DNA of 63,281 nucleotides, counting the filler, from Guillardia theta CCMP2712 (taxonomy: Eukaryota; Protista; Cryptophyta), in assembly GCF_000315625.1 (NCBI RefSeq). It is 5 parts of 5 records of this genome, joined end to end, with 100 filler letters (N's around TTAATTAATTAA, not from the genome) between each part and the next. Parts side by side here need not be neighbours in the genome. Positions count along the whole stretch, not along the records: positions 1 to 22,404 come from NW_005434567.1; 4 more parts are not named here. One strand, 5' to 3'. A model generated the notes under the pieces. It made no database searches and was not told the origin of the DNA. It worked only from the letters and a program-made list of their open reading frames with translations. The translations under genes and the position numbers were made by a program. Of the stretch, positions 1 to 63,281 are shown one piece after another. How positions within the stretch are numbered: position 1 is the stretch's first letter; each line of letters starts with the position of its first letter.

Positions 1-150
1 TCCTCCTCCTCCTCCTCCTCCTCCTCCTCCTCCTCCCTCCTCCTCCTCCTCCTCCTCCTCCTCCCTCCCTCCCTCCTCCTCCCTCCCTCCCTCCCTCCCT
101 CCCTCCCTCCCTCCCTCCCTCCCTCCCTCCCTCCCTCCCTCCCGTCCCTC
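1..150. repeat. (CCT)n/(CCCT)n microsatellite
   Basis: Directly visible simple repeats, probably intronic. Confidence 0.95.
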
Positions 151-275
151 TCTCCCTTTCTTCCTCTACTCTTCCATGACCCCCGACCTTCGCAGAGCTT
201 GCAGCGCTTTGGACCGGATCCTCCTCCTCGTCGACGTGACGATCTTGTTCCTGTAGCTTCTCCTGCTGCTGACTA

Positions 276-414
276 GCGGATCCAACAGAAGAGGAGGACG
301 ACTCCTGTCTGGCCCGCGGGCTGGTGGGTGCGCGACAGCCAAGTCTCAGAGTTCAGCAAGCACATTCAGAAGCAGATCCGCCAGCGTGAGAACTTTCAGA
401 AGCAGAAGATGTAA
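276..414 (+). CDS. Probable terminal exon of an upstream gene of unknown function
   Basis: After a CTGACTAG branch/acceptor the frame reads RIQQKRRTTPVWPAGWWVRDSQVSEFSKHIQKQIRQRENFQKQKM* and is followed by a T-rich UTR-like tract. No family recognised. Confidence 0.35.
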
Positions 415-1413
415 TGAGTTCTCCCTCCTTCCTTGCGTTACTGTCTTGTTGACAACTATGTTTTTGTTCTTTGTCTCCTTGACGTCATCGTTTCGTTTCA
501 TTGATCTTTACTTCAAGTTTCCCTTCAATTGATGTGCTGTTGTTACATGCGTTTCCTGCTGTATCGCCTCTCTTTCCTTCTTCTGTTTTGTCGGTTTCCT
601 TCATCTTGATTTTTCGCTTTCTCCTTCATTCTTCTCTCGTTCTTTTCCCTCCTTCCTTGTTCTCATCTTCACCTGTATTCTTCTCCTCGCTGCTCTTCTC
701 CGCCTGTCTGTCTTCCTCCTCCACTTCATCTTCTGACAAAACGGTTCAGCTTCCTCGGGTGGACGGCATGGCTGCATGGTCAACATCTCCCTCCTACTGT
801 CACTGTCCGAGAACCAGGGCATAACTTCACAGCGGGTACGTCCCAACGCATCCTCTCCTGCCTACTCTTCGTCTTCGCTCCCTTGACCTCCCTTCCCCGC
901 TCCCTCGCTCCCTCGCTGATCTCCCTGACCTCCCTGACCTCCCTCCCCGCCTCCCTTTCCTTCGTCTCCTTGGCAGTTCAGCTCTCCTCAAGATTCCTCT
1001 GCAAATACATGCTCCTGCACCCTCCGTCCTTGCGCCCTCCCATTGCGTGTGCCATGTATGACGTCCTGGAAAAGGAAACCCGCTCCTTGCTATCAAGGAG
1101 AAAATGCTGCGCCGTCCTCAACCAACAGACTATGAAATGCAGGAACAAATGTAGAAAAGTGAGGGTTGAAGAGAAAGAGACGAGTTTGGAAGATGACGCT
1201 CTGGATATGAAGCACTGAGCAAGAGTACAAGAATCATAACTTGACCGCGGGATTGCAATTGTCGTTTTTAAGATCAAGATTGTATTAGTAATAAAGAAAC
1301 AAACAAGACACGAAGACACGGGCAAACAAAACAAGAGCAACAGATCCTAAAGAAACAAACAGTCAAACAAGCACCAGTCCAACATCATCCTTCCTTCCTC
1401 CCACCAAATCCCT

Positions 1414-2840
1414 CTACTCGTGCCTGCTGTCTGTCCTGAGGGTCAGGTCCCTCCTGACATGATGATGCTTGTTTGCAGGATTCACATGCACGACCGCCTG
1501 TCCTACTATCTTCATCCTCGTCACCTTCTTCTCCCTCTCCAAGATCAGCCTGCGATGCGAAGCCGCCGCCTCCACAAAGTGCTGGTACACCCTGGCGCAC
1601 CCGGCATAGTCGCTCAGCATCCTTTCCGGATGCCACTGCAGCCCGACCCTGTACTTCCCCTGCGCTGGGTCGTGCTGGGTCGTGTCGTAGTATCCCTCCA
1701 CCAGCCCGTCCTGGCAGAAGCACATGGGCTCAAGATTGTCAGCCAGCGTCCGGATGCCCTGATGGTGGTAGCTGTTGACCTGCAGCTCAAACGTCTTCCT
1801 CCCCGCAGCCTCGTACTGCTCCTCGAACCAGCCCGCCAGCGGGGTCTCGGGCACGACGTCGATCTTGTGCCGGTACCCATCGTAGTTGTCGTAGTCGATG
1901 TGCTTGACGCTGGTCTGAACTTCGGTCGCAACGTCGAAGTAGAGTGTACCACCCATGGCAACGTTGAGCATCTGCGACCCCCTGCACAGTCCAAGGTACG
2001 GCACTCCCTTACCGATGACCTCCTTCCTGATTAGCTCCATCTCCAGCGCGTCCTTGGCGTTATCAATATCCATGTCCCCCGGGTGCTTGTTCAGCAGCTC
2101 GTCCTTCTTGTCTGACGGCATGCTCACTTCGCTCCCGTACGGCTTATACTCTGCTCCAAGATCGTTTCCCTCCACTACCAGAACTCCGTCGATGCCTGGG
2201 CAAGACATCATTATCCCGTTACTTGTCATTTCCTCCCTCCTCACCGCCAATCAGGTAGGCTTCGAGTTGCTGGGTAGTTGCCAGGGTTCGGGGAATGAGG
2301 ATGGGAACAGCTCCATACCTCTGAAGCAGATCGATGTGGTACTCCCCGACAAAGTCAACCTGCAAGGACACAGTGAGCAAGACAGGAAGCAACTGAGACA
2401 AGTCGAGGGGCAAGGAGAAAGCCTCGATGTAATTGAGCACAAAGGCAAACGTGCGGGCAGTAGACGCAGAGGCAGAATATGGGGAACAAGCAGGAGGCAA
2501 GGGCGGCGCGCGATCGCTACAGCACCTGCTTGTTCTTCCGCAGATGCCTCCTGCTCACGATCACGATCCTCGGCCAAGGTGGCTGTCCATGCGCCGACTC
2601 TGTCCCTCTCATCTGCATCGATCCAAGTCCTCTCGAGATTCGCGAGGCCGTAGTCGCAAAGCTGCCTCTCGAAGCTGCGCTGCGCGCAGACAGGCTCATC
2701 CATCTCGTTCCAACGGCGCTAAATGATTTGCACGCTGAGGTAGCAAGAAACGCAGTGGATGGTGCAGGGGAAAATGCAGCCAGCATGGCCAACATTCTTA
2801 CACAAGTTGTGGTTGAAGGATAGCAGACGGCTTTCAGCAT
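1414..2840 (-). CDS. Class I glutamine amidotransferase / peptidase C26 (PuuD-, plant GAT1_2.1-like), 3 exons (~2840-2526, 2359-2245, ~2195-1414)
   Basis: The spliced product reads PRIVIVSRRHLRKNKQ|VDFVGEYHIDLLQRYGAVPILIPR...IDGVLVVEGND. It has the nucleophile elbow GLCRGSQMLNV, VNSYHHQG and GLQWHPE (Cys-His-Glu triad). GT-AG introns restore the frame. Confidence 0.92.
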
Positions 2841-3189
2841 TCACAAGCTCAATATCCCTCCTCCAAACCTTTCAGAGTCAGAAAGGCTTGCAGTCCTTCT
2901 GTATCAATCGATTTTAGACCCTCCGGATAGATCAAACTGACTTGATCCGGTACAGACTATTGAGTGTATCTCAAAATTTGGCTCTCCGCCCGACAGGTCA
3001 GGATGCGACGGCTGATTCAGATGTGCGTCCAAGATTAATCAAGCTTCTCCTGAGCAGTGTGTGTCTTTCTTGTAGAATTCTTTCTTCCTTCGTCCTCCTC
3101 CTTGTACTCCTCGTCCTCCTCGTCCTCCTCGTCCTCCTCGCTCAAGTTCGAGCTTGTGTAGGAAGGAGGCGTTGGTTTCTAATCAGTGG

Positions 3190-4200
3190 TGTGGGTCCTG
3201 GTTGACTAGGGTGGGGTTCTCTTGCGGCAGGGGAGGGTATAATGTTCCAGGGGGTGGTTTTCAACGAGACTACCAGTGCTCAATACTATGAATTTGAGAT
3301 TAAATGTGGGGTGGGGTAGCATGCATTGTTGTAGTAGCCGGAAAACGAATGGATGAGTTGCAGGTGCAGGGTAGGGTCAATTACATAAGTGGGTAGGGGT
3401 ACAGGCTTGAGTTGCAAGTTCTGGTCAGGGTGGTATGTGGCGTGGGGGGCTCTAATTCCCGATTACAGGTTTGAACAGGGGGTGGGGTGATGAAATGAGG
3501 GGGTACTCTTACTGAACTTGTTTGGAAACTGATGGGTCCGATAGAACTATGTAGGGTATGTCTTGATAGGGGTGGTATTGGTCAACCTTAAAAGCACTGG
3601 TTTCAGGGAGTCGTAGCTCGTAGGTATTGGCTAGCAGTGATAGGACCATCCTAGGTTCACGAGGAAAGATCGTAGGTGGGGTGGTCAACATGTAGGGAAA
3701 ATGAGGGTGTTTTCACAAGGCTGGAGAAACAGGTGGTGGGGGTACTTGAAGATCTGATAGGGTGTTACCTGAAACGGAGATGAAAGAGGCTTATGCGATA
3801 TTTACTATGAATAACATTGAGAAAACTTGTCCATGTCACATAGGGGTCAAACAATCTTTGGTACTAGCTGGCACATGGGGTGTGCCGGCCTCCGTTGTCA
3901 GGCGGATTAGGGGTGTAGGCTGAAAAGAGGGGTACTCGACTGGGGGCCGCTGACCAGACTAAAAAAGAAAACTGAATAAGCACTCTTTCATTCAAATAAT
4001 CTCTATTCTTAGAACCAGTACATTTTTTTTTTGGTAGATGACACTAGCCCTACCTATTTCACAGGTATGAACAGCAGGGGTATTTCTTCTATCATATCTC
4101 CGAAAAGACTCTATTTCATGAACTTTATGGAATATTCCCGAGGGCGGATACGACCATCATTCAAGGTGTAGCTCGGGGTGGGGTGGGGTCTACCAATGGA
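3190..4200 (+). other. Strand-biased G-tract (GGGGTGGGG/GGGGTA) intergenic block
   Basis: Many G4-G6 runs on the + strand and no credible ORF. Similar blocks recur at 22790, 33350 (complement), 42740, 51780-52500, 59300-59790 and 62660. Confidence 0.6.
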
Positions 4201-4289
4201 TTTTGCACGCGGCATGGCTGCATCCCTATGTTTACTCAATAATGTTTCAAGTTGAAAAATCTGTACGATACGGTACAAGGACCGTTGAA

Positions 4290-4750
4290 TACGGCCACTG
4301 GCCGGGCGCCCGGGCGGCGGCGGGCCGACTGCCACGGATCGGAGCCTCACTCTGGCAGGGAGCGCGGCCTCGGAGTGACACAGTGATGGCACTACTAGGC
4401 TACTTCTAGTAGGCTACTACTGTAACTTTACTACTGAGTGACTCCTCGCCGGGAAGCCCGGCCTCCGAGGCTCAGTCACGGTTGACTCAGTGACTCACAC
4501 CACCGGCCACAGCCGGGCACCGTCCGATCAGTCACCGGCGGCCCCGGCGGGTCCGACTCTGAGTCGAGCCTCGGAGTGCCCCCGCCGGTCCGTCCGGACG
4601 GTGCATCGGGTGACTTGGGCCCGCGGCGCCGTCCGGGCCGGGCCGGCCCAGTTCCGAAGCTCGGCCCGGCCCGCGGCGCCGGTCCGGTCAGGCCTAGTCT
4701 ACGGCAGTGAAACTTGATCTAAATTGGGAAATTACCGGCCCGCCTCAGTG
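4290..4750. other. CCGG / TGACTC-rich GC island upstream of the ARM gene
   Basis: Very dense CCGG, GGCC and GTGACTC/GAGTC motifs. The same texture occurs at 22865-23190, 32460-33320, 38770-38980, 53830-54290 and 59160-59230. Confidence 0.6.
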
Positions 4751-5038
4751 ACATGCCTCGTAGCTAGGAAGCGGCTGTTGGCAAATCAAGGACACGCGAG
4801 GCGCGGCTCGCAGCTAGGAAATGGCTTGAGGCCTCCGCTGTTACCTTGTGGTTGTTTCAATAGCAAAGGGAAGAGAAGAGATATAGAGATCAGGGTGTGT
4901 GTGTGTAGAGGGGTAGCTGCTTGTTGGACTCGGCTCCTGTGATCATGTGATAAGCCTGTTGTTTGAAAGGTTTGTTGCTCTTCGAGGTCAAATCGCTCTG
5001 GTTGATATTGTCTCATGGTAAGCTCGGATTTCAAAGGA

Positions 5039-8000
5039 TGTCTCTTGCTGAACCCTTGTGCTTGCACGTGCAGGAACCCATCGATAATTCCGAACGACCA
5101 AGGAAGAAGATCCGTGGGAGGGATCGCTCAGGTAATGACTACCGCGAGTTACCAGCACACGAGGATACAGACAAAGGAGGTCGAGGATCCGCAGAAGTCG
5201 AGGCGGCACTGCATGACCTTTATAGAAACGTTCCAAGAAGCATGCGGCTCCTCTTCGGCTCCAGAGTAGCAGTTAACGGAATTGTACCAGACACGATGAT
5301 GCGAGATACGCTGGCAGCCATGGCAGAATATCGAGATAAAAGAATACAGCAGGCAGGGCTGAGAATACTGGGAAAGATTTCATGGGAAGATGAAACAGTA
5401 AAGATGTTTAGATCCAAAGCAGGATTTGAAGCGGTGATAATGGCGATTCGGGAGCACGAGCAAGATAACTGGCTTCAAGAAGCCGGGTTCGAAGTTGTCC
5501 GGGGCCTCCTCGACCATGCGATGAATCACTGCAGGCACAGTTACGGCGATGAGAACAAGATTGAGATGAGGAGGGAGATCCGAGCTGCAGGATGCGTCGA
5601 TGCAGCCATTGGCGCCATGAGGAAGCATGCTGCCAATCTGAGTTTACAAGAAACCGCATTGGTTGTGCTGGCAGGTGTCATGCAGGATGATGAAGGGAGA
5701 AGAGAGGTTCTTGCGGCGGGAGGAGAGAAGGCGGTCTTGGATGCCATGCGCACGTGCAAGACAGACGCACCAGTCCTGCATGCCGCCCTGGAGGTGCTCG
5801 TGATGATCTCCCAAGTGCAACAAGGTCGAAGAGAGGTCCTTGCGGCGGGAGGAGAGAAGGCGGTCTTGGAGGCCATGCAGGAGCACAAGGATGACGAGGA
5901 AGTGCGCACGACGGGGCTGAAAGTGATAAGGAGCTTGTTAGAGGAGGAGGAGGGGAGGAGGGCGATGCTCGCAGCCGGAGTGGTCGAGCTGGTGAAGTCA
6001 ACTCTCAAGTTCAGAGAAAATAGTTGCGCTCGTGATCAGGCCTTAGCGGTACTCAGCTGCCTTGCAACGGACAAGGTCCATGGGCCCAACAAGAGTGTCG
6101 AAGCGGTCACGGGGGCTATGCGAGGGCACCAGGAGGACTTGAGCGTGCAGAGAGCCGGAATGGAGAGCTTGATGACGATGAGTAGCATGCAGGGGCTCGA
6201 TGCGGTATTTGCAGCCATGCATCATCACATACAAGATGAGTGGATACAAGAAGCGGGGCTTGAACTTGTCTGTGACCTCCTCTACCATGCCACGCTCACC
6301 ATTAAAATGTGGGACAGGCACGGCTACGACGATGAGAACGAGGCAATAGAGATGAGGAGGGAGATCCGAGCTGCAGGATGCGTCGATGCAGCCATTGGCG
6401 CCATGAGGAAGCATGCTGCCAATCTGAGTTTACAAGAAACCGCATTGGTTGTGCTGGCAGGTGTCATGCAGGATGATGAAGGGAGAAGAGAGGTTCTTGC
6501 GGCGGGAGGAGAGAAGGCGGTCTTGGATGCCATGCGCACGTGCAAGACAGACGCACCAGTCCTGCATGCCGCCCTGGAGGTGCTCGTGATGATCTCCCAA
6601 GTGCAACAAGGTCGAAGAGAGGTCCTTGCGGCGGGAGGAGAGAAGGCGGTCTTGGAGGCCATGCAGGAGCACAAGGATGACGAGGAAGTGCGCACGACGG
6701 GGCTGAAAGTGATAAGGAGCTTGTTAGAGGAGGAGGAGGGGAGGAGGGCGATGCTCGCAGCCGGAGTGGTCGAGCTGGTGAAGTCAACTCTCAAGTTCAG
6801 AGAAAATAGTTGCGCTCGTGATCAGGCCTTAGCGGTACTCAGCTGCCTTGCAACGGACAAGGTCCATGGGCCCAACAAGAGTGTCGAAGCGGTCACGGGG
6901 GCTATGCGAGGGCACCAGGAGGACTTGAGCGTGCAGAGAGCCGGAATGGAGAGCTTGATGACGATGAGTAGCATGCAGGGGCTCGATGCGGTATTTGCAG
7001 CCATGCATCATCACATACAAGATGAGTGGATACAAGAAGCGGGGCTTGAACTTGTCTGTGACCTCCTCTACCATGCCACGCTCACCATTAAAATGTGGGA
7101 CAGGCACGGCTACGACGATGAGAACGAGGCAATAGAGATGAGGAGGGAGATCCGAGCTGCAGGATGCGTCGATGCAGCCATTGGCGCCATGAGGAAGCAT
7201 GCTGCCAATCTGAGTTTACAAGAAACCGCATTGGTTGTGCTGGCAGGTGTCATGCAGGATGATGAAGGGAGAAGAGAGGTTCTTGCGGCGGGAGGAGAGA
7301 AGGCGGTCTTGGATGCCATGCGCACGTGCAAGACAGACGCACCAGTCCTGCATGCCGCCCTGGAGGTGCTCGTGATGATCTCCCAAGTGCAACAAGGTCG
7401 AAGAGAGGTCCTTGCGGCGGGAGGAGAGAAGACGGTCTTGGAGGCCATGCAGGAGCACAAGGATGACGAGGAAGTGCGCACGACGGGGCTGAAAGTGATA
7501 AGGAGCTTGTTAGAGGAGGAGGGGGGGAGGAGGGCGATGCTCGCAGCCGGAGTGGTCGAGCTAGTGAAGTCAATCCTGGGGAGTGCCTGGGAGGACTTGA
7601 GCGTACAGGAGGCAGGAATGGAGTGCACGGAGAGTTCTAAGGAACGAGAATTGCTGAAGAGGGATGGGCCAGAGGCAGTGGTGTTAGAGTTTCGAAAGAA
7701 CACGTCAGTTTGCAACGGTCTGATATTCCTGAAATCACATATCATGAAGGGGCAGGAGGAATTGTTGGAGTTATTGGAGGCAGGAGTAGTGGAGGCCATC
7801 GTAGATGCCATGAACGGGCTGAGCAATACCTGGGATTGTGGAGATCTGTTCGACAGGGGGATGGAACTGCTGGGACAGATTTCACACGAAGAAAAGGGAC
7901 GGTACAAGATCCGAGCGGCTGGTGGGATTCAGACAATTTTATCTATTTGCAGCAATGAATCAATCAATTGGAGTTTGAAGACAAAAGGTCTTGAAGTGCT

Positions 8001-10532
8001 CTTAACGATCTCAGAGAATGAAGACGGATGCAAGGAAATCCGAGCAGCTGGAGGCTTGACGAAAATCCTTCTCTTTTTGGATGATGTGCGCCCGTCAGAC
8101 CATCGCTGGCGTCGCATGTTCGAGTGGGGAGAGATTCGTATCATCTTTACATTGATCGGTAGCCTTACATCGGAGGGAAAGTATGACCACAACAATGCCG
8201 AAATCGTTGCGTTAGTATGTGCCATGCGGGAGGACAAGAACGACGATGTTTGTCAGCGGGTCGGTATTGTGGTGATCGAATCGTTGCTGTTGGACTTAGA
8301 TTGCAAAGAAGCGTTTCTTGCGGCGGGAGGAGAGAAGGTGGTCTTGGATGCCATGCGCACGTGCAAGACAGACGCACCAGTCCTGCATGCCGCCCTGGAG
8401 GTGCTCGTGATGATCTCCCAAGTGCAACAAGGTCGAAGAGAGGTCCTTGCGGCGGGAGGAGAGAAGACGGTCTTGGAGGCCATGCAGGAGCACAAGGATG
8501 ACGAGGAAGTGCGCACGACGGGGCTGAAAGTGATAAGGAGCTTGTTAGAGGAGGAGGGGGGGAGGAGGGCGATGCTCGCAGCCGGAGTGGTCAAGGTATT
8601 GCTATCATTCTTGAGTCACAAGCAGAAATATGTGGGAGTTGACGAAAAGACTGAGCTATTGATGCTCCTCGGCTTCATAGCGATCTATCAGAGAAGTCAG
8701 TCAGAAGCACACTTCAAGTTCACCAACAAATATAGCTTGAAGACGATCGAGTCAGTAGTCAAGCTTGAGGCGATCATAGCTGCCATGATTGAGCATAAGG
8801 AACATGTCCAAGTGCAGGCGAGTGGGTTTGAACAAATACAAATGGTTTTGAAGGAAATTGATGGTGGAGGGATGGAGTTCATAACATGTGGAGCGTTTGA
8901 GTTATTGATGGCTGCCATGAGGAAAAGTGAAGAAAGCTCAGAGTTGAAACGAGCATGTTTGACGACACTAAGTTGGTTGACGTCAGAAGGGCAGGCGCGA
9001 AGGGAGGTCCGTAAAGCAGGATGCATTAAGGCAACATCTCATATCATTCTGGAATGCGCCACCAAGCAACTTTGGGATTTAGGGCTGCAAGTGTTGGCCA
9101 ACTTATGGTTGGATGACGAAGCGCGAAGTGAGATCCTTTCATGTAAAGTGCTCAAGATGCTGGTGAAGGAGATGGTAACTTACGGGAGCCTTTGTAGACC
9201 AGGGTTTACGCTTATCAAACAGATTCTGTGGGACAAGGATGGGTGGAAGAAGTTCCTGGCTGCAGGAGGTGCCAAGGCCATAGTGGTTGCGATGGAGATG
9301 TTTGATTTCCCTCTTGAGTTGTTGAGAATCGAGGAAATGGCAAGAGCGTTCAAGGCAGCAGGGGGAGTGAACTCTGTGCTGTCAGCCTTAACATGTGATT
9401 CCAAAAAGAACCATATGGACATGTTCAAAGTTCTGAGCTGCCTTGCGACGAAGAACGATGGTGCTGAAGCAGACATGCAGGACATCGGCGATGAGCAGAT
9501 TGTAGCAAGTGTGATGCAGGAGCACGGGGCTGATGCAAACGTGCAGGAATCTGGTCTTACCTTGTTCCATGGTATGCTTGGGACCAGCTCAAAGTGGGAA
9601 AAGAAGCCTGAGCGTGCTGTTATACTCAAGTCAGCTGTAGCTGCGGTCATCCGCCATCTGAGTGATGATCGGGTATGGAAGAAAGGACTGATGGTGCTTG
9701 CAAGACTTGCAAGCACCCTGGAAGGCTGGAGAGAGATCCGGGAAGCAGGAGGGTTGAATGCAGTGATGACAGCTATGCAGGATATGGTTCAGGCGGGGCC
9801 AACAGACGCCGGGGGGGGCAAGAATCGCTGTATGTGCTCAGTACAAGAATCTTGCAAGATCAGATTAGCAATGATACCGAAAACAGGAGGTTGTCACAAG
9901 GATTGGAAACACTTGGCATCTTTGCGAATTCAAAGGAAGGAAGTAGGGATGTTTGGGCAGCAGAAGGTGTTCAGTGTGCTTTGGCTGCGATGTTCAAGTT
10001 CATTTACAACCGCGAAGTGCAGAGTCAATCGCTGTCTTTGCTACTAAACTTGCTGCAAGAAGAATGCCAAGTGTGTGACTTCATAGCAATGGGAGGGGTC
10101 AAGGCGTTGTTGACCGCCATGCGAACATGCCGACCACAGTCAAACTCTCATGCGATGGAAAGTTGGGTCAAACTTTTGAGACAAGTCTCGCAGGTCAAGG
10201 AGGGGCGGAGGGAGATCCGGGCAGCGGAAGGGGTGAAGCAGATTGTCCATGTGATCCAAACGTGCGAGCACCTTCCTTGGGTTGGATCGATACAGAAAGC
10301 TGGGATGAGGATACTTGGGAATATTGGGAAAGACGAGGAGGGACGAAGTGAGATAATAGCTGCAGGCGAGATCCTGGATTCTGACGATTTCCTCTCTTCA
10401 TGTGGAAGCATGCAAAGTCTTAAACTAGAGCGCACCCCAAAAGACGAACTGGCCGAACTGAAATCCTTGAGAAAGAACCGAAAGCCTAGGCGCTGGAAAT
10501 TTGCACGATGTGCAAGAAGCTTCGACCACTAA
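5039..10532 (+). CDS. Large armadillo/HEAT-repeat protein, apparently intronless, with a frame break near 9811-9818
   Basis: ~43-aa helical repeats (GRREVLAAGGEKAVLxAMxxH...VQxxGLxVL) run through ORF 4963-10047. The same repeat pattern continues in ORF 9675-10532 after a G8 run. Confidence 0.85.
5563..7573 (+). repeat. 786-bp (262-aa) near-identical tandem repeat, about 2.6 units, plus a partial copy at ~8316-8592
   Basis: GAGATGAGGAGGGAGATCC starts at 5563, 6349 and 7135. Identical antisense ORFs in the track are offset by 786 bp. Confidence 0.95.
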
Positions 10533-11473
10533 GGACCAGACCTTGCACATCAACGAGAGCTTGCTATCAAGTGCTTGCATGATTAATATGGACATGGGGC
10601 CTTGACTTGAGCCGCGATTGCCTCCGATATTCAACAAACAAGTGTTTACTACTGCCATGGGAGTGTCAGCCACTTCCATCGAAGTTCCGCCTAAGAACAT
10701 ACACCATCTCAGCTTGCCACTACTCCCACCCTATCCCCTCCCTTGTACAGCGCCGCATCACAAGTGCCGGAGCGTCATATGAATCTATGTTCACTCAGCG
10801 GCACCCTGTCATCGATGCTCCTGCTGCTTTGCTCTCAGCTCCTGCTCCTACCTGCCTTTGATTGTCATGCACCGGAAATACAGTTCTGATGCACTGCTGC
10901 CTTGTCCACCATGTCCTTGGGACAAGCAGAGCACGTGTACCCGCAATATGGGTACAGAGGGGAGAGAGGTTGCTAATAAAGTGTTGACGTTTCAGTCCTC
11001 GAGCTTTGGCGATGTATTGGAATATCTGCAGAATCTAAGGCATCAACGGTGTTTTCTCCACCTCCTTAGTCGGAGGTCTAACCCCATACGTGTGGTCGTC
11101 TGAGGCTTGCCTTCTACCTGCATCCTTGCTTCAGTGTTTTCTGAGTCTTGGAAAGGTGTCCCACAAAAGGTCGATCTACGATCAGTGATGCCTTCGTAAT
11201 GTTTACGACCTCAGAAGTGAGCATGGGAGCGACTCATCGATGGCAAACTGAACGCCCTCCTGATCATATCTCATCTCTCCCCCTCCTCCCTCCACCCTCT
11301 CTAGGCTCAGCTTTTCTTTCCATCCCCCCCCCCTCCCCCTCACTCGCCCTCTCTCTCTACTACNNNNNNNNNNNNNNNNNNNNNNNNNNNNNNNNNNNNN
11401 NNNNNNNNNNNNNNNNNNNNNNNNNNNNNNNNNNNNNNNNNNNNNNNNNNNNNNNNNNNNNNNAGCCTCCTTC

Positions 11474-11603
11474 GGGAGAGGGAGAGGGAGAGGGAGAGGG
11501 AGAGGGAGAGGGAGAGGGAGAGGGAGAGGGAGAGGGAGAGGGAGAGGGAGAGGGAGAGGGAGAGGGAGAGGGAGAGGGAGAGGGAGAGGGAGAGGGAGAG
11601 GGA
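11474..11603. repeat. (GGGAGA)n microsatellite immediately upstream of the NLR ORF
   Basis: Directly visible next to an N gap. Confidence 0.95.
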
Positions 11604-11607
11604 AGAT

Positions 11608-14600
11608 ATGCCTGCCATTGCGCGAGGAATCTGCCATAGCGACAGACTGATCAAAGGCACCGAGAAAGACTTTGATCAACTGGGGCTAACTCTGGATGCC
11701 AGCGGAAGATATGTTCTGAGATACTCAAAGAATGGTCGGTTCTTTGCTCGCTCGATTTGCAATCACCAGATTCTGTGGGAGAGTGATGTGCGGGTAGAAG
11801 CGGTGGATGTAGAAGAGATTGTGAAGGCGATGACGGAACAGAAACAGGCGATTCACATCAACACGGCAACGCATGGGACGAAGGATGGAAAGTTCTCCTG
11901 GGATATGATAGACCCGATCGAGTTTTATTACGAAGACGTCAAAATGGTTGAGGCCATGGAAAGAGATAGCCAAGTTTCCATACACAGGGTGACGTCTCAG
12001 AGCCCGCCGTTTGCTCCGCTCAATGCAAATGTGATAATAAACGCCTGGTGCTATAGTCATCAGTACGACTTTGCTAGCAAGGTTGACCCTGCAACAGGAA
12101 AGATAAAAAGCATATGGTGGGATGACATTCCAAAGCTCTTCCGCCAAAACCTTAGGGTGACGGCCAATGACGACAGCGTATACGATGCTCTGGAAGGATA
12201 TGTCGAAAACAAATGTTCTGCAAGTGATCCTGAAATATATGAGCGAAGTGGGAGGCCTTCCAGTGAGGTCCTTGAGGAATTTTTGGAGAGCGATGAAAAA
12301 CAAGTGTTACTTCTTCTGGGAAATGCAGGAGCAGGCAAGTCGACACTTGCAAAGCGATGGGCAATCATGCTGGGGGGCAGATGGAAGGGGACGACGCAGA
12401 CCTGGTATCCGGTCTTCCTTCATCTTCCGAGCTGCTCTAGTGTGAAGAAATATTTCAAAGAAGTGATCGGTTGTCAGTTCTTGGAGTCTGATTGGAACAC
12501 ATGGATGAGTAGCATTTCACTTTTCTTTGTGCTTGACGCATTCGACGAGATGTCGATCAAGGACAACGTGGTTGAACAAATCTTCAAGGAAGTAAAGTTG
12601 TGCAAACGATGCAAGGCAGTCGTGACGTGTCGAAGTGACTTGCTGAGGGGGAATAGCCGAGCGGAGAGTTTGTTTTGGCCACAGTCGAAAGGTGGGAAGC
12701 ACGATCTGGAGATTGTCTGGTTGTGTCCTCTCAGCTTGTCCGACAAGAATCAACTAGATCAGTACATTGAGCGTCACGCTGCTAAGAGCATCGACAGCTG
12801 GAGCAAAGAAAAGTTTCAGCAGACCTTTGAACTCAAGCCCGAACTTTTGACTGTCGTCAACACACCATACGCGTTGAAGATTTGTCTCGAGATCCTTCCT
12901 AGTATTTTGGACGCCGAACCTCAGAAACACCTTTCTCAATCCATGATATTTCAAGGATACATAGAAGACTGGTTTAGGCGCGAATGGCATAAGCTGAAAG
13001 AATTCGACTTTCTCACGAACCAACGACGCATAACAGGCATGGACGATATGAACTATTTCAGGAAATATTGGGATGCGGCACAAGCTTTGGCGGTTCATAT
13101 GCAAAGAAAAGGCTGTTCGCAACTAACGATTTTTGACAAAGACTGCAACGAATCCCTGGCAAGAAACTCCTTCTGCTTGTCTTTGAGTGAACCCCAGGAG
13201 AAGCAGCTGGGTCTTTATATTCTGAAAGGTTGTCTAGTACAAATAAGGAAGGCATCATCGAACAAAGAAGATACTAGAGAAATCAGTTTCGTCCATGACA
13301 TCTTTCGAAGTTTCTTCCTTGCCAGCTCAATTATGGAAGAGCTCAAAGAGTTGAAAGATTGTGATACCGGGAGCATTCTCGGTCTGCGTATGCTGAACGA
13401 GGATACAGAAACGATCAAGCGTTGTGCTGAACTGTTGACTACCAATGTTGACTGCAAAAAGCGATTGTTCGATATTATAGAAGCTTCGAGACTCCGCTCA
13501 GATTCATTTTCTATCACAGCTTCAGCTAACGCAGCTTCCATCTTGACGGCAGCTCGCGTGCCATTCTCGGGCTTAGACCTTCACGGTGTTCGAATCCCAG
13601 GAGCAGTACTGAGGAATGGAATCTTCCATCGAACCAACTTGAGCAGAGCAGACCTATCCCGTGTGAATGCAGCTCATGCATACTTGTATGAGACTCGACT
13701 GGAACAAGCTCAGCTGAAAGATGCCTACTTTGGCGAGGAAACAATACTGGAATCCCTCGACAGCAATCGAAAGATTCGTTGCGGAAGACTTGGGCCTCTT
13801 GGCAAGCATTGTGCTCTAGCTTATCATGATGGCAGAGTGGATATATGGGACTTAGAACTGAAAACGCTCCGTCACAGCTTCTATCCACAAGTTAGAGACA
13901 TCGTTTTCATGTGTTTTGGGCCTGATGAGAAGACGCTGGCTTTAGAACTTCGCGACTCGTTGGTTGAAGTTTGGGAAGTAGAGACTGGAGAGCTGTTGAG
14001 AAGTTTTCCGGTACAAGGAGCAGAGATTCAAATGATGAGTCTAGGTGATGGCAAGAAAACGTTGACGCTTCACGTTCAAAGCCTTGTTGTGACGCAACTG
14101 GATGTAGTAAATGGGAAGGTCCGTTATGAGATGGCAGTGCCAAGAGGTAGGTTTACGAAGAGATGGTTCGCCATGGACGGGAAGACTTTCTTTCTTTTGA
14201 TGGACGATGGCACTATGGAAGCTTGGGATGTGCAGACAGGGGAAATTCGTTACACGGTTGGTGATGTTGTGGATTTTGATGTTGGCAAGGAAAAAATAGC
14301 TGCGATATTGATTACTTGGGAAGTGAAAGTTTGGGACATCAAGACCGGGCAACCTCTCCATACGATATTGCCGACATCGATGCCTACTGTTAGACCCGAC
14401 TGGAAATACAACTTGCTTTTGGCACCAAATGGAAATACTCTGTTTCTCTTCACTTTGTCTGGGATGCAAGAAATAATGCAAGTGTGGGACGTAGAGACTG
14501 GCGAGATTCGAGGTACCATCAGAACAGCAGATGGAAGCATCGCCGACAAGTTGAGCATCAGTGAGGATGGGAGGACTGTCGCATTTAGAGTCAAAGATGG

Positions 14601-16790
14601 CGGAATAGAAGTGAGAGACGTCGAGTCAGGGGAGCTGCGCCAAATGATAAAGCCACAAGGTGAGGAGATGAAAAGTTTTCAAGTATCTCCTGACGGGACC
14701 GCCCTTCTCTTGCACATGTCAAATGGAAGTATAAAAGTTTGGGACATAAGTAGTGCAATGCTCTGCACTAGTTTTGAATCAGAGGATCGACCAATATCGC
14801 AGTTTTGTTTTCAGTGGGACATTCACGCCGTTGCGTTGCTTTCGGGTAACGTTGTAGAGGTTAGAGACATAAGGACTGGGTCGCTTTCTCGTGCATATCA
14901 CTTGCAGGACGCTATGGATGATGTAGGAGAGTTGAAGTCGGGCACCGATGGATTGATCTTCTGGATTGACAACGTCAATGATCGGCTAGAAGTTTTGGAC
15001 ATCAAGACCGGCGACCTCCATGAGGCACAACTCGATTATGTTTCTGATATAGCACTTGGGTGCAATGGGAGATTTATTGCGTTTAGTTTTGAAGATGGAA
15101 AGATACAAGTGTGGGACGTAGAGACTGCCGAGATTCGAGGTACCATCAGAACAGCAGATGGAGGCATCGCCGACAAGTTGAGCATCAGTGAGGATGGGAG
15201 GACTGTCGCATTTGAAGTCGAAGATGGCGGAATAGAAGTGAGAGACGTCGAATCAGGGGAGCTGCGCCAAATGATAAAGCCACAAGGACAGAAGATCATT
15301 GATATCAAATTTGGACCTCAAGAGAAGTTCTTAGCTTTGAGATCAAACACTGGCAGATTGGAACTTTGGAATGTTGAAACAGGGCAATATCTCAAAGAAT
15401 TGAAAGGAGACTCCGTCCACATCGACGTAGTTTTTGTCGATGGTTCCATCCTGGCATTATCACCGCAGGGGAGAGTAGAAAAGCAAGATTTTCAAACAGG
15501 TCCGCGCCTTCAGACCCTTTCAGAGCAGGGAAGCTCGGTGATCAATGCAATTTTCAGTCCAAATGAAAAGTTTCTTGCTCTATTGCGTGGTGATGATCGT
15601 CAATTGATTGAGGTGTGGGACATCGAAAATGAACAACTTCTGCATCCTCAATCTATTCAAGTAAGTAATGACGATAAAGCAAAGTTGGAATTTGGACCGA
15701 ACGGAGATACAATATTGTGGAGTTTCTTCAATGGGACCCAATTTGTCACAGAAGTTTTTGATACGAAGACAAGGAGGGTTCATCGTACGGGTGTTGCACA
15801 AGACGTTGTGAATGTTCAGGTGAAGAAGGCCATATCTCAACCCATACATGGGAAAATTACATTAGCATATGATGGCAAGAGTATGTGGAGGGTAAATGAG
15901 ACGAGTGAGGACATTGTAGCTGTGTTAGAGAGGCATGCTGCAGCATGTATTAGACATGCTAATGACACTTCATCAGCAGAAGCGAGCGAGCAAGTATCCA
16001 AGGAGCAGACGTTGCCAATCCCGATCCTCCATATGGAAAATCCAAGGAGTCCTTTCAATATCTCTCAGTTCCACGACAGACAGTGAAACTCGCACACTTC
16101 TCGCCAGATCAGAACTCAATCATCTTGCGGCTTTACGACAGAAGCGTCGAAGTTTGGGACTCGAAAGAGCTGAAGCTTCGATATGCCATCAAACCTCAGG
16201 GAGAATGGTTGGTTGCAAACCTGTGGTTTCGTCAAGAGAGCAACAAGCTGGTGTTAATCATGGCTGATGGGAAGGTGGAGGTGAGGGACCTCGGTACAGG
16301 GAAACTTCAGCACATTCTCTGTCCGTTGGCAGGAGGAGAAACCGAAGATTTGCCAAGAACGCCTCTCAATCTGAGTCCTGGGCATGACGGACAAACCATT
16401 TTGATCCAAGGAGAGAAGATCGGGTTAGAGGTTTGGGACATTCAGACAGGAACCCGCCGGCAGGTGCTCGAGGCGCACGATGAAGACTTGATCAGGGACT
16501 TTTGGGTTGGACCTCAGAAATTTCTTCTTACCTCCTCTCTGGATGGCTTCCTGAAGGTTTGGAGGTACTGCGACGACGGGTACTTCCTGCTGAGTTTCGA
16601 TCTCAGTCATCGAGAAAGGTCCCTGGTCTGCAAGGGAGCATCGGTCAGTGAAGACATGATCTCGGAGTCGCAGAAGCGTCTCCTCAAAAGCAAGCAGGCA
16701 ATCATCAAACCTAACAGATGGCTCAATGTTCCTACTGCTTGGGCTGGACCTGTGAACAAGATTCGTAGTCTCCTAGGCTGGCTTGATTAG
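11608..16790 (+). CDS. NLR-like STAND protein: Tox-HDC-like N-terminal domain + NACHT NTPase + pentapeptide repeats + WD40 propellers (continues in ORF 16083-16790 via a frameshift or unresolved intron)
   Basis: Walker A GNAGAGKST (12319), Walker B FVLDAFDEM, sensor VVTCR, NTPYAL and winged-helix FVHDIFRSFF are present. ASANAASIL...FSGLDLHGVRIPGA leads into pentapeptides (TNLSRADLSRVN), then many ...VEVWDVETG WD40 repeats. Confidence 0.9.
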
Positions 16791-16893
16791 TAACAACATA
16801 GTGAATTCAGATTGAATGAATGATTCGATACGGTTTGCTTGATTAGTAACAACACAGTGAATTCAGATTGAATGAATGATTCGATACGGTTTC
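16781..16893 (+). repeat. ~56-bp tandem duplication spanning the NLR stop codon
   Basis: TTGATTAGTAACAACA(T/C)AGTGAATTCAGATTGAATGAATGATTCGATACGGTTT occurs twice. Confidence 0.9.
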
Positions 16894-17040
16894 ATGTGCT
16901 TGTAATGCTGCCAGCGTTGCTCTATCATCTATCACAATTGTGCAATTTTGCGCCATCGTTGTGGCATTCTAGCGTAGACAAAGAATAGCTGTATGTTGAC
17001 AAAATGTGCGATGAATTGACCTACCATTGATCTCTCAGCG

Positions 17041-17170
17041 ATGGCAAGTAGATCAGATCTGTCAGCCATGGCAAGTAGATCAGATCTGTCAGCCATGACA
17101 AGTAGATCAGATCTGTCAGCCATGGCAAGTAGATCAGATCTGTCAGCCATGGCAAGTAGATCAGATCTCT
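17041..17170. repeat. 27-bp minisatellite (ATGGCAAGTAGATCAGATCTGTCAGCC), about 5 copies
   Basis: Directly visible. Confidence 0.95.
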
Positions 17171-17708
17171 GAATCTGTCTTGACACACCTGATGGAAGGC
17201 TGGAATGGGAGAGGATGGCAAAGAAGGAGATACAAGGAGGGAGGAGGCACACGAGCAACAACCGTGAGGGGTTTGTGAAGAAACAGGATGTGGCAAAGAC
17301 TCGATGATTGTTCTATCTCTCTCGGCAACTGTGTTGATTGGATGCAACTGTGTTGATTGGAAGCGGACTAGGTTGCAGCATCAGGAGAGCCTTCGCCGTA
17401 CTGAGCAACATGAATGTGACTGGCGACTGGAGGATGAATTACATCTGATCGAAACATGGAAAAATTGACGGAAACATCGCATCAGCTCTACTGTCAGTGC
17501 TCAACCAACCCTCTCCCGGCAGACTCAACTTGCAAACTTTGCAATGAGCATCCAAGATGTCAAGCGGGTACCGCCGACGCACTCTCGCCTCTCTTAGCAA
17601 GCCTCTTATCCTTCATGTCTCACAGCATTTGTCACTGAGATGAACGCAGATGCTTTATCAACCCTATGATATCTGCATCCTCTTTGAAATTCGACATCAG
17701 AGAGATTG

Positions 17709-17797
17709 AATGTATCTACAATCATGGAGATATGAAGAATGTTTGATCTAGAATGTATCTACAATCATGGAGATATGAAGAATGTTTGATCTAGAAT
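17709..17797. repeat. ~42-bp tandem duplication
   Basis: AATGTATCTACAATCATGGAGATATGAAGAATGTTTGATCTAG occurs twice. Confidence 0.85.
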
Positions 17798-18134
17798 CTG
17801 AGCACCTGCAACTTTGTTGGCCCTCTCCCTTCCACATCGATGAGCTTGAAAAGCTTCTCGCCACACCACCAAGTTGTAAACATGGAGAACTCTAGCACTG
17901 ATCGCAGCGCTGCATTGGACGAGGAGGATCGCATCAACCTTCTCGTCAAGGTGCAAGGATCCAACAAGAAGAGAGCAAGGGGAGAGTACGAAGCATCCAA
18001 GGTTATGTTCAGCGGAGCCCCAGGGTAAAGCCCATATTACAGCTTAAAACATCTTAAAGATGTTCAACTAACCTAAACCATTCTCCACTGCTCCCTCCAG
18101 CCCCTACGGCACTGCCCTCACTGAGGACTCTGTC

Positions 18135-18177
<43 letters not shown>

Positions 18178-18798
18178 GTGTCTCTCCCTCTCCCTGCCCC
18201 CCGGCTGAAGTCTCCCACTACTCTGACTGTATCAGGTCCTGTGGATTTGTTTCTCTCTAGTGCATGCTCGGCCGGCCCATTCTGTGCGCCGCTCGATGGT
18301 CGAGGCCATGCGCATGCAGTAGCAGCTGCCTCTGACGACTTGAGTTGCAGAAGAAGTCGTCGCCGTCCTCATGCGGCTGCCGTCGCTACATCCGCGCGTC
18401 TGCTGCGCATTCGCATCACTGCCATGGAGACATTCATTGCGGGTTGTCGGGGAGATCTCGTTCCGTTATTTTGGAACCGTCAGACACGCAAGCCATGGCG
18501 GAGGTGAGGGGAGCGTGAGGGAGGTGGAGGCGGGGAGGGGAGGAGGAGAGCGACGGATCTTGCGAGGTCGCCATGCATCTGACATGAACATCCGGACACG
18601 ATCCTAGCCGTGCCGAGCTTGCGTTCCTAGATGCTGCCCCTGCATTGACACCGACCCCCCCCCCCGCCCCCCGAGATGCTTCGATAGGAGGCATGCTGTT
18701 ATCATTGCGGGGGGAGGGAGGAGGTAGAGGCTGCTGAGTGATGCTGTGTGACATGCATGAGGTTTCATCCCGTAGATCGTGCGCCCTGCCCTCTTGAC

Positions 18799-19807
18799 AT
18801 GTCTGACAATCGGTTCCAGCTCAGGAGCAGGAGCAAGCGCAGCAAGGATCCGGGGGATTCCGTCGCCCGACCGGACGGGGACGATGGCAAGGACAAGAAT
18901 GTCAAGGACGAGAGCAACAGGGAAGTATTTCCTGTGTACGAGAACTCTCCCGCAACGACAACAGCAGGGATATTCGTGATAGCAGCCGTCTTCTCAGTCT
19001 ATGTCGCGACCATGTACCCTACGGTCCCAGGGGGCGACAGCGGGGAGTTGATAGTGGCAGGGTGTACAGCAGGGCTAGCGCACCCCCCTGGTTATCCTCT
19101 CTTCACCATGCTGGCGATCCTGTTCCACAACATTCCGTTCGGCTCGCCGGCATGGCGGGTTAACTTGCTCTCCGTCTTCCTGTCGACCGGCTGCGCATGG
19201 TTCCAGTTCCACTCGGTTGTGCTGTGGGAGGAATCCCTATCGAAGGACAGAGGAGGGAAAGGAGGGAGGAGGATGTGGGAGTGGACAGTGAGCGTGTGGG
19301 CAGGCGTGCTGACGTCCCTGCTCATGGCGTTCTGCCCTCTGCTGTGGATGTACTCGATCCAGGCTGAAGTGTTCGCCATGAACAACTTCTTCGTTTCCCT
19401 CTTCCTCTACCTCACAGTGAGGTTCTACATCTTCCGTGAGACCAGGATCGCATTCCTGGGATCGTTGGCCATAGGGCTCGGGCTCAGCAACCAGCACACT
19501 CTGATCTTCTACGCCCTCCCCCTGGTCCTCTTCGTGTTCATCACAGGGTTCAGCGTCCTCTGCTCTCCCAAGAACCTCCTCATCCTCGTTGCCTCCGGTC
19601 TTGTCGGTAGATTTATGAGGATGTGCAGGTTGGGAGATTGAGCATATTGAGCAGGCCTCTCCCCCTACGTGTACCTCCCCCTTGCCGGACGGCAAGCAGC
19701 CTTCGGAGCCTGGGGGGAGCTGGATACTGTGGATGGGTTTCTAACTCATTTCCTTCGAAAGGAGGTGAGATGAAGACGGGAGATGCAGTTCTGAAGCATT
19801 GGAGGAT

Positions 19808-19874
<67 letters not shown>

Positions 19875-20072
19875 CATAACATGAAGACGGGCATAGACAA
19901 AGGAAGGTAGGGTAGAAATGGAGGGGAAAAGAACATGTCGGGATCAGGATCTTGAAGCGGACGCGACACAGTGTGTTGTTTTGATACGGCGGGATCAAAG
20001 ACTCAAAGATTTCTCCGTGAGAACGAGGGGCTGATGCTAAGCAGGAGAAGGAGGAGAAGGATAAGAAGGAGA

Positions 20073-20110
<38 letters not shown>

Positions 20111-20684
20111 AAGCAGGAGCAGGAGCAGGTGCAGGAGAAGAAGCAGGAGGAGCAGGTGCAGGAGCTGCTCTCTTGTTCTCACGGCAATTCTTTTCCTAGT
20201 ACGGAACATTCAGACTGTACTCAGGAAACGAGAATTCAAAGGTACGTTTGTGGAACAGAGGAGGAGGGAAGGGGGTGGAGGGAAATCCGAGTAATGTCGT
20301 GTTTGGGGCTCTTTCCTTCTTTCCTTCCTTCTCTCCCCTCCTGTCCTATCTCCTCCTCTCCCCTTTGTCCTCCTTCTCTCCGCGTCTCTCCTCTCCCACC
20401 ATGATCATCGGCTAACGCACCATCATCATCGTCAGATAGGTGAACAGCTCTGGGAAGCTCTCTTCCTGTACGTCAAGAACTTCACCTTCGAGTCGACCCT
20501 CGTCATCGGACCTTTCTTCTTCGCCGTCGGTCTGTCGCGCGTCGTCGTCGACTGTTTCTCCTCGCGCAGGTCCCAGCAGCCCTCCCTCTTCCCTCCTCCC
20601 TCCTCCCTCTTGCGCACCCTCGACTCCTCCTTCCGCTTGACAGCTGCTGGTGGTGGTCACAATTCCTGTCTTCTCCTTCTTCTA

Positions 20685-20757
<73 letters not shown>

Positions 20758-21114
20758 TTTATCATCGTCGTCATCATCATCTCAATCATCATCATCGTCT
20801 ACATCACCATCATCATCGTCATCATCATCATCATCTCTTTTTCTCTATCTCACATCAGCCTCAGGCTCAACACCGCTGGATTTGCCTTCACATGCAGCTT
20901 CATCTTCTACATGGGTAACAGCGAGCATGTTTGCACGGCGGCTGACGTTTTCCAGTTGTCTTTCACTGTCTCTCCAACCTTCCTCTTGACCAGCCCCTCT
21001 ACTTCGGAGTCCACATGCGGTTTTGGATGCAAGGGCATATCATTGCCTTCATGCTCCTTGGTGTGGGTGCCGCGAAGATCTGGAGGTTTGTAGGTGAGGT
21101 GAAGGAGGAAAATG

Positions 21115-21154
<40 letters not shown>

Positions 21155-21426
21155 ATACATGCCTGCCCGCATCTGCTCCTGAACCTGCACCCTCATCTGT
21201 GCTTTCCCTTGCATGTTCACCTGCTCTTCCCTCTCTCGCTTCCTCTCACTCCTGCGCTGGCCCCTTCCTGCAGCTCCCACACAAGAGAAGTTGAAGGTCG
21301 GTGGTAACGACCATGTCTAGGATCCATGAGGAACGTGGCAGCAGCGATCACTACCATCGCCCTGTGTGGGCTACAAGTAAGAAGTTCTGCTCGATCGTCT
21401 CCTCCCCTCGCCCTCGCCCTCGCCCT

Positions 21427-21463
<37 letters not shown>

Positions 21464-21770
21464 CCTCCTCCTCTTTGTGTACGCGTGCGCCTCTCGTTTC
21501 TCATCAACGTATCTGCTACTCCAGCTGATCTGATCAACCAGGTTGGGCTGCATTACCGTGCGATGGATCAAAGTCAAAATCGGTTTGTGTATCGTTATGG
21601 GTTGATGCACATTGAGAACCTGCCAAAGAATGCGATCCTGATTGTCAAGGTGAGAGGTTTTGAATGAGAAGGATTAATGGGATAGAGTTGTTGATGTTGA
21701 TGATGATAATGATGATGATTGAGATGATGATTGAGATGATGATTGAGATGATGATTGAGATGATGATTGA

Positions 21771-21832
<62 letters not shown>

Positions 21833-22242
21833 CGATGGAAGTAACGGTGCAGATGGTAATGAAGATCGCAATGGAGCTGATGATTGAGATGATGACGATG
21901 ATGTTTGTTGGGATATCACGAGAGTGTCACTGGCTGAGCTTCTGACCTTTTCAAATCAGGGTGACGTCATTACGAACTCCATCCGATACCTTCAGGTTTG
22001 CAACACAAACACGAATACATCTGTTTCATTGCAAACGCTGAGTTGCAGTGTTGATGAGAAAAACGAATGATGATGATTGAGATAATGATGACCATCAAAT
22101 GTTCATGCTCGATTATTGTTTTAAGGATATTCCCGATCGTGCCATCTCACAAACATGTTTGTAGCGATGTGAAGGGTTTCGTCCGGACGTTCAACATCTG
22201 GACCAGTCGATGATGACATACGAATGGTTTGTCAAGAAGCAG
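18799..22242 (+). CDS. TMEM260: TMEM260/DUF2723-family GT-C membrane glycosyltransferase (protein O-mannosyltransferase-like), multi-exon, 3' part lost in gap
   Basis: Signature YPTVPGGDSGELIVAG...LAHPPGYPLFTML, then AEVFAMNN and GLSNQHT. Later exons read SWGELDTVDGFLTHFLRKE, RFWMQGHI, HYRAMDQSQN...LPKNAILIVK|GDVITNSIRYLQ and DQSMMTYEWF. Confidence 0.88.
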
Positions 22243-22541
22243 GTAATGTAACATGTGATTGTTTACATCTAACATCATCGAACACTCGAACACCTGAAAT
22301 TTAATACCCAAACACAAACCTTCTACCTTGCAACAATAACATCTCACTCATACCAACCACCTAACCACCAAATCATCTCTTCACGGATCGTCTTCTTCAT
22401 CTCCNNNNNNNNNNNNNNNNNNNNNNNNNNNNNNNNNNNNNNNNNNNNTTAATTAATTAANNNNNNNNNNNNNNNNNNNNNNNNNNNNNNNNNNNNNNNN
22501 NNNNGCAGGAGGAGGAGCAGCACCAGCACCAGCACCAGCAC

Positions 22542-22585
<44 letters not shown>

Positions 22586-22658
22586 CCAGCAGCACCAGCA
22601 CCAGCAGCAGCAGCAGGGAGGAGGAGGAGGAGGAGGAGGAGCAGCAGCAGCAGCAGCA

Positions 22659-22713
<55 letters not shown>

Positions 22714-22864
22714 GAGGAGTTTTCGGGATCAGGTTTGAACTTCTTCACTTGAATGTTCGGGAGGTCCGTCGGGTTGGTAAACTTAGACAAGGGGGTGGGG
22801 GTGGGGGTATGAGGGGTACATGGGAGTAAAATGAAGGGGTAGAGTGAGGGGTAAATGGGGGTCT

Positions 22865-23189
22865 AGGCCCGATCATGTGAACCATCTCTGAGGCGGATTA
22901 TCCCACTGACGGTCCGGTCCGGAACCGTCCGGTCCGGCGGAGTCCGGGCCCACCGGGACCGGGGGCGGCCCGGCCGGGATTGACCGGGCCCGGCACTGGC
23001 CCCGGCCCCCCCGGCGCGGCGCGGCGAGTCGGCCGACTCCATGTGACACGGTGCGGGCAGGCCAAGGAAAGTCCGAGCTGAGGCGCAGTGCATACCAGGG
23101 CCTCAAAGTCACTGAGTGACTCGGCATACCGGGCCTGACAGTACGGTCACGGAGGCTCCCGGCCGAGTCCGGGTGACTGGTACTCCGGC
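22865..23189. other. CCGG-rich island (left part, interrupted by the LTR element; resumes at 24744-24840)
   Basis: Dense CCGG/GAGTC motifs on both sides of the insertion. Confidence 0.6.
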
Positions 23190-23194
23190 GATAT

Positions 23195-24738
23195 TGATAG
23201 AACGTATGCCAGCCGTGCCAGTCAGATAGCGCCGAGTTAACAAAAACTCTCCTGTAAACCAAGACGACTTACGTGGCGAGGCGGCATGTAGCGTCACGGT
23301 GGGACGAAGAGGGGCCCTTTCCTAGCCGTCTTGCTAAGGTCCTCTCATCATGTCTGGATGCTTGGGTTTCACATCCTAGCATACAGTCTATCTTTCATGT
23401 GCTCCTCAATTCTGGTTTTGTGTGCGGCAGTGCATTAAACTCGGTCTTGAGCAAAAACTGTCTTGTTACAACTAAGGTTGATGTGATATCTGCGTGACTT
23501 TGATCTAGTACAAGTCTAACAAACTTGTATTCCGTCGGTTATGAGCCTCGATTACATGCTCAATCATGTTGATCTTATGTTTGGTTAGTTGAATTGTTTA
23601 CTGGAGTTTTTTCTTTCTTGGTATTGTTTTTCGTTACTGTTGAAAATTCATGCAATTCTATCAAGCCTTACACATTCGGATGACTCCTCTCTTCAATCAG
23701 GCTCTCTCTCTAGCCGCAAGTTGTTTAGGTCTCTCATCCCAGCCTCAATTTGTTTGATTGATCTTCGAATAGGAAAAACAAGCCTTCCCCAGCCAGATTG
23801 GTCGGTCGAATATCTGGACTGTGTCAGCCACAGTTGTCGGAGCTAATTCGATTCTTATTTTCTTGATCTTTGAGTAGGATCAAATGGAACTCCCAGGAGA
23901 TCTGGCGGAAGTTTCATGTCATGGAGCTAGGCTGTGGCATGCATAACTGGAGCTACTTCTGGATCGGCGAACAAGGTACAACTGCAAAACATCTTCAAAT
24001 GCCTTGAAACGGATGTTCCAATCTCGCGGCAGCAATCTCTGGTCACAAGTTCTTTACGGTTCAAAAATTTATCTTTTGGTCTTCAAATGCTGGCGAGCAA
24101 ACTTCTCTCGTCTTCTCTTTTATCTTCTCTCTTCTCAGACACTCTTTACTCTATCTCTCTTTATTGCATCCGCTCGCTATGCATCTCCCTTATCTCTTTA
24201 CTGCACACCTAATAGCCCTGCATGAACTTGAATCTTCTTCAGAATGGACAATCTTTGAATGGTTATTGCCTGCTCAGCATAACTTGTGAACTTGACGCAG
24301 ACAGTCTTATCGTATCTCGACTGGGAACTCTGCTGACATTCTCTTGTGTGTGTGACTTTCTGACGTCCGATGTAACGTACTATTTCAGAAACTCGGGGGG
24401 AGGATGGAACGTATGCCAGCCGTGCCAGTCAGATAGCGCCGAGTTAACAAAACTCTCCTGTAAACCAAGACGACTTACGTGGCGAGGCGGCATGTAGCGT
24501 GTGGGACGAAGAGGGGGCTTTCCTAGCCGTCTTGCTAAGGTCCTCTCATCATGTCTGGATGCTTGGGTTTCACATCCTAGCATACAGTCTATCTTTCATG
24601 TGCTCCTCAATTCTGGTTTTGTGTGCGGCAGTGCATTAAACTCGGTCTTGAGCAAAAACTGTCTTGTTACAACTAAGGTTGATGTGATATCTGCGTGACT
24701 TTGGACTAGTACAAGTCTAACAAACTTGTATTCCGTCA
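23195..24738 (+). mobile_element. Non-autonomous Ty1/Copia-type LTR retrotransposon (TRIM-like deletion derivative), 1544 bp
   Basis: Two ~340-bp direct repeats (23195-23536 and ~24402-24738) with TG...CA outer ends. 5-bp TSD GATAT at 23190-23194 and 24739-24743. PBS GGTTATGAGCC follows the 5' LTR and a polypurine tract GGGGGGAGG lies at the 3' LTR boundary. No intact internal ORF. Confidence 0.9.
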
Positions 24739-26400
24739 GATATACCCGGCGTAGTACAGCATAGTACACCGCCGGGCTGCGAGCACCCCTCACCAGTGGC
24801 GTCGAGGTCTCCGGAGCCGGGCTTCCGACTTTCTTCTCCGACGGCTTGAGGCATTTTTTACCTTGTGCGAGTAAAACTCAGATAGTGATGGACGGAGAAA
24901 GTTTCTCCCGGAGTCAAGCGGGAGTGACAGTGGAGTCCGCGACGGTCCGTCTTCAGCTCCATTCTTGCTCGGAGCTGTCTACGTGGCTTCCGCGGGGCCG
25001 CGTGGGCTGGCAGTTTCGGGTCACTGGCGTGGTTGCCAGCAGTCCTGGTTACTTTCGGTCTTATGTTTCGTGTGTTTGAGCCACGTTTGTTGCTGTGTTC
25101 CGTACAACGCTTTTGTTGCTGTGTGCTCTCTGCTTGTTGCTGCTTTCAAGGCTTCTGCTTGAGGCACTTTTTAACCTCAAAACTCAGTGCTGCTCAGGCA
25201 GCGTCGGAACAGCAACAAGCAAAACCGGCAGGCTGTACGCTGCCCCCGGCGGACCCCTGGGCAGCGCCGGCTCCTTGTCGGCGGCTGCTCTTGCGGCGGC
25301 GGCGGACGTCTCGATGGCAAAGCTGGCGGCCGCGGACGTCTCTGGTGACAGTTGCCAGCAGTGCTGGTTCTTTTTGGTCTTGTTTTGTTGTGTGTGTTTG
25401 TGCAGCTTCTCGCTGTGCGCTGTGTGCATGCAGGTTTAGCTTGTTCCTGCATTGTTCTGCTTGAGGCACTTTTTACCAGTGTTTGTGCAGCTTCTCGCTG
25501 TGCGCTGTGTGCATGCAGGTTTAGCTTGTTCATGCTTTGTTTTGCTTGAGGCACTTTTTACCTTCTGCCAGTAAATCCTATACTTCGGAAGTTCTGCGTC
25601 TAAGGGATTTTATTCCTCCTGCATGCTCCGTCAGCTTCCCCATGCTCCTGCTGCTTGTTGCTTGATTGCTTGACCCTTCGGCTGCTTGTCTGCAGGTTTA
25701 GCTTGTTCCCGGTTTGTTTTGCTTGAGGCACTTTTTACCTTCTGCCAGTATTATTTGAGTTTATTAGACTCTTAGTCAAGAGTTTCATAGCTAAGAACTA
25801 TTGCTCTTCGCTCATCTCTCGCCTAATGATCCGTCTAAAGGGGTTCCCAACCTTGGGAGGTTGGCCCATTTTCTGCCAGTAAATCCTATATAGTTTTGTC
25901 TGCGCGGCTTCGCGCGTGGTCTGCCGGGTCTGCTGACGGTTGCCAGCAGTGCTGGTTCTTTTCGGGCTTGTGTTTTGTGTGTGTTTGTGCAGCTTCTCGC
26001 TGTGCGCTGTGTGCCAGGAGGTTTAGCTTGTTCCTGCATTGTTCTGCTTGAGGCACTTTTTACCTTCTGCGAGTAAAACTTCCTTCCTCCGCTGCTGTCT
26101 ACGTGGCTTCCCGCTCGGGCTGGCAGAAGAGATGGATTTACTGGCAGAAGGTAAAAAGTGCCTCAAGCAAAACAAAGCAGGAACAATAGCAGAGAGATCT
26201 GAGTGGATTTGACGGCGTTAACCGGGGGTCCGCCTGGGGCAGCGGACGGAGGGAGGCTGGACACAGGAACACGGTACCGCTGGAGCATAGGATTTACTGG
26301 CAGAAGGTAAAAAGTGCCTCAAGCAAAACAAAGCAGGAACAAGCTGAACCGGCAGGCAGTGGAGCAGTGGATTTACTGGCAGAAGGTAAAAAGTGCTCAA

Positions 26401-28697
26401 GGTAGTCCTCCTCGCTAGCCTCCGAGTCAGCGGTAGCCGAGACCAACACCGCCCGTGACGGCGGCGACGCCGCAGCAATGCCCAAGGACCGGCGTGACCC
26501 GACCGATGCCGGGGAGGAAGCAGGCGAGCTCGGACCAGCAGCAAGCACCCCAGTGGTGTCGAGCTCTCCGGAGGCACCCGACGTCACAGTGAGGGACGGA
26601 GACGCCTCGCCAGCTCCGCGCCGATCGTCGGCGCCACTCGACGTGTTTCCCCCATCGGAGTCGGAGACCTCCGGCGAAGACTCCCCCTCGGGCGACTCGA
26701 CAAAAGCTGTATAGGATTTACTGGCAGAAGGTAAAAAGTGCCTCAAGCAAAACAAAGCAGGAACAAGCTAAACCTCCAGGCACACAGTCCACAGCGAGAA
26801 GCTGCACAAACACACACAAAACACAAGCCCGAAAAGAACCAGGCAAAGGCCGAGGAGGAGCTGTCCGCTGGCTCGACAAGTGCTTGCGCCCGCAAGGGCG
26901 TCATGCGCCTCGTACCAGACAAGAGCGCCTCCAGCGTCAGCTGCATGGTGAGGCGCTGATAGGTGGCGGCGCGTTTGCGAGCCAAGACCTCAGCAGCAGG
27001 GCCGTCATCAGGCACGAAGTGCCGACCAAACGCCGCATCCTCAAGAGGCATCGAGCGCTGAGCAATGATGTCCGCGAGATACCAGATGAAGCGGAGGGTG
27101 TCAGGATGCAGGGAGACATAGGATTTACATAGGATTTAGAAGGGTACCGTCCGTCGAGATGGCAAGACATGGAGGGCGTCGAGGTTGACCTCCCTCCATT
27201 ATCCTCCCCGGTAGCCGAGTCAGTGGTAGCCGCCCGTGACGGCGGCTACCACTGTGCTGGTTCTTTTCGGGCTTGTGTTTTGTGTGTGTTTGTGCAGCTT
27301 CTCGTCTCGCTGTGGACTGTGTGCCTGCCGGTTCAGCTTGTTCCTGCTTTGTTTTGCTTGAGGCACTTTTTACCTTCTGCCAGTAAATCCTATGTCCGGA
27401 GTAGCTCGAGACTCGCGTCGGAGAGTGGCTCAGGTCACGCTCAGGAAAATGAGCGAAGATGGTAGACTGCAAGACCCTATCCTGCGACTTGAGCGAGTGT
27501 GTCCTGCGGCTGTGCAAGGTGATATCACGCTGCTGATCGGTCAGCGCAGCGCGAGCATGCACATGGCGAGGGAAGACGCGCATGACAAGAGGGGTCACAT
27601 TTCGCTGCGCAGGGGGAGGAATGAAGTGCTCATGAGACGAGTCGACGAGAGCGCGCAAACCAGGGATGTGTACCACAGATGCCGGGGGGCGTCCTGCGTC
27701 ATCAGGCACAGCAGCCGGGGCAGGTGGGATCGCCGCGCCATCTGCAGCCGGTGCAGGAGCCCTCACACGACGGTAGAGGATCGCTCCAGCGGCATTATGA
27801 ACGAAGTCGTGCGCCTCAACGAAGAAGGTCGCCAGAGCATAGGATTTACTGGCAGAAGGTAAAAAGTGCCTCAAGCAAAACAAAGCAGGAACAAGCTGAA
27901 CCGGCAGGCACACAGTCCACAGCGAGAAGCTGCACAAACACACAGAGGATGCTTCTGGGCACGGAGAGATCTCGTCGGAGCAGTGAACGTCCACTGGGCC
28001 AGGCTATGAGGAGAGGGCAGCGTCCGGGACATCGGCTGGGCAGAGTACCAAGCGAGGAAGCGAGCGATAGCCGTATAGTAAACAGCGGGGTGTAGACCCT
28101 CAGAGGGCGTGAACTCGTCCCCTCCCGACTATGCGGAAGCTCCCGCTTGAACCTCGCAAACTCTAGCAGGTCGGGATGCGCGGCGAGGTACTGCGAGGAA
28201 GGCCAGCGGTGATATTTCTCAAGCGCCAGGTGGACAGAGAGGTCAAAGCGACGAATCTGTGATTGGACCCGCGGGAGAAACGGAGAAGACCCCTGGAGGA
28301 AGAAGCGCAGCTTCTGGAGATGGCTCGCCCTCACCAGCGTCTTGAACATGAAGCCATGCTGGACGAGCCCGAGCTTCGAGAGCTCTTCGTTGAGGGTAGA
28401 AACCTTCGCTCGGAGCTGACTAGCATGAAATCCATCCGTGCCGATAGGCAGGCCGCCAAGTGTAATCCCGCCAGTGACGACCTCGAAGTGAAGAAGTTGA
28501 GTCTTGAGACGGCGCTTAAGGCTCTTCTTCAGCTGCGAGAGATCAGGGTGTTGGTGCCAGGAGGGGATGTAAACTTTCGACTCGCGAGGTTGAATCTCTA
28601 GCTTCAGATCAGCCAACATGTACTTCTTCATAGCGGACGTAGCTGCAACGGCATCCTCGAGTGGACCGACAAGCACGACGTTGTCAGCATAGGCCAA
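26401..28697 (-). mobile_element. Fragmented non-LTR retrotransposon with restriction-like endonuclease (CRE-like clade)
   Basis: RT fragment AYADNVVLVG...LKLEIQPRESKV...GITLGGLPIGTDGF at 28697-27945. A knuckle/RLE-like piece (AHDFVHNAAGAIL...RDITLH) lies at 27837-27394. A C-terminal-like piece (LHPDTLRFIWYLAD...YQRLTMQL) lies at 27117-26843. The pieces are separated by repeat copies. Confidence 0.7.
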
Positions 28698-29354
28698 GAC
28701 TCGAACAGAGGGAAAAAGCTCTGCGATATGGAGGAGCAGGGGGTGGATACTGTGGCAGTGTTACACCCCGAAGCTTTACGGGTTGTACACAAGCCAAGCG
28801 AATGCTCAATGAACCTCCGCTGGATCACACAGAAGGTGCTAGATAGTATTATCAAGCTTTATTGCAGCAACCACACCAACAGAGGGAAATGCGTGGTACA
28901 CAGAGGGAGGGAAGACAGACCCCCTAGAGATGAAGATCTTGATCCTTTTATAGCCCTGTGGAAGTCCCAGGGGTAGTGGTCCTCGCTTGCACGAGTCTTC
29001 CTGCCTCGTGCCGTCGCTATGGCCCCTTTGGTCCATGCGCTGCTCCTGTTCTTGTTTCTACCAGAAAGGAGAGCTCCACCGGTGCTTGATAGGGAAACCG
29101 TCCCGGAGGGGTCCGACTTCTGAACCAAAGTAGCCGTTAGAGAATCACTGTCTTTCGTCTGGATAGTCACGAGGCTATCCTTGTGTGCTGTCCACATTCC
29201 GAGTGTTGACCACTCCTGTGTTGGGCTCGCTAGCCTATGAGCTCTGATACGCTCTTTCTGCGCTTTCTTGGAGTGCTCAGGACTCAGAAAACTTCGCTTT
29301 CTTTGCTCTGATACGCTCCCGCAAACTCGCACCTAGACCAAAGTCAAAGAGCGG

Positions 29355-31790
29355 TCAAAGGCGGCGTGAACGCCGTCCCTGAGCAGAGGAAGGTACCGGA
29401 CGTCGCTCACGCTGTTTGGCCCTGTCGTAGCGTTGAACCAAGTTGCGAAGCGCTCGAGTGCGAACGAGATGTTCCACTGGTTCCCATGTGTCATCAGCAG
29501 AGGAGAAACCTTTCCAGCGAACGAGATACTCCTTGCGTCCGCGCTGCGTTCGATCAGCGAGTAGGCGCTCCACTTCATAGAAGTCCGGGAGAGGCTGGGG
29601 AGGCGGAGCGGAGTCCAGCTGGGGCTGTCGTTGAATGTGAGGACGAAGAAACTTGGCGTTGAAGACGTCGATGGTCATCTTGGGAAAACGTTGTTGCACG
29701 TTGATTCTGTAGTTGTTGTTGGATAAGACTTCAGTGATCACAAAGGGTCCCAGAAACTTTTCACGAAACTTGCGCACTTCAAAGGTTTGATTGAAGAGTC
29801 TTGCATCCAGCCACACCTGATCACCAACGTGCCAGTTGAGAACTCTGCGCGTCTGAAGTAAGGCAGCTTCGGTGCGATTGGCCATTGCTGCGAGCTTGTC
29901 GCGCACGACATTCTCATTCACCTGGATGAGATCAAGTGTAGATTGCACCTCAGGAATCACCGGACTGAGCGTCAAGTCCATGGCGGAGCGAGGATTGCGA
30001 CCGTACTCCACTTGAAAGGCCGAGAGACCCGTTTCCTTGCGAGGCGCATGGTTGAGGGCAAACTCGAGAAAAGGAAGATGAGAGCTCCAATCGTCACGAG
30101 CGGCGGTCAGGCGCGTCCTGAGCATGTCGAGGATGGTAGCGTTTGCGCGTTCCACACGGCCATTGCTCTGAGGGTGATACTTGGATGAGTGGCGGACCTG
30201 TACACCCAGAGTCTCAAACAACGCATCCCAGAAGCGGGAAGACAAATGTGAGCCTCTCTCGGACATGATCGCATTGGGCAGACACCGCGTTCTGTAGAAG
30301 TAATGCATGAAAAGTGGTACCAAGTCATGCGTCGTCGCGTCATTGATCGTCGGAGCCAAGGTAACATGCTGCGAGAAGGAGTCAACCATGACGAAGATGG
30401 CGTCAACGGAGAGTACGTCGAATTTGTCAGCCGGAACGTCATGGCTCTTTGGAAGCCCCACAGGCCTCTGCTTGTATGCCTTGGCGGCTTGGCAGGTCAG
30501 ACAAGAATGCACATAATTCTCAACATCACGCTTCATGTTGGACCAATATACCTTGGTGGCCAGGTCGAGATATGTCTTGTCAGAGCCGAGGTGACCCGCT
30601 TCGTCATGACCATGCGGAGTATGGCTGCCGCATGCGATGGGGATGCAGATGCGACGACGACCCAAGGAGTCTGATGAAGAGCAGTTCGTCTTGGTAGATG
30701 AACGACTTGCAGCCTGGTTGTCCTACCAGCTCGCCGTCACGTCCTAGTTGGAAGAGGATCTGGAAGTCCGGGCAGGTCGCATAGTGATGGAGGAGCTGTT
30801 GAGAGAAGTTGGCATTGGTCAGGATCTGGATGTGATGCAAACCCACGAGGAGATCTCTGGCCATGTCGTCAATGCGCGTCTCGCGAGCTGCAGCGGATGC
30901 CGGATCGGGCGAGGAGTCGACCACACGGCTGATGTGCTCGATTTCCCAAGGCGAGGGGATAGCTCAGGCTGAGTCGTCAGGCGAATCAAGCTATGATGAT
31001 CGGTTTTGACTTTGAAGCGGCGTCCGATGAGGTAGTAGGAGAAGTGCTTCAAACTCTCCTTGAGAGCCAAGAGCTCGCGTTCATAGGTCGAATAGTTGCG
31101 TTCAGCGGAAGACAGCTTCTTGCTATAGTAGGCGATTGGATGCTCATTGCCATGTCGATCGCGTTGATGTAGAGTCGCGCCAATGGCTAGGTCACTAGCA
31201 TCGGTGTACAGGATGGTCGCACGATCCTGCTGAAAGTGCCACAAGACTGGAGTAGTGGCTAATGCCTGTTTCAAGGCATCAAATGCGATCTGAGCAGATT
31301 TAGTCCATACGAAACGGCGCTGACTGTTCTGTAAGAGATCTGACAGCGTAGAGGATAGGCGCGCATAGTTGCTGACGAATTTGCGATAGAAGTTTGCCAT
31401 CCCAAGGAATGTACGCAGTTGTTTGACGGAAGCCGGCGTCGGATATTGTTGAATGGCCTGGACCTTGTTAGGCTCCGTGGCGATGCCAGCTTGGGTGATG
31501 GTATACCCCAAGAAATCAAGCTGCTGTTGCATGAATAAGCACTTGCTACGTTTGACATAAACTCTGTGCTCACGGAAGCGCTGCAGGACGCGGCGAATAT
31601 CCTCGAGATGCGCTTCTTGCGTGCCCGCTGTACAGAGGAGCACATCATCAACGTACACAAGCGCGTTGGGGATGTCAGCCAGTATACCTTGCGTAAACTT
31701 TTGGAAGGCGGCCGTCGCTGTTTTCAGACCGAACGGAAGCGCTTTGAATTTGTAAGCCCCTTGCTCAGTCACAAATCCTGTGTACTGACT
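29355..31790 (-). mobile_element. Ty3/Gypsy chromovirus pol remnant (partial RT, RNase H, integrase, chromodomain), deleted and frameshifted
   Basis: RT LPFGLKTA...VYVDDVL; RNase H YTDASDLAIGATL...RNYSTYERELLA...TDHHSL; integrase GHLG...CLTCQ...HPQSNGRVERAN...GPF; chromodomain YEVERLLADR...YLVRWKGFSSADDTWEP. No LTR pair found. Confidence 0.93.
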
Positions 31791-32459
31791 GCTCTGAGGT
31801 GTGAGCTTCAGTTGCCAAAACCCGCTAGCGGCCGCAGCAGGAGCATGCAGGAGGAATAAAATCCCTTAGACGCGATACCCGGAGGCAGCCGACTGACCAC
31901 TGTCAGTCGAGACGTCCGCTGTTACCCCTCCTAGCGACTGTTGCTTGGCCCTTCATGCTTGTCTGGGGCGCGGCTTCGCGCGTGGTCTGGCGGTGCCGGG
32001 TCTGCTGTCGGATAGTTGCCAGCCGCGAGTGCTGGTTCTTTTCGGGCTTGTGTTTTGTGTGTGTTTGTGCAGCTTCTCGCTGTGCGCTGTGTGCATGCAG
32101 GTTTAGCTTGTTCCTGCATTGTTCTGCTTGAGGCACTTTTTACCTTCTGCGAGTAAAACTTCCGACTTCCAGTCACATTGCGCTGCGCAGGCGGAGGAAT
32201 ATAGTGCTCATGAGACGAGTCAACGAGCGCGCGCAGACCAGGGATGTCACCGAGTCATAACGGTGTACCACGTAGCGTCCTGCAATATCAGGCACAGCCT
32301 CCGAGTCTAAGTCCAGGTTGCAGAGTCACTTTACTCGCATAAGGGCACGGTAAAAAGTGCCTCAAGCAGAAGAAAGCAGCCTCGGCAACAAACACCTTCT
32401 GCGAGTAAAACTCAGAGCAAAAACGTCTGGCAGAGAGCACACAGCAACCTTGACTTGAA

Positions 32460-33320
32460 ACGCGGCGGCGCCTCGCAGGCCTGGCCGCACCGCGGCCCGG
32501 AATCCGAGCGGCGAACCGGACGCGCCGGACCGTGACCGGGTCCCCGGGCCCCGGGCCGGGCCGCGGCCGGCAACCGTCCGGCGGCGGCAACTGAAGTTGG
32601 CTCGCCGGCCGGAAGTTCCCAAGTCCGAGTGCCCAGTGCCAGTCAGACCACTGCCATCCGATCATGATCCGATGCCATGATCGGCGGCCGGGCCGCCCCG
32701 GCGGCCGCGGTGAGCGTCTCAGTGACTGCCGTGGCACGGCGGGGGCCGCCGCCGGGCCCGGCCGCCGCCGCACGGTCCGTGACGGCCGGGCACGACACTG
32801 CAATCTACAATGGTTTCAACCCGATGATGTGAGTCTGCGGGCCGCCGGGGCCCGGCGGGCCCGGGGTCCCGGCCGGGTCACCGGGCCCCACTGGCAGGCT
32901 CAGACTCCGATCGGCAGTCACCGTGACCGGCACCGGGCAGGCCGCCTGCCGGCGCGGCACCGGTGACTCTGACCGTCACTCTTAGGAGGCGGCTCAGGCT
33001 CCGTCGGAGCCGGCCCCCGGCGGGCCCGGGCCCTCGCCCGGGCCGCGGCCCGGCGCCCGCGGCCCCGGTCATTCACTGTCCCAGACTGGGACCCGGGCCG
33101 CTTGGTGACTGACACTCCGACTCGGAGTCCCCGGCAGGCGGGCTGCCGCAGTGCGCGGCCCGCCCGGCGTCCGACGACTCGGGGCGGCCCGGGCCCGGCG
33201 GCCCGCCGCCGCGCGGCTCCGAGACTGGTGGGACTGCCGCCTCGCCGAGTCGGATCCGACTCAGGCTGGCCGCAGTGACTCCCGAGCCTTCAATCAGCGG
33301 CCGGCCCGGGGCCCCGGAAG
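32460..33320. other. CCGG/GGCC-rich GC island (right flank of the TE domain)
   Basis: Extremely GC-rich with CCGG and GAGTC/GACTC motifs and only spurious Arg/Pro/Gly ORFs. Confidence 0.65.
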
Positions 33321-33349
33321 CAGTGAAGCCCTGTCCTATAGCAAGTTGC

Positions 33350-34080
33350 AGTACCCCCTTTGACCAGCCTGTTATGCGTAGTAGGACCGGGTCTTGCTCC
33401 TAGGGAAATTTACATGATATCTGCCCTATTCCCTTCCTAGGACCATCCCACCCTAGGACCATCCCTTGAGTCCTGCTGAATCTCTTTCCACCCCTACCCC
33501 CTAATGGTACTGGAAGTACCCCCACCTTTACCCCAACCTCCCTCTAAACAGCCTCACACCGTGATATGGTCGCCCTACCCGACACCACCACCCCACAATC
33601 CATCCACAATACTACCCACCCTTCAGAAAGACCCCCCCCACCCCCACCCCCTCTTATGCCCGTTCTTTCCCCGCTCGTTTTACATCGACACAGGTCAAAA
33701 AATGAGCCTAACCCACCCCCACCATGGTCATTACCCCACCCCCTACACCCACCAGCCCAAGCACTACCCCCTTACACGGGAGTACCCTGGGTCATTGCGC
33801 CTCATGATTAGACACCCTCCCCTACCCATTTAGCAACTCCTACCACCACCACCCCTACGAACAATTGACTACCCCTCCTTCGGACTTCACTTTCCTCGGT
33901 GTTGAGACAGGAACATCATTTCAGTACCCACCCTTGTCAAAGTATCCACCCACCCACAACATCAATTATTTCATTAACACATTAATAGGTACCCCACCCG
34001 CTGCGAACACTACCCCACCCCCATGATATCCCTGCACCCTTGATCCCCGACCCCTCTGACGAAAGGGGATTCGGGGGGTG
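33350..34080 (-). other. C-tract block (G-tract module on the - strand)
   Basis: ACCCCACCC/TACCCC runs that mirror the G-tract blocks at 3190 and 22790. Confidence 0.6.
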
Positions 34081-34805
34081 CTTCGCTATGGGCGTTACTG
34101 GGTTATGGCGCGGAGCTTTGATGGAAGCTGCAACTCCTTCCTCCCTCCTCTCCCCATCTCCCTCCCGCGTCTCCCGCGATTTTTCTTCCCCTGCATTCAT
34201 ATCATGATCGCCCTCTTCCTCAGGCCGCTTTCCTTTCCTTGTGCTTCCAGCTTCCGATTCCCTTCCCTGTCTCTGCGCTGGTTTTAACCAACTAAACCTG
34301 TGGCTGCTCCTTTTCTGTCTCTGGAGCTAGTCTCACCATAGCTCCTGCTCCTGCTGTACGTTAAGTCTTTCGAGATGTTGCTACCTTTCTCCTGCTCGCT
34401 TTCAGTCATGTATTCTCTACCCAACGTTTGCCTCTTCGAACTTGGCGCCAGTATATGATCCACATAACGAGGAGGTGTTTTGGCCTCCTCTTGTTTCAAG
34501 AATCTACCCTTTTCATCCATCTTGTTTTCTTGTCCACCATTAGTTCATTTCCTTGTCCTCCACCAGCTCATTTCCTTCTCATCACTTCATGAACCGTTTC
34601 TGCAGCTGCCACTGTCTTTCTGCAGAGTGACATCAACCAGTTGGCAACCGGTTGCTGCCTGCATGCCTGCACCTTCCCAACCCTGTCTTTTTCTCTGCTC
34701 CTCTTCTGATCTTCCAATATTGTTCAACTGTTGAATAACGTGGAGCTATCGAATGACAGCAACCATCAGGGTTGTAGTATCTCAGTGAACAGTCTGTCGA
34801 CAAAG

Positions 34806-37800
34806 ATGTCGGGCACGATGAGTTCTCCTAAGAATCCGATTACTATTGGATGCAAGGTGACTTTCTCTCCCGGCAGGCTGTCGCATGTTTGACGTCAAAC
34901 TTTCATTCTTCAGGTCACGGTCAAGGGGAAGTCCAAGGGCGTGGTGAGGTATATAGGTCCGACCAAGGTGTGATCCTACTCAGTGCTCTACATCGTATGT
35001 GAGTTGAACATGTTTTATGATAGTTTGGAGCTGGTATCTGGGTTGGAGTCGAATTAGACAAACCCAAAGGTCAACACGATGGTTTTTATGATGGCCAGAG
35101 ATACTTCACCTGCAAACCAATGCATGGAGTGTACGCCATTTCTGCTGATGTTCAGGTTAATGGATTGATAGACAAATCGTTGACACTGATATGCATTCGT
35201 CTAGCCATTGAAGCCGTGGCAATCCGCCGTCCGAGTTATACAAGGGCTTGTGCGCGGAAAAGCTGAGAAGCAAGTCACCGACCACAAGAAAACCTTCTTG
35301 GCATGGAATGCCTTGGAGCTGGACGAAGAAGCCCAGCATCATGAACAGGTGATGTTGTTCGGGTTGTATGGTTGTATTCGACTCAACTGGCTCTTGATAG
35401 TGCGCTACTCAAGAGCGCGTGGAAGCAATCTTGCGCGCTTCGCATCCTTCGATTGCCCAGCTGCCCAACGAAATTTCAGCGCTGACGCTGGCCAATGCCT
35501 GTGGAATGTCTCCAGACTTCATGCAGTGGGGATCGGATATTGAGGTATGGATTTAAATCGAAAGTCTTTCTGATGATTGAATGCCCCTTTCCAGGTGGAG
35601 GCTGATTACGAGGGTCCCCACATACAATTCCCCATCACTCCTCAAGGCGCTGCTACTCTTCTACATCACATTCGGTCGAACCCTGACTACCCGGTTCACA
35701 AGAAGTACGTGGCTCAATTATTGGGTCGCATATGCCAGCACTTGATGGATGACAAAGTTGGTGCTGTGAACCATATTGAGGTTCCACCGAAGGGGAAGTT
35801 GGTAGTGTTTGGCGACACGCATGGTCAGCTTGCTGACTTCCTCCTTGTGCTTCAACGTCATGGCCCTCCATCAGATAAAGTAGCATATTTACTCAATGGC
35901 GACATTGCTGACAGAGGAGATAATTCGCTTGAGATTTTTGTTGTCATTCTTGTTTACAAGCTGCTCTATCCTAACAGAGTTTTTATCAACAGAGGCAATC
36001 ATGAGAATCATGACATCAATAGGAAGCCCGCGGACTGTGGAGGTGGATTTTATGATGAAATCATGTACAAATTGGATGGCTCCATATTTCTGATGTTCCA
36101 GCAATTTTTCGAACTTCTTCCATTGACGACCATCATCAACAAGCAAGTCTGTGTGCTTCATGGAGGTATTCCACGAGTGGAGGGGCTTACCTTGAATCGT
36201 GTCAATTCGATCGTTCGAAGGCGACAGTGTCCAAAGATTGTTCAAACCATAGATGATGCCATCTTATTTGATTTGATGTGGGCAGATCCACAGGAGGCTA
36301 AGGGCATTGCCATGGCTGCTCAGAGGGGACCCAATTGTCGTAAGTTTGGGCCCGATATCACCAAACGATTTTTAGCGGACAATTCCTTATCTCTCTGCAT
36401 CCGATCCCATGAAGTTCCGATTAGTCTCAGAGGGTTTGAAGAAAGGCACGAGGGACGCTTGCTTACAGTGTTCAGCGCGAGTAATTATTGCGGACAAGCT
36501 GGAAATTATGGAGCGATTGTTGTATTTGATGATGAAATGAGCTATACGCTTGAGGAACATATGGCACCAGATCTTGACGCTATGATTCTCGAATATAACA
36601 AGACTGCAACTATACCGCCTATTGCGCCCAATCCTCTGATACAGCGTAAGAATTCAGAGAGAGACCGCCCACAATCGCTTGCGCAGAGTAGAGAGCTGAT
36701 GAATCATGAGGTGATCAGCAAGTTGGAAGTGAAGATATGCCAGTACAAGGATGAATTATGGTGGTACTGGAAGCGAATCGATGAGAACGGGACTGGTATG
36801 ATTCCAGCTGCAAAATGGCGAGAAGGAATGACCAATACATTGAAACTTGAAATTCCATGGTTTTCTCTACAAAATGAGCTTGCACGTCCGAACCAGAATG
36901 GCGAAGTGGATTATCGTGATTTCTTGAATAGGATCCGCAACAAAGCGATCATGACAGGCTTGAAGAAAGTTGATAACTCATGGGAGAAGCAGGTAAATGT
37001 GTTCCATGTTCAAAACTGAAACGTTTTGATGAGTTGTATCAGATCTTAGTCACGTTGTATGAATCCATTTTGATGGCTGACCTGACTCTGAAACAAACTT
37101 TGGCTGAGTTTGACCCGGATGGCGATGGAGTTGTCAGTCCATGGGAGTTCAAACAGGTGGATTCATAGACAGCGAGCAACTTTCCCTGACAAAGTGCAGG
37201 CACTGGAAAAGGCGAAAGTTGACATTCCCGACGGCCAGGTAAAGCTCTTTTCATATCGCGAATGGCTTGAAATGTTGTTTGTATTGCTACTGTGACTGCC
37301 CTTGTTGGCGCCTCTTGATTGTCGTTGTAGTTAACAGCGCTTATGCGCTTGATCGAAAAAGATGGCGGCAAGCTCGACGTGGGTACATTCCTTGATAGGT
37401 TCCAATTGGTGTATTCTCGTGCTGCGGATGAGGGACTGGAGAATACAAATGTTGGTAATGGTGAACGTGCGCGCGATCTTCTTACGAGAGTCGGACGGCA
37501 TCTTCTTCAGAATCGGTATCTTATCGTATTTGCTCATTCCCCGCGAGAGAAATGAACATTTGTTCCAGCGAGAAGAATCGTATGAGCATCTTTGAGGAAG
37601 CAGATATCGACGGAGATGGGTTCGTTCAGGAAGGCGAATTCTACAAGATGATAGACAAGTTGAATCTTGTGCCTCCTATATCGATGGAAGAGAAGAGAGA
37701 GATGTATCGGTATCGACTTTTTGATCGACTTCAACTCTCTTGGTTGAGTCTTTGACTTGTTTTAGGTATGTGGATGTCAACGGGGATGGTCATCTCAACT

Positions 37801-38601
37801 ACCTGGAGTTCTGTGCTGCCTTCAAGGCAAAGGTTTTTTGTTTCTTTCCTGTCAACTGATTGGGTAAATTCAACAGGTCGTCGGAATGGATAATGAGGAT
37901 GAAGCCATTTCAGCAATCGGTTTGCTTGCGGCTTGTGTGGTGTTGCGAGACTGAACCAATATTTTAGTTGAGACCATCGTCTCTGCACTTCAAAAGAACA
38001 TGCAGGTACGTTGATCAAGACCGATGGCCATAAGATGTTTGGCCTCTTTTCTGACAATGTTCCACAGTCTCTCGAGTTTGCGTTTCGATTCTTTGATCGG
38101 AAAGTGAGTTTCTCTTGCGAGAACGCACCGTTTCTAAGTTGACGTTCTGAAGGAACTCGGTCATATTCCTGTGGACGACTTCAAAGCAGGCATTCGAGCG
38201 TTGAATGCCTCCATCAAGGCCATGGCAAGCGCTTTCTTTCCTCATCCCCTCCTCTCTTGGCTCCTCTCTTCAGCTCGACTCGCATTGTCATTCTCTGCTT
38301 CTCCCTGCTCATTCGCCCGTCTCTTGCTTGTAACTGTCGTCGGCAGGGAAAGTCGGGACCCCTGACCGAAGATCAGATTGACGTGAGCCGCTGACTGGAA
38401 GCAAGAGGTGCACGTGTGTATGACACCATTGCAGGTTCTGGTCAAGTATGTCGACACAGATGGCGATGGGAAGGTAGACTATCAGGAATTCCTCTCGGCC
38501 TTCAAGCCAAAGTAATTCTCCTATGCTTAGTTTGCTCTGGTTCTTTCGTTCTTTGACTCTTTGGCATCAGGGACAATCGATTTGCCCCCATCACAAAGTG
38601 A
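34806..38601 (+). CDS. PPEF: PPP-family Ser/Thr phosphatase with EF-hands (PPEF/RdgC type) bearing an N-terminal CAP-Gly domain, multi-exon
   Basis: CAP-Gly: GVVRYIGPTK|FGAGIWVGVELDKPKGQHDGFYDGQRYFTC. IQ-like motif AVRVIQGLVRG. PPP motifs GDTHGQ, NGDIADRG, RGNHE, HGG, IRSHE and TVFSASNY. EF loops DPDGDGVVSPWE, DIDGDGFVQEGE, DVNGDGHLNYLE and DTDGDGKVDYQE. Confidence 0.92.
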
Positions 38602-38978
38602 CCAAAGTCATCATCATTGACTGATATGACTATTGTGACAACACTTTGGCTCTTCTTAAGTTTCCTTTCTGTTCGCTACTTGTTTGACTTGCCTTTGGGT
38701 CCAACATTTTTCCCCCTTTGTCGATGCACAAAATTGTTCCAACTTCACACAGTAAACACCCACACTTACATTCCGGGCCTGGTAGTGCCCATCGGCGGAG
38801 CCTGAGGCCACTGCCGGGCCGGGCCAGCCTTCAAGCGTCCCGCGGGGCCTTGCCGGGCTCAGCCCGGCCTCCTCACTGAGTCAGTAGTCCGATACATCAT
38901 CGGCGAGTCATCCGAGTCACCGTGATTCTCTAGTCACTCGGCGACTGTCTAGATTTGGCCCGTGAGGTCACGTTTACA

Positions 38979-39555
38979 CTCTCTGATCTAAGCTCCCTGA
39001 TCCGAGTAAACTCTCTGATGTAAACTCTCTGATCTAAGCTCTCTGATCTAAGCTCTCTGATCTAAGCTCTCTGATCTAAACTCTCTGATCTAAGCTCTCT
39101 GATCTAAGCTCTCTGATCTAAGCTCTCTGATCTAAGCTCTCTGATCTAAGCTCTCTGATCTAAGCTCTCTGATCTAAGCTCTCTGATCTAAGCTCTCTGA
39201 TCTAAGCTCTCTGATCTAAACTCTCTGATCTAAGCTCTCTGATCTAAGCTCTCTGATCTAAGCTCTCTGATCTAAGCTCTCTGATCTAAACTCTCTGGTC
39301 TAAACTCTCTGATCTAAGCTCTCTGATCTAAGCTCTCTGATCTAAGCTCTCTGATCTAAACTCTCTGATCTAAGCTCTCTGATCTAAGCTCTCTGATCTA
39401 AGCTCTCTGATCTAAACTCTCTGATCTAAGCTCTCTGATCTAAGCTCTCTGATCTAAACTCTCTGATCTAAACTCTCTGGTCTAAACTCTCTGATCTAAG
39501 CTCTCTGATCTAAGCTCTCTGATCTAAGCTCTCTGATCTAAACTCTCTGATCTAA
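38979..39555. repeat. 14-bp minisatellite (CTCTCTGATCTAAG/A), about 40 copies
   Basis: Directly visible, ending ~16 bp upstream of the next ATG. Confidence 0.97.
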
Positions 39556-39571
39556 ACGCTGTCTGGGAACA

Positions 39572-40938
39572 ATGGGAATGCTACGAGGAATGGTGGCGCT
39601 TCTCCTGGCGGCCTCGTCGAGCTGCTTCAGCCTCCTCCCTTCTCCTCCTTCTCTCACTCCTCCCTCCTCCTTCTCCTCCTCTTCCTCTCTTGCTTCCTCC
39701 ACCTCCCCAGCATTGTTCACACCAACTTCATTCCTGCAACACCGCAGGAGGAGCATGCAAGCGCACAGGCTCTCTCTCTCATCGTCCACCGACATCTCAG
39801 CAGGTTTCTTGTCTCCCAACTTCTCGTATTCACTTCCTGCAAGCCTTGCAGCGCAAAGTCATCGACAACTTTCTCGGCCTGTCAAGTGAGGTTTACTTAT
39901 CTTTGCGTGTTGGCTCAGCCGGTCGCAGCGCAAGGCGACGGAGCTCGAGACATCGACTCGCTCATCGGTCTGTGCTCTCCCCACATCGTCGCCCCTGCTC
40001 AAGCTCTTGACAGCTCAGCTGGTTCGGTCTGGGTCCTCGTGGGATGCTGAGCTGCTCTCAAGCGGCCCATGGCTGGTGCTGCTGCCGCTTTCCTGTCTTG
40101 GCCCCCTCTCCTCACTCTCGCTCAGGCTCTCTACACACAGGGGAAGCCTCCTCGCTGGCAGGTCTCCACCTCTCCTTGCCCTGCTCCTTTCCAGGCCTGA
40201 CCTTCCGCCTCCTGCAGCGCCAGGCCCAGTGGCTGCCGTGGGCGAGGAACGTGGCCTCGCAAGACTACGACGTGGGAGGGGGGCGAGTGAGGAACAGAGG
40301 AGAGATCTGGGGGTCGCGAGTGTTCGTGACAGTGGAAGGAGAGCTGGTGAAGGCAGAGGGAGAGGCTTCATGCATATGTGACCCTCCTCTACAGCAAGAG
40401 CTTCAGCCTGAGAGAACCTTCACCCCCAAGATGTTCCAAGCTGGCATCCAGTCCGGCACCCTGCACGGTGAATCCTCCGTCCTCCCCCAGCCCCTCCCCA
40501 GCCCTCCCTCAGGCATCCCTTCCGCGTCTTGATGTTTCTCACCCTCTCCCTCCCCTCTCACCTGACGCATCACCACAGTCTTGGGCCTAGAGATTCCTCT
40601 CCCGATCAGAGGTCGAGGCTTCGCTAAGCTTCTGGTTTGCTCCTTCCTCATCCTCTCTCTCCCTCCTCTTGTCACATGCTTGCAGTACCTCGATCGGAAT
40701 GTTCGTATCTTCCAGAGCCCCAAGGAGTCAGGTACTTCACCTCACCCGTCGCAGGGCTTCTCCTCTCCTCTCCTCTCCTCTCCTTGCTCCTCCGCTTGCG
40801 TGCCTGTGGGGCCCCCTCTTCTCTCTGCCTCGTCCCGGGCGGGTGTGTCGGGCTTGTGACAGGACGGCAGAGTCGGAGTGGGAGGAGGAAGGGCTGGTAG
40901 TGGTGCAGGTTCCAGCCTCTGCCTTCTCCTTCACTTGA
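39572..40938 (+). CDS. Plastid-targeted PAP/fibrillin-like protein, multi-exon
   Basis: Signal peptide MLRGMVALLLAASSSC-F followed by a Ser/Pro-rich transit region. Exons ASQDYDVGGGRVRNRGEIWG, LGLEIPLPIRGRGF, YLDRNVRIFQSPK and WEEEGLVVVQVP resemble the fibrillin C-terminus. Confidence 0.65.
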
Positions 40939-42448
40939 AGTGACCGGGGGGGAAGAAGCTGATGCTTGAGTCTCTCGTGCGGAACTGGAGGAGCTTGGAA
41001 GCCTCCTGTCTCCTCCTCCTCATCTTGGGGTTCTGTCGAGACGTCAGAGCATGTCGAGCTGTCATGAATGAATCTTTTCCTGCAAGCGCACGAGCAGCTG
41101 ACCGTGGACTGATAGCAGCGAGTGAGAAGAACAGGGGGAGGGAGGAGGAAGAGGAAGAGGAGGAGAGGAGGAGGAGGAAGAGAAGGAGGAAGAAGAGGGG
41201 AGAAGGAGGAGGAGGAACAAAGAGGAGGAGGAGGAGCAAAAGGAGGAGGGGAGGAGAAGGAGGAGATGGTGTTGGTGGTGGTGGAAGAGAAGCAGGACGA
41301 GTCACCAGCTGTGGAGTGTCCCGAGAGGAGGGGAGAGACCTCGAGGACGAGGTCTGCGAGACCTTCACCTGCACGCACATGCTGAGCTCTTGCAAGACCG
41401 ACGGGCCTGACCTCGTCGAATCGAGAGGTCGGGGGAGGGAAGAGGCGAAGGAGGCGCCTGAAGGAGGGTGAGCGATGCGAGAGAAGGAGGAGGAGCGAAC
41501 TTGCGCCAGGACTACGACGGAGAGGGAGCGAGAGGCATCGGAACAGAGGACGTTGAGGTAGTGGAGGAGGTCGAGGACTGCAAGGCTGTCAGCGTCTCCT
41601 CGCCTCCCTGCTGCTCTGCCTGTCGACTGGTCGTGACGAGAAACGTCGAGGAAGTTGTGCAGACTGTCGAGCAGGAGGCAGCAAGGTTTCTCTCTGCGCG
41701 CAAAGTCGTCGAGGATGGGTATGACCGTGTCCAGCAGGCGACGAGCGGAGAGTGAGAGATCCTCTTGCAAGTCGATGCTGAAGCTGAGGCCCTTGGACCC
41801 CCCCGCCTACCAACGAGTAGCAAGTAAGATGGGCAACAACCAGAAGAGGATAAGAGGGCAGGAAGCAGCAGGAGTAGGAGCAGGAGAGGGGTAGCGCATC
41901 CCTCACTTCACCTGCTCTTCTTGCTCATCGTTGGTGCAGCTGCCGTAGGGTCTCGTGAAACCATCCACGAACACAAAGTCTCCTGCTTTCTGCTGCGAGC
42001 TCAAGTTCGTCCCCATCCTCCGACAGACAGACGAGTAATGCTCCATCCCCTGCTCAAAGCCGACGAGACAGACCCCTGCTCCTCCTCCATCAGCTCCTCC
42101 TCCACCAGCTCCTCCTCCATCCGCTCCTCTCTTCTCCTACCGCATCCGAGGCGCGAGTAGTAGCTGACAAAGTGATGCAGCAACAGCGCGGCTTCTCCGG
42201 TTGGCGCTGCGTCCTGTCGAAGGCAGGACGTGAGTCAGGTTAGTAGACAGCCAACGAAGAGAGCGAGAAGTGCAGGGTAGGAAGGGGAGGGGAGGAGGGG
42301 AGGGGAGGAGAGAGGAGGGGAGGAAGGGGAGGGGAGGGCAAGAGAGAAAGGAGGGAGGAGTGTGGGAGTAGACCTTGATCAAGATGAAAGAATTCTGTGG
42401 GGGTTCATCTCGAGGGAACTCGAGGAAGGCGTTGAGATCTTCGAACAT
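40931..42448 (-). CDS. ELP6: Elongator complex subunit 6, multi-exon
   Basis: MFEDLNAFLEF...FILIK|DAAPTGEAALLLHHFVSYYSR, VCLVGFEQGMEHYSSVCRRMGTNL...FVFVDG, CCLLLDSL, LADLVLEVSPLLSGHS...VHGQL and LQFRTRDSSISFFPPG follow the ELP6 motif order. Confidence 0.85.
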
Positions 42449-43373
42449 GTTCCAACCTTTACAGCTGCAGCATAAGACAAGCCTGAGATCAACACTCGTC
42501 AACTATACTAGACCTCCTCCTCCTCCTCCTCCTCCTCCTCCTGCTCTTCCTTCTCATATCCTTCCCATTCCTCTTCTCCTTCTCCTGCTCATCGTCCTCG
42601 TCCTCGTCCTCCTCTCATCCCCTGTCTTCCTGTCCAGTGTCTCCCCCTATCACCACACTCAGCTCTGCTCTGTCCTGCTCTGCTCACTCGCGTTCCTCCA
42701 TACTACTGGAGTCGCTTTTTTGTCTGCATCATATTACTGGTGGGGGTGGGGTGTATCTGGGCACGAAGGGGGTGGGGGTTGAAAAGAACGGGGTTCTGTG
42801 CACATGAGGGTGGGTACTTTTGGGTGCGGGTTTATTTACTATGGAGGGGTAGGGTCAAATTTACCTATAGAGGATTACTTAGGTACCGGTCATTGGAAAG
42901 AACTGGGATTAGAGGGGTAGTCATATGCAGTTGAATGGGTGGGGTCGACCAAGTGGTGAGCACAATGATTCCATTTTGCGGCCTCCTATGATGGATCGGG
43001 CAGGAGGAGGAGGAGTGCCTTGGAGGAGGAGGTGGTGGTGGTGGTGGAGGAGGAGCATCTGGAGGCAGAACAGGATCAGGACCAGGATCTCAGGATCTCA
43101 AGAGGAGGAGGAGGAGGAGGAGGAGGAGGTGTGGTGGAGGAGGAGCAGGAGGAGGAGCAGGACAGGGGGCACGTTCAATAGCAGGATCAAGAGCAAGGGC
43201 AAGGGCAAGAGGAGAAGGAGCAAGAGGAGGAGGAGGAGGAGGAGGAGCAAGATGAGGAGGAGCAAGAGGAGGAGTAAGCGTAGTACATGCACAACATTAG
43301 TCTCTATGTTGATTCGGCTCCACCTGATCGTCTCGTCAGGCGCTGACAGCAGGTCGTCGACTTGTCTTGCAAA

Positions 43374-46461
<3,088 letters not shown>

Positions 46462-46466
46462 GTAAG

Positions 46467-46505
<39 letters not shown>

Positions 46506-47107
46506 CCAACAACAACACCAACACCAACACCAACACCAACACCAACACCAACGCGACAACAAGTACCAACAACAAACACTAGCTCCAACAACAACCTGTA
46601 TCTTCAACATCTACTACATCAACACCTATCGAAGCCAACTTCAGCAACAACATCAAGCTTAACTAATCAATCTCAACCGAACTAGCTATCTGCTCAACGG
46701 ACATTTTTAAGCAATCCGCTAACGAAAAAACAAAGTCCTAGGTGTTTGGTGCTCTGGCACTTTTATTTGAATTATCTATTGGCCCACCATTNNNNNNNNN
46801 NNNNNNNNNNNNNNNNNNNNNNNNNNNNNNNNNNNTTAATTAATTAANNNNNNNNNNNNNNNNNNNNNNNNNNNNNNNNNNNNNNNNNNNNATAGGCCGG
46901 AGAACAAGAGAGGAGAGGAGAGGAGAGGAGAGGAGAGGAGAGGAGAGGAGAGGAGAGGAGAGGAGAGGAGAGGAGAGGAGAGGAGGATGGAGGATTGAGG
47001 ATGGTTGTGAAATTCTTGACTGCCATCTTCATGTTTCTCCCTCTGTTGTTGTGGGTGTGAAGACTGATAGTTGCCCTCAGATGCAAGTGAAATGAGGTAG
47101 AGTGAGT

Positions 47108-47182
47108 ATGTTTGGCGACGCCAAGACTTTTGTGTTCCAAGATCTTTCCTCCTGGACAGATGACGAAGGGAAGCGGATAGAT

Positions 47183-47245
<63 letters not shown>

Positions 47246-47396
47246 AAGCAGAAGCAGGAGCAGGAGCAGGGCAGCGGGGTGGCAAGCGCAGGGCAAGGAC
47301 ATGGTAGAGTGGCTCCAAGAGAGATCAGGGTGAGGGCACACATCGGCGATGCGATCGAAGACTTCTACGAGACTGGGCAGGTGAGCTTGTCACAGG

Positions 47397-47444
<48 letters not shown>

Positions 47445-48037
47445 AGTGACGATGTGGAGCAGGTGGTCTGGCCCGCAGCACCTCTTCTCTGCCACTTCCT
47501 GCTCTCGGACAAGGGCAGGAAGCTTCTGCAGGACAAGGATGTGAGAGAGGAGGAGGAGGAGGAGGAGGAGAGCTGCTGAGCAGGTCAGACAGGTCGTTGA
47601 GCTAGGAGCAGGGATCGGTATCCCTGGCCTCCTTGCCGCTCGAAGCTGCAGATCGCTGGTGCTAACGGACCATAACCCCAAGGTGCTGAAGGGATGAGGG
47701 ATAGGGGTGGGACAGTGAGAGGAGGGGAGAGACGGGCGAGAGAAGGATGGTGAAGGGGAGGGGAGGGGAGGAGCGATTATGGAGAAGACGGGGAGGAAAG
47801 GGGAGGAGGAGGGGGGAGGAGGGAGAGAGGGAAGGACGATGATGATGGTGCTGGAAAGGTGCTGGACAGGTTGAAGGCAAACGTCGAGCTGAACAAGAAC
47901 GAGCTGATACCCGACAAGTGTCAAGTACGTGGATCGAGAGAGGGAGGGTACGGGAACGTGATTGTCAGCCAGGTCTCGGTCCAGATGCTTGATTGGATGA
48001 AGTTGCCCGCTGCAAAGGAGGAGGAGCAGGGAGGGGT

Positions 48038-48076
<39 letters not shown>

Positions 48077-50784
48077 TCAAGAAAAGGAGAGGTGAATAGT
48101 CTTGTCTCTTGTACCAGCAGCAGCGATCGGACTTGAATGTTTTCAGACTGCAGCTGATGGGACTGCAAGACAAGTTCGAGCTTGTCCTCGGAGCTGACGT
48201 CGTCTACTCTGCCGAGACCATCCCCTTCCTCCTGGACGCCGCCCTCTTTGTGATGAAACAGACAGAGCAAGCCTGCTTCCTCCTCGCCTACGTGTCGCGT
48301 TGGCCGATGCTTGACCAGGTGAGGGGGGGTGCTATTTGGAGGAGGAGGGGGAGGAGGATCAGGAGGAGTATGAGAGGTAGTGGTGGTGAGACAAAAATCA
48401 GGGAGTAGAGGGAGAGAGTACTTAGAAGGGAGGAGAGCAGGAGCAGGAGCAGCAAGACCAGGAAGGAAAGGAGTGAAAGGGAGAAGTGCGGGGGGGGGGC
48501 GGGGGAAGGAGGAAGTGAGGGGGAGGAAGGAGGGGGGGGGAAGGGAAGGTGGAAGAGGAAGTGAGGTGGGGGGGGGGTTGAGTTGAGCTTGCAGCTCTTG
48601 ATGGACGAGGCGGCGAGTAGAGGGCTGGAGGTCATGGAGTTGGATCTTTCTTTTCTCCCTAGGCATCTGCGATGCGACAGAGGGGAGGAGAGAGACGGTT
48701 CTGTCGCCGACGACCTTCGCGTCCCCCCCGCTGCCTTCCTGTATGCCTGCTACCGCCCTGAGCTCATATTGAGCAGCCTCCTCCAGCTGCTCAAGGCGAA
48801 GGTGACCGACCGTACCCTCTCATGCCCTTCCGCGCTGTCTCGAATGTCGTCCTTGCTCCTCCTTCCCTTCCCTTCCCTTCCCTTCCCTTACCTTACCTTA
48901 CCTTCCCTTACCTTACCTTACCTTTCCTTTCCTTCCCTTTTCATACCTTAGCCTAGCTTAGTTTTGNNNNNNNNNNNNNNNNNNNNNNNNNNNNNNNNNN
49001 NNNNNNNNNNNNNNNNNNNNNNNNNNNNNNNNNNNNNNNNNNNNNNNNNNNNNNNNNNNNNNNNNNCCCTTCCCTCCCTTCCCTTCTCCTTCTCCTTCTC
49101 TCCGCTTCTCTTCCTACTCTCCGTTTCCAGCTCCATCCCCAGTATCTCATCGAACCCACGAGCTCTGGCAGGTTAGCGACGAGGAGCAGGAGGAGCCAGA
49201 GGAGTCCAGCTGTCTAGTCCTTGGGAGGTCCCAGCTGGACGCGAGCTTGAGGGAGAGGAAGAGGCCAGTGGTCAAGCTCGACCTGCAGCTGAAGGGAGCG
49301 GCAGACATGACAGAGGAGCAGGAGGTCGCGCTCGTGGAGCTGATAGCGAGGCAGAGGAGCTTCCTGCAGGAGTTGAGGGTCTCGTCGTACCGTCCGAGAG
49401 CAGGAGGAGACTTCCTCCTGGCCGTTGCCAGGCAGCGTGTGGAACTTCCCCAGCTGCAGATCCTGTCAATGCAAGGGTGCAGCTGGGTGAGGAGAGCGGG
49501 AGAGGAAGAGACGGTCTGCTCGCTGTTTCGCAGCATGCGAGCTCTCGAGTCTCTCGACCTGTCCGGCTGTGAGCTGGGGAAGGAGGGGGCAGGATGGTTG
49601 GCCCTTCTCCTCCCCCAGCTCCCGCAACTGCGCTGCCTCCTCCTCCGCAGCAATCGCCTTGAGCGGGAGGGAGTGGAGGACCTGTGCCCTTGTTTCTCCT
49701 CCTTAGAGTCACTCGACCTCAGCGACAACCTGCTTCACGCTGAGAGCATGCCGTTGGTGACCCTCGACCTCCCCAGCTCCCTCCACTCCCTCCTCCTCAG
49801 CGGCAACCAGCTGTGGGAGGGAGGGGCGGAAGTGATCGCGGATGCCATGAGGAGCTGGAGGAGCCTGAGGGTGCTGGAGCTGAGCGGATGCTGGCTGGGG
49901 GACGCGGGAGCGGTGGAGATCAGCATCGGCATGACCGCGTGCTCCCAGCTGAAGAAGCTCGTGCTCTCCAGCAACAGCATCACTGACGAGGGAGCTCGAG
50001 CGATAGCAGAGGGGGTGGAGGAGATGACGGCGACGGTGAGCGCAAGCTCAAGCGGCTTCGTCCCTCCTATCCTGATGTTCCTGCGCTGCCGATCCTCTTC
50101 CATCTTTATCAGCACTGCTCTATCCTCCTCCTTGATCCGTTTCTTGGACCTCCCTTCTTCCTCCTCCTCCTGTATCCTCCTCGTCTACCTTCCCCTGCTA
50201 CCCCTTCCCTCTACCCTTCTCTGCCCCCTTCCTCTACCCCCTTTTACTACCCTCCTCCTCTATCCTCCTCCTCTACTTTTCTCCTCTACCCTCCTCCTCT
50301 GACCTCCTCCTCTACTTTTCTCCTCTACCCTCCTCCTCTATCCTCCTCCTCAACTCTCGTTCTCTCACGGACACGGCAGGAGTTGGAGCTCAACATGAGT
50401 CGCAACGGCCTCACAAGCGCGGGCTGTGTAGCGCTCATCGAGCTCCTGCTGAGGTAGACAGGCAGTTGCGCGTGGTTGACTGACATGGAGAGGAAGGTGC
50501 GAGGGTCTGGTATCGCTGGACGTAGGAGACAATCTTGTGGAGGATGAGGTAGAGAAGGGATAGTGGAACGACCGTGGGTCTCACCTTCAACGCAGGAAGA
50601 CGGGACGATGTTGGGGGAGGCGTTGGTGGCCGTGGGGAGGGAACAAGGGAGGAGTGCGACGAGGAGCGATGGGGAGAGGCGGGAAAAGACCTTGAGGATG
50701 ATGAAGATGAAGATTGCAAGAACAAAAGCGCTAGAAACAACTTTGTATGATTGCAAAATAAAGCTTCTCACTTCCTGTTCTTAG
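47108..50784 (+). CDS. Seven-beta-strand protein methyltransferase (METTL21/Methyltransf_16 type) apparently fused to RNI-like leucine-rich repeats
   Basis: The methyltransferase reads ETGQ|VVWPAAPLLCHFL, VVELGAGIGIPGLLAA, LVLTDHN, MLDW and FELVLGADVVY. A phase-0 donor after LLKAK (48801) joins a phase-0 acceptor at 49172 into LRRs (LESLDLSGCELGKEGA, LDLSDNLL, LVLSSNSITDEGA). Confidence 0.75.
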
Positions 50785-50931
50785 TCTCTCCCTCTCAATT
50801 AGATCCGCTGTCATGCGCTCATGGGAAAACAGCTCAACATCCTATAAAATGTATCTACTCTCCCCGATGAAAGGTCTGCTCACTCATTCTCAATCTGCTA
50901 CATTCTTCTTCACTATCTTCACATCCCCTCC

Positions 50932-51450
50932 TCAACTCATCTGGCCTCCCTCCCGGCATTCCCGGCACGTGTTGCGCCTCCGGCCGTGCTGGCAGAAAGA
51001 AGACCCTCCGCATGCCCGGCATCGGCTCTTCTGTAGTCGATGCATGCAGATCGACGACCCCCCGCAGTCCTTGCACACGTTCCGCTGCCTCCCATGCACG
51101 CACAGCGACGAGCCCCCGCAGTCTCGGCATGTGCTTCGCCTCCTGTTGTGCTCGCAGATCGAGGATCCTCCGCAGTCGCGGCATCGGCTTCGCCGCCTGT
51201 TGTGCTCGCAGAGCGAAGGCTTCCTCCTTGCAACGACTGTTGCGGTCGGGCTGGAGGCGCTGGAGGGGCTGGAGAGGTCTTGGGCGGGGGGATGTGCATG
51301 GGAGGGGAGAAGGTCGGGGAGGAGGGGCGGGGGGAGCAGCTTGGGATGAAGAGACAGGGAGGAGGAGATGGAGCCGAGGCTCCCGTAAGGGAGGAGGTCG
51401 GCGAAGCAGTTTTTCTCCACATGGAGCAAAGCTTCGTCGAACAATGCCAT
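50932..51450 (-). CDS. Cys/His-rich repeat protein (CxHx5CxxCGGSS, 5 repeats), paralog A
   Basis: CEHNRRRSRCRDCGGSSI-type 18-aa repeats, likely zinc binding. The start codon is uncertain. Confidence 0.8.
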   Translation of the reverse strand: MALFDEALLHVEKNCFADLLPYGSLGSISSSLSLHPKLLPPPLLPDLLPSHAHPPAQDLSSPSSASSPTATVVARRKPSLCEHNRRRSRCRDCGGSSICEHNRRRSTCRDCGGSSLCVHGRQRNVCKDCGGSSICMHRLQKSRCRACGGSSFCQHGRRRNTCRECREGGQMS

Positions 51451-52978
51451 GTTTGCTGTAAAGGTCGAAAAAGGGGAAAATTAACCGGACAGACAGAAAT
51501 ATTTTCAAACACTGTTTGTCCAGATCATAGAGACAAGAGTCTAGTATGATCGCTCTCAATGACGATTGAATCCAGCTGCAGCACAATGAAAAATTGTAAC
51601 TTCCAAGACAAGGTGGGGGGTGGTCACGAGGCTTGAGCAGGTAGGTCGTCTGCCCCGAAGAAAGGTCGAGCAGGGCGAATGAACAAGAGCAACAGGGGAA
51701 GATCAGAGTAGGAGGGAGCTGTCAGGGAGTTGCTACTGGAGGGGAGGAGGAGGAGGAGGGAGGAGGGAGGGGATGGCGTGTGGGTACTTGGGGGGGGAGC
51801 ATTACTAGTGTATGTCGGACAAGTTGACAAATTATGTGACCACCCCTACCCCCAAACGGAAGTTAATCTTTGGTGCGGTCGAAGCGAAAATCACTACCCC
51901 ACCCTACCTTGTGAAAGATTAGTACCCTCACCCCCAAGGACCAATTTTTTTTTCAAAAGTCTGGTACCCTACCCTCACTCACGACCTGTTCACAGTGAAA
52001 AGTACCCCTATCTTGTGATTGGGAAGTAAACTGTTGGTGAGGTACCCTACCCCCTACCCTAGTTGTCATAGTATTGCGGGGTCACAACAAGATAACAAGA
52101 TCCGTAAAGTCCCCCGGTACTACCCCACCCCCACCCCCCACCCCCCACCCCCACTCACTAGCTCACCGCCCCAAACGGTCCTCAGTGCCCTCGAACTCTC
52201 CCCGGAGCCTCGGAGCCTCGGAGCCCCGGCCCGGTGCCCTCGGCCCGGCCCGGCCCCGGCCCCGGCCCGGCCAGGGTCATTGAGGGAATTGAGATTTTCT
52301 TTTTTACTTTTTTTGGGGGAGATTGCTCAGTCACGTACCAAGAGATGATTGGGTATCTTGGTGGGTACTTCAGAGCCAAAATGTAGGGGTGGGGTAGTCA
52401 TGGAAACATTTTTTTTTCGAATGCGAGTACCCCTATTCGTATCGGGAAAGAGGTAGTTAGAGCGGGGGGTTAAAAAAAGTTTCTAGGGGACAAGGTGATA
52501 GGACCTCCAGTAGGACCTGGGGGTAGCAGAAGAGATGGGGACGAAAATGAAAACCTTGTAATCGTAGAACGAGCGAACAAGAAAAATCGAATGTCTGCTG
52601 AAGACTACGAGTGAACAGCCTACTCCAAGAACAACCGAGCCTCTACCTCCCGTATCCTCCAAGCTTCTGCTGAGAACAAGTACATCTCAGGCTAGCACCT
52701 GATGGGCTCGCTAGTCTGCCCTGGGGACGGCTCCCCCTGATCCTTTGCGCGACTTGCTCGAAACCATACGCGTCACTGCGTTTGCAGAGTCGTTGTACAA
52801 AAGCACAATCCTCAATCTTCCTTGTAGTGTGAGATGGAACCTTGTCCTTGGGATCAGAACAGAACAGAACCACGGTGCCAACTTTGATTGAGATGAATGA
52901 CTTGAAAGATTGAAACTGCCCGCATGCCACTTGTCGTGTAAGGTGATAAATGCTTCTCGCCTCTCCTTCTCCTCCGCC

Positions 52979-53623
52979 ATGATGTCATTCCGAGACGTTC
53001 TGTCGGCAGGCTCCATTAAGAGCCAGCAGGATTCGGACAGGCAGTCAACCCAGCCCCAAAACACCTGCCGACCACCAGACGACGGTTCTCTCTTCGAAGA
53101 AGCCTTGCTGCACGTGGAGAAAAACTGCTTCGCCGATTTCGTTCGTCCTAGGGGCCTTGACTCAGCACATCTTCCCGCCCAAGACCTCTCCAGCCCCTCC
53201 AGCGCCTCCAGCCCGACCGCAACATCCAACGAGGAAAAGGAGTCCTTCGTTTGCGAGCACAACAGGCGGCGAAGCCGATGCCGCGACTGCGGAGGATCCT
53301 CGATCTGCGAGCACAACAGGAGGCGAAGCTTATGCCGAGACTGCGGGGGCTCGTCGCTGTGCGTGCATGGGAGGCAGCGGAACTTGTGCAAGGACTGCGG
53401 GGGGTCGTCGATCTGCATGCATCGACTACAGAAGAGCCGATGCCGGGCATGCGGAGGGTCTTCTTTCTGCCAGCACGGCCGGAGGCGCAACACGTGCCGG
53501 GAATGCAAAGGGGCAACCAGTTCAGGAGAGAAGCTAGTGAAGGTCAAGTCTGAAGCTGAATCCCATGATAGTTCGCTTGCGGGTCGATCCGAAAGACACC
53601 TACCTGATCGTGACAAAAATTGA
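52979..53623 (+). CDS. Cys/His-rich repeat protein (CxHx5CxxCGGSS, 5 repeats), paralog B
   Basis: Same repeats as paralog A, and it shares LFxEALLHVEKNCFAD and PAQDLSSPSSASSPTAT with it. Confidence 0.82.
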   Translation: MMSFRDVLSAGSIKSQQDSDRQSTQPQNTCRPPDDGSLFEEALLHVEKNCFADFVRPRGLDSAHLPAQDLSSPSSASSPTATSNEEKESFVCEHNRRRSRCRDCGGSSICEHNRRRSLCRDCGGSSLCVHGRQRNLCKDCGGSSICMHRLQKSRCRACGGSSFCQHGRRRNTCRECKGATSSGEKLVKVKSEAESHDSSLAGRSERHLPDRDKN

Positions 53624-54902
53624 TGTGAAGAATCACAAGAGAAGCGAAAGAGCTGATCTTGATGGGTGTAAGTTACCGTTTTCAGAAGAACTGGAGGATT
53701 GGTTGTTTGCGCTTCGTTTTCACTGACAGACAGACCATCTGTCCCAATTAAGTTTCCTGTTAAATGACAAGTGAAGCAGGGTAATGCTTAAATGCTTGTA
53801 GCTTTCCGAGTAAAAACACTAGAACTGATATTGTAACCCCGAGCCGCGACTGGCTCCGCCGGAGTTCAGTTCCATGGTTGCTCAGTTGGCCGTGCAGTCA
53901 CAGTCACAGGCTGCGCCGCCGGAGGCTCCAAGTTTCCTCAAGTGAGCCAGGCTACCATGGTTACAGTGTCGTGGACCGTCTCGAAACTTCGGAAGCGGCC
54001 CATTGCCGCGCCGCCACTGCTCGCCGAGGTTCCGAAGCCTACTGACTCGGTGAATTCCGGGCCGGCGTCCGACACGTGACTCAGCGGCTGACTGAGTGCG
54101 GGCCCGGGGATCATGGGCCGATGATCATCAGTGGCATGGGCCCGGGCCCCCGGGGCCCCGGCGGAATCAAGCCCGCCGAAGTTTTACGGTAAGGCGTTGC
54201 CGCGCCGAGTCCGGGCCTGGCGGCGCCGGGCCCGGCGTGACTCGCCAGTACGGTCCGATCAGTAGTCACGGTGGCCCACGCCGTGACTCCGGCAAGTTTT
54301 AAGGTTTCAAGGTTTACCATATCAAAGTTTCAACGTTTCAAAGTTTCAAAGTTTCTCCCCTTCGGAGAGTTTACGTGGCCCATCATGCCCTGTAGTCCTT
54401 CGAGCGGAAAGGGAGGGAGGGGGGGGGGGGGGGGAAGGAGGAGGAGGAGGAGGAGGAGGAGGGAGCGAGGAAGGAGGAGAGAGAGAAGAGAGAGAAGTGA
54501 GGACGACGAGGAAGAGAAAGCAAGACGAAGACGAAGAGGGAGGCCAGGAAGGGGAACGGAATGAAGAGGATGCAAAGGGAAAGGGCGAGTCGAGAGAGGG
54601 TGTGAGGAATAGAGGGAGGATCGGGAAGGAAAGAAAGAGGGGAGGAGAAACAGGGGGAGAGACACAAGGGAATATACGCAGAAGAAAGATGGACAGGTTG
54701 TTAGCAGGCTGCGAGTGAGGAATGACCTGGAAGGGGTTGCTGCAGTCAAGGTCGCTGGAGTTAAAACCACCCACCACATCTCCACATCCTCCCTCTCCCT
54801 CCCCCTGCTCCCGGCCCGGATCAACCGGAGAATCGCACCCGAAGAGTGCCTCCTCCCTTCTCGCCGCCTTGATCTGACACCTCTGCAGGACCAGTTGCTG
54901 CC

Positions 54903-57900
54903 ATGGCCTCCGTCTACTCGAGTTTCAGGGGTCAGCAGATCTTCATCACAGGAACCACGGGATTCGTAGGGAAATGTGTCCTGGAGAAGGTGTTGAGGGA
55001 GCTGCAGGACGTGCAGACTGTGTACATCCTGATCAGAGCGAAGAAGGGGGCCTCTCCCCAGCAGAGGGCGCAGAGGGAGATCGCTACGTCGCCGATCTTC
55101 AACCTGCTGAGGAGCACGGTGAGCTCCTCTTGCTCCCCCTTGGATCCCAGTGACTGCCGTGGTAGATGGACGACTTCGACGCCTACTTCGAGAAGAAGGT
55201 GGTGGCCGTCGCGGGAGACATCAACCAGGACTTCATGGGCCTGTCGCAGGAGGACCTGGCCCGTGTCTCCTCCTCTGTTAACTTTCTGATCCACTGTGCG
55301 GCCAACGTTGACTTCAACGAGAGGCTGGACGGGGCCATCACGACCAACTGCCGGGGGCCGCTGAGGATGATGAGGCTGGCGGAGAGGTGCCCCAACCTCA
55401 AGGCCTATGTACACGTCTCCACCGCCTACGTCAACTGTAACCGTCCGTCGGGCTCGCTCGTGGCGGAGGAGCTGCCCCTGTGCCAGTCCGATGGCGAGCA
55501 GGTGATGAAGGAGATCGAGAAGCTGGCGGTACCCGAGCTGGAGGCGAGGACCAGGGCCCTGCTGCAGGCCGAGAAGTACCCGAACACTTACACGTTCACC
55601 AAGGCGATGGGGGAGAAGCTGTTGCACAAGTACCACGGCAATATCCCCGTCGCTATCGTCCGGCCCACCATCATCGGGGCAGCATGGAGGGAGCCTGCGC
55701 CTGGCTGGGTCGACACCGTCTCGGCAGGAGGCGCTCTGTTCCTGAGCGGAGGCATGGGCTTCATGCCAGTGCAGTCGGGCGACCCGGAGCTTGTCGGGGA
55801 CCAGATTCCAGTAGACCTGGTGACCAACGCGATCCTTGTAGCGGCAGCAGAAGCCTGCAGCAAGGGCCCGGGCTTCTTCCGCATCTACCACAGCGGCAGC
55901 AGTACCAGGAACCCCGTCCGATGGTCGCTCTGCGCGGAGGCAGTGGCTCGCTTCTGGAAGAAGCGCCCTTCATCCAAGAGCCAGCTCAAGTGCCAGTACA
56001 CCATGGTGAAGAATCCGCTGGTCTACCACTGGCGATACCTCCGTCTCGTCTCCCTCCCCGCGCTCGCCCTGGGGGTCTACTCGAAGCTGTCGAGCAGCGA
56101 GCAGGTGAAGAAGAAGAGCGCTATGTTCAACAAGGTGATGAAGAGGAGTCGGACGCTAGCAGAGACTTTCCATCACTTCGTCAACAACGAGTGGTTCTAC
56201 GAGTCCAAGAACCTGCTCGCTGCCTCCGCCAGCATGCCTGACCGAGACCGCTCCTCCTTCCCCGTCGACCCCGCGCCCATCAACTGGCGGCAGTACCTGG
56301 ACGACTTCAGCTGGGGACTTCAACGGTTCATCCTCCGAGATGACGTGGCGCCTTGCCGGCACCTTAGTGACGCGTTGGAACGAGCTGGGAAGAAGGGAGG
56401 GCTGTCGTTCCTCTCCGACCTATCCTTCGCCTTCGCCTACAAGGTAGGAGGAGGAGGAGGGAGAGGAGGAGGAGGAGGAGGAGGACGGGGAGAGGCAAGA
56501 GAAGAGGGAAACCGAATACGAGGATGAGAAGGGGACGAGGACGAGGACCGAGCAGGGAAAGTGGATGTGGAAGGCAGGGAAAGAGGTAGATCCAAGGTGG
56601 AAGAGCAGTCGGGAGGGACGAAAAAGTTTCTTGTCACCTGCTGTGACAGGTCAAGGATCGCTCGATGCTCGTCGTTCCTCCCACGAAGCAGATCGTCTCT
56701 CAGATGCTCGCCTCCCCCGCAGTGCAGCAGCTGCTGAAGACTTACGGGAAGGAGAAGGTGCTGGCTGTGCTGCAGGAGATGACTGCCTCCTTTTCCCTGC
56801 CGGCCATCCGCTTCATGGCCTGGCTCATGTCCAAGGTGAGTGGGGAGAGAGAGCAAGGCAGGGCAGGGCAGAGGAGGAGAGAGAGAGGAGGGGAGGGGAG
56901 GGGAGGGGAGAGACGCACGCAGCTGATTCTTCTGGTGGCAGTTGAACAGGAAGCTCTTCTCGGAGGTGCTTGTCAACGAGAGCTCGCTGCGACACCTCCA
57001 GGACATGTCGGCAGACGATGTGAGTCCAGGAGGAGAGGAGCAGAGCAGAGGGGGAGTGAGGGAGGAGGAGGGGAGGAGGAGCTGAAAGGGGCAGAGGAAG
57101 CTGGGGAATGCTCAGCTAACGACGAGCTGGCAGTCCGTGGTGTTCCTCCCTACCCACAAGAGCTACTTCGACTTCCTGCTCGTTTCTTGGATCCTCTTCG
57201 TGTTTGACATCAAACTCCCTCACATCGCGGCTGGTCAAGACTTCCTCNNNNNNNNNNNNNNNNNNNNNNNNNNNNNNNNNNNNNNNNNNNNTTAATTAAT
57301 TAANNNNNNNNNNNNNNNNNNNNNNNNNNNNNNNNNNNNNNNNNNNNGGAGGAAGACGGGCGGTGGGAGGGGTCAGCCTTCAGCCGGGTCGAGCGGCAGA
57401 GGGCGAGGCGGAGGCGGACGAGAGGGCGAGGCTGCTGCAGGAGCCGAGGCTGCTGCAGGAGCAGCTCGAGCTATGGGCGGTGGAGCTTGTGCTGACGGAG
57501 GAGCGGGAGGGTCTTGCGGTCGCGTGAGAGGTCAGGAGGGGGCGAGGGCGGGGGGGGGTCAAGGAGCGTGTGCGTCAGGGGGGGGCAGGGAGGGCGGGGG
57601 AGAGACAGAGAGGAGGAGGACGGGGATGGGGGGGGTACGAGAGGTGGGCTTCGACGCGAGCATGGGGATCATCCTGTGAGTGACGAGTGGTGGAGAGATG
57701 GGAGACGATGGAGATGATGGAGATTATTATGGAGATGATGATTGTGATGCTGATTGGATCTGACGGTGATGCAGAGTCTGAGGGTAGATGTGTAGGCTGC
57801 TGCTTGTACACGAGCTGGATGCTGCTGTCGTCTCTTATCTGCGATGTCGATCATCATCTTCTCTGTCTTCGCTTGTCTGCTTGTCTTCTTCTCTTCCTCT

Positions 57901-58073
57901 CTGTCTGTCTCTCAGCTTGTGTGTGCGCGTGACGTTTGTCAGTGGTGTGAGGGGTCTGACGGGAGGGTGGGGTGGTCAGGTGGGGGAGGTACCGGGTCTT
58001 CCGGCTGGGGCGAGTGTTCTCCTCCTCCTTCCTGCTGTCGGTGATGGAGGAGGCGGAGTCGCTCATGCGTCTT
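54903..58073 (+). CDS. Fatty acyl-CoA reductase fused to a GPAT/DHAP-acyltransferase domain (FARAT-like); 3' end unresolved across gaps, possibly to ~59150
   Basis: FAR motifs IFITGTTGFVGKCVLEK, HCAANVDF, HVSTAYVN, YPNTYTFTKAMGE, IVRPTII and DQIPVDLV, with the Sterile-like PINWRQYL. Further exons lead to VVFLPTHKSYFDFLL...LPHIAAGQDFL (HX4D acyltransferase motif I) at ~57134-57247. Confidence 0.88.
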
Positions 58074-59798
58074 NNNNNNNNNNNNNNNNNNNNNNNNNNN
58101 NNNNNNNNNNNNNNNNNNNNNNNNNNNNNNNNNNNNNNNNNNNNNNNNNNNNNNNNNNNNNNNNNNNNNNNNNNNNNNNNNNNNNNNNNNNNNNNNNNNN
58201 NNNNNNNNNNNNNNNNNNNNNNNNNNNNNNNNNNNNNNNNNNNNNNNNNNNNNNNNNNNNNNNNNNNNNNNNNNNNNNNNNNNNNNNNNNNNNNNNNNNN
58301 NNNNNNNNNNNNNNNNNNNNNNNNNNNNNNNNNNNNNNNNNNNNNNNNNNNNNNNNNNNNNNNNNNNNNNNNNNNNNNNNNNNNNNNNNNNNNNNNNNNN
58401 NNNNNNNNNNNNNNNNNGAGATGAGCTTCAGGCGAGGCCTCGGGCAGGGGATCGACTCGCTCATCTTCGTCGGGAGGAGAGGTGACCCTCGTGCGCCTGC
58501 TGCTGCTGGGGGCTGGTCTGCGGTGTCGTGCTGCCCGCTCCTCGCGCTTGCGGGATGGGTGGGGGAGGGGGTGGGGGTGGGGACTGACACGATGACGCAG
58601 GGGCTCGCTTCGTGCTGGCGGAGGGCGGGGACCGGGAGGGGGGAGAGGGCAGGGAGGGAGGGGGCATCAGCTTCCGCATGGAGGCGGGAGAGGCGTGGGG
58701 GGTGTGCGTGCTGGATGCGGGGAGGGGAGGAGAGCGAGAGGTACGAGTGGCGAGCGTGCAGACGGAGAGGGAGAGGGAGGAATGGGGGGACGAGAACATG
58801 GAAGAGGAGCAGGAGGAGATTAAGGAGGAGGAGGAGAAGGCAGATTGGTCTTCGTCTTTCGGGGTGTCATCTTGCTCATCGCCGTCATGGTCGGAGTCGT
58901 CAGGGAGGGGCAGGAGGAGCTTGAGGGAGCAAGGCGGAGAGATGTCGGGGCTGATGTTCGGGTACAGGAGGAGGTGCTGAGGGACGAGGGGAGGAGGAGG
59001 AGGAGGAGGAGGAGGAGGAGGTTGAAGACAAAGGGCAGTAGGAAGAGGAGGTTGTATGCAAGTGAAGGACGAGAAGAAGCTGCTGGGGTTCTTTCAAAGC
59101 AACTCGCCCGACTGGTTGAGTTGTTACACTACTTTACTCAAAGTTAAGTTAAAATCAGTACCCGGTACAGTCGCCGCGGGCCCGCCGGAAGACGGCAGTG
59201 GGTCAGCGGCAGTCACTGAGACCCGGCGGTCTTAGTCTCATCGCCCTCATGCGCTTTCAGCACGTTCATAAGTTTCCCAGAGGACCCGTCAAGGTTCGAG
59301 CCACCCCTACCACCTCTCATCGACCACCCCTACTCCTTCCCACCACCCCACCCCATAAGGCTCCTCGCACACTGAAAAAGTCATCTCCCGCCTCTCGTCG
59401 TCATCATGTACTACCCCACCCCCGGATCCCAAGGAGGTTGGGAGCGACAAGGTGGGTGGTGAGGCTTTCCAGGGGACACACCACGAACGGGTTACGGCGA
59501 CGACTCGGAGACGGGGGGTGGGGTGGGAATTGGGGGTAGTAGGAGCCTGGTCTGGTAGTTCCGCCAGTACCATTTTGACTCAAGTCACAGATCAGTCGAA
59601 GGGGTGGGGTAGGGGATGGGAGGGGTAGTGGGTGGTCATAAATGGAGTCATCAGGCCCCTGAAGGAGGTCTGACCCACCCCTAGCTGCGGGGAAAATTAC
59701 ACCGAGACCCACCCCTCATCTACCCGATACCACCCCCCACCCCTCGTTCCCATGTGGCCAAAAAAACAAATATCAAATATCCCCACCCCCCTCCCGCC

Positions 59799-61228
59799 AT
59801 GAGCCGAACACATTCAGTGGCAGTTCGAGGAAAGAGAAATGCAGGGCGAGAGGCGACGGAGAAGAGAGAGAGAGCGAAGGAGGAGGAGAGGGAGAGAACG
59901 GCGGAGGAGAAGGCCAAACATCTCCACGAGGACAAGGAGAGGAGGGGAGGGGAGGCGGGGGGGCTGGAGAAAGAAACGTGATGATGGTGAGGAGGAGCAG
60001 AGGCGAGAGAGGGTGCAAGCAAACGCCCAAGAGACGAACGAGTCCTGCTGCTCCTCTCTCTGACTGACGCTTACCCTCCTGCCCCCTGCAGCGCCTCCGC
60101 ATGCCCGCCAGCCCCTCCAACACCCCCCCCGAGCTCGCTCCGGTCAGTCTGCTGGGCTCTGACCAGGTCGCTGACTGAGCTGGAGGTGCTGAGCTTGGAT
60201 CACGTCCTCAAGTGCGAGGGCCTGGGAGAGGTCCTGCCGTGTCGCTGCCGTGGTATGCTCTGACGGGCTGAGCAGGGTCTGCGGTTTTCTGGGNNNNNNN
60301 NNNNNNNNNNNNNNNNNNNNNNNNNNNNNNNNNNNNNNNNNNNNNNNNNNNNNNNNNNNNNNNNNNNNNNNNNNNNNNNNNNNNNNNNNNNNNNNNNNNN
60401 NNNNNNNNNNNNNNNNNNNNNNNNNNNNNNNNNNNNNNNNNNNNNNNNNNNNNNNNNNNNNNNNNNNNNNNNNNNNNNNNNNNNNNNNNNNNNNNNNNNN
60501 NNNNNNNNNNNNNNNNNNNNNNNNNNNNNNNNNNNNNNNNNNNNNNNNNNNNNNNNNNNNNNNNNNNNNNNNNNNNNNNNNNNNNNNNNNNNNNNNNNNN
60601 NNNNNNNNNNNNNNNAGATGATGAGCATGTCGATGGTCATGATCATAGAGCATGCGTATGATGTCAGGGGGATATTACAGGCAGACAGCTGCTGACTGTA
60701 TCGATTGTTGAGCAATGCGATGGGTGTAAGAGAGAGTCCCAGAAGACAAACAGCAGCAGCAAATCAATCACACATCAAGTGCACAATCACAGACAAGCTC
60801 AGCCTGACAAAGCATGATGAGCAAGCAGCCCTTACAACCGAGCATCAGTGTCTGCTTGCATGCAGACCACGTTGGTGTTGGTCGTGATGATTTCCTTGAA
60901 AGAGATATTGTGGACAGCGATGACTTTGTGGTGCTCAGGTGAGGATGGCTCGAGGCTTCTTTGGGACAGGCTCAACACTCAAGTCTTCATTCGCCTCCTC
61001 GGCCGTCGCGTCGTCGGCTCGCTCATGCTCAAGGTGCGCGTCGATCTCCTCCTTCTGCGGGCCTGTCTTGCTGCCAGGCGTGAGGCCTTCAGGCAGGCCC
61101 TCAGTACCGAGCTCAGCCTCACCCACGACCATCCCAGCCGCAGGGCCCCGCGCCTCGTCTACTCCTACAAGCTCTGCTTTCTGTGGAAGGCGGAGGCGAG
61201 GACGGAGGAGCCCTCGCCTTCGCCCTAG
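59799..61228 (+). CDS. Putative multi-exon gene of unknown function, gapped
   Basis: ATG follows a C-tract block. Exon-like segments with splice sites (LEVLSLDHVLKCEGLGE; RLLWDRLNTQVFIRLLGRR...YSYKLCFLWK). No family recognised. Confidence 0.35.
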
Positions 61229-61510
61229 CCCGAGAGTAAGAAGCGAGGGAGGCCGACGCCGGCGTCCACGCAGCTGCCTCCGGGTGCTGCTNNNNNNNNN
61301 NNNNNNNNNNNNNNNNNNNNNNNNNNNNNNNNNNNTTAATTAATTAANNNNNNNNNNNNNNNNNNNNNNNNNNNNNNNNNNNNNNNNNNNNTCCTTCCCC
61401 TCCCCCCGTACCCCGTACCCGTCCTCCTCCTCCTCCTCCTCCCTCCCCACCCCCCCCCCCCCCTTCCTCTTTCCCCACTTCCCCTCGAACTCCTGACGAC
61501 CACCTGCAGC

Positions 61511-62356
61511 ACTTCGACACCAATGGCACCCCCATCTCCATCGGAGGAGGCGTTCTTGCCTTTACTATCCTAGGAGTCCACTACAATCCCGAGCTAAGCC
61601 AGGCAAGAGGAGGACAGAGTTGCTTCGTTCTCTGAACTCACTCTGCCGTTCGCTCTCCTCCTCTTCCTCTCCTCCTCTTCCCCTTGTCAACCTCCCTCAC
61701 CTCCCCCTCCTGCCTCTCCCCTCGTCCTCCTCCTCCTCCCTCCCTTTCTCTCCTTTCTCTCCTGCTCTTACCTCCTCCTCCTCCTCTACCAGATCAAGTT
61801 CCTCATCCTCGATCCTCACTACACGGGCTCGGAGGACTTGAACGTCATTCAGAACCAGGGCAAGAAGAACAGCTGCAGTGGAATTCCTTCCGTAAGAAGA
61901 TTCTCCTTCAACCCCCCTCCCCTTCCCTTCCTCTCGCCTCCCTTCGTCCCTGCCCTCCTATCCCTTCTCCTCTGCTCTCCCTTGCCCTCGCCTCTCCCCT
62001 CCTCTCCTATTCCCTCTACTTCTCGCTCTTGTCTTGCTCCTGCTCTTCCTCTCCCCTTCCACCACTACCACCTCCTCCCCCACCTCCTTCTCCTCCTCCT
62101 TCTCCTCCTCTGCCACTACCTCCACCACCTGCCTCTGATTTCCTTTAGGTCGGATGGCATGACGTGAATGTCTTCCGCAAGGACTCGTTTTACAACCTCT
62201 GCCTGCCGCAGGTGATCTCCTCCTCCTCCTCCTCCTCCTCGTCGTCGTCCTCGTCCTCCTCCCTCTCCCATTCTCCCTCCTCCCCCCCATCCTCCCCTCC
62301 TCGCATTTATCACCGCCTGCATAACGACCCGCTTGCAGAGACCGATGGAAATTTAG
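61511..62356 (+). CDS. UFSP2: Ufm1-specific protease (peptidase C78), 3' exons; the 5' part is in or before the gap
   Basis: HFDTNGTPISIGGGVLAFTILGV|IKFLILDPHYTGSEDL...|VGWHDVNVFRKDSFYNLCLPQ|RPMEI* matches the UFSP2 C-terminus, including the DPH catalytic motif. Confidence 0.92.
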
Positions 62357-63021
62357 AGCATTCGCAATAAACCGTTCACTCCCCGCATTGGCCTACCCAT
62401 AGTCCCTCTCCTTACATCTGCTCTCAAGCTCCCAACCAGCTCCCCTGTACCTTCATCCATCGTCGTCTGCTACCCCTTCGCTCGCAGCGCTCTGCTACTG
62501 CAGAAAGCATGAAATGCCTGTCGGGACGGAAAATGTTAATAGTATTATAAGGGTCGGTTCACTACTATTTAAATTATTTTTAACTTTACAACACTTGTAA
62601 GGTAGAGTAAAAATGGAAAAAAGGGTTCTTTTTTTTTATAGGTTTCCAGTCCTATCCATCGGATTGGAAGGGGTGGGGTGGTTTTGAGTCTTCTGGTGGT
62701 AGACCCCACCCCCCAGGAATCTCTGACCCTTAAGGTCACAAATGAACCTTTCTGGGGAAGGGTAGGTGGAACCCCGCGATATATTATTGGATTTACTACC
62801 CCCTCAATTAATACTCAAATAACCCTACCTTCGACCAATTCTAAGGACCCCACCTACCTAAAGTCACATGTTGTACCGTCGGAGAGGAGATATTACTACC
62901 CCCATTTCAAAATTATACTACCGGTGGTGACATACACCCCCATATTTTTCGTTTTTGTGTACCCCACCCTCTCCTCAAAAACACTTCAGTTTAGCTAATA
63001 CAGTCGATATGGGAGGGGACG

Positions 63022-63099
<78 letters not shown>

Positions 63100-63281
63100 G
63101 ATTGCAAGGAGGAGGAAAGTGATGAATGCAGAGACGATCAGGAAGTCTGAGAAGAAGACGTGGAGAGCAGGATGATGCGGAGCAGGATGATGCAGAGCAG
63201 GATGATGCAGAGCAGGATGCTAGCTCCTCTGACATCGGGTTGATGGGTGGAAGCTTCCAACATGCAACGGGGGCTGCCAAC

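Follow-up and report, generated by a model that had tools for sequence, protein, structure and literature searches.

The N-terminal domain of an NLR-like STAND NTPase encoded by the alga Guillardia theta CCMP2712 is, as judged by profile comparison, a divergent but genuine relative of the Tox-HDC superfamily (Pfam PF15656), and we consider it reasonably probable that this domain, located at the effector position of the protein, is a cell-death or defence enzyme. Intracellular immunity in animals, plants, fungi and bacteria is commonly built on NLR-like STAND proteins, and to our knowledge these have hardly been studied in secondary-plastid algae. The gene lies in a stretch of 63,281 nucleotides, filler included, hereafter called the window, and it defines a conserved cryptophyte family with a Cys/His/Asp domain at the effector position. 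Until now, Tox-HDC has been known only as an uncharacterised bacterial toxin module. In its original context, that of secreted polymorphic toxins from beta/gamma-proteobacteria and phages with RHS or caspase links, it is the toxin tip at the C-terminus. H, D/N and C were predicted to terminate three consecutive strands of an alpha/beta Rossmannoid three-layer fold and to make up a single catalytic cluster, and its activity as a "thiol peptidase or transglutaminase" is a prediction only (PMC3482391). No enzymatic activity for any Tox-HDC protein was found in the literature, where this one paper gives the prediction alone.

The open reading frame (ORF) is on the plus strand at 11608-16086, is intronless and encodes 1492 aa. 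Its frame is open further upstream into an assembly gap (open frame of 1593 aa), and no splice joints across it were found in the reads or contigs aligned to the locus. The protein has a tripartite layout, in which the Tox-HDC-like domain (aa ~25-160, 11680-12087) is followed by a NACHT-type P-loop core starting at aa 233 (aa 233-347, 12304-12648, with the module extending beyond it) and a pentapeptide/WD40 part from aa 665 to beyond aa 1400. The pentapeptide repeats (PF00805, E 1.7e-7 and 3.8e-5; aa ~665-708, 13600-13731) sit between the NOD module and the WD40 beta-propellers, which matched many WD40-type Pfam families with E values down to 3e-52 (aa ~700-1400, 13705-15807). Inside the WD40 region, a 194-nt segment at 14476-14669 is directly repeated with 95% identity 627 nt downstream, at 15103-15296. 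Another ORF of 235 aa with further WD40 repeats was found on the same strand in a different frame (16083-16790); this ORF probably encodes the rest of the protein towards its C-terminus. Upstream of the ATG at 11608, an unstranded feature at 11364-11603 contains a 100-N assembly gap (11364-11463), and an unstranded microsatellite, (GGGAGA)x21.7, lies directly before the ATG at 11474-11603.

The Walker A motif GNAGAGKS was located at aa 238-245 (12319-12342), and a Walker B-like LDAFDE at aa 309-314 (12532-12549), within a wider FFVLDAFDE at about aa 305-314. The Pfam NACHT profile matched with 26.0 bits (E 9.6e-6), just under its cut-off of 26.7, while NPHP3_N was above its cut-off (25.5 bits vs 24.8) and nSTAND3 below (25.1 vs 27.2). 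A relative from Hanusia phi, P0003, carries a precomputed PF05729 assignment. The window protein combines the Walker A motif, the Walker B motif (consensus hhhhD[GAS]hDE) and the NACHT-profile match that mark the NACHT clade. Searches with PADLOC and NCBIfam gave P-loop-level matches only, and no close solved relative of the NACHT region was found by sequence among the PDB entries. The NACHT, pentapeptide and WD40 matches support the view that HDC is the effector-position domain of a STAND NTPase with a NACHT-pentapeptide-WD40 build; a location at the effector position, N-terminal to the NACHT, had been proposed from the sequence in an earlier note on this DNA.

Tox-HDC was the only Pfam family listed for the N-terminal domain, in line with what the earlier note had anticipated, but the window copy by itself scored 14.0 bits (E 0.061, aa 54-151), below the PF15656 cut-off of 21 bits. 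PF15656 matched in 7 of the 11 paralogs, and paralog L002 exceeded the cut-off with 23.3 bits. A profile made from the 11 paralogs alone matched 169 proteins at E<=1e-3 among the 1.84 billion searched. Pfam-validated Tox-HDC proteins were recovered in this way, with scores to PF15656 of 57.3 (P0143), 35 (P0142) and 29.3 bits (P0048), and further matches with a precomputed PF15656 were P0045, P0053, P0009, P0030, P0011 and P0003. In an hhalign comparison of the paralog profile with Pfam-positive bacterial members, the probability was 99.9% (E 1.5e-33) and H, D and C were in register, which upheld the Tox-HDC assignment of the earlier note. The window domain shares with the founding family the motifs [S/T][G/A]xHG, FxxED and AWCxS, including all three motif residues (the SGxH-type His, the Asp and the absolutely conserved Cys), and a predicted Rossmann-like alpha/beta fold (PMC3482391). 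Whereas the founding domain is a C-terminal toxin tip, the window domain belongs to an intracellular protein of a eukaryote, in which it is N-terminal and joined to a STAND NTPase; the C-terminal secreted-toxin setting was not found here, a difference of context that leaves the homology of the domain unaffected.

Word-indexed protein searches with the domain (aa 40-175 of the full protein, and an alignment) gave no match, which reflects a limit of the method, because the exhaustive profile search gave 169 matches. Profile searching against the PDB sequences yielded chance matches only (E ~0.8), and in a protein-language-model search for look-alikes no named family scored usefully high. A PTP-like phosphatase, hinted at by weak DUF442 and dual-specificity-phosphatase rows, was rejected since the family has no conserved Arg at the CX5R position after C148.

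The family in this cryptophyte-type algal nuclear genome comprises 12 loci, all intronless, of which 11 are intact and one paralog is frameshifted. All 11 other loci align to the window protein and contain the Walker A motif, and 10 of them are collinear with it over ~660-1400 aa. The 10 paralog loci that align from the HDC domain onward have retained the effector-NOD-repeat layout. When the genome was searched with the NACHT module, exactly the same 12 loci were obtained as with the HDC domain. The nearest database relatives of the window protein are from H. phi, also a cryptophyte, in agreement with the algal host named earlier. In the tree, transcriptome sequences of H. phi are intermingled with the paralogs; the cryptophyte clade has a support of 96/97, and its sister group consists of two long branches with weak support (90/69).

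HDC domains joined to STAND NTPases were also found in bacteria, as HDC-NACHT-Ank (P0045), HDC-NACHT-HEAT (P0042), HDC-NB-ARC-TPR (P0030) and HDC-NACHT (P0011) proteins and as HDC-STAND-LRR proteins of Simkaniaceae/Chlamydiota (P0012, P0053 and P0070); the domain occurs stand-alone and in C-terminal toxin-type contexts as well. Two Chlamydiota MAGs were found in a search for related loci by alignment, and some of the bacterial relatives lie next to a U-box gene in obligate intracellular Chlamydiota. The bacterial proteins resemble the window protein in having HDC at the effector position ahead of a STAND NTPase that carries a repeat sensor, but their NTPase clades and sensors are different, and only the NACHT of P0011 is detectably related to that of the window (E 1.6e-10). 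These differences suggest repeated, independent fusions. None of these bacterial proteins matched any PADLOC defence model, and we know of no study of any of them. Several STAND switches unrelated to one another, bacterial as well as eukaryotic, have HDC as their effector-position domain, so HDC is likely a self-contained enzyme that can be activated. The earlier note did not know the domain combination from eukaryotes, and no report of Tox-HDC with NACHT in eukaryotes was found in the literature searched; the combination is not unique, however, as Tox-HDC-STAND proteins recur in bacteria.

Fungal NACHT-WD40 proteins have N-terminal HET, HeLo, patatin, PNP_UDP and similar domains. The HET-E/NWD-type NACHT-WD40 proteins of fungi, cyanobacteria and other organisms are, like the window family, multi-copy with highly similar internal WD40 repeats, and the Mortierellaceae proteins P0156 and P0157 have the same NACHT, pentapeptide, WD40 layout. 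Identity of the NACHT-WD40 relatives to the window protein is only 23-25% in the NOD region. No Tox-HDC turned up in these relatives, neither in the metagenomic ones, where the NACHT starts at aa 51-90, nor in P0156 and P0157, where it starts at ~670-710. Caspase-, CHAT- and trypsin-armed STAND/NLR systems likewise have a putative peptidase in the effector position, coupled to an NTP-driven switch (PMC7159879), but neither in fold nor in sequence does the window HDC domain resemble caspase or CHAT. The main text of the conflict-system survey by Kaur et al. 2020 (PMC7159879) makes no mention of HDC.

On the analogy of other STAND/NLR proteins, ligand sensing would fall to the WD40 propellers, the NACHT module would exchange nucleotide and oligomerise, and the clustered N-terminal HDC domains would turn active. 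In the likely chemistry, C148 at the start of a helix would be the nucleophile, with H89 and D110 assisting. HDC would then belong either to the thiol peptidases or to the transglutaminase/deamidase-type enzymes and would act on cellular targets by damaging or modifying them, which would lead to cell death or a defence signal. Both the peptidase chemistry and the immune role of the family are what we infer from such analogies.

A catalytic HDC-STAND family might instead act as a regulatory or signalling scaffold, or as a horizontally acquired bacterial module with another role, and not as an immune or death receptor. This view would fit the constancy of the N-terminal domain in the NACHT clade (12 of 12 loci carry HDC, without exchange, whereas fungal NLR repertoires shuffle domains), the intronless state of all copies and the existence of bacterial relatives, some of them in the Chlamydiota with the U-box neighbour. 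We judge it unlikely, since the multi-copy expansion, the long variable WD40 arrays with a 95%-identical internal repeat, the frameshifted paralog and the effector-NOD-repeat layout speak against it. Multi-copy expansion, variable repeats and this layout are hallmarks of NLR-like conflict systems, though not proof.

The preferred reading, in which the HDC domain is a cell-death or defence enzyme, can be extended tentatively. Tox-HDC could be an unrecognised executioner of bacterial and algal NLR/STAND switches, and the cryptophyte family could have been acquired from bacteria and expanded before the Guillardia/Hanusia split as a repertoire of innate immune or cell-death receptors; we regard this as possible but well short of probable. 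The bacteria concerned would notably be protist-associated Chlamydiota, and the acquired unit an HDC-STAND module. The HDC-STAND family offers a practical route to the biochemistry of Tox-HDC, a prediction since 2012, and an entry point into the cell-death and defence pathways of cryptophytes.

The three motifs of the domain were found N-terminal to the NACHT, where the earlier note had reported them: IHINTATHG at aa 82-90 (11851-11877), FYYED at aa 106-110 (11923-11937) and VIINAWCYS at aa 142-150 (12031-12057), all in the plus-strand ORF. H89 (codon 11872-11874) is in an NT[GA]xHG loop, D110 (11935-11937) in the FxxED motif and C148 (12049-12051) in the AWCxS motif, before helix 150-153. All three residues are invariant across the 11 paralogs, which share only 40-56% identity. 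Among 100 homologs from many organisms, H was kept in 97, D in 88 and C in 97, and the conservation on which the earlier note had staked its reading was borne out. N85, S150 and the glycine-rich loop are also among the most conserved positions of the domain, and neither D110 nor C148 varies when the domain is aligned with Pfam-positive Tox-HDC members. The dN/dS in the HDC domain between paralog pairs was 0.21-0.35. In these alignments, the H/D/C conservation is far beyond chance, and we show here by sequence comparison that the His, Asp and Cys are Tox-HDC signature residues under purifying selection.

The AF2 model of the HDC domain was confident (pLDDT 91.9, pTM 0.89) and began with a beta-meander, after which came a Rossmann-like alpha/beta core of alternating strands and helices. 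The modelled fold is consistent with the alpha/beta Rossmann-like one predicted for Tox-HDC (PMC3482391). In the model, H89 comes after strand 81-86 and C148 directly after strand 142-146, and D110 is inside helix 104-116, whereas the Asp of the founding family was predicted at a strand end. Foldseek against the PDB gave nothing at E<=1e-3. The VIA-align neighbours had Z scores of 5-6.3, the best being dehydrogenases, phosphotransacetylases and Mur-ligase C-domains, and no caspase-like chains were among the best 50 of 48,161 chains; the ESM Atlas shape search gave generic Rossmann-like matches only. Caspase or CHAT Pfam matches were absent from the window protein and its paralogs. A caspase-like or papain-like fold was rejected since Foldseek, VIA-align and ESM Atlas gave only generic Rossmann-like matches, and the clan CD caspase-hemoglobinase fold was not found in the HDC domain by Pfam, by Foldseek or among the VIA-align best 50. 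The cysteine peptidase of the earlier note gained nothing from the model, which had no significant match to a solved peptidase, caspase or CHAT fold in the three structure searches. A solved structure of the domain would be informative, given a confident model without a close solved relative.

The generic alpha/beta sandwiches from the fold search, the modelled helix position of D110, which is not typical for a triad, and the lack of any demonstrated catalytic activity in the Tox-HDC family would be compatible with a non-enzymatic HDC domain, i.e., an adaptor or oligomerisation module recruiting proteins as Death, CARD and PYD do in animal NLRs. However, conservation is highest at polar, chemically reactive residues (H 97%, C 97% and D 88%, with N85, S150 and the glycine-rich loop), and this holds across very different partners, stand-alone and C-terminal toxin-type contexts included. 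Such conservation is typical of active sites and not of adaptor surfaces, and a non-enzymatic domain is very improbable in our view; an enzyme at the effector position is preferred.

In the assembly, the reading frame breaks at 16086 and WD40 coding continues in the other frame. The plus-strand A-run at 16037-16040 differs in length between data sets, with one extra A in contigs from two runs that belong to separate studies (placed at 16036; present in the X1 and X4 contigs, absent in X2). With the extra A, the ORFs 11608-16086 and 16083-16790 would fall in one frame, and the frame break may be a homopolymer error of the assembly. An intron near 16086 was not supported as the cause of the frame change, since there were no splice joints and a homopolymer-length difference was found instead. 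The window copy is without the short basic "MKR..." leader that several paralogs have, which may be hidden by the 100-N gap, and it has A87 at a position that is G in 93% and A in 7% of the homologs. That the window copy, unlike the rest of a functional family, is a pseudogene in decay or without expression, as the frame break, the missing leader with the gap and microsatellite at the 5' end, the A in place of G87 and the near absence of RNA reads might suggest, is highly doubtful in view of a 1492-aa stop-free frame that is unlikely in a dead gene, the intactness of all invariant family residues and the extra A of two independent runs that would join both frames. For this copy of the proposed effector enzyme, three RNA reads were found in ~6% of one RNA-seq run, and it is also covered by short contigs from a run guessed to be RNA.

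The open reading frame at 11608-16086 (+), intronless and 1492 aa long, contains all three motifs at the positions claimed in the earlier note: IHINTATHG with H89 (aa 82-90, nt 11851-11877, +), FYYED with D110 (aa 106-110, nt 11923-11937, +) and VIINAWCYS with C148 (aa 142-150, nt 12031-12057, +). Downstream of this N-terminal HDC domain, GNAGAGKS (aa 238-245) forms a Walker A motif and LDAFDE (aa 309-314) a Walker B motif of the NACHT type. Pfam profiles for NACHT (E 9.6e-6, 26.0 bits versus a cut-off of 26.7), NPHP3_N (25.5 bits versus 24.8) and nSTAND3 matched the protein, as did those for pentapeptide repeats (aa ~665-708) and, from aa ~700 on, for extensive WD40 propellers. The earlier observation was confirmed.

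The only Pfam match of the HDC domain in the window was Tox-HDC (PF15656; E 0.061, 14.0 bits versus a 21-bit cut-off), covering aa 54-151 and profile positions 3-113 of 130. PF15656 was also matched by 7 of the 11 paralogs in the genome, with nothing else notable in Pfam, and the paralog L002 (contig C111) exceeded the cut-off with 23.3 bits. When a profile built from paralogs only (11 sequences) was searched against 1.84 billion representative proteins, 169 were retrieved at E<=1e-3, of which 80 also reached E<=1e-10, including the bona fide Pfam Tox-HDC members P0143 (57.3 bits), P0142 (35 bits) and P0048 (29.3 bits). Precomputed PF15656 annotations were present on P0045, P0053, P0009, P0030 and P0011. 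When the paralog alignment was compared, profile against profile, with that of the Pfam-positive bacterial members, the probability was 99.9% (E 1.5e-33), and in a joint alignment W57, V68, H89, G90, F106, D110, C148 and S150 were invariant between the window copy and these members. Zhang et al. (2012) define Tox-HDC by three motifs, [SGxH], D/N and C (PMC3482391), and the conserved H, D and C of the HDC domain are these three motifs. Hence the Tox-HDC assignment held at the superfamily level, while the window copy alone fell below the Pfam cut-off; on the profile evidence, the domain is almost certainly Tox-HDC-related.

The 87.1 Mb assembly (669 contigs) was searched for relatives. The N-terminal 200 aa identified 11 intact relatives, in open frames of 794-2120 aa, and one frameshifted relative, all on other contigs, and the NACHT module as query returned exactly the same 12 loci. 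All 11 fetched loci aligned to the window protein, and for 10 the match is collinear (~660-1400 aa, 28-40% identity); a Walker A motif lies ~90 aa past the Cys in every one of the 11. H89, D110 and C148 are invariant across the 11 intact domains (40-56% identity), together with H83, N85, T86, G90, E109, H126, W147 and S150, and among 100 homologs they are kept in 97, 88 and 97, respectively. N85, G90, G94, W147, S150 and W57 are each present in 93-96 of the 100. Since dN/dS of the HDC domain was 0.21-0.35 for paralog pairs with unsaturated dS, the domain is under purifying selection. The twelfth member (L012/L013/L027, G000:C44:~475500-477200, -) aligned to the window protein over 475 aa; its HDC domain is frameshifted (query aa 106/107) and its open frame spans just 492 aa, so it is likely a pseudogene. 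The paralog L024 (G000:C118) carries an in-frame N-terminal extension of ~490 aa before the HDC domain, which had no Pfam match.

The best non-self matches were the transcriptome proteins P0003, P0004 and P0005 of Hanusia phi (EukProt), showing that the HDC-NACHT family is transcribed in this species. For P0003, the precomputed annotations cover Tox-HDC, NACHT, pentapeptide and WD40. Maximum-likelihood analysis of the domain placed the 11 genome copies and the two Hanusia sequences included in one clade (support 96/97). Because the Hanusia sequences were nested among the paralogs, the family expansion predates the split of the two cryptophytes. The analysis shows a conserved domain of the Tox-HDC family at the place where a NACHT-WD40 STAND NTPase carries its effector, in a family that is multi-copy and has been retained.

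Outside cryptophytes, the HDC domain was found as small stand-alone proteins, at the C-terminus of longer proteins, or at the N-terminus of STAND NTPases. Several bacterial fusions were of the last type: HDC with NACHT-ankyrin (P0045, with an IS66 gene on the same contig), with NACHT-HEAT (P0042), with NB-ARC-TPR (P0030), with NACHT (P0011, adjoining RadC), and with AAA_22/NB-ARC-LRR (P0053, P0058, P0065, P0070 and P0071). The named sources include Chlamydiota MAGs, Simkaniaceae among them, and one Anaerolineae MAG; the domain was present in 5 of 301 sampled Chlamydiota genomes. The NACHT of the window protein is closest to NACHT-pentapeptide-WD40 proteins of metagenomes and Mortierellaceae fungi (23-25% identity), but the HDC domain was not found in those proteins. 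Since the NTPase partners differ, and P0011 was the one HDC-bearing bacterial protein whose NACHT is detectably related to that of the window protein, the domain appears to have been joined repeatedly to different STAND NTPases, as a portable effector module would be. At locus L038 of a bacterial contig (GCA_021772275.1, JAJFMJ010000020.1, 6001-14107), a U-box gene stands between two genes for Tox-HDC-STAND-LRR proteins, one of 1095 aa and one of 1179 aa. Related proteins are labelled Simkaniaceae, and the eukaryote-like gene set suggests that the contig is from an intracellular bacterium. The metagenomic P0048 (697 aa) combines a Porphyromonas-type peptidyl-arginine deiminase with its C-terminal Tox-HDC domain, a possible two-enzyme toxin.

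An AlphaFold2 model of the HDC domain was built from the 100-sequence alignment (mean pLDDT 91.9, pTM 0.89). Two N-terminal β-hairpins precede an α/β core, in which strand 54-59, helix 65-77, strand 81-86 and a glycine-rich loop bearing H89 are followed by helix 104-116 (with E109 and D110), strand 122-127, a Pro-rich loop, strand 142-146, C148 and helix 150-158. Foldseek found no PDB chain at E<=1e-3, and neither VIA-align nor the ESM Atlas indicated specific similarity to a caspase, papain-like or other solved-peptidase fold. The best VIA-align score in an exhaustive comparison with 48,161 chains was Z 6.3, and values below 8 may reflect merely a common arrangement; the top matches were isopropylmalate dehydrogenase, MtxX, phosphotransacetylase, Mur-ligase C-domains and SRP GTPases. 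Shape search of the ESM Atlas gave TM<=0.51, with Mur_ligase_C and similar domains. The modeled fold, a generic Rossmann-like sandwich, agrees with the 2012 prediction. C148 opens a helix right after a strand and H89 lies in the loop past the neighboring element, a predicted placement compatible with an active site; D110, by contrast, lies inside a helix and not where a strand ends.

Effector-NOD-repeat designs are well known. On established STAND and NLR knowledge, the WD40 propellers would bind a trigger, nucleotide exchange would lead the NACHT module to oligomerise, and the clustered N-terminal domains would then switch on. The predicted chemistry is most likely Cys-nucleophile catalysis, of the thiol peptidase or the transglutaminase/deamidase type, the two possibilities predicted for Tox-HDC in 2012 (PMC3482391). 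The HDC domain is probably catalytic; that it is specifically a peptidase is somewhat less likely than not, and a role of the family in defence or cell death is about as likely as not. Bacterial STAND systems armed with caspase, CHAT or trypsin peptidase domains have been described, and the main text of that work does not include HDC (PMC7159879). In our literature search, no paper connected Tox-HDC with STAND NTPases or with eukaryotes. An uncharacterised toxin domain here gains a testable, switch-controlled context, in bacteria and in an alga.

Two partial Pfam matches in the window, a TMEM260-like O-mannosyltransferase (18748-19641, +; E 1.9e-35) and a Peptidase_C26/class-I glutamine amidotransferase (1414-2250, -; E 8e-32), look like exons of ordinary intron-bearing eukaryotic genes, unlike the intronless NLR-like gene. 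These neighbors and the microsatellite-rich region around the ORF argue against bacterial contamination. No splice joints were found in reads or contigs aligned to the ORF, and the gene was therefore considered intronless. Three reads, from ~6% of one RNA-seq run examined, provide weak direct RNA support for transcription of the window copy; a few short contigs over it came from a run only guessed to be RNA. WD40 coding goes on past 16086 in another frame to 16790 (ORF 16083-16790). In contigs from two runs of two studies, the A-run at 16037-16040 is one A longer, which would put both ORFs in a single frame, while a third run has the assembly length; either a homopolymer error or a true polymorphism may explain the frame break. 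On the upstream side, a 100-N assembly gap and a (GGGAGA)x21.7 array (11364-11603) abut the ATG. The frame stays open through both, so that the 5' end of the gene is placed only tentatively; the short basic leader (MKR...) of several paralogs is absent from the window copy.

Within the WD40 region, a 194-nt direct repeat (14476-14669 and 15103-15296, 95% identical, 627 nt apart) indicates that propeller blades were recently duplicated internally or underwent gene conversion. The depth of contigs drops at ~15026-15595, as expected of a repeat. Tandem repeats lie just 3' of the gene at 16781-17168 and 17708-17797 (56 nt x2, 27 nt x5.2 and 43 nt x2.1), and 17041-17300 is also covered by short contigs of the possible RNA run. 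A giant armadillo-repeat ORF of 1694 aa is located at 4963-10532 (+) (ARM_ARMC5 3e-33, ARM_LRRK2 3e-28; Pfam), with an internal block of ~250 aa in two identical copies and a third that differs by one residue and is truncated at its end. Armadillo coding carries on in a second frame (ORF 9675-10532), which points to an intron, a frameshift or faulty assembly of the repeats.
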